Below, in pieces: positions 1 to 64,000 of a DNA stretch of 64,000 nucleotides (positions are counted from its first letter, which is position 1; each line of letters begins with the position of its first letter). The notes below the pieces were generated by a model. It searched no databases. It was given only the letters and a program-made list of their open reading frames with translations, and was not told where the DNA came from. The stretch is taken from NCBI GenBank assembly GCA_025594325.1, contig JANHCV010000001.1, positions 4,216,001-4,280,000 of the forward strand, written 5' to 3'. The translations under genes and the position numbers were made by a program. The stretch comes from Blastocladiella emersonii ATCC 22665 (Eukaryota; Fungi; Blastocladiomycota).

Positions 1-2250
1 TTCTACTGCTCGGCGCCGTCGTGTCGGGCGACGTTCTCCGCACCAAAGCGCCATCTGCGGGCCTCGTCTTCGCCACCGTGAGCTGGCCGCACCCGGCCGT
101 CGGCTACGTCGGCACTGTGGTCGCTACCGTCGGCGCCGCGCTGCAGAGCATGATGGGCGCGCAGCGCATCTTCCGCGCCATGGCGCGCGACAATCTGTTC
201 CGGTCGATCCGCCTCAACGGGCGGTTCCGCGCCATGGCTATCACGTCGACTCTCGCGTCGCTCATTGTCCTGATCGGTGACCTCGACACGGTGGTGCCCA
301 TCATGACCCAGATCTACCTGACCGTGTACGCGTCGCTCAACTTCTCGGCCGCGCTGTACGGGTACACGCGGCCGCCGACGTGGCGCCCGACGTGGCAAAT
401 CTACCACTGGACGACGTCGCTCGCCGGCGGGATTCTCTGCATCGCCGTCACCATCACGTTGTCGTGGGTCGGTGCGCTCGGCATCTACGCGGCCGTGGCC
501 GCGCTCTACCTCGCGCTGCACGTCCGCGGCGCCAAGGTCATGTGGGGCGGCGAGGGCTTTGCCGCGCTCAGCCTGCAGCTCGCGCAGCGCCGGCTGTTCG
601 CGATGCAGCGCTGGGAGGAGTCGCCGAGCGTGTGGCGCCCGCAGCTCATCGCCTTCCTGCTCCCGCCCGAGCTCGTCGACTCGAGCGCGAACCGCAGCTC
701 GGCGACCAACACCTCGGGCACGCACTCGGAGGGCTCCGCCATGATGCTCGCGTCGACGTGGACGCAGCGCGACAACGAGTGCAACCGCGTCGCGCACCTG
801 CTGTCGTTCCTCGGCCAGCTGCGCCGCGCCGGCGGGCTCACGGTCGTGTGCCGCCTCCTCCCGCACGGCGCCGACCAGTCAGCGACTTCCTTCGCGCACA
901 TTGCGCAGAGCGCCGTGGTCGACGACGAGCGGAGCCGGCTGCGCGCGCAGTTGTCGGAGCAGGGCGTGGACGCGTTCCCCGAGGTGGTCGTGTGCCCGAG
1001 CATCTCGGCCGGTATCACAATGTCGATCCAGGCGGCGGGTGTTGGGATGCTGCGGCCCAACACGGCCGTGCTCCAGGTGCCCGACGTGTCCGAAATGCTG
1101 TCGACGGGCCGCGTGTCGACAGCGGCGTACGCGGCGCTGCAGGACTACGTGACGGCGGTGCGCAACGTGACGCTGCTCGAGCGCGTGCTGATCCTCATCA
1201 AGGGCATGCAGCAGTTCCCCATGGTCGAGGAGATGGACGGCACCATCGACATCTATTGGTAAGCTTCGCCGATCGTTCGCCTGCGCATTGTCCTCGCTGA
1301 CTGACATCGCCACCTGTAGGATCATGTACGACGGGCGGATCATGATGCTGCTCACGTTCCTGCTCATGCAGCACCCCGTGTGGGCGCGGTGCTGGCGGCT
1401 GCGCATCTATGCGATCGTCGAGAGCAGCCGCGGCAGCGAGACTCTGCGGCGCCACCTCGAGCGCCGTCTCGAGGCCATGCGCATTGCGTCCGAGATCCAC
1501 GTCCTCGAGATGCCGCCGGGCACCGCTGCGCGGCCAGGCGACGAAGTTTATGCACGGGCGCTCGACACGGTCATGCGCGTCGAGGCGGCGCAGCGGTACG
1601 TGGCCGTGACCGCCGCAGCCGCGGCCGCAGCAACCAGCGGGATCACCCGCCCGCTCCCGCGCACCCGGACCGTGTCGGGCGCGACGAGCACGCCGTCGCT
1701 CGCCCCGACTACCGTCCTCACGCAGCTCGTCGAGTGGTCGCCCGAGCGGCCCGCTACGGCACCCACGGGCGTGCGCGCTCGCACGCAGTCGGTTCATGCC
1801 GACCTCGAGCGGCGCCGCTTCTCGCCCACCCCGCCGCCCCCGCCGCCCGTCCCTGCGCTGCCCCGGCAGCCGACGCCGACTTTCGGTCATCCTGTGCCGT
1901 ACGTTGCTGCGTCGGTACCTCGACCCTGGTGATCGACTCTGACCATCCGTGACGCGTGTAGGGATCCCGTGCGAGTCCAGTACATGGTCGACTCGGTGCG
2001 GCTCAACGCGCTGATCCGCAAGCACTCGGGCGGCGTCGCGTCGCTCGTGTTCTGCAACGCGCCGGTCCCGAACGTTGAGAACGAGCAGTGTCCGCTCGAC
2101 TGTACGTTGCTCCTTTCCGGCTGAACTTTTCGGTACTTTGGACTCTAACGCGCTGCGGGCTTGTGTGTAGACCTCGCGTCGCTCGGCATCCTCTGCTCGG
2201 GCCTCCCGCGCGTGTGCCTCGTCAAGGGCACGGGCAAGGAGATTGTCTAG
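1..2250 (+). CDS. Cation-chloride cotransporter (SLC12/CCC family), 5'-truncated by the window edge
   Basis: Frame is open from position 3. TM helices are followed by SLC12 motifs (YASLNFSAALY...PPTWRPTWQIYHW; WRPQLIAF; LRPNTAVL). Removing introns 1259-1319, 1899-1961 and 2102-2169 gives IDIYWIMYDGRIMMLLTFLLMQHPVW and RLNALIRKHS...LPRVCLVKGTGKEIV*, matching the KCC/CCC C-terminus. Confidence 0.9.
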
Positions 2251-2744
2251 GCGATTTTGTACCACATTGCATGTCATATCACGTAGTCTTCCTAGTTCAC
2301 CCGCCGCGTTGAGAGCGCACCCGGGGCAATGGGCGCGTCCGGTGCAGCCGCGAGACACCCCCGGCTGAATGCGAGACAGTTGGTCATGTGACGGAGCGTG
2401 CTTAAAAACAGATCCGGTAAGCAGCCTGGGCGCGTGGGCTGCGCCGCAGCGCAAACGTGGGTGCGGCTTGCGACGCCTCCGCCCTCGTCGGGTCGCCGCC
2501 TCTTCGCTCGTCGGTCGCCTTCACCTCCTCAACCGCTACGCAACACTGCATTCGCGCTCCCGCGACTAGCTGCATCATTACAAGCGGAGAGTGTCACATA
2601 CACTCTCACCGTCGCCGACCCGCCCTTGTCCTCGCTGCTGCTGCTGCTGGCCACCAGCGCGAGTTCCGACGGTCTCCTCAATTAGACCCCATCCATCAAC
2701 TCGTCGTCAACTCGACTCGACCACCAACCAACCACTCGCACACC

Positions 2745-4517
2745 ATGCCCGCCATCGGCCGCCTCCTCGGCGCGGCGCTGGCGCTCGTCGTCGTGTGCCT
2801 CGCGGCGCTGGCTGGCGCACAGTCCGCCGGCGGCCGCCAGAACCTCGTCTTCTCCTACTACAACTACCAGACGACGGGCATCAAGCACTGGGAGACGCCC
2901 GGCAACCAGATCTCGCACCTCATCTTCTCGTTCGCCAACATCCTCAAGGACGGCACCGTGACGCTGCAGGGCCCGCAGCACTCGGCCGCCGGCCGCGCCG
3001 CCTACGTCCAGTACACGGAACAGGTGTTCGGGTACGATCCGAGGCGGGCACTCGTACCGTATGGACGTCGCTGACGGTCATTCGCCGCGACCGCGTAGCT
3101 TCATGGACAACAAGAAGTGCAACTGCCAGGGCGCGTGCCTCAAGGGCGAGCTGTACCAGATGTTCCTGCTCAAGGACAAGTACCCGCACCTCAAGCTCAT
3201 CATGTCCGTCGGCGGGTGGACCTGGTCCGACAACTTCTCGGACGTGTTCGCCTCCCAGGCCGCGCGCCAGAAGGCCATCGTCACCGCGACCGACCTGCTC
3301 GACAAGTTCGGATTCGACGGACTTGACGTTGATTGGGAGTTCCCCGGCAAGTCCCTCCGAAAGATCTATAACTCGCGATCCTCGAAAACTAACAAAAAAT
3401 CTGACTTGTAGGCTCGATGGACAAGTCGAAGACCGAGTTCCCCAACTGGACCGCGCGCCCCGAGGACCATGACAACGCCGCCACCTTCTACCGCGAGATC
3501 AAGCAGTACTGGGCGTCCAAGAAAAAGGACTACATCATCACGGCCGCGCTCTCGGGCTTCACCTTTGGCGGCACCCCGTCGGCGTGGCGCGCCATCGGCC
3601 AGGCCCTCGACTACTCGCTCGTCATGGCCTACGAGTACCAGCACGCTGGCCCTGACGAGCGCACGCGTGGTGGTGGTACTCTCCGTCCCGCCGACGACGA
3701 CACGCCCAACGAGAAGAAGAACACGGTTTTCGGCGGTATCAAGTCGTACCTCGACTACGGTTTCCCCAAGGAGCGTCTCGGTACGCGTTTTTTGCGCGCG
3801 AATCCCATCCGGAACTCTGGCTGATCCTCCCCCTCCTCGGTAGTGGTCGGTATCCCGCTGTACGGCACCGGCGTCAAGGGCCTCACCGACAAGATGCCGT
3901 CGCGTGACGGGATCCCGGGCTTTGGTGTGCCCATCGGTCCCAACAAGATCACCAAGACGGACCCGACGGCGTACAACATCCTCATGACCATGTTCCGCAA
4001 GGACCCCAAGTGGAAGTCGTACATTGACACGAAGCGCGGCATCAACATCTTCAACAACGGCAACACGGCGTGGTTCATTGACTCGCCCGCGACCATCGCC
4101 GAGAAGGTCAAGTGGGTCACGGAGCAGGGCTTCGCCGGCGTCATGCTGTGGAACTCGAACCAGGACCTGCCCAACCCCGAGGACTCGCTCATCAACGCCA
4201 TCAACAAGGTGTACCCGGTCAACCTCAACCCGCCCGACAAGCGCACGTCCAAGTGGTGCCTGCCCAACTCCGAGTACTGCAACCTCCGCTGCGATTACGT
4301 GCAGCCCACGGGCGTCGCCACCGCCCCGCCCACCGCCCCCACGGGCGCTACCTCGGACCCCGCCAAGCCCAACTCGAGCGGCCTCGCCAATGTCCCCGCG
4401 AACGGCAGCAACGCCGCCGGCGGGTTCGGCCGCTCCCCGGCCCCGCGCACCGCCTCGCTCTCGGTCGCCGTGGCCGTGGCCGCGGTCCTCGCCGCGGTCA
4501 TCGCCATGTTCGCGTAA
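2745..4517 (+). CDS. Secreted, probably GPI-anchored GH18 chitinase
   Basis: Signal peptide MPAIGRLLGAALALVVVCLAALAGA; LIMSVGGWTWS; intact catalytic DGLDVDWE (DxxDxDxE); LVVGIPLYG; GFAGVMLW; Ser/Thr/Pro/Ala-rich stalk and hydrophobic C-terminal tail. Introns 3032-3098, 3347-3411 (GC-AG) and 3781-3843. Confidence 0.92.
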
Positions 4518-4800
4518 ACGCTCTCTCCCTTGCCCTTTCAGTTACTCCATCGTTCGTCACCACTCGGTGTGCCATTTTTGTTCCCATTTACACTCGCACA
4601 TCATCGCATTCATTGCACGCTCAATCAACATGCACTCTGCTTTCTTGTCCTCGTGTCCTCGTGCGAGCAGGCAAGCGGGGTGGGCTCGACGCGACGGTCA
4701 TCGCGCTAAGAGTGCAGCTCGGCCCCTCTCCCCAATCCGACCACACCCCTGCTATGAATTCTCGATAACTTGCGAACCAACTTGCTGCATATCACGTCAA

Positions 4801-7224
4801 ATGTCCGACTTTACCGCCTTTGCGAGCAACGCCGTCGACCTCGACCAGGGCGTGTTCCACGACTGGCTCGCGGGGCGATCGGGTACGCCTGCTCCTCCCC
4901 ACCCGCCGTCGCCTCGCACCCCGCCCTGACCTCGCTCCCGCGAGTAGTGAGCGAGTCGGTCGCGCTACGATTACACAAACTGCGTGTCCTCGAAGCGCAG
5001 CACCGGCAAGCGCGCGCCGCGGCCGTCGCTGCTGCCGCAATCGCGCCAACGGGCTCTGCCGCGGGACCGCAGCACGGCGAGAGCGCGCCCGCATCGCTCG
5101 CGGCCTCCGTCGCCGACCTTGCGACCGCGACCGCTGCCCCCGACGCGTCCGCCAACAACACCGGCGCGCGGCCGCCGAGCAGCAGCGACCCGTGCCTCGA
5201 CTCGTCGTCGTCGCAACCCAACACAGCCGCGGCGAGCGGTCCGCTCGGCTCGTTCGGGCGGCGCAGCGGGCGGCGGATCGCTGGCGGTGGAAACAACGCG
5301 GGCGGCGGTGGACCGATCGGCAGCCTGGGCCGCGCGTCGCTGACGCCGAGCATCTCGCGCGCGTCGCTGCAGCTGGCCAACATTCTCGGGCGCAGCGCGA
5401 TCGGGACGCCGCGCGCGCCCTCGTCGACGTCGTCGCTCGGGTCGTCGGGCGATCTCGGTGGTCCGCCGGGGACTGCGGGCGCCAACGGCGGTGGGGCGTG
5501 GACGGGCGGGCGGCGCGGGTACGCGGCGTCGGCGTCCGGGTCCGCGATCCTGTCGCGGCGCGGGTCGATTCTCGGGGATATCCGGCGCGCGGTCGGGTCC
5601 ATGGTCGACTCGCTTGGCGGGCGCGATGGTGGGAACGGGAACGGTGGCGGGAGCACGCTGCGCCACGCGGCCGGTGATCCTGCGCACGGCGGTGGTGGCA
5701 GTGGGAGCCGGCCCGGCTGGCCCGCCTCCGCCGCGGGGGCCGCCTCATCGAGCGCGTGTCCCGACCCGAACGACGATCCGGCAGCCGCCATGGCTTACGC
5801 GCAGGCGCAGTCGCGGATGCTGTCGGTGCACCTGCACGTGGTGGCGCAGTACCGGACGTTTGCGACCGTGGAGCCGTACCTGCACCGGCCGCGGCACTTT
5901 CTGACGCAGACGGTGGTGCCGCTACCCGGCGCGGTGCGGCGCGCGCTGGTCAGGCAGTACTACTCGTTTGACGAGCGCGTGATGCGCGAGCTGCTCGGCA
6001 AGAAACTCAACTCGCGCACGCGACGCGAGCTCGACGAACTGGTCGGCGCGCGCGCTGGGGCGACGTCGGTGCTGGCCGCGAGGCGCATGTTTGATAACCT
6101 CAAGCGTATCATGAAGCGGACCGAGGACGCGGCGGACGTGGTGGCGACGATCATGGACGAGTTTGTGCTCCCGCTGGACCTCGCGTCGTGCGTGTTCACT
6201 CTCATAGCGTGCTCACAGCCCGACCTCACTGACCCGACGGAACGCTTGTAGGCGGTACGGCGCCATCATCTTCATCGCGACGCACCGGCTCGAGACGTCG
6301 AAGCGCAAGCTTGCCCTGTACACGTTCGCCGACTTCGAGTACTGCGCAGCCGTGTTCCAGACACACTGGACGCGCAGCGCGTCGAGCGACGACCTCATCA
6401 CCATGACGCAGGACGTGCGCGAGGTCAAGGCCATCTTCCTCGCGTCCAAGGAGCTCATGGAGGAGTACCGCACGGCGATCGAGGAGGAGGCCCAGCAGCG
6501 ACAGCAGCAGCAGCAGCTCGCGGCGGCGGTCGCAGCGGCCGAAGCAGCTGCCGCTGCCGCGGGGATCCCCGAGAACCCGGCGGTGCCCGCGTTCGTCACG
6601 ACGGGCCCGCTCGCGCCCCTGTCGACGCAGGTGTCCGAGGCAGGGCTCCTGCCCGCCACACCGGCGGCGACGCTCGCCGTCGCGACATCGGCGACGCCCA
6701 CGGTCGGCGCGGGCGGCGCCGTGGCCGAGTCGCCGAGCGCGGTCACGACGACGACGCAGGCGCAGTTCCGGATGCTGGTGCGCAACGTGCTGGCGATCGG
6801 GGCGGGACTCAGCCAGTCCAAGGAGCTGCGCGACATCTTCGTCGATCTGGTAGACAAGGTTGTGGAGCCGTGCGCGGGGCTCGGGTGGACGCTGGGCGAC
6901 GTCGAGGCCTTCTTCGACGCGCTCGAGCGCCAGTTCGCGACGCTGCCCGGCATCAACAGCCGGCAGCGGCGGCGGTTCCACCCGAGCTTCGCGCGGCTGC
7001 TCATGGGCGTCAAGCTCGCGACGCTGCGCATGTTCCGGCGCCGGATCGCGGCCGACGAGGAAGCCGCGGCCATGGCCATGGCCGGCGCGGCGACGGGGAC
7101 GCTGGCCGAGGTGGCCGCGGGGGCGGGCATGGCGGGTACCGGAACGATGGCGGCCGCTGAGCCGACGGCGTTGGCGGGCGCGCCGGCGTCCTCTGACAGC
7201 GCGGATGGGCTGGCGGACCCATGA
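4801..7224 (+). CDS. FIBP: FIBP (acidic FGF intracellular binding protein) homolog with a large low-complexity insertion
   Basis: QYRTFATVEPYLH, RQYYSFDERVMRELLGKKL, RRMFDNLKRIMK, HRLETSKRKL and KELRDIFVDLVDKVVEP are colinear with animal FIBP. Introns 4883-4947 and 6188-6251. Confidence 0.88.
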
Positions 7225-7625
7225 TCTGCCGTTGGGGGACAGATACGCGTCGGCGAGTGCGATTGGCAATACACGTTTCGGTGCTCGGCGCTCCCCACGG
7301 TCGCGACCACAGGAGGAGGGGAGAGGAAAAGCGGGAGGGACCCTTCCCCCGCATAAGTGGGTCATGCGAGCGAATTATTTTTCATCGCAGCGCTCCCACT
7401 CGATGGCCAATCGATGGATTTGGAGCGACGTCACGCTCGAGCGCGGGGACTGCTCATGCAGCCTCGAACGTGGCTGAGGCGCGGCGCGTCGCGATAGCGC
7501 GTCTGTCACGCGTCGAATGCAGCGATAACTCTCGTCCGGCCGTGTTGACGGAGCGAACGGCTCCCTTGCCCTCCTTTGCCGGCCGCGGTCTCTTTGCCGT
7601 GCTCTCCCACCTCTCCCGCTGGCCG

Positions 7626-7631
7626 TATAAA
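7626..7631 (+). promoter_or_regulatory. TATA-like box upstream of the putative alternative first exon of MDH
   Basis: TATAAA in very GC-rich context, about 110 nt upstream of ATG 7743, followed by a C/A-rich leader. Confidence 0.5.
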
Positions 7632-7742
7632 GCTGCCGCCGGCCCCGGGTCCTCCCCCCTCCCGACCTTGCACTGCGATCAACGACTACTACGAAGCGAC
7701 CTCTGCCCTCCCTCCCTGTAAACCATCCATCACCAACACAAC

Positions 7743-7805
7743 ATGTCGCCGACCCCGACCACCCTCCCCTCGAGCCTGCTCGCGTCCGACGCGGCCGCGT
7801 CTGCG
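7743..7805 (+). CDS. MDH1: Putative alternative first coding exon of malate dehydrogenase (isoform lacking PTS2)
   Basis: ATG 7743 opens 21 codons (MSPTPTTLPSSLLASDAAASA) ending exactly at donor GTATGC (7806). Phase-0 joining to CAG|TCT (8317/8318) is in frame with the MDH Rossmann fold. Confidence 0.6.
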
Positions 7806-8212
7806 GTATGCATGCACCCTACCCTGCGCTGCTGTGATGGATGCGCGATGATGGCCATGGCGACGACCTCCCTTCCCTTCGCTCTTCGCTCGCTCCCTTC
7901 CATGACCGCCGCGTGCAGCGAACGACGCGTGCCGCAAACGTGTTCCCTGCATGGGAGCGCCCAGCTGAATTCTTATCCGTATCGCAACGGCGGTCGGCAC
8001 GGGCGGCAAAAGCGAGGGCCAGGTCAGCCGACCCGTCAGTCGGGCCCCCGCGCGAGCCGAGCCGTCGGCCTTGCTCTCGACATGGGTCCCCCCTCGCACT
8101 CGCCAACAACAACTCGGGCCTTTCGCGCAACAAAACCCTGCCTTGCCCCCCGCACTCGCCCTCTCCTCTCGACCCACGCATACCCTATACACTCCCTACA
8201 CCACTTGTTGCC

Positions 8213-9572
8213 ATGGCCTCCTCGCCCTCCACTGTTGCCGCCGAGCGCATCCGCTCACTGACGCACCACCTGCGCGGCCCCGCCCCCCTGTCGCCCCTCG
8301 CCGTGTCGCTCGACCAGTCTGCCCCGCTCCGCGTGTGTGTGACGGGTGCCGCGGGCCAGATTGCCTACTCGCTGCTGTTCAGCCTCGGCACCGGGCTCGT
8401 GTTCGGCCCGACCCAGCGCATCGTGCTGCACCTGCTCGACATCCCCGCCGCCATGGATGCGCTCAACGGCGTCGTCATGGAGCTCGAGGACTGCGCCCTG
8501 CCGCTTGTTGCTGGTACGGTTTGACGGGATTTTTTCAACACGCACCTTCCCCTCGCCGTGGCGTTGCGCGCGCGCGTGAGCGGGTCCCTTGATTCGCTCG
8601 AGCGCGTGCGTGCGAGCGCTTTGCCCGATCTACCGCCGCCACACCTGCATGTCGAGCGTGAATTCTTCGCTAACCCACCCGACCCGACCCTCACTAGGCA
8701 TCGTCGCGACGGCCGACCCGCTCGTCGCCTTCGACAACGTCGACTGGGCCATCATGCTCGGCGCCATGCCGCGCCGCGAGGGCATGCTGCGCAAGGACCT
8801 GCTCAAGGCCAACGTCGGCATCTTCAAGGCCCAGGGCGAGGCGCTCGACCGCGTCGCCAAGAAGTCGGTGCGCGTCGTGGTCGTCGGCAACCCCGCCAAC
8901 ACCAACGCGCTCGTGTGCTCGCACTACGCGCCCTCGATCCCCGCGCGCAACTTCTCGGCCCTGACGCGCCTCGACGAGAACCGCGCCCGGTCCATGATCG
9001 CCAACCGCGTCGGCGTCGCCGTCGACCGCGTCAAGAACGTGGCCGTGTGGGGGAACCACTCCAACACCCAGTTCCCGTGCACGGACCACGGCTCGGTCCT
9101 GCTCGCCAACGGCACCACGGCGTCCATTGACGCGGCCGTCAACGACCCCGAGTTCCTCCGCACCACGTACATCAAGAACGTGTCGCTGCGCGGGTCCGCC
9201 ATCATCGCCGCCCGCAAGCTGTCGTCGGCCATGAGCGCCGCCAAGGCCGTGTGCGACCACGTCCGCGACTGGCACTTTGGCACGGCGCCCGGCGAGTTTG
9301 TCTCCATGGCCATCATGTCGGACGGCAGCTACGGCATCCCGCGCGACCTCATGTTCTCGTTCCCCGTGACGGTCGCCAATGGCGAGTGGACCATCGTCCC
9401 CGACCTGCCCCTCAACGACTTTGCCCGCACCAAGCTCGCGGCTACCACGGCCGAGCTCGAGGAGGAGAAGTTCGAGGCCCTCGCCCACATCCACGCTGAC
9501 GCGGCCGCGGCCGCCGCCGCTAACGGCCAGCAGCCACCAACGGCCGCGCGCCCCGAGGTCGCCGCGCACTAG
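8213..9572 (+). CDS. MDH1: NAD-dependent malate dehydrogenase, MDH1 (cytosolic/animal-type) clade, with N-terminal PTS2
   Basis: [62 protein letters not shown]. Intron 8514-8697. N-terminal RIRSLTHHL. Confidence 0.95.
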
Positions 9573-9748
9573 CTCATCCTTCCTCTACTCGCACACACGC
9601 ACTCTCCGTGGTCCTCGATGGCCACTTGTAAGTAGCTCTACCCCTCGTCCTTGTCTCTTGCGCCCACTCCCTATTCCCCCGTGGGCGACGCATACTATAA
9701 CTCGTCTATATTGTCCAACAAAGTCTCCTCTCCATCATCACATCACCA

Positions 9749-12037
9749 TCACGCGCGCCGCTTGGCCACGGGCATCCCGTCGCCGTTGAACGAGCACGAC
9801 AGCGGTCCACGCACCGTCTCAGCGTGCTCGACCTTGACCGCGAGCAGGAACCGATCGCCCGAAGCCGCGTCCGTCATCGGCACCATCCAGTTCCGCGTAC
9901 ACGCCATGCCCACGACGCCCGCGCGCCCGCCGCGCGGCATCATCTTGGCCCGGTCGCCCGCCGTGTACACGTTGGCCGCGGTCCCCGCCGCGTACCCCGC
10001 CGCGTACTCGCGCACGTCCATCTCGGGCCCCGCCAGCCCCGCGCGGTACGGCGACCGGCCCGCGTGCCGCGCGAGGACGCGCGCCGCAGGACCCGCGGCC
10101 AGGGAGCCCGCCCACGCCGTCTCCGGCGCGCGCTGTGCGCCGACCACGCCCATGGCTTCGAGCTCGTCGGGCGTCAGGCCCGTGTCGCTCGGGACCGCGG
10201 ACGCGGGGACCGTGATGATGGGAGCCGCGCACGGCACGTCGCCAAAGTAGGTCGCGGTGCGGCCGTCCGGCAGGGGGAACTCGGCGGCGAGCGCGGCGTA
10301 GCCCGACGCGGTGATGTTGGCGGGTTGCACGGTGGCGACGCGGCGCGACGTGCACACGCGCACGTTCGTCAGCGTAATCGTCGCGTTGTGCACGGGCGAC
10401 CAGCCGGTCCATGTCGGCAGGATGGAGGACGCGGCCGCCGGGCCCGCGCAGAGTGTCGGGTTGCACAGCGTCGAGGCTGGGAGGCTGGGCGCCTTGAAGT
10501 CGCGCGCGCACACGACGGCGAGCTCGACGGTGGCCGGGATCGCGGGCCGCGCGACGTAGACGTGGCGGAGCAGGTCGGGCACCGCGATCAGAATGGCGGG
10601 CGTGAGCACGGACCACGCGAACGTGAGCAGCGTGAGCGCCCACTTGGTCGCGCGGAACGGCCACGCCCGGTAGTAGTAGTGCGCGGGCCGGCGGCCGGCG
10701 CACATGCCGCAGCAGTGCGCGTAAAAGACGGCGGTCAGCAGCGCCGAGTCGCGCGCGGCCGTCCACGCTGACAGACCGAACCGCAGCGCCATGGGCACCG
10801 TCACGTCGCGCGGGCCCGCGTTCGCCAGCACCACGGTCAGCGTCAGCGTGTCGCGCAGGAAGATGCCCGCGACGGCGCGCGCCTTGGCCCCAGTGAACGA
10901 CGCCGCGTACAGGTCCCGCGCGCGCCGCCGGTGTGCGTGCGCCAGCGCCTGCGACCACGAGAAGCCGCGCGAGCGGACGCGGATCGCTGCGTTCAGGTCC
11001 CACGCGAACAGGAGCACGCCGACCAGTGTCGCGAGCAGGATCAGGTTGAAGGCCGCCGTCGCCCCGCTCAGGTACGGGAGCGCCGGGGAGACGAGCGCGT
11101 GGCACGCCGGCGTGAACGTCGCCAGGTACGCGATGTTGAGCGCCAGGTCCGCCACGCACAGGACCAGGTCGAAAAAGTACGCCGCCCAGTGCGCCGACAC
11201 CGCCGTCAGCGGCACGGGCGCCGGGATCCCGCCCGGCCCGTCTTTCCCCGCCGGCCGCGTCGCCGCGTCCGCGTCCTTGATCGGGTCCGCCAGCTTGCGC
11301 TCGCCGTGGCCGTCGCCCGACTCGCTGCGCAGCGTCTCGACGCTGCTCCCGAGACTCGTGCCCGCGCAGCTCGACGACGTCGGCGTCGACGTGAACGACG
11401 GCAGGTCGAGCGGGACCACGTCGCGCCGCGTCGGCCGCGCCGTCCCGTCGACCGCGTACCCCGCCGCCTGGTGCCGGTGGCCCGGGTACTCGACACCGCC
11501 GGCGCGCGCCTCGCGGATGACGGCGGCCATCATCTGCGCGTCGTTGGTCAGCTCGCTCGGGCCCGTGACGACCGCGACCGTGGTCTGCGCGCCCGTCGCG
11601 CTGTCGATGGTCACTTCCGTGAACTCGGTCGGGTCGAGCCACCCACTGCTGCCGGGGGCGACGGGCGGTGAGGTTGGGGTGGCCGGCGATGCGACGCGGT
11701 GTAGCGTGAGGCGCTGCGGCTCGCGATCGGGGACTGTGGTGGTAGCCGGTGCGCGGACCGGCCGCGCGAGGTGCATGGCCGACGACGGCGCGCGCGACCG
11801 CGGCAGCGGGATCTCGGCCGGGTCGACAGCGCCCAGGAACGTCGCGTCGGCGGGGCGGTCGGAAGGGAGGACCTGGTGCAGCACCGTCTCGCCAATGTCG
11901 TGGTGCACGGATCCGGTCGATGGCTGCTGCACCGTCGGCAGCGCGGAGCGCGACGGGGTCACGGTCGCGACCGAGGTCGATGTCGCCTGGCGCGCCCGCG
12001 CGTCGGTCAGGTCGACCTCCGGGTGGTTGGTGGACAT
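9749..12037 (-). CDS. Uncharacterised multi-pass membrane protein (762 aa, no intron seen)
   Basis: Long ATG-initiated ORF with a disordered N-terminus, 4-5 hydrophobic segments and a Cys-containing, beta-rich C-terminal region. It fits between its neighbours without overlap. No family recognised. Confidence 0.7.
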   Translation of the reverse strand: MSTNHPEVDLTDARARQATSTSVATVTPSRSALPTVQQPSTGSVHHDIGETVLHQVLPSDRPADATFLGAVDPAEIPLPRSRAPSSAMHLARPVRAPATTTVPDREPQRLTLHRVASPATPTSPPVAPGSSGWLDPTEFTEVTIDSATGAQTTVAVVTGPSELTNDAQMMAAVIREARAGGVEYPGHRHQAAGYAVDGTARPTRRDVVPLDLPSFTSTPTSSSCAGTSLGSSVETLRSESGDGHGERKLADPIKDADAATRPAGKDGPGGIPAPVPLTAVSAHWAAYFFDLVLCVADLALNIAYLATFTPACHALVSPALPYLSGATAAFNLILLATLVGVLLFAWDLNAAIRVRSRGFSWSQALAHAHRRRARDLYAASFTGAKARAVAGIFLRDTLTLTVVLANAGPRDVTVPMALRFGLSAWTAARDSALLTAVFYAHCCGMCAGRRPAHYYYRAWPFRATKWALTLLTFAWSVLTPAILIAVPDLLRHVYVARPAIPATVELAVVCARDFKAPSLPASTLCNPTLCAGPAAASSILPTWTGWSPVHNATITLTNVRVCTSRRVATVQPANITASGYAALAAEFPLPDGRTATYFGDVPCAAPIITVPASAVPSDTGLTPDELEAMGVVGAQRAPETAWAGSLAAGPAARVLARHAGRSPYRAGLAGPEMDVREYAAGYAAGTAANVYTAGDRAKMMPRGGRAGVVGMACTRNWMVPMTDAASGDRFLLAVKVEHAETVRGPLSCSFNGDGMPVAKRRA

Positions 12038-12251
12038 GTTCTTGTTGATGTCGGGGGGTATCTCTATCGGTCTATCGACGAGTCTATGGTTGTGCAGGAG
12101 AGGGGGGAGCTAGGCGTAACGCAGCGCGATGCTACATATATCGGGGGAGCGGGCATGCGATTCCGGCCCTGAGCGCCATGTGCGAGCGAGCGGGACGGGA
12201 ACGAGGGACACGGCCGCCGGGCGTGCGAGACATTTGGCGCGAGACAAAACG

Positions 12252-12267
12252 GCGCGACGCGTCGCGC
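12252..12267. promoter_or_regulatory. Perfect 16-bp palindrome GCGCGACGCGTCGCGC centred on ACGCGT in a divergent promoter
   Basis: Read directly from the sequence; lies between the divergent starts at 12037 and 12400. Function is inferred only. Confidence 0.4.
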
Positions 12268-12399
12268 GTCCTTGGCAGCGCCCCACCTGACGCGGCGTGA
12301 CGCCTGGCACCGCGCCTCTCTGCTCCCTCCCTCCTCCCTCGCAACTTTCTTCGGTGGACGCCGCGATCATCGCACAACCCAAACGCACCACTACCTGCA

Positions 12400-12987
12400 A
12401 TGTCAATCCACCCGGAACTCGAGGACTCGCTCGCGGCGCTGCAGTCGGCGGTCCCGGCGCTGCAGACCCGCCTGGCGCCCGTGCTCGACTCGCCCGCGGG
12501 GCTCGACGACGTGCTGCAGGCGACGGCGGCGCCGCTCGACCGCGCCAAGCTGCTCGTCACGCTCGCCTTCACCCTGCACACGACGCTGCACGCGTACCTC
12601 AAGGTCAACGGCGCCGACACCAAGGCCCCGCAGATCAAGACCCAGCTCGACCGCCTCAAGACCTACTTTGAGAAGCTCAAGCGCGCCGAGATGAGCAAGG
12701 ACCGCGCGCGCGTCGACGCGCCTGCCGCGGGACGGTTCATCAAGGCCGCACTCGCCGGTGACGGCGCCGAGGCGTCGGCGTCGTCTGGTGCGAGTCAGCA
12801 GCCACCACGGGCCGCGGCCGAGGGCAAGGGCCGCGCGCCGACCCCGCAGCAGGGCGGGCGCCGGACACCAACCCAGGGCGGCAGCAGCGGGAACCAGGGT
12901 AACGGCGCCAGCAAGCGGCCGTTCTCGGGTGGTCGCGACAACGCCGGGCCACCGGCCAAGCGCGGTCGCGGTAACGTTCGCCGCTGA
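12400..12987 (+). CDS. C1D: Nuclear exosome cofactor C1D/Rrp47 (Sas10/Utp3/C1D family)
   Basis: LDRAKLLVTLAFTLHTTLHAYLKVNG...IKTQLDRLKTYFEKLK...RVDAPAAGRFIKAAL matches the C1D pattern; basic disordered tail. Confidence 0.85.
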   Translation: MSIHPELEDSLAALQSAVPALQTRLAPVLDSPAGLDDVLQATAAPLDRAKLLVTLAFTLHTTLHAYLKVNGADTKAPQIKTQLDRLKTYFEKLKRAEMSKDRARVDAPAAGRFIKAALAGDGAEASASSGASQQPPRAAAEGKGRAPTPQQGGRRTPTQGGSSGNQGNGASKRPFSGGRDNAGPPAKRGRGNVRR

Positions 12988-13070
12988 TCGTGTACGGGAA
13001 GGCGGCGTGAGACTGAATACATGCTAAAAACACGTAAACAAAAAGTATATCATCGTCGTCGCAGGCTGCA

Positions 13071-13596
13071 TTACTGGCGCTTCTTGAGCTCCTGCTCCAG
13101 CGCCCACACGCGCGTCTTGAGCTCGAGGTGCTCCACGGTCAGGTTGTCCTACACGCCAACGAGGGTCAGGATTGGACCAGCGACAGCGAGCACGAGAGTA
13201 ACGCACAATGGCCTTGTACAGGTCCTTGCGCGCCTTCTCGAGGTCGTCGCGCTTGATGGCCGAGCCCTTGACGGCCTTGACCTCGGCCTCGAGCGAGTCG
13301 GCCTTGGCCAGGCTGGCGCGGATCGCCTCGACGCTGCCGCCGAGCTGCTCGACGTTGGTCAGGAGCGCGTTCGAGTACACCGAGTAGTCGCCCTGCAGGT
13401 TGTAGTACGACACGCCGCCCGCGATCACAAAGCCCAGCAGCAGACCCATCAGGCCGCCGCGCACCGCGCCCAGCGGCTTCTTGGGCGGCGGCAGCGGCGT
13501 CGCGCGGAACGTCGACTCGGACGCGGCCGCCGTCGCCGTCTCGGTCGCCGTCGACAGCATGCGGCGGGCAGCAAGGTGCATGCGCGAGCGGAACAT
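13071..13596 (-). CDS. Uncharacterised single-pass, probably mitochondrial coiled-coil protein
   Basis: Presequence-like MFRSRMHLAARRMLSTA; TM segment RGGLMGLLLGFVIAGGVSYY; coiled coil. Intron 13206-13149 gives ...LYKAIDNLTVEHLELKTRVWALEQELKKRQ*. Confidence 0.75.
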
Positions 13597-13780
13597 GGTG
13601 GTGGTGATGCGTCGAGTTAAGGTGTTGATCCGTTGCAAAAGACTGCGTCGAGGAGAGCGGGGGAGGGAGAGGGGCAGGCGAGGAGAAAGACTGCGAGGAG
13701 AGCAGCGATCGCCACACGTGATGGGATATCACCCCGTATATCATCAACCTCGGACCGGCTCTCGCAACCACGAAACGGCA

Positions 13781-15304
13781 ATGGCAGCCAGGGTACATGG
13801 TTCTCTCGCAACTCTGCGCAACGTCGTCGTGCCCGCCATGAGGTGCCCCCGCGGCGCCGCGGTCGCGCCCCACGCGGCCCGGCGAGGCCTCGCCTCGTCG
13901 TACCCGCGCCAGACCGCGGTTGAGCGGCGGGAACCGGTTCGGAAGTCACCAAAGACGCCCGAACCGCTGAGCCGCTACGTCGATCCGAGCCCATGTGCAA
14001 CGTGGGCCGACATGGACCTGCACCCTGCCCTCTTTGAGCGGTTGAGCGCGCAAAAACTCGCCGAGCCGACCTTCATCCAGTCCGCCAGCTACAAGCTCTT
14101 GAGCAGCGCGGACGCACCGCGCGTCGCGCTGGCCGCCGAGACCGGGTCGGGCAAGACGCTCGCGTACCTGCTCCCGCTGCTGGACCGGCTGCTGCACAAC
14201 GAGAAGCGGACGGGGATCGCGGCGCTCGTGCTCGTCCCGACGGCCGACCTCGCCCGCCAGGTCGCCGGCGTCGTTGCCCTGTACGGCACCCCGCAGATCG
14301 CCCCGCTCACGCACATCCTGGACTCGCCGTCCTCGCCCACGTCAATCCTCGTCACGACGCCGGCGGCGCTCAACGCGCTGCCCAAGCCCGACGTGATGCG
14401 CCGGTTGGCGGACCTGGACGCCCTCGTCATCGACGAGGCCGACCACCTGCTCTCGGGCGGGTACCAGGCCGCGACGCTCGACATTATCGCGGCGTTCCGC
14501 AAGTCGCGCGGCACGCAGATCATCCTCGCGGGTGCGACCATGAGCGACCGGTCCGCCAAGTGGCCGCTCGCCCTCGCGCGCCGCGCGCTCCCGGACCTCA
14601 CCCTCGTCGAGTCCCCGCGCAACCACTGCACCGTGCCCACGCTCAACGAGGAGTTTATCCGTGCCGGTCCCGAGAGCGACGTCGACGGCCGCCACGTCGC
14701 CGTTCTCTCGGCGATTGACGCCGCAGCGACCGACGCCGCACACCCCGCCGACATTGTCCTCGTCTTCACGCGCAAGTCGGACACGGTCCCCGCGCTCGCC
14801 ACGGCGCTCCGCAACGACCGGCCCGCCTGGACCGTGCACGCGTTCAGCCGGCACACGGACCCCGACGACCGCGCGACCCTGCTCGCCAACCTGCGCTCGA
14901 CGCGGCGTGCGCGTAGTGAGAGCCCGACCGTCGTCGTGTGCACCGACGCCCTCGCGCGCGGCGTCGACCTGCCCCGCGTCACGCACGTCGTCCATCACAC
15001 GTTCCCGAGCGACGCCACCACGTACCTGCACCGTGTCGGGCGCACCGCGCGCGCGGGCAAGCGCGGGGTCTCGATTGCGTTGGTTGGGCCCAAGGACGAG
15101 CGGCTCGCGGTCGCGCTCGAGCGGACCGCGCGCGGGGTCAAGGTCGGCCACGCGTCGGACGTGGTGCTTTCTGCAGGTGAAAAGGACGCGGTGGCCGAGG
15201 TCGGCGGCAAGGCGTCGGTCGAGGCGCTCTTCTCGCGCAACCGGTCGTGGCGCGTCCAGTACCGCAAGGCGGTCAAGTCGCAGCAGGGCTCGGAGCGAGA
15301 GTAG
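13781..15304 (+). CDS. MRH4: Mitochondrial DEAD-box RNA helicase (MRH4/DDX28-like)
   Basis: Presequence-like N-terminus; AAETGSGKT (motif I variant typical of Mrh4), VIDEAD, TDALARGVD, HRVGRTARAG. Confidence 0.8.
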   Translation: MAARVHGSLATLRNVVVPAMRCPRGAAVAPHAARRGLASSYPRQTAVERREPVRKSPKTPEPLSRYVDPSPCATWADMDLHPALFERLSAQKLAEPTFIQSASYKLLSSADAPRVALAAETGSGKTLAYLLPLLDRLLHNEKRTGIAALVLVPTADLARQVAGVVALYGTPQIAPLTHILDSPSSPTSILVTTPAALNALPKPDVMRRLADLDALVIDEADHLLSGGYQAATLDIIAAFRKSRGTQIILAGATMSDRSAKWPLALARRALPDLTLVESPRNHCTVPTLNEEFIRAGPESDVDGRHVAVLSAIDAAATDAAHPADIVLVFTRKSDTVPALATALRNDRPAWTVHAFSRHTDPDDRATLLANLRSTRRARSESPTVVVCTDALARGVDLPRVTHVVHHTFPSDATTYLHRVGRTARAGKRGVSIALVGPKDERLAVALERTARGVKVGHASDVVLSAGEKDAVAEVGGKASVEALFSRNRSWRVQYRKAVKSQQGSERE

Positions 15305-15358
15305 AGCGGGCAATATATAGTCGAAGTTTGCGTCATCGCGCACACAAGGGAATAAGGT

Positions 15359-16982
15359 CTAGCACATGGACCGGTCGTCGCCAAGCACGGTGCGGAGGCG
15401 CGACCGCCAGTCGTCGCCGTTGATGTAACACCCGGACAGGCGGCGGTGACCAGTGAACGCGGCGCGGCCGTGGAGCACGCGGTGGTTGTCGAACACGACG
15501 ACGGTGCCGGGCGCGAGCGGGAACCAGTACTCGTTCTTCTTGCTGACGAGCAGCTCCTGCCACTGCAGCAGCGCGTCGTAGTACCGCGCCACGTCGGCGT
15601 GCGACAGGTGGTTGAGCGTCGACCGGTCGTTGTTGTTGTACCGGATCTGCGTCAGCGCGCCCGTCGCCGGGTCCTCGGTGAACATGGACTGGTACCGCGG
15701 CGACGGGTAGATGTACGTGTCGCGGTCGCCCGCACAGTGCGCCGCCACCCGCAGGTCGCGCAGCGCAGCGTACGCGTCGGGCGACTGCGTCTTGAGCTGC
15801 TTGGCCACCTCGAAGCCGTCGACCAGAAGCGACTCGCCGCCCTTGCCCTTGAACTCGAGCAGGTGGAACAGCTGCAGACTGGAAGGTGCGCGATCAGGGT
15901 CAGCGGCCGTACGGGCCGAGCAGGTGCGAGCAAACGTACCCGATGGGGTCGGTAAAGTAGGTCGTGTCGGTGTGAGCGGGCAGCGCGATGCTCGTGTAGG
16001 CCGTGTCGCCGTGCTCGAGGTTCGGGGTGAAATCCCAGTAGGTGCCGTAGTGGGTCTCGCGGATGAAGGCGATGCGCTCCGAGAGCTCCTTGGTCTTCTC
16101 GATCGTGGCGGGCACGCCGTGGACAAACGAGAAGCCGTACACGGCCTAGGTCGAGTACGGATCGATGCGATCAGCTGTGAAGTCAGGAAAAAAGAGTGTG
16201 AGGCGGAGTGTACAATGTTTTCGAGCCACTTGCCGAGCCCCTTGTTGCTCTTGTCCATGACCTCGTCGTACTGGACGGCGGGCGGCGCCTTGGCGATCTC
16301 GGCGCCCCACAGCTTGGGCGGAAACGTGCGCTCGAGGTGGCGGAACTCGGACTTGTCCGAGTAGGCGTGGTTGGCGAGCCAGCTGTCCTCGAACGTAGAG
16401 ACGTGGCCATCAGGCCCTGAACCACAGAGATCGCGCGTCAATTGACGAATATACGCGAGTACGATGGATCCGAAGACGTACAGGTGATCTTGACGGCGCC
16501 CTTCTCGGCGACGACCGACTTGGGCTGGATATCGCGCGGGATCTACGTGACCAACGCGTCGTCAGAATGGGGGACGCCACCCGAGCGATGATGGCCGGCG
16601 GAACGCACCGTGTTGGTCTCGACGAGACGCTGCTTCGTGATCGGGTGCCAGCACTCGGCGCACTTGCAGTGGTCGCGCAGCCAGATGGCGTGCCTAGTCG
16701 TTGTGCGAGCGATCAGCGGTTGCGGCATCATCGCAGCACGATCATGTCAGCGTACAGCGGGACAGTCTTGCCCTTGACGGGCACGTCGACGACGGCGATC
16801 GACTTGGGCCCGCGCGTGGCCGCAGGCGCCGCCGCAGCGTTCAGGTTGACGGCGGCGGCATGGAGATGGCGCGAGGCGGCCGCGGCGCGGGCGACGGGGC
16901 GGAACGCAGAGGCCGCAGCCGGGCGAGCGATAGCAGCAAGAGCGCGGCGGGTGGCGCCAGCGAACATGGCGGTGGTATTCAT
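15359..16982 (-). CDS. TMLHE: Trimethyllysine dioxygenase (carnitine biosynthesis; TauD/BBOX family), multi-exon
   Basis: WLRDHCKCAEC (N-terminal Zn domain), AYTSIALPAHTDTTYFTDP, GGESLLVDGF, QIRYNNNDR, FDNHRVLHGRAAF; Arg/Ala-rich presequence. Confidence 0.88.
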
Positions 16983-17137
16983 AGTGTACAGTCAGCCAGT
17001 CTATCGATTGGTGTACAAGAGAACGGGGAGAAGAAGCAGTCGGCGGCGGCGGCCTCGGATCGGGCCGAGCCACACTCCCGGCGACGCGTGATTTGAAAGT
17101 TAGCCTGCGCCCACGTGGCCCGCGTGCGGAGATCACC

Positions 17138-17157
17138 GACGCGTCTCGCGACGCGTC
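17138..17157. promoter_or_regulatory. Tandem ACGCGT (MCB-like) element GACGCGTCTCGCGACGCGTC in the TMLH/CC2D2A divergent promoter
   Basis: Read directly from the sequence; 19/20 identical to 33967-33986. Confidence 0.5.
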
Positions 17158-17250
17158 TCTCGCGGCCGCCCCCGCCCCCGCTCTCCGCGCCCTCCCACGC
17201 TCGCCCACCGCACGAGCCATGTATAACACACTTCATGCAACGTGACGCTC

Positions 17251-20200
17251 ATGGAACGCGATCATGAGCGAACAACCGCCGCCGACAGCGGTGACAAGGC
17301 CGCCGCCCTCGACCGCGCGCGGCAGCGCATCAATCTCATCCGGCAGCAGCGCGGCGACCAGGGATCCGATGCAGCGGGTGGGACACTGCGCTCGCCCGCC
17401 GTCGGCGCGGTCGGCCAGTCCGTGAGCCCGCTCGTGTCGCCCAACTCGTCGGCGGGGGCGGCTCCGTTGCGTCATGGGTTCCCGCAGGGCGGCCGGCTGC
17501 CCGCGCTGAGCTCGGCAGTGAGCGGATCGGCGGCCGCCATGAACCAATCCGACCTCGATGCCTCTGGTGGTGCTCGGCCTGGCCGGTCGCTTCGCAGCTT
17601 GCGCCAGCTCGCCAACTCGACCATGATCGCGGCGACTGCTACTCGCCCCACCCGCGGTCCGCCGTCGCCGACTGCACCCGTGCTCACGATCCACAACGAG
17701 GCACGGCCGCACCGCTAATCATCTCAACCCTCCAAAATTAACACGGCAGTCTCATGTAGACGGACGAGACGCCGCGCCCGATCCTCTCCGACACCTCGCT
17801 CCAGGAGCCGCAGCCGCTCGGGCAGCGCGACCCGCTCATGCAGTCGCAGGCGCTGTTCCAGCTAGGCCAGATGGTCAAGGAGCTCCCCGAGTCGCCCTCG
17901 CGGACCTCGGTCCCGGAGCCGCGCGACGACCCGCCACCCGCACCAACCCGGCTCCCCGCCAAGTCGGGGGGCCTGTTCGGTCTCTCCATGTCCATCAGCG
18001 CGCTTCGAAGACGCAAAACCACCGAGATGAGCCTGCAGCTGCTCAACGACGGCAGTGGCGACGCGGACGCGGGGCCCGGCACTCGCCCGCACTCGCCAAC
18101 CAGCGAGCCCGAGAGTCCGGTCCACCGTGCGCCCGGCGCGTTCCACCCGGGCTCAGGCAGCCCCGTGGCCCCGAACAGCCCCAAGGAGGAGAAGCGCGCC
18201 AAGTTCGCCAAACCGAGCCCCGACGAGCTCGAGGCCCTGCTCAGCTCGTACATTGACATCTCGGTCCCCGTCGAGCCCGTCCATCCCGAGTACCTGGACT
18301 ACGGCGTCGCACCCGCTGCGACGACGGAGCCGGAGCTTCGCCCCGCTCACGCGGAGCTGGAGCAGTTCGAGCGCGAGCTGCAGGCGGCGGCCGCGCGCGG
18401 CGAGCACGTCCCTTCGGTCCCGTCAGCCGCCAAGGCCAACCACGCACTGGTCATGGCGCGCTCGCCGGACCTCGCCGCGGCCACGGGCGCTTCGCCGTAC
18501 CTGCACCCGCACCACGTCCCCGCGCGGCTGCCGATCCGCGAGAGCCGGCCGTACGGCCCCGCTGACGCGGCGGCGGACCCGGCCGCGTTTGAGCCCGTCG
18601 CCTCGACCACGTCGGAAACGCTCGACCTGCGTCTCCTGCGCATCAAGCTGTACCACATCGTGTTCCAGTCGCACCCGCTGCTCAACGCCGAGCAGCGCCT
18701 CGTCGACTCGCTCGCCAGCGCCGTCGCCCTGCACACGCGGCTGTGCGCGCAGCAGACCGACGCGTACCTGACGCAGCGGATCCGCGCGACCATTGACGGG
18801 TACAAGCGCGGGAAGCGGGACCTCGAGAACGAGATGGCAAACCGGCCGGGCGTCGACTCGCCGCTGTGGCAGTTCCCGCTCGCGCCGCCCGTCGCGTCGG
18901 CGCAGTTCGCCTTCATGGTCCACGAGGACCACGCGTACCTCACGCGCCTCCTTGCCCTCGTCCACAGCATGCAGGAGGGGCTCGCCGAACTCCGCGAGCT
19001 GCGGATCACGCGCCAGCGCGAGCGCGGCCGGCTCGCGGACGTCGAGCACCTCGTCCAGCGCAAGTGGTCCGAGCTCCAGCAGATGCGGATTCAACAGGGG
19101 TTCGCTTCGTCGACGGAGCGGCTCGAGATGGACTCGGAGGACGCGGACGGGGTCGCGCTAGCCGATCTCGAGGAGGAGGCCCGCGACCTCGCGCGCGAGA
19201 ACGCTGAGTTTGCGTCCGTGTGCTCGACCGAGGCAGCTCTGTGCGCGCTCGTCGACCCGGAGCTCGTCCCGCCGCCGTGTGCGCTGCCTGCGTACCTCCC
19301 CGCAGAGACGGTCCATCCGACGCCGGGACGCACGTTCCGGCTCGCCCACGGTGCGCCGACGACGGCGCCGAGCGGGTGCCCGCGGTCCGAGCAGGCGCGC
19401 CGTGGCCAGGTCGAGGCCCTGGCGTACGCGGTCCGCGTCCAGGTCGGCAACACGCTCGTCACGTCGACGCGGACGCACGGGATGCTCGACGAGCGGCGCG
19501 CCGTGATCATCAACGAGGCCATCGACGTGTTCATTGACACGAGCTCGTCGACTGAGCTGTCGCTGGGTATCTTCGAGGAGGTACGCCGGTCGCGCACTTC
19601 ACGCTGCTTCCGCGGAGCCTAACCCGCGTTCATACATCCAGGGCCGGTTCTTCTCGACCTTCGTCTCGCGCGTGTCGGTCCCGAAGACGTACTCGTCTCA
19701 CGCCGAGGGCATGCACCAGCTGAGCTGGGCCTCGTCGACGGGCGAGTATGCGGGACAGCTGCACTACCAGCTCATGTGGCACTCGAGCCCGCCGGGCATC
19801 GCGGCCGCGGCCGAGGACCCGTTCCCCGCGCTCTCGCAGCTGCCGAACCCCGCGCGGCTCGACGCGCGGTGGGCCATCAGCTGGGCCTCGACGCTGCATG
19901 CCGAGACCCCGCGCGACCACCCCATGGTACCGCAGGTCCAGCGGCTCGTGCAGGAGGCCCGCGCGATCGTCGTCCCGCACACGCACCGCGAGCTCGACGC
20001 GTTCGCCGACCACCTCAGCACCTTCAGCCCCGTCGACGCGCGCCGGCACGAGATCCTGAGCAAGCGGCACCTGCGACAGATCGTGGGCGTCGGCGCGGTC
20101 CCGCTAGGCACCGAGGTCATGGCGCTCACGTACCAGGACGCGCAGCCGCCGTCCAAGGAGCTCCAGATGCTGCTGCAGAACAAGCACGAGCTCGGCGCCG

Positions 20201-22992
20201 GCAAGTTCGCGGCCCTCGCGCGCCGCCTGCACATCCGCCAGCTCCACGCCAAGGGCGCGCTCGCGCGCGAGCAGCAGTTCGAGCACCTCGTCCGCGAGGT
20301 CCGCCTGCCGCGGCAGGAGGAGCGCGCGAGCTTCTTCGCCGAGCTGCTCCGCCCGCGCCGCCCGCTGTGCCCCGTCAAGGCCGACCAGACCTGGGCGCCC
20401 GTCGTCCCGCTGCCCGATCCGCACGGCGAGTACTCGCTCATTGTCCAGGTCAAGCGCGGGTTCAACTTCCCTGAGCGCGCCGCCGCGGCGGGTGGATCGG
20501 CAGCGCCCGTGCGGGACATGGACGCGGCGCTCGCGGCGACACTGGCCACGGTGCCCGGCCTGTCGCTCGAGCCCGCGAGCCGCGGCGCGCAGCTGTTTGT
20601 CCAGGTCGAGTTTGCGCGGCAGTCGGCGCGCACGGGCAACGCCAGCGGGCCGCACCCCGAGTGGAACACGGCGGTCACGATCCCGACGCGGATCCCGAGC
20701 GAGGACTCGATCCCGAACGGCATGGTCCACATCAACATCTTCGACGAGGTGCTTGTCGACATGCAGGTCGACGACCGGCTCCGCGACCGCGCCGTCCACT
20801 ACGTCAAGGAGGCGCGGTGGATTGGACGGATCCAGGTCCCGTTCGTCGTCTTGTGCGAGCAGGGCAAGCTCGCGGGACGGTTCCCTGTCGCCGTGCCCGC
20901 GCCGCTGCTCGGGTACACTCGGTCGGCTGCCGCGCCGGCGAATGGTGCTGCGGCGGCGGACGGCGTCGTCGCTCAAAAGGGCGCCGCAGCGACGATGGCC
21001 GACGGCGCTGCTGCGCCCGCGGAGCCGCTGCTCGAGCTGTTCCTGGTCCTTGACCCGCCCTTCTCGGTCGCGTCGCAGCTGCACCTGCACGCCGTTGCCC
21101 CGTTCGAGGAAGAGTCGGTGCACGACCACGCGGCGCGGTGGCAGGCCGTGGGCGCGGCACGGTTCCCGCACCGGTTCGCCCTATGCATGGCCACGGACCT
21201 CAGCGGCAACCTCGTCCACGTCGCGCGGTACCTGTACCCGGTCGCGCCACCGCCCTTCATCACGCGGCTCGAGCAGGCGGTCCGGTTCGTCACGCTCATC
21301 CCGACGCTCAGCGACCGGCTCTCGTTCGCCGCGGACGTGCAGATCTGGGCGCTGTGCGACCAGTTCCTTGCGCTCGGCGCCGGCGACGGGATCGACCACG
21401 CGGTCCTCCTCGCCAACTTTCTCCTGTACCTCGGCTACGAGGCGTACCTCGTGCTCGGACACGGCGTGCCCGAGGGTAGGACCGCGCATGTCCTCGTGCT
21501 CAAGCACCCGCCGTCGAGATCGCCCGCGGGCAGTCAACACGATGTAGCGGGCGATGGCCGTGGCGAGGCAAAGGACGCTGCGACGGCCAGCGCCCCGCTC
21601 TTCATCAACCCGCTCACGGGCCGCGTTCGGCGGCTGCAGGACCGCAGCGTCGCGACCATCGGGCTAACCAGCGTCGGGTGCGTCGTCGGCCCCGACAACG
21701 TGTGGCTCAACGTGCAGCCCGTGGACGACACGGCCGACCAGACCATGTCGTGGGACCTATCAAACGTGCGCGCGTGGACTCCGTTCTTTGCGCTGCGCCG
21801 CGTCGGAACCGGCAAGGGCGGCAGCGGCGCCGCACGGCCGTACCCGCCATCGTCGATGCTCCGCCCCGAGCCGTGGACGACGGTCCAGCCCGCGGCGCTC
21901 GGGTACACGCGCGTCAGCACGAAATCGGTGCGTTCGCTGCAGCAGCAGGTCGAGGCGGCTGTGATCCGCGGCATCGAGACGTGGCGGCGGCACCCGACGC
22001 GGTGGAACCGGCTCCTGTGCCGCGTGCTGCAGAACGCGGCCGCGACGCAGGAAGTGGACGGCGACCCGGACGTCGCGACGCTCGAGGCCGCGCAGCTGCG
22101 GCGCACCGCGCAGGCCACGGCCATGTGCGAGCTCGCCAAGATCGCCGCCATGCAGGGCCAGCAGCTGTACGCTATCTCCATCAACCTGCCGTGGACCGAC
22201 GAGGACACGCTCGTCGACGCGGTCCACGCCACGCGCGTCTGGGACTGCGAGGACTCAAGCGTCGAGTACGCCCTCGGCGTCCACTGCACGGGCCTGTTCA
22301 ACGGCATCGTCAGCGTGTGGATCCTGCTCGCGGCCACGTCAAGGCGGTGGCCGACCATGTCCACGTCGGGAATCGGGACCGCGGGCCACTCGGTATCCAG
22401 CCGACCGTCGGCCATGGCGCCGCCCATCGTCGCCACGGCCATCGTCAGCCCGCCGAGGCAGGGCATGTCCGTCATCTCTGGCCTCGATGACGCGGGACCG
22501 CGCTCGCGGCCGACCTCCAGCTCGCGCCCCGTCACTTTGGACTCCGACCCCAAACCGTCCGCGCCGCTTCCACCACCACCAAAACCGCAGTCGCCGCCGC
22601 TGCCCACGGTCGCGACCGAGGATGAGCTGCCACCGCTCGCCATCGCCACGGGCCGGCGGAACCCGCGGACCGGCAGCTGGGCCTCGGCCGGCGCAGATGG
22701 ACTCGCCGGCGGCGCCGCCGCTGAACTTGACGTATCGGGTCCACGGCGGCGCCGCGCGTCGCACGCGCGCAGCCCGAGCGCAGATATGGCGCGGACGCGG
22801 CGGCCGTCCAACGGGCAGGGCGACGCAGGGTCGGGCCGGATCACGCCGACCGCGAAACCGTTGCGGCCATCGAGGTCGAGCGCCGTCTCGTTCCGCGATA
22901 TCCCGTCCTCGGACGACGATAGCAGCGACTCGGTGGCGGTTCCGCGAGCGAGCAGCGCGGGCCGAGAGAGTAGGCGGAGGAGGGATGACTAA
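17251..22992 (+). CDS. CC2D2A: Ciliary transition-zone protein CC2D2A/MKS6
   Basis: Coiled coil, N-terminal C2 region, second C2 domain (LIVQVKRGFNFP...WIGRIQVPF), transglutaminase-like segment GDGIDHAVLLANFLLYLGYEAYLVLGHGVPEGRTAHVL, C-terminal YALGVHC...VSVWILL. Introns 17701-17759 (GC-AG) and 19581-19641. Confidence 0.88.
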
Positions 22993-23037
22993 CAATGTAT
23001 ACTATGACTATTGCTGATTGAGCGGGTGGGTGGTGTA

Positions 23038-25544
23038 TCACGCGAGGTTGGCATGGAGGGTGACGAGAAGCGTGGCCCCGTTCTCGATCGCCGTGACGGG
23101 GACGAAGCTGAGCGCGACGTCGGTCAGGAGCGACTCGAAGGCTACACGTTGGAGGATGTGAGTGGACTGAATGGATCAGGCAGCGGTAGTCAAAGCGTAC
23201 CCTTCTCGACCGTGGATGGCTCGAGCCCCGCGGCGCCGACGGCGTAGAAGACGCGCGCCGACAGAACGTGCTTCCACGTCGCGCGCACGTCCGCGATGAC
23301 AATGTCGAGCTCGCGCTTGAGGTTCTCGAGCGCCTCGCCAAGCGCGGCCGCGGCGTGTACGGTGACAGGTGCCTGGACCGTGGCGAGCGTGCCCTTGCGC
23401 GACGCGGTCGCCGAAACCGCAAAGACGCCTTCACGCTGCTCGCTCGACGAGCCACGGAGCGAGAGCGTGTACTGTTCGAGTACCCGGGCGTCGTCCTCGT
23501 CGTCGGAATCGAGCGGCTCGCCCACGCGGTTGTGCGCAACGGCGTACTGGTTGCGCCACTCGGGGTAGAAGGCGGACGCGACCCACTCAACGGCAGCGCT
23601 GCGCGGGAGGCACGGCACGGCGACGATCGCGAGGTCGCCCGACACGGGCGAGACGCGGGACGCGGCGGCTCGGCGTCGAGCGATCGGGTCCTCGCTCTCG
23701 TCCTCGGCGTCGCTCTCGTCGTCCGAGTTAGACTCCGAGTCGACAGCGGCGGCGCGCACGAACGGCGCCGAGTTGGACCACATGGCGCGCGCGGCGGGGA
23801 TCCACTTGGGGTCGCTGACGTACGCGACGCACGAGACCACGTCGCACGACACGTTGACGCCGACGGCGGTGCAGATGCGCTCGTAGTGGCGGCGCGCGAG
23901 GAACGCCTGCGCGGCGAACTCGGCGTCGGGCGACGCGAGGCCGGGCCACGTCATGGTCCGCGGAACGAGGCCGATCTGGCCGGCGACTGAAACGTGGTTG
24001 TCGGCGATCACGGCCTGCGAGTATGGGCCGATGTTGGCCGAGGCCCAGTACGAAATGGACTGGACGTGCAGGTTGGTGCGCGGGGTCGCGCGGGCGGCGC
24101 GCGCGAGCACGTCGACCTGGACCTGGCACTGGAGGTGCGCTTCGACGCAGGCGCTGATGGGCGGAAGGGAATGTCAGTCGAGCAAGGGTGGAGGTAATAG
24201 CCGAGTTGAGACGTACCGCGCGCCGGGATTCACGCCAAAGTAGCTGCCGTAGACGGCGTTGACGCGGGCAAAGTCGCCCATGTTGCGCACGAGCACCGTG
24301 ACCATGGCCGCGTCCTCAGCGAGGGTCAGGCCGAGCGTCGCGAGTTCGGACTGGACCTGGTCCATGACGTTGCGCGCTGCGTCCTCAAGCGGAGCGTCGG
24401 CCGAGAGACCGATCGGGCGGATGCCGGAGATGGCGACGAGGCCGCCGGCCGTCTTGATCCGCGGGGCAGCAAGCGGCTCAGTCGCGACCAGCCCAGAGCG
24501 AGCGACCTCGGACGCAGTTGATGGCGCAGCGACGGGAAGGTCGATGGAGGGAAGCGGGTCCAGAAGCGTGTCGGCGAAGCGCGCGCGGATTTGCTCGTAC
24601 GAGAGGATCTCGTCAAGCGGCTTGTCCTCGACGGCAACGTCCTCAAACTTGAGGTAAATGACGGGCGCCATGTCGTCGGCCGAGTGTTCAATGTGCGAGA
24701 GGCGGTTGAGGACCAGGCGGCGGCGGAACAGCGGGCAGTCGAGCGTCAGGGTCTCGTACTCGCCGCCCTCGCCGCACGGGTGCAGCCCAAACTTGGCGTG
24801 CTACACGATCGCGCTCGGGGGTGAGTACCGATGCGCAAGGGGATCCAGTTGGGATGGAGCAGACCATTTGGAGGAGGTGGGACTGCAGCTGGGCGAGCGA
24901 CTTGCCGAGATGGCGACCATTGAGACCTGCAAGTGGGATTGTGAGCATCGGGAGCAAGCTATGACCGAGCGGCGCCAGTGCGTACCCATGCCGGCGACCT
25001 TGATGAGGACCGAGTTCATCTGGGCCTTGACCACGCTGTCGAGAAGCTGGACCTGGTTCCCCTCCCACAGGTAAGCGAAGACGGTAAGGCCGAGGCGCTG
25101 GCACACGTTCTCGACGCGGACGCGCTGGTAGGTCGAGAGGATGGCGCCGACGCTCACGCCCTGGACCTCGGGCATGGTCTCCTTGACCTCGCGCAGGAGG
25201 ACGTAGAGGTCCTCGACCTCGTCGAGCTCGCCGAGGTGCTTGCGGTCGTCGTAGGTGATGCCAATGACGTTGGAGCCGCCCGAGATGGCGCGGCGGAAGA
25301 GCGGCAGCGGCGGGGCGGCCAGCGGGTCGTCGTCGGGGCCCGCGGCCGGGTTGATGAAGAGCGCGGCGTAGTGGTGGATCACATCGTGTCCGACGGTCTG
25401 GTACATGTGCGAGTCGAGCTCGTCGCCGTCCTCCTGCCGCGGGTGCAGGTTGGCCAGCGCGACGATCTCGTGCCCGTTGGCCGCGCAGTGCAGTGCGTTG
25501 AAGCACGAGTCCTTGCCTCCGCTAATCAGTGCAACAAGTTTCAT
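23038..25544 (-). CDS. DPH6: Diphthine--ammonia ligase with C-terminal RidA/YjgF-like domains, multi-exon
   Basis: MKLVALISGGKDSCFN, DSHMYQTVG, GAILSTYQRVRVENVCQRLGL, PCGEGGEYET; YjgF-like FARVNAVYGSYFG and LHVQSISYWASANIGPYSQA. Confidence 0.92.
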
Positions 25545-25738
25545 GGTAGCCGAGCTTAGCTGGGGTTTGGCGAGCAGAGAGCGGGGAAGGCTGAGCAAGA
25601 TGAAGGTCGCCAGCCGACCCGGCTTGGTCGCCGAAGGCCCTCGCGCGACGCGCCCGCGCTCCCGTTCTCCGCCAGCGGCTTTGCGGCACTCCATGTAACT
25701 ACAACCGACGCAGACTTGACGCAACACGACCAAGCACC

Positions 25739-26850
25739 ATGCCCGGGATCCAGCTGCCGACCATCGGACGCAACGAGCTGCGCCACTGGCTCGACGTCGT
25801 GCCGCTCGGCACCCGCGCCTACGCGGTCGCCGTCTGGGCCCTATACCTTCTGACGCTGCTGACGGGCCACAGCGCGGCCGTGTCGGGCCTGTGCTACAAC
25901 CCGTCGTCGCTCTTCTCGCTCGCCGTCTACCGGATCTGGCTCGCGCCGCTCATGCACGGCGGCTTGCTCCACATTCTGTTCAACACGATCGCGCTCCTGT
26001 CGCTCGGAACGCAGGTCGAGAAGCGCCGCGGCACGCTGACCACGCTGTTTGCCATGCTCGTCGTGCTGCCGTTCGTCTCGGCCGTCGCGCACTGGTTCCT
26101 TCACGGCCTCCTGTACCTGGTCGGCCTGACGGGTCCCGAGTGCGCCGTCGGCGCGTCGGGTGTGCTCTTTGCCCTCATGGCCGCGTTTGCGCTCGGCCAC
26201 CACGAGGCCGAGCCGTCGTCGACGTTCGGGCAGTCGCGTGCGTGGCCGGTCCTCATCGTGCTCGTCCTCTCGAGCCTGCTGTTCCCGAGCGCGTCGTGGC
26301 AGGGTCACCTCGCTGGCGTTGCGGCCGGTGTTGCGTGTACGACTTTTTGACTGTCGGCAGCCCGACTCGCTCACTGACGTCGCTGGGGTTCTCTAGACGC
26401 CAAGGGTATGCTCGACGTGGTGCTTCTCCCCGCGTCGGTCGTCGACCGGATCGAGACGAGCACGGCGCCCGCGGTCCGGCGAATCGTGGACTCGGACATC
26501 TTCATCCCGCACGACCCGTCGACGGCGCTCCCGCGGTACACGAGCGTCGGCGCCAACGGTGCCGTAGAGGCGGACGGCCGCGGGCTCATGCTCTCCGATG
26601 ACGAGGAGGGTCTGATGTGCGCGCTGCTCGCAACTTGCGGTGCTCGGCCGCGCTCACGCTCACGCTCACGTTTCCAAACTGTAGTCCCGCGTCGCCTGGC
26701 GCACCGCAGACCCTGTTCAGCGCTCCCTCGCCGCTCCTCGAGCCAGCGCGCTCGCCAAGCCCGGGCCCCAACTCGGTCGGGTCTTCGTCCTCGTCGGAGG
26801 GCGGCGCGAGCCCGCTCATCATCCCCGCCGAGCCCAAGCTCCTCATCTAG
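25739..26850 (+). CDS. Rhomboid intramembrane serine protease (RHBDD1/Rbd2-like)
   Basis: VYRIW...MHGGLLHILFN; catalytic GASG and WQGHLAG. Introns 26337-26396 and 26617-26684. Confidence 0.85.
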
Positions 26851-27099
26851 CGCCATAGTCGTTGATATACGCCTGCTTTGCCTCCTTGCCGCGTCAGCCG
26901 GAAATCGCCCCCGCGAGGAACGCGTCGCCGACGCGACTCGGCCCACGTGATAGCGCCAGGGGTTGCAGCTCGCTTCGTTTTGTGGCTCCGCCGATCCGGC
27001 GTGCACTCCTCGAGCGCCCATTGCCATGCAAATCTGAATGAATTAACTCCTTGCAAGTTGTGTGCCGCACTCGTCGAAGCCCCATTCACGCGCATCGCC

Positions 27100-30008
27100 A
27101 TGGATTCGCTGCCCGAGCTCTTCCTGGCGGACTCGGACCCCTCGTCCGCCGACGATGTCCCCATGCCACCCTGGTCCCACCCTCCCGGCGATGGACAAAC
27201 TCTCGACGAAATCAATTCAATGGCTTATCTCTCCAATTCGTGGGCAACTTTTTCGAGCGAGGTTCGCCCGCCGTTGACGAACGACTGGGTGCGTGCAACC
27301 GGCCGCTCTAGCGAGCACCGCAGTGTCTCGTGCCCTAACACGGCGTCACCGGTGTGTAGGACGAAAGCTCATTCCTCGATTTTGCGAATTGCGATCCTCC
27401 TCTTGGTGCAGTCGATCCATTGCTCAGCTCGGAAGCCTCCGCTCCATCGCCACCACCGCTCCCGCAACAAGCTTCCCTCTCCTTCATCCCGATGCAGGGC
27501 GATTTTACCTTTTCGGACGCCTCCGACGCGAATTACCTCGCGGCGTACTCGGTGGCGCAGGAGCTCGTCACGTTCGCGGACGCCGAGCGGAGTACACTTG
27601 CCACGACGCGTTTGGACCTGTTCCGCCAGTCCACCATCCCGGCCTCACCCGTGCCCTCCATGGTGCCCGCGATGCTCGCCCACGTGTCGCCGCAGTCGTC
27701 GTGGCCGGCTTTTGGCGATGACAGCGCGGTTTTCCCGGATCTCGTCCCTCGTGCTTTCACGCCTGTCTCTGCCTCACCGAACGACATGGACCCGCTCGCG
27801 GTCCTCCTCGCGTCGGTGTCGATTCCCGCAGAACCCACCGCTGGTTACCGGCCGGATTCGCCCTCCGCTCCGACCGTCGCGGCTTTTGCCGACTGCTCCG
27901 AGCCTCGTACCCCGAAGTCGTACTCGTCTGAGGCCGTTTGGCTTTCAACTCCGCCTTCTGCGGGCGGTGACTGCATTCTGCTTCCCGACCTCGCTGAACC
28001 CGTGCATGTCGCCGATCTTACCATCAGCATCAACAGCAGCGACACCTCGAGCAGCACCTCGAGCAGCGTTGATAGCACAGCTTCGGGCCTGCGGAGGTCC
28101 ACCCGGACTCGAAGAAGAAAAATCGATGATGCTGCCATTTGCGATCTCCCCGGCTTGGGTGAGAACGAGATTTCGACGCTTCTTCGCCGCGAACGCGTCC
28201 GGTCCCGACCTGCTCCTCCACCGACCTCCGCGCCCGCCACCGTCGCGAAGCCCGCCCGGCGACGCGCTGCTGCTGCTCCCTCCCGCCCACCGTCCTCACC
28301 ACCACCCTCTGCACCGACTGCTTTCCTGCTAACGCCTATCTCGTCGAGACTCGCCGAGCTGCAGGCAACGGTCGCTGGACCCGCTTCCGCTCACGGCTCT
28401 GCTTTGGATCCCGTGCGCCCCGCTGAACTTTCCAGTGCAGCGGCGCTTTCGGTCGAGGCTGTACTCTCGCCCACCCACGACGCATCGGCTCGATCTGCAG
28501 CTCCGAGTTCTCCGTCGCAGCCTCGTGTCCTTGCTCCATCCAAGCCTGCACCTTCACCAACGCGCGAGCCCAGTTCCGTGCCGCTTCCGCTGCTGGATCG
28601 CGACCATCAACGCTCACCAATACCGCCGCCGATCGGCCTTGCTCCATCACTTCTACCTGAGCCGTCGGGTCCGCTCACGCCGGATACCGCGCTCACCCCG
28701 TCGCTCTCACGTTCGTTCTTCGACGAACCCGAATCGGAGCTTACTCCCGCACCCGAGACTCCGCCATCGCATATACTCGATCTCTCGTCGTTGTCATCCT
28801 TGACGTCCGCGCCCGCATCCGAGCCCTTGTTCTCTCCGCTTGCTCGGACATCCTCGCCATCGGAGCATGTTCAACAAGCCGAGCTGTCCCTCACGTTCGA
28901 GCTTGTGCCGCCGCCCGGACCCGAGCCTGTGCCATCGCCCGGACGTGCTTCACCTCCGCCACTCGCGCCAGCGCCGGTCTCGGCCGATTCCTCTCCATCA
29001 TTCGCGACAGAAATCGCGCCATCGCCCTCATCCGAACTTGTCGTACAACCCGCCACTTCGCAACTGGTTCCTGATCTTCTTCCACCGACTGAACCTTTGT
29101 CACTGGACGGCGACGGCGGCTCTGATGCAACGGCGCTCGGGGCATCGTCTCCGTCGGCGGTCCCGCCAGCTCCTGGCCCAGAGACGCGCAAGCGGAAGAA
29201 AAGGGGCTCTCGTGCCGGACCTGCTTCGAAACGACCTCGGCACATCGCCAAAGCTGCTTCTCCAGCTGGTGGTGAGACGGACGAGCTCCTGGCGGACTCG
29301 GACCCGCTTCCACCGCGGCCGCAGTCGACGCCGCCCATGCCGAACGTGTCGACGCCAACCCCGCCGCCAACGGTCTCCTCTCCGCCACGCGCTTCGCGTT
29401 CCGCACAACGTCCGAGCTCGGCCGCACCACTCGAGTCGCCATCCTCGTCGCGTCCGCGACGACTCCGCTCGGCCGATCGCTCGCGCGCGCTCCCGTCGCC
29501 GCCATTCGGCCAGCTCGCCGCCGAGGACTCTCAGTCGATGCCAGCGCTTCCCCCACCGCCGCCACCGCCTCAGCTTCGCCGCTCGCGCGCGGCAGCGCCG
29601 CTCGAAGCGCTCAAGCCGGCCGCGGGTCCCCGGCGCGTGCCCAGGATCCACATCAAGCTGGGCCCCGTGGTCTCCACCCGGCAGGTGCAGTCCGTCCTCC
29701 CGCTCGCAGCGCCGGCCGCGACTATGCCGACGCCAGCGGCGACTCTGCCGTCGTCGCCCGTCGCCGCGGTGCACGCGGACCCCGATCGCGGCAACGGCGA
29801 GCCCGGGACCAGACTCGCCGACAAACCAGCACCCGCCGCCGCTGCCTCACCGCCTTCACCGAGAGTTCGCGCACGCCGGCCTGTGGCCCTCTTCCGCGGG
29901 CGACCGGTGCAGTGCGAGATCGTAATCCCGCTGCGGACGTCTCCGGTGCCGGTCCCCGCCCGGCCGAGTCAAGAAGGAGGAGATGCGTGTTGTGACGCGA
30001 TAGTATGA
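27100..30008 (+). CDS. Uncharacterised Pro/Ser-rich, largely disordered, probably nuclear protein
   Basis: Exon 27100-27288 and intron 27289-27359 (GTGCGT...CTAAC...GTGTAG) join in frame to the 862-aa ORF. Basic NLS-like RKRKKRG and RRSTRTRRRK. No folded domain recognised. Confidence 0.65.
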
Positions 30009-30319
30009 GTCAATTGCAGTCTGTATATTTTCCCCCTTATGCTCGAGCGATTCAGGTCAGAGGACACCGTACTTGAGAGCACCGAACGCGTCGTGTTTCA
30101 GGCGGGAGACAGCGACGACGCGTCGCGCCTCCCGTGGCGCGCCGACCGGAGACGCACTCCGAAAGCCTTGTTGAATGCACACGGGACGTGATATTTTGCG
30201 GAGTGTATCGCGCGACAGCTGGAGCGGCATCCGATCGCTCGCGCGGGCGCCCTCCCCGCCGTTGCACCGACTTGGCCCTCGCTCCCTCCGTGTAAGAAGG
30301 CTATCGTGATATCATACCC

Positions 30320-33037
30320 ATGTACTCTTCGTATCGAGACCCGCTGTACACGTCGTACACGGCGGCGACTGCCGGCAACGGCGACGACAAGAAGGCGGCG
30401 GCCGGGTCGCACCGGCCGCGGAACACGTCGGGTGGAAGCGCGAGCGGGACCGGCCATCACCACCACCATGGCCACAGCCACGGCCGGTCCAAGGACAAGG
30501 AGAAGGAGAAGGGCAAAGACGGCTCTTTCCCGTCTCCTTCGCCCGCGCACAGCCCCGACCCAGCGTCCGTCTCGGCCGGATCCGCACCCACGGCGGCCGC
30601 AACCACCACCATTCCTGACTCGCCGCCCGCCGCATTCGATGCGACCAACACCATCGCCGACCCGATGCTGCGCGAGCAGTACGAGACGGCGCTGGCCACG
30701 GCCAAGGACGCCTGGCGGCTCGGGCTCGGCGAGCTGACGGCACTCGACCAGCTGCTCGCGACGCTCGAGGAGATCCGCGCGGTCCAGGCCGCCCCGCCGC
30801 CCGTCGTCTCGCTGTCTCGGAGCTCCTCCGATGCCGCGCCGCCGTCCGAACCCACCGGTCTCCCGACGGTCGAGAGCACCGATTCCGAGGTCGAGCTCCC
30901 ACCACGCTCGCCCGAGTCGCAGAAATCGCTTGGCCGCTCGCAGTCGATGCCGCAGAAGACCGTCGACCGGCCCACGGTCGCCGTGCTCGCCGCGTACCCG
31001 AGCGAGGAGCCCGTCGCCGCGCTCCCCGAATCGCGCCGCACGTCCATGGACCGGCGCCCTTCGACGATGGACCGCCGGCCGTCCATCGACCAGCGCTCGT
31101 CACTCGAGCGGCGGTCGTCGCGCGGCGAGTCGATCCCGCACCTCGACGCGCGCTCGCCGGGTATCGGCGCGCGTCCAGCGCCCGTCGCCAGTGTTGCGTC
31201 GTACAGCACATCGAGCGTCCTCGGCGGCAGCACAGGCTGGACGTCGCAGTCGTCATTTGTGACGTCTCGGCTCCCCGTCAGCACGAGCATCTTCGACCGT
31301 TCCCCGTCGGCCCCGCGGTCGCCGGCCCCGTCGCGCGACGCTACCCCGCTGCTCGGTGACGCGTACTCGGTGATCAAGTCGCTCGGCGAGGGCTCGTTCG
31401 GCAGCATCAAGCTCGCGACGCACGTGGCGTCGGGGCAGAAGGTGGCCATCAAGCAAATCAACCGGATCACGGTGCGCCGGTCGTCGGCCGCGACGCGCAT
31501 GGTTCTCGCCGAGCTCGTGACGCTCCTCACGCTCGACGTGGTCCACGCGAACGTCATATCGCTGCTCGACGTGTTCATGTCGTCGTCGACGCTGTACCTC
31601 GTCACGCGACACGTGCCCGGCGGCGACCTGTTCGAGTGGCTGCGCAAAAAGCCATCAAGCAAGGTCACGCAGGGCGAGGCGCGCCGGCTGTTTGTCCAGC
31701 TCGTGTCGGCGGTCGCGTACTGCCACGGGCTCGGGATCTGTCATCGGTACGTCGTCTTGACCCCCGGTCCTGATTCGAAGGCTGACACAGACCCGTGCGC
31801 TTGTAGTGACATCAAGCTCGAGAACATCCTGATCGACGACCGCGACCAGATCCAGCTCATCGACTTTGGCCTCGCGGCGCCCATTTCGGACCAGCCGCTG
31901 ACGCAGCACGTCGGGTCCGGGTGCTACGCGAGCCCCGAGATGGTCAAGCGCGTGCCGTACCACGGGCCCGACGTGGACGTGTGGTCGCTCGGCGTCCTGT
32001 TGTTCGCGCTGTGCTGCGGCCGGTTCCCGTTCCGCGGCGACGCGCCGAGCGACCTCGCGCGCGCCATCAAGCTCGGCGAGTACAAGTTCCCGTCCAAGGT
32101 GCAGACGTCCGCGTCATGGGCAACGTACCGCGACCTCGTCGCGCAGTGCCTCGAGATGGACGGCGACAAGCGCATCTCGGTCAGCGACCTCGCAAACCAC
32201 CCGTGGATGTCCGAGGCATCCGGGTCCGCGACACCGATCACGGCACCGTGCAGCTGCAAGGGATCGATGACGCTGCTCGATCAGGACGACGAGGCGCTGC
32301 CGGCGAGCCCGTCCCCGCCGGTGCTTCCCGACCCTGCGGCTGCCCCGGTTACGACAAGTACGCCGCCAGAAGTCGCACCAGGTCCTTCGTCGTCGGCGGC
32401 GGTGACCTCGGACCAGCCGATGCTCGAGCCAGCTGCACAAGCACTCGTCCCGCCCAAGAGCCCGGCGCTCGAACGCATCCGCCTCGGCTCGCCCGGCAGC
32501 GCGCGGTCGCGGTCGCTCGACGGTCTGCGCGCGCCGCCCTCGCCGACGACGCAGCGCGCGATCGACGCCGCCCGACTCCTGAGCAAGGCCTCCGAGGCGC
32601 CCTGCAACACGGCCGCGGCGACGGCCGACAACCTCGTGGGCACCGAGCCGGTCGGCGTGTCGCTCGCCGCCATGGACCCTGAACGGTCGCAGTCGCAGAG
32701 CGCGGTCGCGGGCGTTTCGGCATTAGCGCAGTCGCTCGATCTCGCGCAGGTGACGGCCGAGACCCTGGCCGCGGTGGCGGGTCCGGCGGTCGAGCTCGGG
32801 ACCATGGCGACGCGCGGCGGGCGGACCGCGGTCCCGATGCCGGCCATGCCCACGGCCGCCGTGCCTGGGTCCCGCGCAGATCTCGCGAACCGGTGCGGTC
32901 TGGCGTGCCGCATGGCCGAGTACCCGGGCCCGCTGCTCGCGGGAGCGATGCTGCGCGAGATGGCCGCCGGAGCGAAGCGGGTCGCGGCGACGGAGCGGCG
33001 CGCGGGTGGACGTCGCGAGTCGATTGCGCACATCTAG
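30320..33037 (+). CDS. Ser/Thr protein kinase, CAMK group (AMPK/MARK-related)
   Basis: LGEGSFG, VAIK, HRDIKLEN (after removing intron 31747-31806), DFG, YASPE, DVWSLGVLLF; long disordered N- and C-termini. Confidence 0.9.
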   Translation: MYSSYRDPLYTSYTAATAGNGDDKKAAAGSHRPRNTSGGSASGTGHHHHHGHSHGRSKDKEKEKGKDGSFPSPSPAHSPDPASVSAGSAPTAAATTTIPDSPPAAFDATNTIADPMLREQYETALATAKDAWRLGLGELTALDQLLATLEEIRAVQAAPPPVVSLSRSSSDAAPPSEPTGLPTVESTDSEVELPPRSPESQKSLGRSQSMPQKTVDRPTVAVLAAYPSEEPVAALPESRRTSMDRRPSTMDRRPSIDQRSSLERRSSRGESIPHLDARSPGIGARPAPVASVASYSTSSVLGGSTGWTSQSSFVTSRLPVSTSIFDRSPSAPRSPAPSRDATPLLGDAYSVIKSLGEGSFGSIKLATHVASGQKVAIKQINRITVRRSSAATRMVLAELVTLLTLDVVHANVISLLDVFMSSSTLYLVTRHVPGGDLFEWLRKKPSSKVTQGEARRLFVQLVSAVAYCHGLGICHRYVVLTPGPDSKADTDPCACSDIKLENILIDDRDQIQLIDFGLAAPISDQPLTQHVGSGCYASPEMVKRVPYHGPDVDVWSLGVLLFALCCGRFPFRGDAPSDLARAIKLGEYKFPSKVQTSASWATYRDLVAQCLEMDGDKRISVSDLANHPWMSEASGSATPITAPCSCKGSMTLLDQDDEALPASPSPPVLPDPAAAPVTTSTPPEVAPGPSSSAAVTSDQPMLEPAAQALVPPKSPALERIRLGSPGSARSRSLDGLRAPPSPTTQRAIDAARLLSKASEAPCNTAAATADNLVGTEPVGVSLAAMDPERSQSQSAVAGVSALAQSLDLAQVTAETLAAVAGPAVELGTMATRGGRTAVPMPAMPTAAVPGSRADLANRCGLACRMAEYPGPLLAGAMLREMAAGAKRVAATERRAGGRRESIAHI

Positions 33038-33092
33038 GACTCGGGTTTGACGGATACATGGTAGGGATATATTTTGGTTACCCACTGCTACG

Positions 33093-33899
33093 CTACGCAG
33101 GCATCGCGCCGGGCCCCGTGGCCACGGCCTGCAGCACGGCCGACTCGTCGCTGCCCTGCTGGTCGGTGGCGGCGCGGACGCAGTTGACGAGGAAGGAGTC
33201 GAACTCGCGGCGCATCAGGTCAATGTCCTGCTCGATGGAGGTGAAGAAGACGGGGACGCGCGACAGCGGCTTGCCGAGCTTGGGCCGGTTGCGCGACTGG
33301 GCTGGGTTCTCGAGCTTGTGCGAGAAGACGAGGAGCTGCGACTCGCGGAGGTTCGGGAACATGGTCGCCCTGGAATCGCGGGAGGTGAGTGAGCTGGTTA
33401 CGAGTTGGCGGGAAGTGAGCGCACCATTGCTCGAGCGCGCGCTCGTGTGCTCTCTCATCGGCGTTCATGACGAGGAGCAGACCGTGGAGGTCGTTGGCGG
33501 CGGCCGGCCAGAACCCGCGGCAGCTACTCGAATTTCGTCAACAAATGAGCGGTGTGCTTGTTGGTGCGGTAAGGACGCCGGACATACCGTTCATCGCCAG
33601 ACAAGTCCCATAGCTCGACGGTCAAGTTATTGTCCTTGGAACCGAGAACGCGCTGGGGAGCCTTGGCGCCGAAGCCGCTGAGGTCGCGCGCAAACTCGAG
33701 GATGCGGACGCCGTTGGTCGGGACGTACTGGCGCACCATGTCCGGGCGGTCCTGTCCAGCAAGCACATCTGAGGGAGCCGCACGGCGTCAGGGAGAGCTC
33801 TGCAGCGGTGCAACTGGCAGGCGTACTGCTCACGACCGACTTGCCCGCGTGGGGTGGGCCGGCAACGAGGATCTTGATGCGGTTCTTGATGATGGTCAT
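33093..33899 (-). CDS. IFT22: Intraflagellar transport protein 22 (RABL5), multi-exon
   Basis: KILVAGPPHAGKS P-loop, YVPTNGVRILEF, ELWDLSGD, QLLVFSHK, MRREFDSFL, colinear with RABL5/IFT22; no NKxD G4 motif. Confidence 0.87.
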
Positions 33900-33966
33900 G
33901 GTTGCATTGAGTGGAGTCCTACGGCTAGTTTTTAAGGAGCAAAACGACCAACCTGCCCAGCCGCGA

Positions 33967-33986
33967 GACGCGTCCCGCGACGCGTC
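33967..33986. promoter_or_regulatory. Tandem ACGCGT (MCB-like) element GACGCGTCCCGCGACGCGTC in the IFT22/RAD54 divergent promoter
   Basis: Read directly from the sequence; 19/20 identical to 17138-17157. Confidence 0.5.
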
Positions 33987-34197
33987 GCTCAATCACGTTG
34001 GGCGGGTGCCATGGCTTTCGCCGACCCCGCCTGCCGTCGCCGTTCGTTCGGTGTGAGTCGCAGGGCCATGACTCAGTGGTTCCACGCTCCTCCCCCCGCG
34101 CTCCCAGTGCCCATGTAAGACAACCCGCATCGGCCCCGCCAGTCGCATCCGCCAACCGTCCCGGCACACTGCAACGCATCGACGCCCGCCACCCACC

Positions 34198-37100
34198 ATG
34201 CCGCCGCGTCGCGTCGCCTCCACGCCCGCGTTCCGCCCGCGCGTGGCGTATGCGCTCTCGTCGGACTCCTCCGACAGCGACTTCTCGTCGAGCGACGACG
34301 AGCCGGCGCCTGCCCCGCCGCCGCGCCTGCGCCGCAACCAGCTGCCCGCCGCGAAACCGCCCGGTGCTGCTGCCGCCCCTGCCCCTGTCCCTGCGCCGGC
34401 ACCGGCCCCTGCTGTCGCGCCCGCCGCTGCACCGTCGACCTCGCGCCGCCTGCGCACGTCCGCGTCGGTCCCGCTGCCCGCCACCGCCTCGAAACCCGCC
34501 TCGTCGCCGCCGTCGATTCTGCCGCCCTCGCTGCACGTGAAACCGGCCGCCGAGGAGAAGAAGGAGGAGGAGCCCATGGATCTCGACCCCGCTGCCGCCG
34601 AGGTCGACGAGCTCGCGGCCGACGACCTGTCCGACGTCGACGAGTTCGCGCCTTCTGCTCAGGACGGCGCGGGCGACGTCGACATGTCGGACGCGGAGGA
34701 GGACGACGCCGAGATCGACATCCTCGACGACGACGTGGTGCTGCCCGCCGACGATGGCGACGAGACCGAGTACGAGGACGGCGATGATGAGGACGATGAT
34801 GTGGTCGTGCCCGCCAAGAAGAAGGCGCCGACGCGGGCCGCCAAGGCCAAGGCTGCTGCTGCCGCACCCGTATCCGCCGCGCCCGCGCCGCGTAACGGTC
34901 TCCGCAAGGCCGCTTCGACGAGCGCGCTCAACATCGACGTGATCATCCCCATCAAGCCGTCGTCGCGCCCGGCGCGCTCGCTGACCACGTCGCCCGTCTC
35001 GGCTGTGGCGACACCCGCTGCGCCAGTGGTGGCGACCCGGACTCGTGCGGCGCCCTCTCGTCGCCCCGTCGTCGTCGATGACGACAGCGACGAGGCCGAG
35101 CAGGAGCCCGAGGCCGAACCCGAGCCAGCACCCGTCGATGACGATGACGGCGACGAGGAGTTTGCCGCGAGCGAGGCCGAGGAGGACGACGACGCCTACG
35201 ACGACCCCGAGGACTCCAAGAAGCGCAAGGCCGGCGCCGCTGCGCCTGCGGCCAAGCCGCCCGCCGCCAAGGCGCTCCGCCCTGCTGCGTCCGCATCGCC
35301 GGCGGCGGTGGGACCAAGACCACTCGGTCTCGGCGGCGGCGGCGGCGGCCGCAGCCCCGGGTCGCTCCTCAAGCCGGGGCTCGGCGCGTCGGGTCCCGCG
35401 GGTGCCAAGCGCCCGCCCCCGCCGCTCGGCGGCCGTCTCGGGACTCGGCCGATGGGGGCTAACGGCCTCTCGCGCCCGACCCCGACGACGTCGCTGCCTC
35501 GCCCGCTCGGTGCACGCTCGGCGCGTACGACCCGCTCGGGTGCTACTCCCAGCTTCGCGCCGCCGCGTCCGCTCGGGCTGGTGCGTTACCCGGAGCCGAT
35601 TGCGTTCGATTTGCCGCTGCGTGTGCTGACCTTACTTCGCGACCAGGGGCCAAGAAACCCGTTGCCGGCCCCGCTCTCCTCGGGCTCGCAGCGGAGTGAC
35701 GACTCGAACGCCGAGAACACCAAGCTCATTGTACGTCGTCACCCTGCGTGGCCCGCCGCCCGCCGAAACTGACTTGCTGCTATCGTAGGAGACGCCGCTC
35801 GGGTACATCCCGCCGACGCTGGTCCGGGAGTACAAGCTACCGACATTCAAAGTCGAGCCGGTTGCCAAGCGCAACCCGATGCGGAACCGAGCGCTCGGGA
35901 TGCGTGCCGGCAAGAAGCCGCCCGCGCGCCCGTTGCACGACCCCGAGGCCGACGGCGCGCTGGTCCTGTGGCACCCGCTCGAGCTCACGGCCGAGGAGCA
36001 GACCAAGGTCAAGGAGGAGGACAGGCCCGTGCACGTCGTCGTGGACCCGCGCCTGTCGCGCATCCTGCGCCCGCACCAGATCGACGGCGTCATCTTCATG
36101 TACCGGTGCGTGACCGGGGTCCAGGTGCCCAACGTCCAGGGGTGCATCATGGCCGACGAGATGGGCCTCGGCAAGACGCTCCAGTGCATCACGCTGCTGT
36201 GGACGCTGCTCCAGCAGTCGCCTGTCGCGGGCAAGGGGACGATCGACAAGGCCATCATCGTGTGCCCGTCGTCGCTCGTGCGCAACTGGGCCAACGAGTT
36301 TACGGTACGTTTCGACGCCGCACTGGCGCCATCGGGCTGCTCACTCACGTCCTCCCCGCGTCCCTCGCGCAGAAATGGCTCGGCAAGGGCACGATCAACG
36401 CGCTGTGCGCTGACAACAAGGGGTCCAAGGAGCAGTCGGTCAAGGAGATCAAGCAGTTCGTGTCGGCGCAGGGCAACATCGCCAACCCGGTCCTGATCAT
36501 CAGCTACGAGTCGCTGCGCCTTTACTCGCCGTACCTCGGGCAGACACCCATCGGGCTCCTGCTGTGCGACGAGGGCCACCGGCTCAAGAACTCGAACTCG
36601 CAGACGTTCCAGGCGCTCAACGCCCTCAACATCCCGCGGCGCGTGATCCTGTCGGGCACGCCGATCCAGAACGACCTGACCGAGTACTTTTCGCTGCTCA
36701 ACTTCTCGTGCCCGGGCCTGCTCGGGTCCGAGACCGAGTTCCGGCGCAACTTCGAGCTGCCGATTCTGCGCGGGCGCGACTCGGACGCCACCGATAAGGA
36801 CAAGGCCGTGTCCGAGGCCAAGCTCGCCGAGATGATCGGGATCGCCAACAAGGTGATGATCCGGCGCACGCAGGAGCTGCTGCAGAAGTACCTGCCGCAC
36901 AAGCAGGAGCACGTCGTGTTCTGCAAGATGGCGCCGGTGCAGCTCGACATGTACACGTCGTACCTCGAGTCGCCCGAGGTCAAGGCGCTGCTGCGCGGCA
37001 AGGACTCGCAGCCGCTCAAGGCCATCGGGTACCTCAAGAAGCTCGTCAACCACCCGTGCCTCGTCGACGAGCACCGCGAGCTCCGGCTCGCCGAGTCGGG

Positions 37101-38172
37101 CAAGATGCTCCTCCTCGAGCGCATGCTGCACAAGATCAAGACCACCACCCAGGACAAGATCGTGCTCATCTCCAACTACACCCAGACGCTAGACGTATTC
37201 GAGCGCATGTGCCGCGCCCGCGCGTGGGGGTGCCTGCGGCTCGACGGCACCATGACCGTCAAGAAGCGCCAGAAGCTCGTCGACCAGTTTAACGACCCGG
37301 CCGGCGGTGGTACGTGGTCCCTACTCTCGTCTGCGTGGACCGATGGTTTGCTGACCATGGCCTCGACCTCGCATTCAGAGTTCGTGTTCCTGCTCAGTAG
37401 TAAGGCCGGCGGGTGTGGCATCAACCTGATCGGCGCGAACCGACTCGTGCTCTTTGGTACTTTCCGCACGGCTTCGCTTCGATGTCGAGCCTCGCTCACT
37501 CTGATTCCCGTGTGTAGATCCCGACTGGAACCCGGCCTCGGACGCGCAGGCGCTGGCCCGAGTCTGGCGAGGTACTCCGCCGCCTCGCGGCCGCGACTGC
37601 TGATCTGTCACTCACCCCTCACCCTGCTTGTAGATGGCCAGAAGAAGACGTGCTGGCTGTACCGGTTCATCGCGACGGGTACCATTGAGGAGAAAATCTT
37701 CCAGCGCCAGTGCCACAAGCAGATGGTATGCGTCGCTCGCGACCTCGCCTCCCCTCGTCGGGCCCCACTAACGACCCCGCTCGCGCACGCGTAGCTCTCC
37801 AACTGTGTCGTTGACGAGGAGCTCGAGGTCGAGCGGCACTTTTCGCTCGATAACCTGCGCATGCTGTTCGTGTACAACGGCAATACGCCGTCCGACACGC
37901 ACGACACGTTCAAGTGTACGGTTATTTGGCTCGCGCACCCCGCTCCTCTGCATCACTGACCCCGCCGCATGATCCCTGTAGGCAAACGGTGCGTCAACGG
38001 GCGCCAGTTCAAGCCGCCGCCGCGCGACAACGTGTCGTCGCGCAACGCGGCCACGGACATGAGTCTGTGGAACCACTTCTCGGCGCTCGACCTGAACAAG
38101 ATGCCGGACCCGATGCTCCGCGAGTGCGGCAAGGACATTGTGTCGTTTGTGTTCCAGAACGAGACGACGTAG
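34198..38172 (+). CDS. RAD54: DNA repair and recombination translocase RAD54 (SNF2 family), multi-exon
   Basis: [91 protein letters not shown]; long acidic/Ala-Pro N-terminal extension. Confidence 0.93.
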
Positions 38173-38385
38173 CGATATCGGCTTTTTATATACAGTAATT
38201 CGTTCCTTCTTCGTCGTCGCGACTCTGACGCGGTTCCTCCTTCGTGATCGCGTCTCTGATGTGGCGCAGGGCCGCACGTGTGGTTGCGACGATCCTCGCT
38301 TCAACCAAGGGAACTGCTTCAACACGGTCGAGGCCGCTTTCCCTCCCAACACCCACACACTTGCAACGAATCACCGCACTCTGCC

Positions 38386-39316
38386 ATGTCAGCACCCCAT
38401 GCATCTCCCGCCTCGGGCACCGCCGACCCGCCAGCAACCGCGGCGCAGCCCAAGTTCGTGATCCAGCCGGGCACCGCGCTCGCGGCCGCGGGCGTCGCGT
38501 TCGCCGTCGGCCTGGGTGCTTCGTGGCTGCTCGCGCGGCGCGGCAAGCTGCCGAACCCGGGCGCCGTCGAGGCCATGATCGAGCAGCGCGCGTCGCCGTC
38601 GTCGCCCGGCGCCGGCGCGGCCGTCGCGTCCCGAATCAGCAGCGCCGCTGCCGCCATGGCGCCCGCAACGCCGACCTCGGCGCCTCCTGCCGCCGCAGCG
38701 ACACGCCGGATCCAGACCAACCGCATCGGTGGCCGCGTGCAGCCCGCGGGCACCATGTCCCCCGCCGCGGCGGCCGCAGCGATCGAGCAGGCGCAGCAGC
38801 GGCCGAGCGCCAAGGACGCGATGAAGCTCGGGTTCCGCGCGGCGCTCGATATCACGGGGTCCGACGACGTGCCGCGGTCGTCTGCTGCCGCGGCAGGGGG
38901 TAAGGCGGCCGGCCCGCCCGATGCCGCCGACATGGTGTACGCGGCCAAGGCCTTCGGGATCGGCACCGCGCTCGCGCTGTCGCTGTTCGGCGTCGGGACG
39001 TGGGCGACGATGAAGGCGCTCGGCGTCAGCGATGTGCGCGCGCTTGCAGGACGGCTCACGCGAAAAGGAGTGACTGACTCGGTCCGTGTCTGTGTAGATC
39101 GCCGGATTCCACCTGCGGATGCGCGAGGTGCTCGGCCTGCGCGTGCTCGCCATCAACGAGTCCCTCAAGCCGCACACCGAGTTCCTGCGCGTGCCCGAGC
39201 CCGACAATGCCGAGGCCGACGACGCGGCCGCGTTCGCGACGCTCGAGCGGGCATGGGACAACGAGGAGGCCGATGTTGACGGGCAGGATGGCGCAGCCGA
39301 GATCGTGGCTGCGTGA
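38386..39316 (+). CDS. TMEM242 (DUF1358)-like two-TM mitochondrial membrane protein
   Basis: TM1 AAAGVAFAVGLGASWLLARR; after intron 39034-39097 the second region reads AAKAFGIGTALALSLFGVGTWATMKALGVSDIAGFHLRMREV, resembling TMEM242 ALRALGWG...VWKALGV...FRSKMQ. Confidence 0.55.
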
Positions 39317-39340
39317 CGGTGTATATACGACTTTTATTTA

Positions 39341-40651
39341 TCAAACCTCAATGAGCTCGAACGCGGACCACGGCGCTGGTGCGTCAGCGCACCCGAGCGG
39401 CTCCTCGGCGTTCGTCAGCGTCGTGGGCACGGTCACGAAGCGGTGTAGCCGGTCGTCGTACAGCACGAACCGGTGCGAGTCAACCATGACGAGCAGCCAC
39501 GACTGCGCGTTCGACCACTCGCTGCCCGCCGAGTTGGTGCGAACCGACCCGCGCGGTGTGCGGCCCGCGAGCCGGAGCCCGTAAGGCCGGCGCGCCGAAA
39601 GTACCACGCGTGGCGGGTGTCGCCGCAGCCGCCGCGCGTCGTCGACGCCGTACTCGTGCTCGCTGTCGTCGTCGCCTGACGACGAGTCCGTGTCGTAGTC
39701 GCTCTCCGAGTCCGAGTCCGAGTCGTCGTCAGAGTCCGAGTCGTCGTCGTCGTCGTCGGAATCGTTGGCGTCCTCGTCGTCCTCGTCGGCCCAGCCCGAG
39801 TCGGACTCGGCCTCTGATTCGGACTCGGACTCTGACGACGCGCCGCCGTCGCTGATCGAGGAACCGAGCGGCGAGTCGGCACCACTGATCCCAGACAAGT
39901 CGACGAGCGCGCCGGGGTTGACGAGGACGAGGCACGACTGCAGGTTGTAGGACGCGGGCTTCCGGCAAAACGCCCAGCGCGCGAGCTCCTTGCCGCCGCC
40001 GTCGGACCGCAACCGGTGCGTGTCGGCGTCGACGAGGACGACCGAGGCGCCGTCGGACCCGATGGTGAGCACGCGTCCGCTGCTCGCGTGGCGCAGGAGA
40101 ACATGCCCGCCGCGCGGGCGGTCGTCCTCGTCGTCGTCGGGGCTCGGGAGGTGCGGCGTGACGAGGTCGTTGCCCGGGTCGTCGTCGCTCGGCGACCACT
40201 TGAACCGCGCGCACGCCGTGATGTGGTTCTGGGTGAGAAACGTCCCCGCGCCGTCGTCGTCGAGCGCGCACAGGAACTGGTGGCGCATCGTGTCCATGAG
40301 TGCGAGCCAGCCGTCGCCGACGCCGCACACGTAGAACTCCTCGGACGGCTGCAGGCCGGGCGGGTCGCTCGGGTCGACGGTCGCGGCGCCGTACGGGTCC
40401 TCGACCGACAGGTACCGGCCCGTCTTGGGCGACGCGAAGCGCACGACGACCGGCAGGTGGCCGGGCGCGCGCGGACTCGCGGCGTGCTGCACGATGACGC
40501 GGTGCGAGTCCACGGGCGTGTGCTCGGCCTCGTCCTTGTCGAGCGTCGCGTACGTCTCGTGGTACGTCTGCAGCGTCGCCTGCGTTCCTGACCGAACGAG
40601 CGGCTGCACGAGCAGCGCTTGCGGCGAGGGGGCGGCGCGCGTGAGACCCAT
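39341..40651 (-). CDS. Uncharacterised protein with possible fascin/beta-trefoil-like repeats and an acidic Asp/Ser tract
   Basis: 436-aa ORF with segments VVRFASPKTGRYLSVE...EEF, WLALMDTMRHQFLCA and VLLRHASSGRVLTIG, plus a roughly 60-aa D/S/E run. Confidence 0.55.
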   Translation of the reverse strand: MGLTRAAPSPQALLVQPLVRSGTQATLQTYHETYATLDKDEAEHTPVDSHRVIVQHAASPRAPGHLPVVVRFASPKTGRYLSVEDPYGAATVDPSDPPGLQPSEEFYVCGVGDGWLALMDTMRHQFLCALDDDGAGTFLTQNHITACARFKWSPSDDDPGNDLVTPHLPSPDDDEDDRPRGGHVLLRHASSGRVLTIGSDGASVVLVDADTHRLRSDGGGKELARWAFCRKPASYNLQSCLVLVNPGALVDLSGISGADSPLGSSISDGGASSESESESEAESDSGWADEDDEDANDSDDDDDDSDSDDDSDSDSESDYDTDSSSGDDDSEHEYGVDDARRLRRHPPRVVLSARRPYGLRLAGRTPRGSVRTNSAGSEWSNAQSWLLVMVDSHRFVLYDDRLHRFVTVPTTLTNAEEPLGCADAPAPWSAFELIEV

Positions 40652-40952
40652 GATGGTTTCGAGATCGGGAGGGCGGGGCGTTCGGTGGCGGTTGGTCGTT
40701 GGTTCGTGACGTTGGCGTTGCTTCGAGTCGCCTCAGAGATGCATGGAGAGAGGACGAGAACAGGTGATGATTGATGGGGACGGGGGGAGAGAGGGCGGGA
40801 ATCCGCGGCCCCTTGACCGCTGCTGCACGACTTGCAGCCGCCGCGCGGGTGACTCGAACGCGAACTTCCTCGCTGATCTCTCCTCTCTCCTCAAGCTCTC
40901 ACGCAAGGAGGGCTCTAGACCACGGTCGAAATCTGTAGAAGCATCTTGCCCG

Positions 40953-41439
40953 TCAACTCAATGCCACAACATCGTCGCTTGCCGTGGTTGACGCGGGCGT
41001 TCGCGATGGCATCAGCAGCTTCTCGAGCGAATCCAGCGAGCACTGGAGCGTCTTGCTCGACCGCGCTGATGCTGCAGCGGCCGTCGCCGCTCCCTACTTG
41101 TCGTGTGAGACTATGGCGAGGAGATAACGCGGTTAAGCCCAGTACCTTGGATAGCTGGTCGAGGGCCGCGTCGGACGCGGCGAACGCCTTCATGGCTGCT
41201 TGCAGTTCCTGCAGAGCCGATAGAGGGACTAAGCACACTGCTGAGAGGGAAGTTGCGAAGTGTGAACGTACATCAGCGCCGCGCCCAGTCCCGATCCGCT
41301 ACAAGACGCGAGCAGCATCAGTCGCGTCCGACTTCGGGTCCAAAACGAGTGCCTGGCGAACCTGGATGGCGCGCTGCAGCTCGCCAAACGTTTTGCGGCA
41401 AGTCTCGTCGATGGGCGCGGACTGCGGGTTGCGTGGCAT
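40953..41439 (-). CDS. Small 4-exon gene (102 aa), BORCS7-like helical protein
   Basis: Exons 41439-41362, 41298-41272, 41208-41146 and 41093-40953; three phase-0 GT-AG introns of 63, 63 and 52 nt. Product: MPRNPQSAPIDETCRKTFGELQRAIQRIGTGRGADELQAAMKAFAASDAALDQLSKGAATAAAASARSSKTLQCSLDSLEKLL...ALS*. Confidence 0.65.
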
Positions 41440-41929
41440 CGTGCTCAGGGTACGGGTTGGAGAGAAGCGGTCCGAGTGCCTCGATGGGACGCGTTGGTCA
41501 AGCGGGCGTGGTCGCCATCACAAGTTCGATCAATTCTGCAGCACACACGGCGCGGCAAGGTTCTCATCGCGCCATCGCCGTGACAACGGCTGAGTCGACA
41601 TACAGGACGACGCGTTCGGCAAACCACGTGTAGGGCATCGAGCCGCCGACCCGTGTCTCGCGGTGGCTTGTCCTTGTGCGAGACGACGCGCGAGCCATCC
41701 GCCATTTCGGAGCTGCGCCACACAATACGCGCACTAATGAACTGACTGACAGGGGCGCGCTGCGGTCTTCGTGCGGAAGTGCATGCGCACTTGTCTCGCA
41801 CCTTCCCGATACGGCCCGGCGGAGAGGTTCTCGCTCTCTCCCTCCCCGCAAACCTTGAGAGGCGCTGGATCGCCCGCCATCCCTCCCTCTCTCTCCGACG
41901 ACACAGCTGGCCTGCTACGCATCGACACC

Positions 41930-44415
41930 ATGAGCGAGTTCACACGAAGCGACAGCACCTTCACCCTCGACGCGGGCGGCGCTGGCGGAGGCGGCGGCGG
42001 CGGGTTCACGGTCGACACCTCGGCCGCCCCCGTCCCTGCCGTCCCTCAGCAACCCGTGTCGACCGAGACCTACGCCGCCTACGCCGCAGCCGCCATGTAC
42101 CAGCAGTCATCGGCCGCACCCCCTGCCCTCTCGACGGGTTCTTCTCCGCAGTCGTACCACCCGTCGCCGACCAACAACAACAGCCCCGACGTGCCGTACC
42201 CGGCGCCATCGGCCGCTTCGCTGCACCGCCGCGGGCCACACCGCGCCGACTCGTCCGCCGAGGACATCTACGGCACGGTTCGCGCCCAACGGCGCACGCA
42301 CGAGGAAGACGACGACGAGGGCCGCGAGTTCAACTGGGAGATTGACAACGGCTTCGACGTGCACTCGCTGTCCGACGACTCGAGCAAGAACAACGGGAGC
42401 CGACGGTGCGGTTTTGTCAGTGCGTGGCTCAACAAGCTGCCGTACTGGCTGCGCTGCCTGCTCTCGGCGCTGTTCGGCGACACGCTCATCTTCGGCCTTT
42501 TGGGTGTGCCCGACCTGCTGTTCGGCATCGAGTACTACGAGCCCGACGGCAAGTACCGCCCCTTCAACGAGTGGACGTCGCCGCTCAACATTGGCGGCAT
42601 GCCGCTGCTGCACTGGTCCATTTACCTGTGCATCTCGTGGACGCTGCACTACCTGACGCTGTTCGTGCTGTCCATTGTCCCCGCGCTGCTCACGCGCATG
42701 CTGGGCATCGCGCTCGGGTCCTACTACGAGGAGCGGCTGTCCGAGTATCTCAACTACTTTCGGGTCATGCACCGCCGCATCACCGTGTCCGTGTGGATCA
42801 TCCTGTCGAACGTCATCTTCACGGCGTTTGTGATCATCCCCGGCTGGCGGTGGAAGCGCATCTTCAAGTCGACGGGCGACGCCGACTGGTTCTGGTTCGA
42901 CTACGTCTCCAAGATCCTGCTCACGCTGTTCGTGTTCCACACGCTGTGGACCGTCGAGAAGCTGCTGCTCGAGATCATTTCCACGCGCTTCCACCGCCGC
43001 GCGTACAAGGACCGCATCAAGGTGTCGCGCGCCGCCAACGGCTTCCTCGAGAACCTGCTCGTGTCGCTGCGCAGCCCGCGCCCGCGCGTCTCCGAGTCGT
43101 CGTCGGGTGGTGGTGCGGCTCACGGTCACGCGCACCGCGGGTCCGTGTCGGCGCAGGGCACGCCCGTCCCGAGCCGCCCGACCAGCCTGCGCCGCGGCTC
43201 GCACGCCGTCCCGCCGCCTCCGACGACTCCCGGTACAGCAACGCCCGCGACGACCGCTGTCAACGACGCCGAAGACGACGAAATGGCCAAGATCAAGAAC
43301 CGCAGCAAGGCCGGTCTGTCGCGCGCGGGGCAGTTCATTGCCAAGCAGGCGGGCAAGACGCTCAACGACCTGGCCGCCGTCGCCGTACTCGACCCGTACG
43401 CGCTGACCTCGGCCTCGAGCATCCCCGAGACGCCCAACAAGGCCAACCTCATGGCGCGCGACCTGTTCACGGCGCTCGCGAAACCCGGGTGCTCTGACCT
43501 CGACGTGCACGACTTCCGCCCCTACTTCGGGTCCGAGCCCGAGGCGCGGCGCGCGTTCCGCTTCTTCGACCGCAACAACTCGGGCGACGTGTCGAAAGAG
43601 GAGATGAAGGCCGTGCTGACCGAGCTGTGCCAGGAGAAGCGCGACATTGAAAAGTCGATTGCCGACGTCACGTCCGCGGTGGCCTCGCTCGACTGGTTCC
43701 TCGGCGCGATCGTCATCTTCCTCAGCTTCATCATCACGTGCAACATCTTCGTGCTGCCGGTCGCCTCGTACATGTCGGCGATCGCCGCGGTGTTGCTGCC
43801 CTCGTCGTTCATTTTCGGGACCTCGGCGCGCGAGATTTTCGAGTCGGCGCTGTTCCTCTTTGTGCAGCACTACTTTGTACGTTTTATTTTCGAGGTCGCT
43901 CCCTGTGTCCAACAGCGCTAACAGTACCCCCTAAATAGGACGTCGGAGACACGATCCTGCTCGACAACACGTACTACACGGTCAAGTCGGTCAGCATCCT
44001 GACCACGACGCTGCAGCGCGGCGACGGCAAGCTCGTGTACGCGCCCAACTCGATCCTCAACAAGAAGATGATCGACAACGTGCGCCGGTCGGGCCACATG
44101 TCCGAGGACGTGGTCATCAAGCTGCACATCAGCACGCGCGCCGACCAGCTCGACGCGCTGCGCCACCGCATGCTCGCCTTCCTCGACGCCAACGCGCGCG
44201 ACTACAAGCCCGCCTTCACGCTCACCATCAAGGAGGTGCTGCTCGCCGAGTCGGCGCTGCGGTGCAAGGTCACCATCGAGCACAACGGCAACTGGCAGGA
44301 GATGGGCAAGCGCGCCGCCCGCCGCAACGCGTACATGTTCGCGCTGCGCCACGCCCTCCTCGAGACGGGCATCATGGCGCCCACGACGGCCGCGCCAGAG
44401 ACTGGTGAGCACTGA
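41930..44415 (+). CDS. MscS-like mechanosensitive channel with EF-hand (fungal Msy1/Msy2 type)
   Basis: Multiple TM helices; EF-hand AFRFFDRNNSGDVSKEE; after intron 43877-43938 the MscS signature reads HYFDVGDTILL...YAPNSILNKKMIDNVRRS. Confidence 0.9.
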
Positions 44416-44460
44416 TTGATTGTGTGAAAGATATACAAATACATGATCTGGTTACATTTG

Positions 44461-47400
44461 CTAATTGGTTGACATGAGCGGGTTGAACGGTCGTTGCTGC
44501 TTCGGGCTCGAGCTGCTGTTACTGAGTAGCATCGAGGCAACTTTGCCGCGCGGAAACATTGCAGCAAATCGAGCGCAATCGGCCAATTTGGAGAACTCGA
44601 GCGTGAACCAAGTCCGTGATGCTTGGCCGTAGAGTACGACTTGTCGTCGGGCGGTTGTATCGCGTCCCATTGATGGAGAGCGATTTCGGCCCAGCGTGCC
44701 GCCACCGTCGCCGCCAGTTGGCCGCCCGAGCGTGGTCCGGCCCGCCGAGACGGTCCGCGGAAGCGACCGTGTGGGTAGCGTCTGATCGAGGTAGTAGACA
44801 CGGAATGCCGACAACGGGCCCGCGAGCGAGTGCCCGGCCTACACGACGCGAAACGCGAGGAAATGAGCAGTGATCAAATCATTGATCGACCTGAAACGAG
44901 ACGCGTCCGCGTACCGCTCCGGGAGCCTGCGCGTGCAAGCGGATCCACCCCACCTGCTGGTCGACAATCGACTCCTCGCCATCGCTGTCCTCGGTTCCAC
45001 GGTTCGGGTTCGCGCTGTTGATCGAGAGCGTGAGGCACCACACCGTCATGTCGACCCAGTGGCCGGCCCGTCCGGAGGCGACTAGGCCAACCGCGGACTG
45101 CAGCCACGCCTGCCGCACGGACTCGGCGGTGGAAAGCGCGACCCCCGCCGATGCAGCCCACGATGGTATCCGGCGCGACACGCGGACGGCGAAAGTCGAC
45201 GGCTCGAGCGCGAACAGTGTGACGCTATCGCGCATCACCTCCATGTCACCGATCCGCTGGGCGAGGTCAAACGGCGCGACGTGGGTCGGACTCGATGGAC
45301 TCGTCGGCGACGCGAGCTGCGAGTCGTTACTGCTGTCGCGACTACTCGGCGCCGTGGTGAATACGCCCGAGCTGCCGCTCCCGTTTGGCGAGACGAAGGC
45401 GGGTGCATCCAAGACAGCGCGGGTTTTCAGCGGGGCAGAAGGTGGCGGGCCTCGTGCGGCGGCCTTGATCAGCCCGCCCAGGATCACCGACCCGCGCCGC
45501 TGCGTCTGCTGCGACGACGATCGCGGCCTGCTCTGCGCTCGAGGTCGAGGTGACGCAGGGGCAGCGCAAACGGGCGGCGGGCTGAGTGGCTTCGACGAGT
45601 CGGGCGCTGGCGCGGGTTTGGGTGCCGGCGACGAGAGCGCAGGGTACGAGTTCCCGCCTGTAGACACGACGCGATGCTGGCCGGGTGCGGCAGCGACAGT
45701 CGGTCGTAACGTTGACCCCGTGCCGTGCAGCGAACCGAGATCGCGGAGATCCGGATCGCTCTCGGTGTGCAGGCTTCCGGGCGTCGTAGTCGATGTCGCG
45801 ACCATGGCGGCGCGGTCGCGCGGGTCGCTCGAAAAGGCGCGCAGGTGGATGGGTCCGACGAGAATCCCGAGCGTCGTGGCGGCGCCGACCGCGAGTAAGA
45901 GCGAGTAGAAGGTGTAGTAGCGTCCCGCCGTCTCGGCCGAGATCGACACGCCGGTCGCGATGATGAGCACGCCGAACGCGTTGAGGAGGGCGAGGCCCCA
46001 CCGCTTGGCCTCGCCCGAGTTGAACCCGCTCGAGCGCGCGCCCCACGCCCAGCGGAAGCAGAGCGTGATGAGGATCAGCTGGACGAGCGCTGTCCACAGG
46101 TAGAAAAAGGCCTGGCCGGACAGCCCGCCGCCGTCGTTGTTGCCCGACGGGGTGCAGGTGCAGACGTGGTTGACCGAGTTGAGCGTCGTGAGCGGCGAGA
46201 CGTGCGGCTGGCACGTAGCGAGGAGCGATGCCGTGGGAACCAGGTAGAGGACGGCGATGGTCCCCACGGTCCGCAACGTGATGGACACCGCGGATCGCGA
46301 AAGCGGCTGCTCGAGAGCAGTGGCGAAGGTCTCGATCTTTCGCCGCAGAGCGTTCGAGAGGAAAAGCTTGTCCTCGCTGGCGAGCGACCCACTGCCGTCA
46401 CTACCGGGAGCGGTCGCCTGCGACTGGCCTGCTGACCCGCCCGGTCGAGCGGTCAGTGGCGTCGAGGATGGCGCGGGAGCGCGGCCGAGGAGTTTGAGTT
46501 GCGCGAGGGCACCGAGGCGGCCGAGGTTGCTTCGGATTGAGGACGCGTCCGATGCGGTTGACGGCGGCACCGAGCCCGACGCGTTTCGCCGAGGCTGAAG
46601 CTGCTGCTCGCGGCGCCGGCGGAAGGCGGTGACGTGGTACAGCGGATACAGCCGAGACGCGGCGCACGCGAGGAGGATGGCTGGCGACCACACGGACAGG
46701 ACGGACCGCGCGGTGCAGGTCGCCGGGACGGGTACGCCGAGCATCGACAGCACGTAAGCGAGCGTGAGCAGCGTCGAGACATGGACCACGACCAGCGAGA
46801 CGAGCGACGACCGCCATATCGGCCGCCGCTCGCGGAACACGATGCACACTACGAACGATGCAAGCACTCCCGCCGCGAGCAGCGAAACGGTCGCGGTGAT
46901 TGCGATCCCAGACGCAGACAGCCAGTGGATGTTGAGCATGGCCTTTTGCGACGCGTCGGGCGGGACCTCGCCGAGCGCCATGCCCGGGAACGCGTACGCC
47001 GCGAGCACAACGTTCGGGTTGGGCGGGATCGAGTCGACGCGCTGCACCACGTACGACGCGTTCGTCACGCTCGTCCCGGGCACGACCACGGGCGTGCGCA
47101 GGTAGTAGTAGCGCGCGATGGCGTCGCCCGAGGCATCGAGCGGTAGAGGGAACTGCGGGTACGCCGCCTCGGTCACCGAGAAGAGCGACACGTTCATGCG
47201 CGCGTACAGCGCGGGGGACCGGGCGGCGAGGTCGGCGTACGTCGCGCCGGGCGTCGTGCGCACGAGCTGGTCGAGGCCGTACACCATGGAAAAGCCGCAC
47301 GCGTAGCCCTCCTCGAATCCCAGCGCCGACGGGTACGGGTACGACATGCCGCCGTTGCGCGCGGCGTAGTAGGCGAGAAAGTCGGGCAGGATGCGGTTGT

Positions 47401-48431
47401 TGTCCAGCGTCTGCGGCGCGAGCGAGAAGATGGCGGCGCTCTCGAGAATAGCTGGGTACAGGTCGGGCGCAAGAATCTGCAGATCGTAGGTCGGGTCGTT
47501 GAGAAACAGGAACACGCGCGGCATGCCGGGCGGCGTGGCCATGAAGCCGTGGCGGTACAGGTGGACGAGCAGCTTGGCCGCGACCGACGAGAGGTGGCCG
47601 ATGCAGATGACGCGGGCGTCGGCGGCCAGCAGCTGCTCGCGCAGCGTGGCCATGGTGTCCTCGAGGTTGGCGGCCGACGCCTGCAGGACCGTCGTCCCTA
47701 GCACGGTCATGCGCTCGGCGGCCGCGTATCGCTGGAGGAACTCGGTGACTACACGGCGATCACGCGGTGAGTTTAATGGGCTGTTCGAGTAATTGCCGAT
47801 CGACGTACGGAGCTGATAGACCGGATACCCGCCCTCCTGGACGATGCTGAAGCGGGACCAGCCGTACTTTTTCATGAAACTGATCATGCCGCGCGCGTCG
47901 GACGGCGTCGTGGTGCGATAACGGAAGAAGAAGGGATATTGCTTCTTGTCCGAGAGATCGTACGCCGCCGAAACGTAGGAGCACATGGGTATCCGGAACG
48001 GCGAGGTGACGGCGCTGATGACTTTGGACGCATCAGACGTTACGCCGCCAAAGATCCCCGAGATGTTGGTTTGCACAGCCTCTAAACGACACTGGTTGTC
48101 AATCAATCGCCGGTAGTACGCGTTCGTGCGAAGTTGGCGCACCCAGGGCGCCGAAGATCGCTTGCCCAACATCGTTGAAGCCGAATCCGGTCGTGTCAAT
48201 GTTCACCAGAGAGACGTTGACGCCGGGGAGATACCCCGCTCGCTGAGCGGCCTGAACCCCGAGAAGATGGGAGTCCTTGGCCGCCAGGGCGCTCGTTCGC
48301 ACAGTCGGGTTCACGGTGCGGAACGGCATCGTCACCGCGAGGCGGACCGTGACCGAGCTCTCAGTCAACTGGGCCGAGGACAAGGCCAGCACGGCCAGAG
48401 CGAAGCCGAACATCCATTTCGATAGTTGCAT
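44461..48431 (-). CDS. Class C (GABA-B-like) GPCR: signal peptide, Venus-flytrap/ANF-receptor domain, 7TM, long cytoplasmic tail
   Basis: Signal peptide; GIFGGVTSDAS, LSDKKQYPFFFR, MKKYGWSRFSIV; TM region FRERRPIWRSSLVSL...CTARSVL and NSGEAKRWGLALLN...TTLGILVGP. Introns 48142-48082, 47808-47749 and 44914-44839. Confidence 0.8.
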
Positions 48432-48982
48432 AGTGTTTCATTGGCTTTCCATGCTGGCCCCAGTCGTCCCGCGGCTAGAATGCAAGGAAACCCGCCACGA
48501 GGGGACGGATCCTGCGGCTCAAGCGAGCGATCCATGGCGGTCTCCCGATGCACTTTGTTTGTCCGAGCATCGCGAGGAGAGTTTCGCCCGAGCACTGCGG
48601 ACGCGGAGCGCGAGGCGCGAGACAGAGACGCGTCGCGGCGCCACGTGCCGTGTTCGACGCGTGGAAGGGCGGGATTCTCCCTGCCATCAAAAATAGATTG
48701 ATTCAGTTGTTCCTGCCTGTGTTGCGGCGCCGGGGCCACCCTCTTTTGGCCCACGCGGGCCCCTTGCTGCGCCCCCTCGCGAGTCCCTGCCGGAAGAAAG
48801 GTGAAAGGTCTCCCTCCCTCCCTCCCTCACGTTTTCAACCCTGCCCGAGCGCCACGCATCTCCCTCTCCCCGCACACACCTGCCCCGCACATTGCAATGT
48901 AAATATTAGCAGCGACCTTGTGCTCGCCTGGCAACGCGCTGACGCTGCCGCCGTCGCCGATCATTGAGTAGAACCGTAAACC

Positions 48983-49599
48983 ATGTTCCCCGAGTCGCTC
49001 ATCTCCAAGGAGGTCCTCGCCGAGCTGCCAGCCGGCTACTCAATCCGGCCGCTGCGGGCCGAGGACTTTGACAAGGGTCCAGACTTGTCCGTACTGTGAA
49101 CACCTTCGATCGTCGCTGACCACTGTCCCTGTCGCGTAGGCTACGTCGCGCTGCTCCAGCAGCTCACCGTCGTCGGCGACATCACCAAGGAGCAGTTTGC
49201 TGGTGCGCCTCGCGATGCTTGATCCTCGCGAGATCGCGCAACTGACACACGGCTCGTGTAGAGCGCTACGCGTACCTCGAGAAGCACAACGACACGTACT
49301 ACTCGCTGGTGATCGAGGACCAGAACGCGGGCCGCGTGGTGGGCGCGGGCACGCTCATGGTCGAGCGCAAGTTCATCCGTAACTGCGGCAAGGTCGGCCA
49401 CATCGAGGACATTGTCGTGGACGGCGACCAGCGCGGCAAGAAGTTTGGCCTGCGGGTCATCCATGCGCTGACGCACATTGCCAAGGAGACGGGCTGCTAC
49501 AAGGTGATCCTCAACTGCTCCAAGGACAACGTCGGGTTCTACGAGCGCACCGGCTTCTCGCTCAAGGAGGTCGAGATGGCGCTGTACATTCAGGAGTGA
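48983..49599 (+). CDS. GNA1: Glucosamine-6-phosphate N-acetyltransferase (GNAT), 3 exons
   Basis: IRPLRAEDFDKG-YVALLQQLTVVG; VERKFIRNCGKVGHIEDIVV...RGKKFG; CYKVILNCS...FYERTGF. Confidence 0.95.
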
Positions 49600-49690
49600 G
49601 CAGTATCCGTGTCGCGTCGGCGGCTCGATGCGGAGCCGCAGCTATCGAGTGCGTGTTCAGTTGTAGTTACCCTGTATTATACATCATCTC

Positions 49691-50718
49691 CTAGTTCGCA
49701 TTCTCGGGCTGCCAGATACTCGACATGTGGTTGACAAAGGCGATCTCGTCGCGCGAAATGTCCCACTCGCGGCCCGCCATGAGCCAGCCGAAGGCGGCCA
49801 TGCGATTCTCGGCGATGAGGCGCATGCCGGCCCACTCCTCTGGAGTGCCGTCGGCGTACCGCTTCCACGCAGGTGCAGAGTCGTCGGCGCCCTCGACGCG
49901 CGACGGGATGCCAAAGTCGTCGCCGACGGCCTCGCTGATCAGGCCGTCCTCGAGGGACCGCGACGCGGCGTACATGATGGACACGTCTACAAATCGGGCA
50001 GCCGGGTCAGATCGGAGAATTCATGACTTCGCGACGCGGGGAACGACGTACCGATCTTCTTGGCCATGTCGCGCACGGCGCGCGGGATCTTGTTGGCGTC
50101 GCTCGAGTCGCACGACGGGTCCTCGAGGGCCTCCTTGAGCGAGAGCAGGACCTGGGCGCGGGCGCGCCAGTACCACGCCTCGGCCGAGTTCAGCGCCGCC
50201 GCGAGCTCGGCCTCGGGCCGCACGACGTGGCTGCGGGCGAGAAAGTCCTCGATGGTCTTGACGTTGGCGGGCACGATGCCCGTGGACTGCAGCGCGCCCT
50301 GCATGTCGAAGGTGTTGTAGTAGGCGGGGATCTTGGGCTGCATGCCGAGCGACCACGTCAGCACGCCGAACGACTCCCAGCGGCCGGCCATCTTGGCGAG
50401 CTCCTCGACGGGCGTGGCGTTGAGGTCGCTGTGCAGGAAGGCGTGCTCGCTCGGCAGCAGCTCGACGGCGGGCAGCGACTTGCTCAGCGCCGCGTTGGCC
50501 TCGGCGATGCGGCCGCGGATCTCGCCCTTGACCTTGTCGGGGATCTCCTCGCGGCCCTGCAGGTCGTGCGACATGTGCTCGAGCCCCCAGCGCGACATGA
50601 CGAGGTGCGTGGCCGCGACCCGCTTGGCCACGGCCGGCGCCGACTGCAGCGAGAAGCCCGTCGCGGCCTGCTGCAGCGGCTCGGCGACGCGGGCGCGGAG
50701 GGCAAGGGTGCGGATCAT
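49691..50718 (-). CDS. DUF4272-like protein, 2 exons
   Basis: GRWESFGVLTWSLG, AEAWYWRAR and ENRMAAFGWLMAGREWD resemble the conserved blocks of DUF4272 (WRxEx.VLxWALG; ERHYALNWL...WD). Intron 50051-49987. Confidence 0.55.
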
Positions 50719-50952
50719 GCTTGTTGATGCGTTGCAATAGCGGAGGGGGTTCCGTTCGATCGAGAGAGAGAGGGAGCGGCGCGGGCGGGTCGGTCGTGTT
50801 GTCGTCGGCGGCGACTTGAACGTCAACGGCGCGTGAGCCGCAAGCCGACGCTTCCTCCCCACGACTCTGGTCTGTCCATGTATTCTCCGCGCTCATAAGC
50901 TGATTTATCTCCCCACTCTGTGCAACGCAACACGAGCAGCCTACCAGTCAAC

Positions 50953-52625
50953 ATGCCCGTGTGGTAAGTCGCGGTGCTCGCTCGAACCTCGCAAGCGTTG
51001 CCGCGAAGCACGACAGCCGCTGAACGTCGCCAACGTGTAGCAAATACTATCTCCAGGGCCGCTGCACCTACGGCAACCGGTGTCGAAACGACCACCCTCC
51101 CCTCAACAACGCGGGCGGCAGCGGCGGCGGGCAGAGCTCGTCCTTCGCGTCCAACAGCTCATACGCGTCGAGCTCGTTCCAGAACTACCGCGGGACCGGG
51201 TCCAGCGGCGCTGGCGGCGGTCGTGGCGGGAACACGATGAACCTGCCGTCCGCGAATCAGAAGAGCATTCGGTACGCTTGCTCCGAGGGACACCGCGGAT
51301 GCAGCTGATGCTGATCATCCGTCACGTAGCGAGCGCGAGGCCGTTATCACCAACGACTTTAGCGCGGAGAAGCCCCTGTGGCCCTTCTCGTCGTACGGCT
51401 TCCCGTCCGAGCCCTGCGTGCTCAAGGACCTCGACCAATCGCCCGAGGAGATCCGCATCATGTTCTACATGAACCCGCAGTACGCGGTACGTGCTCGCTT
51501 CTTCCACACTCCGTGAACTCTTCACTGATATAACGCCGTGTCCAGCTCCAATTCGTCAACGAGTGGAGCCAGAAGACGACTGCGGCGCACGCCAAGGTTC
51601 GCGACAACCCGCTGCCGTCCGCGCAGTACGCCGAGATGCTGTACAAGCAGGCCCTCCAGGCCGCCGAGTCCAAAGAGAGCGCAACCTCGACAGGCGGCTT
51701 CGGCGGCGGCAGCAGCAGCAACCCGTTCGGCGCACCGTCGACGCAGAGCGCGTTCGGCGCCCCGTCCTCGTTCAGCGCGCTCGCCAACCCCTCGCCCTTC
51801 TCGTCCAACCAGAACAGCAACACCTCGTCCGCTTTCGGCACCCCCTCGCAGGGTTCGGCGTTCGGCGCCCCCTCGGCTTTCGGCGCGCCATCCGCGTTCG
51901 GCACCCCGTCCGCCTTCGGCTCGCAGGCGACCAGTCCTTTCGGCACCCCGACGCCGGCGCAGCAGTCGTCTGCGTTCGGCGCCCCCTCGGCCTTTGGCGC
52001 CGCGCCCGCGCAGCCCGCGTTTGGCGCACCCTCTGCGTTCGGCGCTCCTTCGACCCCATCTGCCTTCGGGGCTCCCGCGACAGCTTCATCGTTCGGCGCG
52101 CCACAGCAGCCGTCCGCGTTTGGTGCACCCTCGGCGTTTGGTGCCGCGCCCGCGCAGCCTGCGTTTGGCGCTCCGTCTGCCTTCGGGACCCCGTCCGCGT
52201 TCGGCGCACCCGCGACCCAGTCCGCCTTTGGTGCTCCCGCTGCACCCTCAGCTTTCGGTGCCCCCGCTGCGCCCTCGGCTTTCGGCACACCCGCCACGTC
52301 ATCTGCCTTCGGCGCACCACAGCAGCAGCCGTCCGCGTTCGGCGCGCCCTCAGCCTTCGGCGCACCATCCGCGTTCGGCGGTGCGCAACCCGCTGCCGCG
52401 AACCCGTTCAGCGCGCCGGCCTCCGCCCCGGCCCCCTCGACGCTCGGCACGGGCGCCGCGATCGCGGGCACGCTGAACGAGGCGGTCGCCCCGCCACCGG
52501 CCGCCGTGGCTGCCGCGTCGGCGCAGCGGGCAGAGCTCGGGGACGCGACGTGCGACGCGTACCTGGCGCCCAAGTTCGCGCTCGGCAGCGTGCCGACGGC
52601 GCCGCCGCCGCGCGAGCTGTGCTAG
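50953..52625 (+). CDS. NUP42: Nucleoporin NUP42/NUPL2 (hCG1/Amo1-like): CCCH zinc finger, SAFG repeats, Gle1-binding tail
   Basis: Spliced N-terminus MPVCKYYLQGRCTYGNRCRNDH (C-x7-C-x5-C-x3-H); EKPLWPFSSYG; DQSPEEIR; FG repeats; C-terminal AYLAPKFALGSVPTAPPPRELC. Confidence 0.9.
51700..52380 (+). repeat. Coding FG-repeat array (PSAFG-type) of NUP42
   Basis: About 23 AFG units counted by eye in the translation, encoded by degenerate GCGTTCGGC/GCCTTCGGC/GCGTTTGGT units. Confidence 0.9.
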
Positions 52626-52663
52626 GGGGAGAATAGGAATACACTTTATATCAAGCAAAACCG

Positions 52664-55600
52664 TCAAAACAGGCCGTGGACGAGGCCGTCGGCGGACCCG
52701 AGGATCCACATGGGCACGCTGCCGCCGTCCAGGAAACTCGCCGTGGCCGTGACGCGCGCGGCCTCGCGCCAGCGCATCGCGGGGCCGGCGTGGCTGGTAC
52801 CGAGCTGCACCTTGGCCGCGGTGCCCGCCGAGTCCATAACCAGGAGCAGGCTGTCCGAGACCGCGTGCAGGTGGCTGATATCGGCGAGCCCGGGGACTTG
52901 AGTACGGGAGTGTGAGTGTGAGTGAGCGCAGAGCGTGGCCGTGGCAGGGACGACGTACCCCGAATCGCCTTGTGAAGGACAAACGTGCCCACGTTCCACA
53001 CGTACAGCGCGTTGTCGCCGTGCGCCACGCTGACGAGCAGGTCGTCCATGTACAGGAGCTAAACGAACGCGCTGTTAGCTAAATCGCCACCATGGCCGTG
53101 AGCGACAAGCGCACCTTGGTCACTGCCGAGTCATGCGCGCGCCAGCACGCGAGCAGCGAGCCCATGTGCACGTCGAGGAGCGAGATGGACCCCATACTCG
53201 ATCCCGCGGCCGCGACGCCCGTCTTGGCGGACACGGCGATCGCCGAGAGGTTGCCCTGGAAGCTGGCGCCCGTCGCGTAGTGGATCGGCGCGCTGCGCGT
53301 GCGCAGGTCGTTCATGCTACACCAACGGCTCCCGTCAGCACACGCAGGAATCGACGATCACCCGCGCCATCGTACAAGAGCGTCCCGTTACTCGCCGCGC
53401 CAACGAGCAGACGCAGGTCGGCCCACGGCTGCACGAGGCTGAGCGTCGACTTGGCCTTGACCTGGGCCACGGGCTGGCACGTCTCGGCGTCCCACGCGTG
53501 GATCGAGCCGTCGCACGAGACGACGAGGTGGCCGAGCCCGCACACCTCGGTGACGGGGTCCTGGTGCAGCGAGTACACAGACGTGGCCTGGAGCGAGGAT
53601 AGCGGGTCGACGCCGCGCGTCGTCGCGTCGAGTTGCCTAGCGAGTCCTAAGGGTTAGACGTGAATTCGAGGAGCGTGTGAGTGAAGGCGCACCATAGCCT
53701 GACCGTCTTGTCCTTGCCGCCCGTCGCGAGCTGGCGAAAGTGAGGGAGGTAGCCGACCGCCGAGAGGCCCGTGTGCCCCGCTACAGCGGCCGCGTCGCGT
53801 CAGTACCAGGGCCTCATCGACACGCACCACTCGAGACGCACATGGGAACGACCACGCGAGCTTGCCCTGGAACTCGTTGCTCTGCGACCAGATGTGGCTC
53901 GCAAACTCGTCGCTGGCCGGCCGCGCGAGGGACTTGCTGCTCCCGCTGATGGAGCTCGCGCGCGATCCGAGGGCCACGTCGACCACGCTCGATGACCGGC
54001 TACAAAAAGCGCTTTCCGTGAGCCTCAACGGCTCCGATTGAACCGGAATCGCGTACCTGGACCGCACGTCCTCCATGGAAAACGGCAGCGACGCCGAGAT
54101 CCGTGCGGGCGGCGCGACGAACCGCGGTGCCGCGGGCGACGACTCGCCCTCCTTTTGCGCCTGCAGCGTCATGAGCTGGGTCTCGAACGCGTCGGCCCAC
54201 GGGTACAGGTCGCGCACGCGGTCGTGGCCGAGCGACGCGCGCCCGAGCGAGTACGCCGCGGTCATGATGGCGTCCGTGGCCAGCGTCGAGGCCGGGTTCG
54301 ACACGGCGTCCTCACACACGGCGAACACGGACGGGAGGAGCTACACGCGGGGGAGGGATGGTCAGTACGACTGGAAGGATTGGACACGTCAGCGAAGACC
54401 ACGGACATGTTTCTGGACCGCGGACGGATCCGCATGGCGAAGCACCAGGTCGCCGATCTCGAGCGCGAGGGCCATGAGCGGGACTGACCGCCGCGCGCTC
54501 GCTTCGGCGACGAGGTTCCCCGCCGTCGCAGCGAGGTACCCGTCGACCCCCAAATTCGCGAGCCGCTCGAATACGGACGCGAACACGGGTGCGATCTTGC
54601 GGAGTGCGACCTCGCTCGCCGCGGCGCTGGTGAGCTCGCGGACGAGGTGCGGGAGGATGACCTGGCGCGTGTACGGCGCGCCGAGGGCGTTGCTGACGCC
54701 CAAGATCGTCGACACGACGGGCGACCCTTGGCGCATCATCATGGTGAGGACGGGGAGGAGCTTGGTGCGGGTGTAGACGGGCCCGAGGAGCACGCCGAGC
54801 TGGATGAGGAACGCGCCCTCGTAGATGTGCTGCTCGCGGTCGAGCAGCGCGCGCGAGACGGCCGGCCACAGGTGCGTGACGAAGGTGTCGGGCCCGAAAT
54901 ACCGCATGGCGAGCGGGAGCGAGACGCGCGCCGGGTGGCCGTGCGCGAGATGGACGCGCGGCACGAAGAAGGCGAGGAACAGTGACTGGCCCATCTTGAG
55001 CCACGCGCGCTCCATGAGGTCCGCCAGCGGCATCACGCGCTGCGCGTGGTGCAGGAGCACCTCCATGGCGTCCGGGCTCAGCGGCATCGCGGGCCACGCG
55101 ACCGACGTCGGCGCGGGCTGCCGCCGCGCCGCACGCACAAACGCGTACAGGTGCGGGAGAGACGGGTGCGTCGGCAGCGGCAGCTTGGTGATCCCGGTCC
55201 CGTCGCCCGCAAAGTAGGTGGTGTCGAACGAGGCAATGCGCTCGAGGTCGTCGAGGGAGCACGTCGCGGGCAGCACCGACTTGACGGCGGCGCCGAGGTC
55301 CGGGTCGTCGAGCGGTACGGGCAGGCGCGCCGGGTGCGGATGGCGGAACAGCTGGCGCACACCGTGGTGCGGGGTGACAAACGACGAGTCCGGGTGGGCG
55401 AGGGCGAGGGCCACGTTCTTGGCCTCGATGCCGGCGAACCCCGTGAGGCGGAACCCAAAGACGAGGTCGATCCACTGGTGCAGCTTGGCGGTGACAGCAG
55501 GCGACTCGAGGAGGGCGCGGTGCTTGGCGACGAGCTCTTCGGGCGACTTTGCCCACGGCGGCAGCTCGAGGTCGGGCATGTCCGGGTGGGCGGAGCGGAA

Positions 55601-57041
55601 GATGGACGGGTCCGAGAACCACTCGGGGATGCACTCGTCGGCGGTCCAGGCGTACATGGCCTCGGCGGTGGTGGGGACCTCGGAGGGCGTGAAGCGGACG
55701 CGGACGTGGCGGCGGAGGACGGCGCGGGGGAGGCGGCGGGCGCGATACGTGCCGAACGAGAGGTCGGTGAGGAACGAGGTGATGTGGTGCGGCGGCTCGC
55801 CCATGAACAGCATGTCGAGCTGCTCGTCGCCCTTCTTGAGGCGGTATTTTGTGCGGGTCAGGTCGCGCAGGCCGACGGGGTCGCCGGGCGAGTAGGTCGA
55901 AAAGTCGGTGATCCACGGCAGGACCGGGTGGAAGTGGACGTCGTAGAAGGTGCGGCCGGCCATGCGGTTGAGGTGGAGCAGGTACGTGTAGTTGTCGATC
56001 TCGCCCGTGACCCAGGCGCGGAACGGCGACTGGCCGTCAACGAGTGCGAGGGCCGGGTCGGCGCCAACGAGCGGGAGCTGGACCTGGACCCACCAGCCCT
56101 CGTCGAGGTAGACGTTGCGCAGGTCAAGGAATGGCCAGTCGCAGCCGAGGCGGCGGAAGTGCGACTCGAGCGACTGCAGCTGGAAGGCGATGAACTGCAG
56201 CTTGAACTGGTTGAGGGTGCGCGGCTGGAAGGCAAGCACGTTGCTGAGGCACGGCAGCGCGAGGTAGGCGGCAAACACGGTGGTCGGGGTCTCGAGAAGG
56301 GCGAGCGGCTGTCGGATGTGCTGGTGGGCAAAGATGCGCTCGAGCGCGCGGCGCTGCTGTCGGAGCGGCGTGCCGGTGTGCTGCGGCTCGGCCTCGGGAG
56401 CGACGACAAAGCACGGCGCATCAAAGACGTCCATGAGACGAGGGCGGTCGACGGGCTCGGCGTTGGGCGGGACCTCGTCGAGTTCGAGCCCCTCGAGCTC
56501 CTCGAGGTACTGCTTGAGCGAAAGACCGGCGCCGGGACGTGGCCCACGCTGCCACTCGTTTGCTGTTGTTGGTGCGGCATCGTCCTGAGCGGGGATGCTC
56601 AGGTTGACGCTACAGGCGCGCGTGGGGGCGATTCAGTCGCGGTTCACGGTGCAGAGGTGACGGGAGGAACATACACGGCGTTCTCCGCATCGTAGACGTA
56701 GAGGTCGACGGGGCCAAGAGTAAAGGAGAGCTGTGGGTGGTCCGGGTGCGGCGCGACGGGCCCGTGCTGCGATACTTCCGCATAGAACGCCACCACCTAC
56801 GGTACACGGCGGGCACACTCAACAACTGGTCGGAGGCAGGTCTTGCAGTGTGCAGTGGAACAAGCCATACTTCGGACAGGTCTTCGCGCAGGGCAGACCA
56901 GTCGGTGGCGGCCGAGGCGACGGGCGAGTCGCCGGACAGGGCGGCGGACGAGGGCGAGCGCAGGCTGGTGGCGGCGTGGCGGCGCGCGGCCTCGGTGACG
57001 CGGTGGCAGAATGCCGCAAGTGGCGAGTCGGGCAGATTCAT
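52664..57041 (-). CDS. WDR81: WDR81-like BEACH and WD40 protein, multi-exon
   Basis: GEIDNYTYLLHLNRMAGR...HPVLPWITDFS, LRDLTRTKYRLKKGDEQLD, WTADECIPEWFSDPSIFRSAHPDMPDLELP, LHQWIDLVFG, IEAKNV; C-terminal WD40 repeats ending WILGSADGLVHGLF*. Start and internal exons are approximate. Confidence 0.85.
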
Positions 57042-57211
57042 AGCGATTGCATGGTTGAGGGGATGAGAGAGCGGAAAGAGACGAGAGACGCGACGATCAC
57101 TGCGGCGTGACGTGACGCCGTGCATCAACAGCTCGGCCCTGCGCGTCGCTGGTCGTGGCGCAGCTCATCCTCTCTCCCCTCAGTCCCTTCCAAATACCCC
57201 CACACACTGCC

Positions 57212-57799
57212 ATGTACTCGATGCAACTGCGCGCACTCGCCGCGCGGACGACCTCGGCCGTCGCCGCGCGCACCGCCCTCCCCGCGGCAAGACCATGGAC
57301 CGCCGCGACGCTCAGCCCACTACGCTCGTTCGCCACGCGCATCGTGCGCCCCGAGACCCCGCCAGTATCGCCCGACGGTAAGCCCATGTCGCTCGAGATT
57401 GACGCCTCGGCCGTCAAGGTACGTGCGATCGCCGATCGCCTGGTGGACTGCCCTGCCCGATCGCTCACTGGTCGATGATTACCTTAGCAACTCAAGAAGC
57501 TGTACGCGAGCGAGAACAACGACCAGCAGGCGCTGCGCATCATCGTCGAAGCCGGCGGGTGCCACGGCTTCCAGTACAAGCTGGACCTGGTCGACGCGAC
57601 CGCGCTCGAGCCCGAGGACGTGCTGCTCGAGAACGACGGCGCCAAAGTCGTCATTGACGACACCTCGCTCGAGCTCGTGTCGGGCTCCAAGGTCATCTTC
57701 GCCAACGAGCTCATTGGCCAGGAGTTCCGCCTCACCGACAATCCGAACGCGGGCTCGAGCTGCGGGTGCGGCACCTCGTTCGAAGTCAAGTTTTGACAC
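57212..57799 (+). CDS. ISA2: Mitochondrial A-type Fe-S cluster assembly protein (Isa2/ISCA2)
   Basis: Presequence; LRIIVEAGGCHGFQY; NPNAGSSCGCGTSF. Intron 57419-57487. Confidence 0.88.
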
Positions 57800-57893
57800 T
57801 GCTCGCTCCTCTCCCCGAATACATAGACCAGTGATTACTCAGCAAAACGGAATGGGTTTTATTCGCGATAGTGTGCTACTGCGCGAGACGTCT

Positions 57894-60617
57894 CTACCCG
57901 TGGGCATGAGCGTGGGTGTGCTCCGCGTCCGCGTCCTGCGCGAACCCGGGCGCCGCCGTGACGGGCATCGGTGCGGCCGCGTCCGCCGGCGTCGCGTCGG
58001 CGGCGAGCATGATCTGCCACATGATCGGGTCGAGGGCACCGCCGGACCTCCGCTCGCGGGACACGGTCGTCGAGACGGCGCCGTACGAGTGGCCGGGCAA
58101 GATGACGGCCGCCTCGGGGAGCCGCGCGCGGAGCCGGCGCAGCGTGTTGCGCATGACGGCGGGGTCGCCGCCGGGCAGGTCGCACCGCCCGACGGCGCCC
58201 GCAAACAGCGTGTCCGACGACAAGATACGGTTGCCGTTGACGAGGATGCACTGCGACCCGGGCGTGTGGCCGGGCGTGTGCCAGAACTCGAGCACGGTCC
58301 CGCGGCCGAGCCGCACCGTGTGCCCGTCGCCCGTGTCGACCATGGTGCGCATGCGGTCGAGCTTGGTGTCCGTCGCAAACGTCGCGTCCGCGTCCGCCAG
58401 GATCGCGCGCTCCGCCGGGTGCAGGTACACGGGCACGGGCTTCCCGCCCGCGAGCCCCTCACGCACCGCCGCCTTGACCATGGCGCGCAGCCCGGGCACG
58501 CGCACGCGGTACCGGTCGAACGGCGGCGGCGGCTGTCCGCCGACGTGGTCGACGTGCGCGTGCCCGATGGCGATCCCGGCGAGCGTCCACCCGCGCGCGC
58601 GCACCTGGTCGAGCACCGCCTCGGGGTCCCACGCCGGGTCGACCACGACGCACTGCTTGGACCCGACGTCCGCCACAATGTACATGCAGTTCTGCATCTG
58701 GCGCGCGTACGCGTGCAGCACCGTGCGCACCACGGCCCACCGCGGCACGGTCCCGGCGACGCAGAAGTCGCGCCCGCTGATCAGCTGCACGATGCGCAGC
58801 CCGCCCATGGCGTCGTGCACCGCCCACCGCGCCCGGTCGCGCCGCGTCAGCACGCCCGCCGACGCGCCGGCCGCTGGGTCGAGGACCGCGACGCGGTGCA
58901 GCGCCGCCTGCGCGGCAGCGAACCGCTCGAGCGCGAGCAGCGCGTCGGCACGCCGGAAGTGCGCTTTAGCCCACCCGGGATCGAGCTGGACCGCGCGGTC
59001 CGCGTCGGCGAGCGCGCGCCGCGCCAGCGCGTTCGGCTCGTCGGACCGCGGCGCGTTGCCCGCCATGCGCACCAGCGTCGCGCTGCGGTTCGCGTACACG
59101 TGCGCGGCCTCGCGCCGGACTTGCCGCGGGAGCACGGCCACGGGGGATTCGGGGAACCATGTCCGCAGGGGTACGGGCGCGAGCTCGCTAGGCAGTGCGT
59201 CGTCGGGCGTACCCGAACCGGGAGCCGACGCGACCGAGGTGCGCTGCGGGGACGTGGAGCGCGACGCGGCAGCGCTGGACGCCGTGTCGAGCGTCTCCCA
59301 CGCATCGCCGCTGTCGTCCTCGTCGTTCTCCCACCAGCCCGCGACGAGCCGGCTCATGCGGTTGGACTTGGTCTCGGCGACCGTGGTGAACCCGTGGCCG
59401 ACCGGGCGGCGCGGGACCGAGGGTCCGGCACCCGTCGGCGATGTTGGCGCCGAGCTCGACGACGGCGCCGATGCAGACGAGGATGACGACAGCGACCACC
59501 GCGGCTTACGGCGGAACAGGCCGCCGAGCCCGCCGCCGCCCGTCGCGTGCGGGGCGAACCCGGCAGCGGTCGGCGACAGCGGCGAGGCGACCTTGATGGA
59601 CTCGCGTCGCGCGCCGCCAGCGCCCTTGCGGCGGGATGTCGGGTGGTGGTCGGGGAACGCGTTGATCTCGAAGTGGCGGGCGGCCTGCGAGTAGGCGGTG
59701 AGGGCGGCCGGGTAGTCGGCGAGCTGGAAGGCGGCGTTGCCGCGGGCGCGCGCCTGCGCGAGCAGCGGGAGCTTGGCCTCCCACTCGGCCGTCATGGGCC
59801 GGTCGGGCAGCGCCGCGGCGAACGTCGACGCGTCCTCGTCGAGGAACGGCAGCGAGTGGACCGTCGAGGTCGGCGTCGGTACGCTCGCCGCGGTTATTGG
59901 CGAGGTCGGGACCGAGCGGGCGGGAAACGTGGCGGCGACGGGGCTCTGCACGGCCATGAAGTGCGCCGACGGCGGGATCGACGCGGGCGAGAGCGGCGTG
60001 GCGGGCGGCGGGGAGGCCGCGCTTGGCGGCGTTTTAGCACCGCTCGGCGTCGGTGGCGGCACGGCCGAGGTGTCGACGGCGAGGACGGGACGCGGCTCAG
60101 GTTCCGGCTGCTCTTCCGCCAAAGGAGTGTCGAGCTCGGTGTCGGCGGTCGGCGACAGCATGGGCTCGGTCGTGTCCGAGAAGGGCGAGCGCGGGTCGGT
60201 TGGCGACGCGAGCTCGACCTCCTCGTCCTCGTAGTCGCCCGCCGCAGACGGTTCGGCTGGGATGTCGCGGTCACTGGTTGCGGCCTCGTCGTGCGGCGAG
60301 GACGGCAGCTCAACAGCGGCCGAGGCGTGGTCCTCGACCTCAACGTCCGAGACGACGGACGCAGCAGTCTCGAGAACCTGCGCAGGCGACTCTGGACGCA
60401 CGCCGTCATCATGAGCAGCGGCGGGCGAGGGCACCGAGGCCATCGAGGAGGCCGAGTCGGCGCGAGGCGACTTGGGCACGATCGAGGACCGGCGCGACCC
60501 CGCGGTCTCGGCGATGAGCGGCGGTTCGGGCGTCGATTGCATGGTGCTGGTCTCGCTCATCGCAGCGGAGGGCGAGGCGGGTGGTGGGTGCTCCATGGGA
60601 GCCGGCGAAGAATCCAT
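57894..60617 (-). CDS. TPR plus metallo-beta-lactamase-fold (glyoxalase II-like) fusion protein, no intron seen
   Basis: TPR motifs (ARARGNAAFQLADYPAALTAYSQA; YANRSATL; WAKAHFRRADALLAL); MBL motifs NCMYIVAD, VVDPAWD, HAHVDH (58545-58562), HTPGHTPGS, SDTLFAGAVGRCDLPGG, PGHSY. Confidence 0.85.
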   Translation of the reverse strand: MDSSPAPMEHPPPASPSAAMSETSTMQSTPEPPLIAETAGSRRSSIVPKSPRADSASSMASVPSPAAAHDDGVRPESPAQVLETAASVVSDVEVEDHASAAVELPSSPHDEAATSDRDIPAEPSAAGDYEDEEVELASPTDPRSPFSDTTEPMLSPTADTELDTPLAEEQPEPEPRPVLAVDTSAVPPPTPSGAKTPPSAASPPPATPLSPASIPPSAHFMAVQSPVAATFPARSVPTSPITAASVPTPTSTVHSLPFLDEDASTFAAALPDRPMTAEWEAKLPLLAQARARGNAAFQLADYPAALTAYSQAARHFEINAFPDHHPTSRRKGAGGARRESIKVASPLSPTAAGFAPHATGGGGLGGLFRRKPRWSLSSSSSASAPSSSSAPTSPTGAGPSVPRRPVGHGFTTVAETKSNRMSRLVAGWWENDEDDSGDAWETLDTASSAAASRSTSPQRTSVASAPGSGTPDDALPSELAPVPLRTWFPESPVAVLPRQVRREAAHVYANRSATLVRMAGNAPRSDEPNALARRALADADRAVQLDPGWAKAHFRRADALLALERFAAAQAALHRVAVLDPAAGASAGVLTRRDRARWAVHDAMGGLRIVQLISGRDFCVAGTVPRWAVVRTVLHAYARQMQNCMYIVADVGSKQCVVVDPAWDPEAVLDQVRARGWTLAGIAIGHAHVDHVGGQPPPPFDRYRVRVPGLRAMVKAAVREGLAGGKPVPVYLHPAERAILADADATFATDTKLDRMRTMVDTGDGHTVRLGRGTVLEFWHTPGHTPGSQCILVNGNRILSSDTLFAGAVGRCDLPGGDPAVMRNTLRRLRARLPEAAVILPGHSYGAVSTTVSRERRSGGALDPIMWQIMLAADATPADAAAPMPVTAAPGFAQDADAEHTHAHAHG

Positions 60618-60944
60618 GGTGAGGCGACAGAGTTTGCAAGGGAGGTTGTGCTCGCCGATGGACGCCGATGGAGTGGCGGGTCGGAGGTTGAGCGCGGGCG
60701 TCGTCGTCTGCACCGAGTCGCTACGGTTGCCGTTGCGGTCCGGCTGCGTGGAATGATGAATAAAACTCAGCGTTGAAGGGGAGGAGGTGGCGGAGCGGCG
60801 GCGCCTCGGCCAGCGACCACGACGGCCGCGCCAACGTTTCTCCGAGTGGTCCGACCATCACGTGGGGCGCGGAAAATCTTGAAGGGCAATCAGGACCGCG
60901 AACCTCGCGCTCGCTCTTGCTCCGCGACCTGCCAGCCGGCGCCC

Positions 60945-62372
60945 ATGAATCACACGATGAAGACGGAGAGCGCGATTGCGACTGCCGGCAACAAGCCCGT
61001 CGCGGCGACGCCAGCCGTGTCACAGCCAGCCGCGACCCCCGCTGCGCCGAAGCCGGCCGCCCCCATGCCCGCTGCTGCTGCTGCTCCGAAGCAGGCCACG
61101 CCTACGCCGGCCGCACCGAAGCGCCCCGTGCTGCAGAAACCGGCGGATCGGAAGCCTGTCGCTCAGAAGCCTTCTGCGCAGCGTCCCGCTGCGCGCCCCG
61201 TGAAGCCTGCAAACGGGTCCACCGCTCCCGCCGCGGCCACGGCTGCGTCGGGCTTCAACGGCCAGGCCGCTGCCGCCACGGACGCCTCGACCGTCGACAT
61301 TGGCCGCCCGGTCGCGCGCATCCACCCCTACCGCGTCGTGCTCGCCGACATTGAGGGCACCACCACCGACATTGCCTTTGTCCACGACGTGCTGTTCCCG
61401 TACGCCCGCACCCACGTGGAGCCGTTCCTGCGCGCCCACGCGTCGGATCCCGCCGTGGCCGCCGTGATCCGCGACCTGCACGCGCAGTCGGTCGACGACG
61501 TGGCCGCCCTCGCCGCTGGCGGGCCCAAGGCCGCGGCGATCCCCGGTGCCGCCGACTTTGTGGGTATCGACGACCCGGCCAACCTCGACCAGGTCATTGC
61601 CAACGTCAAGTGGCAGATGGCGCACGACCGCAAGTCCACGCCGCTCAAGGCGCTGCAGGGCCACATCTGGCGCTCCGCGTACGAGTCGGGCAAGGTCAAG
61701 GGCCACCTCTACACGGACGTGCTGCCCGCGCTCTACCACTACCAGGCCGTCGGCGTGCCCGTCTTCATCTACTCGTCGGGCAGCATTGCCGCGCAGAAGC
61801 TGCTCTTTGGCCACTCGGACTTTGGCGACCTGCAGCCCATGCTCGCGGGCTACTTTGACACGACCATTGGCAACAAGCTGGCGCCCAAGTCGTACGGTGA
61901 CATCCTCCAGCAGATTCGTGTCGCGCTCAACGACCCGAAGCTTCAGCGGCAGGACATTCTTTTCCTCAGCGACAACAGCGTCGAGGTCTCGGCCGCGCGC
62001 ACCGCACGGCTGCAGGTTGCCCTTGCGCTGCGCCCGGGTAACCCGCCCATTGGGGCCTCCATCATGGCCAAGTACCCGTGCTTCCACTCCTTTTCGCAGC
62101 TCATCTCGCCCGAGCTGCACGCTTTCTGGACCAACAACAAGGCGCTGAAGCGTAAGCGCGAGGCTACGCTGGCTCCCGTCGCGACTGCTCCCGCTGCGCC
62201 CGCTTCCGCTCCCGATGTCGCTGCTCCTCCCGCCAAGAAGCAGAAGAAGCCGTCCAAACTCGACGATCCTGTCGTCCGCGCCGCGATTGCGCGCAAGGCC
62301 GTTCTGGACACGGTCGCCAAGCAGCTGGCCGCCAAGGACTCGAGCGCGGCTCCCGCGGCCTCCACCGAGTAG
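60945..62372 (+). CDS. UTR4: Enolase-phosphatase E1 (methionine salvage, HAD family) with terminal extensions
   Basis: LADIEGTTTDIAFVHDVLFPYAR, DRKSTPLKALQGHIW, IYSSGSIAAQKLLFGHS, YFDTTIGNK, ILFLSDN, RPGNPP. Confidence 0.93.
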   Translation: MNHTMKTESAIATAGNKPVAATPAVSQPAATPAAPKPAAPMPAAAAAPKQATPTPAAPKRPVLQKPADRKPVAQKPSAQRPAARPVKPANGSTAPAAATAASGFNGQAAAATDASTVDIGRPVARIHPYRVVLADIEGTTTDIAFVHDVLFPYARTHVEPFLRAHASDPAVAAVIRDLHAQSVDDVAALAAGGPKAAAIPGAADFVGIDDPANLDQVIANVKWQMAHDRKSTPLKALQGHIWRSAYESGKVKGHLYTDVLPALYHYQAVGVPVFIYSSGSIAAQKLLFGHSDFGDLQPMLAGYFDTTIGNKLAPKSYGDILQQIRVALNDPKLQRQDILFLSDNSVEVSAARTARLQVALALRPGNPPIGASIMAKYPCFHSFSQLISPELHAFWTNNKALKRKREATLAPVATAPAAPASAPDVAAPPAKKQKKPSKLDDPVVRAAIARKAVLDTVAKQLAAKDSSAAPAASTE

Positions 62373-62456
62373 TTTTTTTTACCTAGATCACCTCGCTCGC
62401 TCATCTGCGCATCTTCATATATATCTGACCTCTAGTAGTTACATCTATTCCTCCAT

Positions 62457-63369
62457 TCACGGGCGGCCCTTGCCGTACAACCACCAATTCTCGCCGCGGC
62501 GAATCTAGACGCGACGCGACCATGGTCAGCTTGCTGGCCATCATTACCCAGACGGCGCGAGGTCCACGCACCCATTTGGCCAAGGGGTTGTCGCCCGCCT
62601 CGGTGAGCACACGGAACGTGTGGATGGCGCGGAACCCGTTGCGGTTGGCAAACACCATGTCCGTCATGACGCGGTCGCCCACGAAGGCGACCTCGCTGGG
62701 CGACTTGATCACGCCCGAGAAGTGCCGCTTGATGGACGAGCCGCCTGCTGGCTTCTTCTCCTTGTGCCGGAGTACGGGGACGCCTACAGTCGGAGGGCTG
62801 CGGTCAGGGAGCCGAATGGTGGTCGAAGTGAGGGATCGGCGCGTACCGAGCGACTCCTCGAGTCGTTCCGCCTGCACCCACGGACGGACGTGTGAGCCTC
62901 CCAACATCCAACCCGCCAACCGTCGATCCGTACCTGCGCTCCGTTCTTGTCGTCGAGCGTGCCCGCCGAATTCGAGTAGATGGCGACGTTGGATCGCCCA
63001 AAGACGCGGATACACTCGGCGAACGCTAGTTCCCAGCGCGAATCTGTCAACGCTTCGCCCTCACGTCACCCGATCTCACCAGCGCGTACCCTTCTCGACG
63101 GAGGGATGCACCGCGTCCGAGTACGGCGCCGTGAGGCAGTTGTCCTTGTCAAAGACGATGCACCGCACGCCGCTCGCGTGCAGGTTCGGGAAGTCGAGGT
63201 GCGAGATGTCTACGCTTCCGCAGCGTGAGCGTCGGACACTCTCAGCGCGGGGAAGCCAGCGCGACGACGACGGAGTACCAGGGACCGAGAGGTGCGGCCG
63301 CGCGACGGCGGGCGACCGGATGACCCACGCCAGCGCGCGGATCCCGGCAAAGTTGACTGACTGCACCAT
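62457..63369 (-). CDS. GEP4: Mitochondrial phosphatidylglycerophosphatase (HAD IIIA), multi-exon
   Basis: MVQSVNFAGIRAL, IVFDKDNCLTAPY, IYSNSAGT, VPVLRHKEKKP, AFVGDRVMTDMVFAN; last exon IRRGENWWLYGKGRP*. Confidence 0.88.
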
Positions 63370-63632
63370 GTTACATGAGCTACGTGGTTTCGTATGAGCT
63401 GCTTCTGAGAGGAATTGGACCAGATCGAGGGGAGAGGAGAAGCGAGGCAAGGCCGAGGCCGAGGGAGGGCGGCAGTCACGAGCACCAGAACCGCCGGCCG
63501 TTGCCCAGGCCGCCAGGGGTTCTGTTGCTTGTGCGCGAGCGCGAGTCAAACTCTCCCAAGAACAAGGGGTTCGGGTCCGGGAGCATAAGAAAATGTATAT
63601 CGTGAGCGCCTCCCGAGCAGCGGACGCGCGCT

Positions 63633-64000
63633 TCAGTCGTACTTGGACTGCTCGAGGCGGTCGCCCTGGCCGCCGCCACGGCAGCACACGAACCACGACG
63701 CGACAATGGCGAGGCCGAGGCCGGCGACGAGGAACACGGGCGACGTGGTCGACGCCTTGCGCCAGCCGGCCTTGATCCAGCCCGTGACGCGGCCGCGGGT
63801 CGAGGTCGCGTGCAGCTTGGCGGAGTGTCCCGCGACGCCGGCGACCTGCTTGACGACGTCGTCGAGCGCGGTCTGGATGCCCTTGGCCGTGAAGGGGAGC
63901 GGGTGGCCCTGCTCGGCGACGGCGTAGAACTCCTCGAGCGCGGGCACCGACAGCACGACGCGCGGCAGGTCCTCGGCGGCGATCCCGTACACGTTCTTGA
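63633..64000 (-). CDS. 3' end of a single-pass membrane protein, possibly an Eps1/TMX-type protein disulfide isomerase (5'-truncated)
   Basis: YGIAAEDLPRVVLSVP resembles a thioredoxin b' segment; C-terminal TM PVFLVAGLGLAIVASWFVCC; ends SKYD* with Lys at -3 (ER-retrieval-like). No CxxC visible in the window. Confidence 0.45.
   Translation of the reverse strand, partial: KNVYGIAAEDLPRVVLSVPALEEFYAVAEQGHPLPFTAKGIQTALDDVVKQVAGVAGHSAKLHATSTRGRVTGWIKAGWRKASTTSPVFLVAGLGLAIVASWFVCCRGGGQGDRLEQSKYD

What the first reader, a model, noticed from the sequence alone, without database searches (positions are those of the whole stretch)
7626..8330. MDH1-type malate dehydrogenase with two alternative N-termini: a PTS2 peroxisomal form and a spliced form that deletes the PTS2
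Seen in sequence: ATG 8213 gives [20 protein letters not shown] (8246-8272), which fits the PTS2 nonapeptide R-[LIV]-x5-H-L. Separately, a TATAAA (7626), an ATG (7743) and exactly 21 codons end at a canonical GTATGC donor (7806). The first AG after the branch-like CTGAC (8258-8262) is CAG at 8315-8317, and joining there is phase 0 and in frame, just before the Rossmann fold ([14 protein letters not shown]). The branch point lies inside the PTS2 codons (CTG ACG = Leu-Thr), so the same bases would serve as both targeting signal and splice signal. Established: fungi make peroxisomal isoforms of core enzymes by alternative splicing, readthrough or alternative starts, usually through PTS1; plant glyoxysomal PTS2-MDH belongs to the other (mitochondrial-type) clade, and animal MDH1 reaches peroxisomes by readthrough. 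Inference: two promoters switch one MDH1-clade gene between cytosol and peroxisome/glyoxysome, which could matter for lipid-fuelled zoospores. Caveat: the branch-to-AG distance (55 nt) is longer than in other introns here.
Basis: partly seen in the sequence, partly recalled or inferred. Interest (0 to 1): 0.78.

Follow-up and report, generated by a model that had tools for sequence, protein, structure and literature searches.

The report
One MDH gene, two alternative N-termini
The only cytosolic-type malate dehydrogenase gene of the water mould Blastocladiella emersonii seems to make two proteins, one carrying a peroxisome address tag and one where splicing from a small upstream exon removes it; relatives share this layout, but no RNA data were available to prove it.

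Summary
The window is from Blastocladiella emersonii ATCC 22665. The gene (8213-9572, one 184-nt intron) is the genome's only MDH1-type malate dehydrogenase; the only other family member looks mitochondrial.

- **PTS2 form:** residues 1-35 extend beyond the MDH1 fold and carry RIRSLTHHL. The motif recurs in B. britannica (RIRSITHQM), Catenaria (RIQSFSRQI) and three Allomyces species (RILAIA[HN]HL). The genome's peroxisomal thiolase keeps a PTS2, so the pathway is probably present.
- **Spliced form:** the upstream exon (7743-7805, GTATGC donor, joined at CAG 8315-8317) mirrors the deposited B. britannica model. Catenaria has an unannotated equivalent that also starts MSPTP.
- **Shared signals:** in all three species the mini-exon has 20-21 codons and a phase-0 donor, and the acceptor CAG sits two codons before P-[LI]-R-V. 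An unusually long AG-free run precedes each acceptor.
- **Allomyces:** the two forms are separate paralogs.

Transcripts, internal promoter, PEX7 and localisation are untested: no RNA run was listed, and the deposited B. emersonii gene models were built without RNA-seq. I read this as a new variant of a known kind of dual targeting. Confidence is about 0.7.

The parts
7626..7637 (+). TATA-like element (TATAAA, then AAAGCTGCC), 117 nt upstream of the exon 1a ATG; putative promoter of the spliced cytosolic isoform
   Evidence: Read directly. A similar GTATAAAGC lies upstream of the Allomyces javanicus short paralog. AAAGCTGCC also lies 77 nt upstream of the Catenaria exon 1a candidate. Promoter function is inferred.
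7743..7805 (+). Exon 1a coding part: ATG plus 20 codons (MSPTPTTLPSSLLASDAAASA), no targeting motif
   Evidence: GC3 is 0.95 against 0.63-0.68 in the flanking sequence. It is the only ATG-to-phase-0-donor candidate upstream. B. britannica has a counterpart in its deposited model and Catenaria has an unannotated one starting MSPTP. The 223 nt upstream are ATG-free.
7806..8317 (+). 512-nt intron of the spliced isoform: donor G|GTATGC at 7806, branch-like CTCACTGAC at 8254-8262, acceptor CAG at 8315-8317. It contains the whole 1b-specific segment.
   Evidence: In EST-derived B. emersonii introns, donors are gtacg 50, gtgcg 18 and gtatg 8, and branch motifs are ctgac 41, ctcac 33 and ctaac 9. The stretch 7806-8212 has no coding periodicity. 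A 70-nt AG-free run precedes the acceptor. At 512 nt it exceeds the 55-333 nt range of the EST introns.
8085..8212 (+). ATG-free stretch directly upstream of the 1b start codon; putative 5' leader and internal start region of the PTS2 isoform
   Evidence: The previous ATG is at 8082. The equivalent stretches are 253 nt in B. britannica and 274 nt in Catenaria, the 97th and 99th percentile of ATG gaps in those loci. An internal promoter is inferred and was not seen.
8213..8317 (+). Exon 1b-specific coding segment of 35 codons, with the PTS2 nonapeptide RIRSLTHHL at 8246-8272
   Evidence: This is the N-terminus of deposited protein P0001. GC3 is 0.91. It lies outside the MDH1 fold, because PDB matches begin at residue 36. 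The motif is conserved in relatives, with changes mostly at third codon positions.
8318..8513 (+). Common part of the first coding exon ([14 protein letters not shown]..., start of the Rossmann fold)
   Evidence: Ldh_1_N match. Aligns from residue 2 of mammalian cytoplasmic MDH.
8514..8697 (+). Constitutive intron 2 (GTACGG ... CTAAC ... TAG), phase 1
   Evidence: Read directly. Splicing it out reproduces P0001 exactly, 100 + 1 + 290 residues.
8698..9572 (+). Last exon: rest of the NAD-binding domain, the catalytic C-terminal domain, an Ala/Gln-rich tail of about 30 residues, and the TAG stop at 9570-9572. There is no PTS1.
   Evidence: Ldh_1_N at 1.6e-19 and Ldh_1_C at 3.8e-38. 100% identity to P0001.

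Best explanation
One MDH1-type malate dehydrogenase gene yields two proteins through mutually exclusive first coding exons.

- Transcripts starting upstream of 7743 use exon 1a (21 codons, no signal). They splice from 7805 to 8318, which removes the 35-codon segment holding the PTS2. The product is a cytosolic enzyme.
- Transcripts starting inside that 512-nt intron, somewhere in the ATG-free stretch 8085-8212, begin translation at 8213. They carry RIRSLTHHL at residues 12-20, a type-2 peroxisomal targeting signal. The receptor Pex7 would recognise it and deliver the enzyme to the microbody, where it could serve the NADH/malate shuttle for beta-oxidation or the glyoxylate cycle.
- The 3' end of the intron (branch-like CTCACTGAC, pyrimidine-rich AG-free tract, acceptor CAG) is the same DNA as the PTS2-coding segment.

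Shown here: gene structure, motif, enzyme clade, conservation of both exons and of the junction in relatives, and agreement of the signals with the species' introns. Inferred: both transcripts, the internal promoter, import, and physiological role.
For: 1. Only one MDH1-type gene exists in the 32.6-Mb assembly. The only other LDH/MDH gene has an N-terminus MFASKIFARGFSSSS, which I read as a mitochondrial presequence, and no PTS1. Any cytosolic and peroxisomal MDH must therefore both come from this gene.
2. The top PDB matches are cytoplasmic MDHs (4mdh, 5mdh, 7rm9; E about 1e-122), starting at query residue 36. The 1b-specific 35 residues are a pure extension.
3. The PTS2 is conserved: B. britannica RIRSITHQM, Catenaria RIQSFSRQI, and Allomyces macrogynus, javanicus and arbusculus RILAIA[HN]HL. 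Between B. emersonii and B. britannica the nonapeptide differs at codon positions 1, 2 and 3 by 2, 0 and 5 changes. Three codons differ synonymously and three conservatively.
4. The genome's peroxisomal-type thiolase starts MSATARVQQITSQI and has no PTS1. Its orthologs in B. britannica, Catenaria and Allomyces also keep a PTS2. Thr at position 6 occurs in 19 and Ile at position 9 in 5 of the 76 homologous thiolases with a PTS2, most of them fungal.
5. The deposited B. britannica model is exon 1a (20 codons, GTACGG donor), a 534-nt intron, then CAG|TCG GAG CCA. That is the homologous junction, and the in-frame PTS2 ORF lies inside that intron.
6. Catenaria has an unannotated mini-exon MSPTPVHSTQTSPQMLYRPL with a GTATGA donor, 744 nt upstream of CAG|TGC GAG CCT, again with the PTS2 ORF in between.
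7. The short Allomyces paralog has a 14-codon first exon and an intron of about 600 nt ending at the same position. The Allomyces PTS2 paralog has no AG there.
8. GC3 is 0.95 in exon 1a, 0.91 in 1b and 0.63-0.68 between them.
9. The AG-free runs before the acceptor are 70, 152 and 133 nt, the 97th to 99th percentile of AG gaps in the respective sequences.
10. Donor, branch and acceptor all match EST-derived B. emersonii introns.
11. Both start codons have ATG-free leaders in all three species.
Against: - There is no transcript evidence for either isoform in B. emersonii. No RNA run was listed, and the deposited models come from gene predictors.
- I could not check whether the B. britannica model rests on RNA.
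- The exon 1a peptides are not significantly similar between species. The Smith-Waterman score is 22, against a background of up to 33. Support for exon 1a is therefore positional, not sequence-based.
- A 512-nt intron lies outside the 55-333 nt range of 105 EST introns. The distance from the branch-like motif to the AG is about 56 nt.
- In B. britannica and Catenaria the 1b segment has a low, non-coding-like GC3 of 0.44-0.46.
- No clear TATA element precedes the 1b ATG.
- PEX7 was not located.
- The B. britannica and Catenaria motifs end in M or I, outside the classical consensus.
Confidence: 0.7

Rival explanations
1. Only the annotated PTS2 form is made. The 7743-7805 ORF is a chance ORF, a uORF or a non-coding leader, and the B. 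britannica model is a predictor artefact.
For: The B. emersonii annotation picked the 8213 start. The 1a peptides show no significant similarity between species. A 19-22-codon ATG-to-donor ORF turns up in 12% of shuffles of the B. emersonii region. The intron would be unusually long.
Against: The same mini-exon, with the same phase and size and the same acceptor position, occurs in three species. The product of the three shuffle fractions is about 2e-4. GC3 of 0.95 is confined to the ORF. Long AG-free runs precede the acceptor in all three species. Allomyces keeps a separate short paralog with an intron at the same site. Without exon 1a the cell would have no MDH lacking a targeting signal.
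Confidence: 0.12
2. Only the spliced cytosolic form is made in Blastocladiella and Catenaria. The PTS2 ORF inside the intron is an untranslated relic of an ancestral first exon, or is conserved only as a splicing signal.
For: GC3 of the 1b segment is intron-like in B. britannica (0.44) and Catenaria (0.46). No obvious TATA element precedes the 1b ATG. The branch-like motif overlaps the nonapeptide codons, so some conservation could reflect splicing.
Against: The ORF is intact, ATG-initiated and in frame with the enzyme in all three species. In B. emersonii its GC3 is 0.91. Changes between the two Blastocladiella species fall at third codon positions or are conservative. Leaders of 128-274 nt before the 1b ATG are ATG-free. 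Allomyces encodes the same motif in an ordinary first exon. No other gene could supply a peroxisomal MDH.
Confidence: 0.1
3. Both N-termini are made, but the extension is not a working PTS2. It might be another sorting or regulatory signal, or it might only resemble the motif.
For: Thr at position 6 lies outside the strict Petriv consensus quoted. The B. britannica and Catenaria versions end in M or I. PEX7 was not located. No localisation data exist.
Against: RIRSLTHHL fits (R/K)(L/V/I)-X5-(H/Q)(L/A). It sits at residues 12-20. The Allomyces versions are fully canonical. The species' own thiolase PTS2 shows the same deviations, T6 and I9.
Confidence: 0.08

Closest known systems
Yarrowia lipolytica MDH2: alternative splicing gives cytosolic and peroxisomal malate dehydrogenase (Kabran et al. 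2012, as described in PMC3798809 and PMC8124512)
   Same: One MDH gene supplies both cytosol and peroxisome through alternative mRNA processing, in a fungus that burns lipid.
   Different: In Yarrowia a 4-nt difference in 3' intron size creates or removes a C-terminal PTS1. Here the signal is an N-terminal PTS2, toggled by alternative first exons that probably have separate promoters. From my own knowledge, not tested here, the Yarrowia enzyme belongs to the mitochondrial-like clade rather than MDH1.
Candida albicans GND1 (6-phosphogluconate dehydrogenase): alternative splicing yields a PTS2-bearing isoform (Strijbis et al. 2012). Ustilago maydis PGD gets a cryptic PTS2 through non-AUG initiation (PMC7214817).
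   Same: A cytosolic core enzyme gains an N-terminal PTS2 in only some of its mRNAs or translation products, and the mechanism varies between lineages.
   Different: The enzyme is different. In the present case the PTS2 segment lies inside the intron of the other isoform and needs its own start site. No non-AUG initiation is required.
Human MDH1x: stop-codon readthrough adds a PTS1 to cytosolic MDH1 (PMC4207609)
   Same: It is the same enzyme clade (MDH1) and the same need, a peroxisomal share of a cytosolic redox-shuttle enzyme.
   Different: The human mechanism is translational and C-terminal and uses PTS1/Pex5. Here it would be transcriptional plus splicing, N-terminal, and use PTS2/Pex7. 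The B. emersonii stop is TAG CTC, and the read-through frame does not end in a PTS1.
Plant peroxisomal/glyoxysomal MDH with an N-terminal PTS2 presequence (for example Arabidopsis pMDH1, used as the reference PTS2 cargo in PMC7710942)
   Same: An MDH carries a PTS2 on an N-terminal extension. From my own knowledge the plant presequence is of similar length, about 35-37 residues.
   Different: The plant enzymes are separate genes. From established knowledge, not tested here, they belong to the mitochondrial-type clade. The Allomyces arrangement of a dedicated PTS2 paralog is the closer analogue.
Aspergillus nidulans IdpA: alternative transcription start sites give mitochondrial, cytosolic and peroxisomal isocitrate dehydrogenase (Szewczyk et al. 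2001, listed in PMC3798809)
   Same: Alternative start sites on one gene decide whether an N-terminal signal is included.
   Different: In IdpA the toggled N-terminal signal is mitochondrial and the peroxisomal signal is a constant PTS1. No intron overlaps the signal.

Membership tests
Cytosolic-type (MDH1) NAD-malate dehydrogenase | Ldh_1_N and Ldh_1_C domains over the full length | tested here: met
   PF00056 and PF02866 are found on both exon translations.
Cytosolic-type (MDH1) NAD-malate dehydrogenase | Closer to cytoplasmic than to mitochondrial or glyoxysomal MDHs | tested here: met
   The best PDB hits are cytoplasmic MDHs at E about 1e-122. Outside its phylum it is 57-63% identical to listed MDHs, most of them named cytoplasmic or MDH1 and from insects. 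It is 28% identical to the genome's other MDH. The blastoclad proteins form a clade at 100/100 support.
Cytosolic-type (MDH1) NAD-malate dehydrogenase | Nucleotide-binding and catalytic motifs intact (TGAAGQI, MPRREGM, GNPANTN, WGNHS) | tested here: met
   All four motifs were read in P0001. Enzyme activity itself was not tested.
PTS2 cargo of the Pex7 import pathway | Nonapeptide (R/K)(L/V/I)-X5-(H/Q)(L/A) near the N-terminus | tested here: met
   RIRSLTHHL sits at residues 12-20. The consensus is as quoted in PMC3798809. Thr at position 6 is outside the stricter version quoted, but occurs in 19 of the 76 PTS2-bearing thiolases.
PTS2 cargo of the Pex7 import pathway | Motif conserved in orthologs | tested here: met
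   Found in B. britannica, Catenaria and three Allomyces species. Among the best 120 MDH hits only the blastoclad proteins carry it.
PTS2 cargo of the Pex7 import pathway | The PTS2 pathway operates in this organism (PEX7 present; a classical cargo keeps its PTS2) | tested here: inconclusive
   The peroxisomal-type thiolase keeps an N-terminal PTS2 and has no PTS1, which argues for the pathway. PEX7 itself was not found. The single pattern search, built from a remembered motif, was blank and says nothing.
PTS2 cargo of the Pex7 import pathway | Pex7-dependent import into peroxisomes | not testable with these tools
   This needs reporter fusions or organelle fractionation.
Dual-targeted gene with alternative first exons | Two mutually exclusive 5' coding exons, each with its own ATG, joined in frame to a common body | tested here: met
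   Exon 1a (7743-7805) joins 8318 in phase 0, and 1b (8213-8317) is contiguous with it. An unspliced 1a frame runs into stops in B. britannica and Catenaria. In B. emersonii it ends at 8261.
Dual-targeted gene with alternative first exons | Splice signals fit the organism's introns | tested here: met
   G|gtatg, ctcac/ctgac and accag| all occur in the EST intron table. The intron length of 512 nt is outside the 55-333 nt range.
Dual-targeted gene with alternative first exons | Architecture conserved in relatives | tested here: met
   Present in the deposited B. britannica model and in the Catenaria candidate. The acceptor CAG sits at the same codon in all three.
Dual-targeted gene with alternative first exons | Both transcripts observed | not testable with these tools
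   No RNA run was listed for this stretch, so read laying could not be used.

The most novel reading that the evidence does not exclude
The PTS2-coding segment is doubly constrained DNA. The same roughly 70-150 bases encode the peroxisomal signal and also serve as branch site, AG-exclusion zone and acceptor of the intron that deletes it. This overlap would have been kept since Blastocladiella and Catenaria diverged. Allomyces would have escaped the conflict by duplicating the gene and splitting the forms: one paralog kept the PTS2 and lost the acceptor AG, while the other kept the intron and lost the PTS2 ORF. MDH1-type enzymes would then reach peroxisomes by three unrelated routes across opisthokonts: readthrough PTS1 in animals, and alternative-exon PTS2 or paralog PTS2 in blastoclads.
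Probability: 0.45. Interest if true: 0.7.

Novelty: new variant of a known kind. Interest (0 to 1): 0.55.

Why it matters
Peroxisomes need their own malate dehydrogenase to re-oxidise NADH from fat breakdown, and lineages have solved this in many ways. The known routes are separate genes, a 3' alternative splice, and stop-codon readthrough.

This case would add an N-terminal PTS2 on an MDH1-type enzyme. I found no report of that in the searchable literature. It would be switched by alternative first exons, in a phylum whose zoospores carry lipid bodies and microbodies, which from my own knowledge sit against the mitochondrion.

It also offers a compact natural example of an overlap between protein-coding and splicing signals. 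In addition there is a within-phylum contrast, one gene with two forms against two specialised paralogs, that is suited to studying subfunctionalisation.

On the practical side, the deposited models are incomplete. B. emersonii lacks the spliced form, B. britannica lacks the PTS2 form, and Catenaria starts at an internal Met and lacks both.

Tried and rejected
- **Similarity of the 1a peptides.** B. britannica against B. emersonii scores 22, below the best background hits of 31-34. In 98 of 300 shuffles the query scored as well as the best hit in the region. I do not claim sequence conservation of exon 1a, apart from noting the shared MSPTP start in Catenaria.
- **A short 113-nt intron (7806-7918).** It would be in frame with the MDH frame and would add a 119-residue extension. 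I rejected it because 7919-8212 has a GC3 of 0.63, with no coding periodicity.
- **Intron retention as the source of the PTS2 form.** Rejected. The 1a frame hits stops in B. britannica and Catenaria. In B. emersonii it runs to 8261 in another frame, with nine further ATGs before 8213.
- **PEX7.** One degenerate pattern built from a remembered motif found nothing. This is uninformative. No PEX7 reference sequence was obtainable through the tools.
- **An RNA gene in the long intron.** Rfam gave no match at E of 1 or less in 7300-8750.
- **A relic PTS2 in the Allomyces short-paralog intron, or upstream in Sorochytrium.** None was found.
- **Order of the Allomyces duplication relative to Blastocladiella.** The tree gives an unresolved three-way split.
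- **Earlier notes of this scan on PEX7 or PTS2 in this genome.** None exist.
Full report
**What is there**

The window is G000:C1:4216001-4280000 of Blastocladiella emersonii ATCC 22665.
- TATAAA at 7626 and an ATG at 7743.
- 21 codons ending at 7805, followed by GTATGC at 7806.
- A second ATG at 8213, with RIRSLTHHL encoded at 8246-8272.
- CTGAC at 8258-8262, overlapping CTCAC at 8254-8258.
- The next AG is the CAG at 8315-8317. Joining 7805 to 8318 is in phase and reads ...ASA|[14 protein letters not shown].

The body of the gene is 8318-8513, a 184-nt intron (GTACGG...CTAAC...TAG, 8514-8697), and 8698-9572. The ATG-8213 form is exactly the deposited 391-residue protein P0001.

**The enzyme**

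- Both Pfam LDH/MDH domains are present.
- The best solved relatives are mammalian cytoplasmic MDHs (4mdh, 5mdh, 7rm9; E about 1e-122). The match runs from query residue 36 to chain residue 2. Residues 1-35, exactly the segment the proposed splice deletes, therefore lie outside the MDH1 fold.
- Outside the phylum, the listed hits are 57-63% identical; most named ones are insect cytoplasmic MDHs.
- The genome has only two LDH/MDH genes. The other is 28% identical, has an N-terminus I read as a mitochondrial presequence, and has no PTS1. Any MDH in the cytosol and any MDH in microbodies must come from this one gene.

**The PTS2**

- RIRSLTHHL at residues 12-20 fits (R/K)(L/V/I)-X5-(H/Q)(L/A), the consensus quoted in PMC3798809.
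- Three Allomyces species have a paralog whose ordinary first exon encodes RRRILAIA[HN]HLRAP.
- B. britannica has an in-frame, ATG-started ORF encoding RIRSITHQM directly upstream of the MDH core. Catenaria has one encoding RIQSFSRQI.
- Between the two Blastocladiella species the nine codons differ at codon positions 1, 2 and 3 by 2, 0 and 5 changes. Three codons differ synonymously and three conservatively. That is the pattern of protein-level constraint.
- Among the best 120 MDH hits only blastoclad proteins carry such a motif.
- As a proxy for a working PTS2 route, the genome's peroxisomal-type thiolase starts MSATARVQQITSQI, lacks a PTS1, and keeps a PTS2 in B. britannica, Catenaria and Allomyces. 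Thr at position 6 (19 of 76) and Ile at position 9 (5 of 76) occur in the PTS2 motifs of the homologous thiolases, most of them fungal.
- PEX7 itself was not located (uninformative).

**The spliced form**

No RNA run was listed. The deposited B. emersonii models come from funannotate gene predictors, and the paper mentions no RNA-seq. The evidence is therefore comparative and compositional.

1. It has an ATG, 20 codons and a GTACGG donor, then a 534-nt intron and the acceptor CAG|TCG GAG CCA ATT CGC. The PTS2 ORF lies inside that intron.
2. Catenaria's deposited model starts at an internal Met. Upstream, however, lies an unannotated ATG with 20 codons (beginning MSPTP, as in B. emersonii) and a GTATGA donor in phase 0. 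It sits 744 nt before CAG|TGC GAG CCT, again with the PTS2 ORF in between.
3. In all three species the acceptor is a CAG that doubles as a Gln codon of the long form, two codons before P-[LI]-R-V. The Allomyces PTS2 paralog has no AG there. The Allomyces short paralog has a 14-codon first exon, an intron of about 600 nt and a TAG acceptor at the same position.
4. In B. emersonii, GC3 is 0.95 in exon 1a, 0.91 in 1b and 0.88-0.97 in the body, but 0.63-0.68 in every frame between 7806 and 8212.
5. The mini-exon is the only ATG-to-phase-0-donor candidate upstream in B. emersonii and in B. britannica. A 19-22-codon candidate arises in 12%, 0.8% and 19% of shuffles of the three regions. That length range was chosen after seeing the data.
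6. The AG-free run before the acceptor is 70, 152 and 133 nt, the 97th to 99th percentile of AG gaps in those sequences. This is what a distant branch point with first-AG selection requires.
7. G|gtatg, ctgac/ctcac and accag| are all found among 105 EST-derived B. emersonii introns. Counts there are gtacg 50, gtgcg 18 and gtatg 8 for donors, and ctgac 41, ctcac 33 and ctaac 9 for branch motifs.
8. B. britannica has ACTCAC inside its PTS2 codons, and Catenaria has CTAAC three codons after its motif.

**How the PTS2 form would be made**

Intron retention cannot produce it. The 1a frame meets stops or another frame, and many ATGs intervene. A start site inside the intron is needed.

The stretch before the 1b ATG is ATG-free for 128 nt in B. 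emersonii, 253 nt in B. britannica and 274 nt in Catenaria. The latter two are at the 97th and 99th percentile. This fits a separate 5' leader but does not prove a promoter.

**Weak points**

- No transcript, start-site or localisation data exist.
- The 1a peptides are not significantly similar between species.
- The 512-nt intron exceeds the 55-333 nt range of the EST introns.
- The 1b segments of B. britannica and Catenaria have a low GC3 of 0.44-0.46.
- I could not verify whether the B. britannica model is RNA-based.
- The tree does not resolve when Allomyces duplicated the gene.

**Comparison with known systems**

Dual targeting of core enzymes to peroxisomes from one gene is well known:
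- Yarrowia MDH2 uses a 4-nt alternative 3' splice that creates a PTS1.
- C. albicans GND1 uses alternative splicing that adds a PTS2.
- U. maydis PGD uses non-AUG initiation of a cryptic PTS2.
- A. nidulans IdpA uses alternative start sites.
- Human MDH1 uses readthrough to a PTS1.

What differs here is the combination. It is an MDH1-type enzyme with an N-terminal PTS2. The signal is toggled by alternative first exons, with the PTS2 exon nested in the other isoform's intron and overlapping its 3' splice signals. The layout is shared by Blastocladiella and Catenaria and is resolved into two paralogs in Allomyces.

Searches for PTS2 together with Allomyces, or with cytosolic MDH, found no report of this.

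**Verdict**

- It is a new variant of a known kind.
- Confidence in the two-isoform model is about 0.7.

Noticed in passing
L001 5897-7158 and 7230-8338 (B. britannica, just downstream of its MDH gene): The next two genes encode a Pex24p-domain protein (a peroxisome-related family) and an enoyl-CoA hydratase-family protein. This may be a small peroxisome and beta-oxidation neighbourhood.
   Followed up: no
L001 985-3738; just before the start of the window in B. emersonii: An SLC12-type transporter gene lies upstream of MDH in B. britannica. That suggests partial synteny, with several genes inserted between the two in B. emersonii.
   Followed up: no
window 9480-9569; the C-termini of P0002, P0003, P0006 and P0008: These five blastoclad MDH1 proteins carry an Ala/Gln/Pro-rich C-terminal tail of about 25-45 residues that animal MDH1 lacks. 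None ends in a PTS1. Its function is unknown.
   Followed up: no
L012 about 2283-2411, minus strand (G000:C8); P0121-P0123: The thiolase PTS2 ends in Ile in Blastocladiella and Catenaria (RVQQITSQI, RVQQLASHI, RVQQLSSQI) but in Leu in Allomyces and the chytrids checked. This hints at a lineage-specific relaxation of position 9, which matches the M or I endings of the MDH motifs in B. britannica and Catenaria. The thiolase intron uses the same GTATGCATGC donor as MDH exon 1a.
   Followed up: partly
window 7629-7637 and L002 3156-3164: The 9-mer AAAGCTGCC is shared upstream of exon 1a in B. emersonii (within TATAAAGCTGCC, 117 nt before the ATG) and in Catenaria (TTCAAAGCTGCC, 77 nt before the ATG). 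It could be a conserved core-promoter element or a coincidence.
   Followed up: no
L002 3233-4036 (Catenaria anguillulae PL171): The deposited Catenaria MDH model (P0003) starts at an internal Met at 4001. It misses both the in-frame upstream PTS2 ORF (ATG at 3839) and the candidate exon 1a (3233-3292).
   Followed up: partly
L007 3043-3643 (Allomyces javanicus short paralog): As deposited, the first intron starts with GC (AAG|GCACGT) rather than GT. Either this is a GC-AG intron or the model is slightly off. The same 378-residue product is annotated in three Allomyces species.
   Followed up: no
window 7841-8524, MDH reading frame: The MDH frame stays open for 124 codons upstream of the ATG at 8213. 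This is typical of 70%-GC DNA. GC3 shows that the stretch is not coding, but it could mislead gene predictors.
   Followed up: yes
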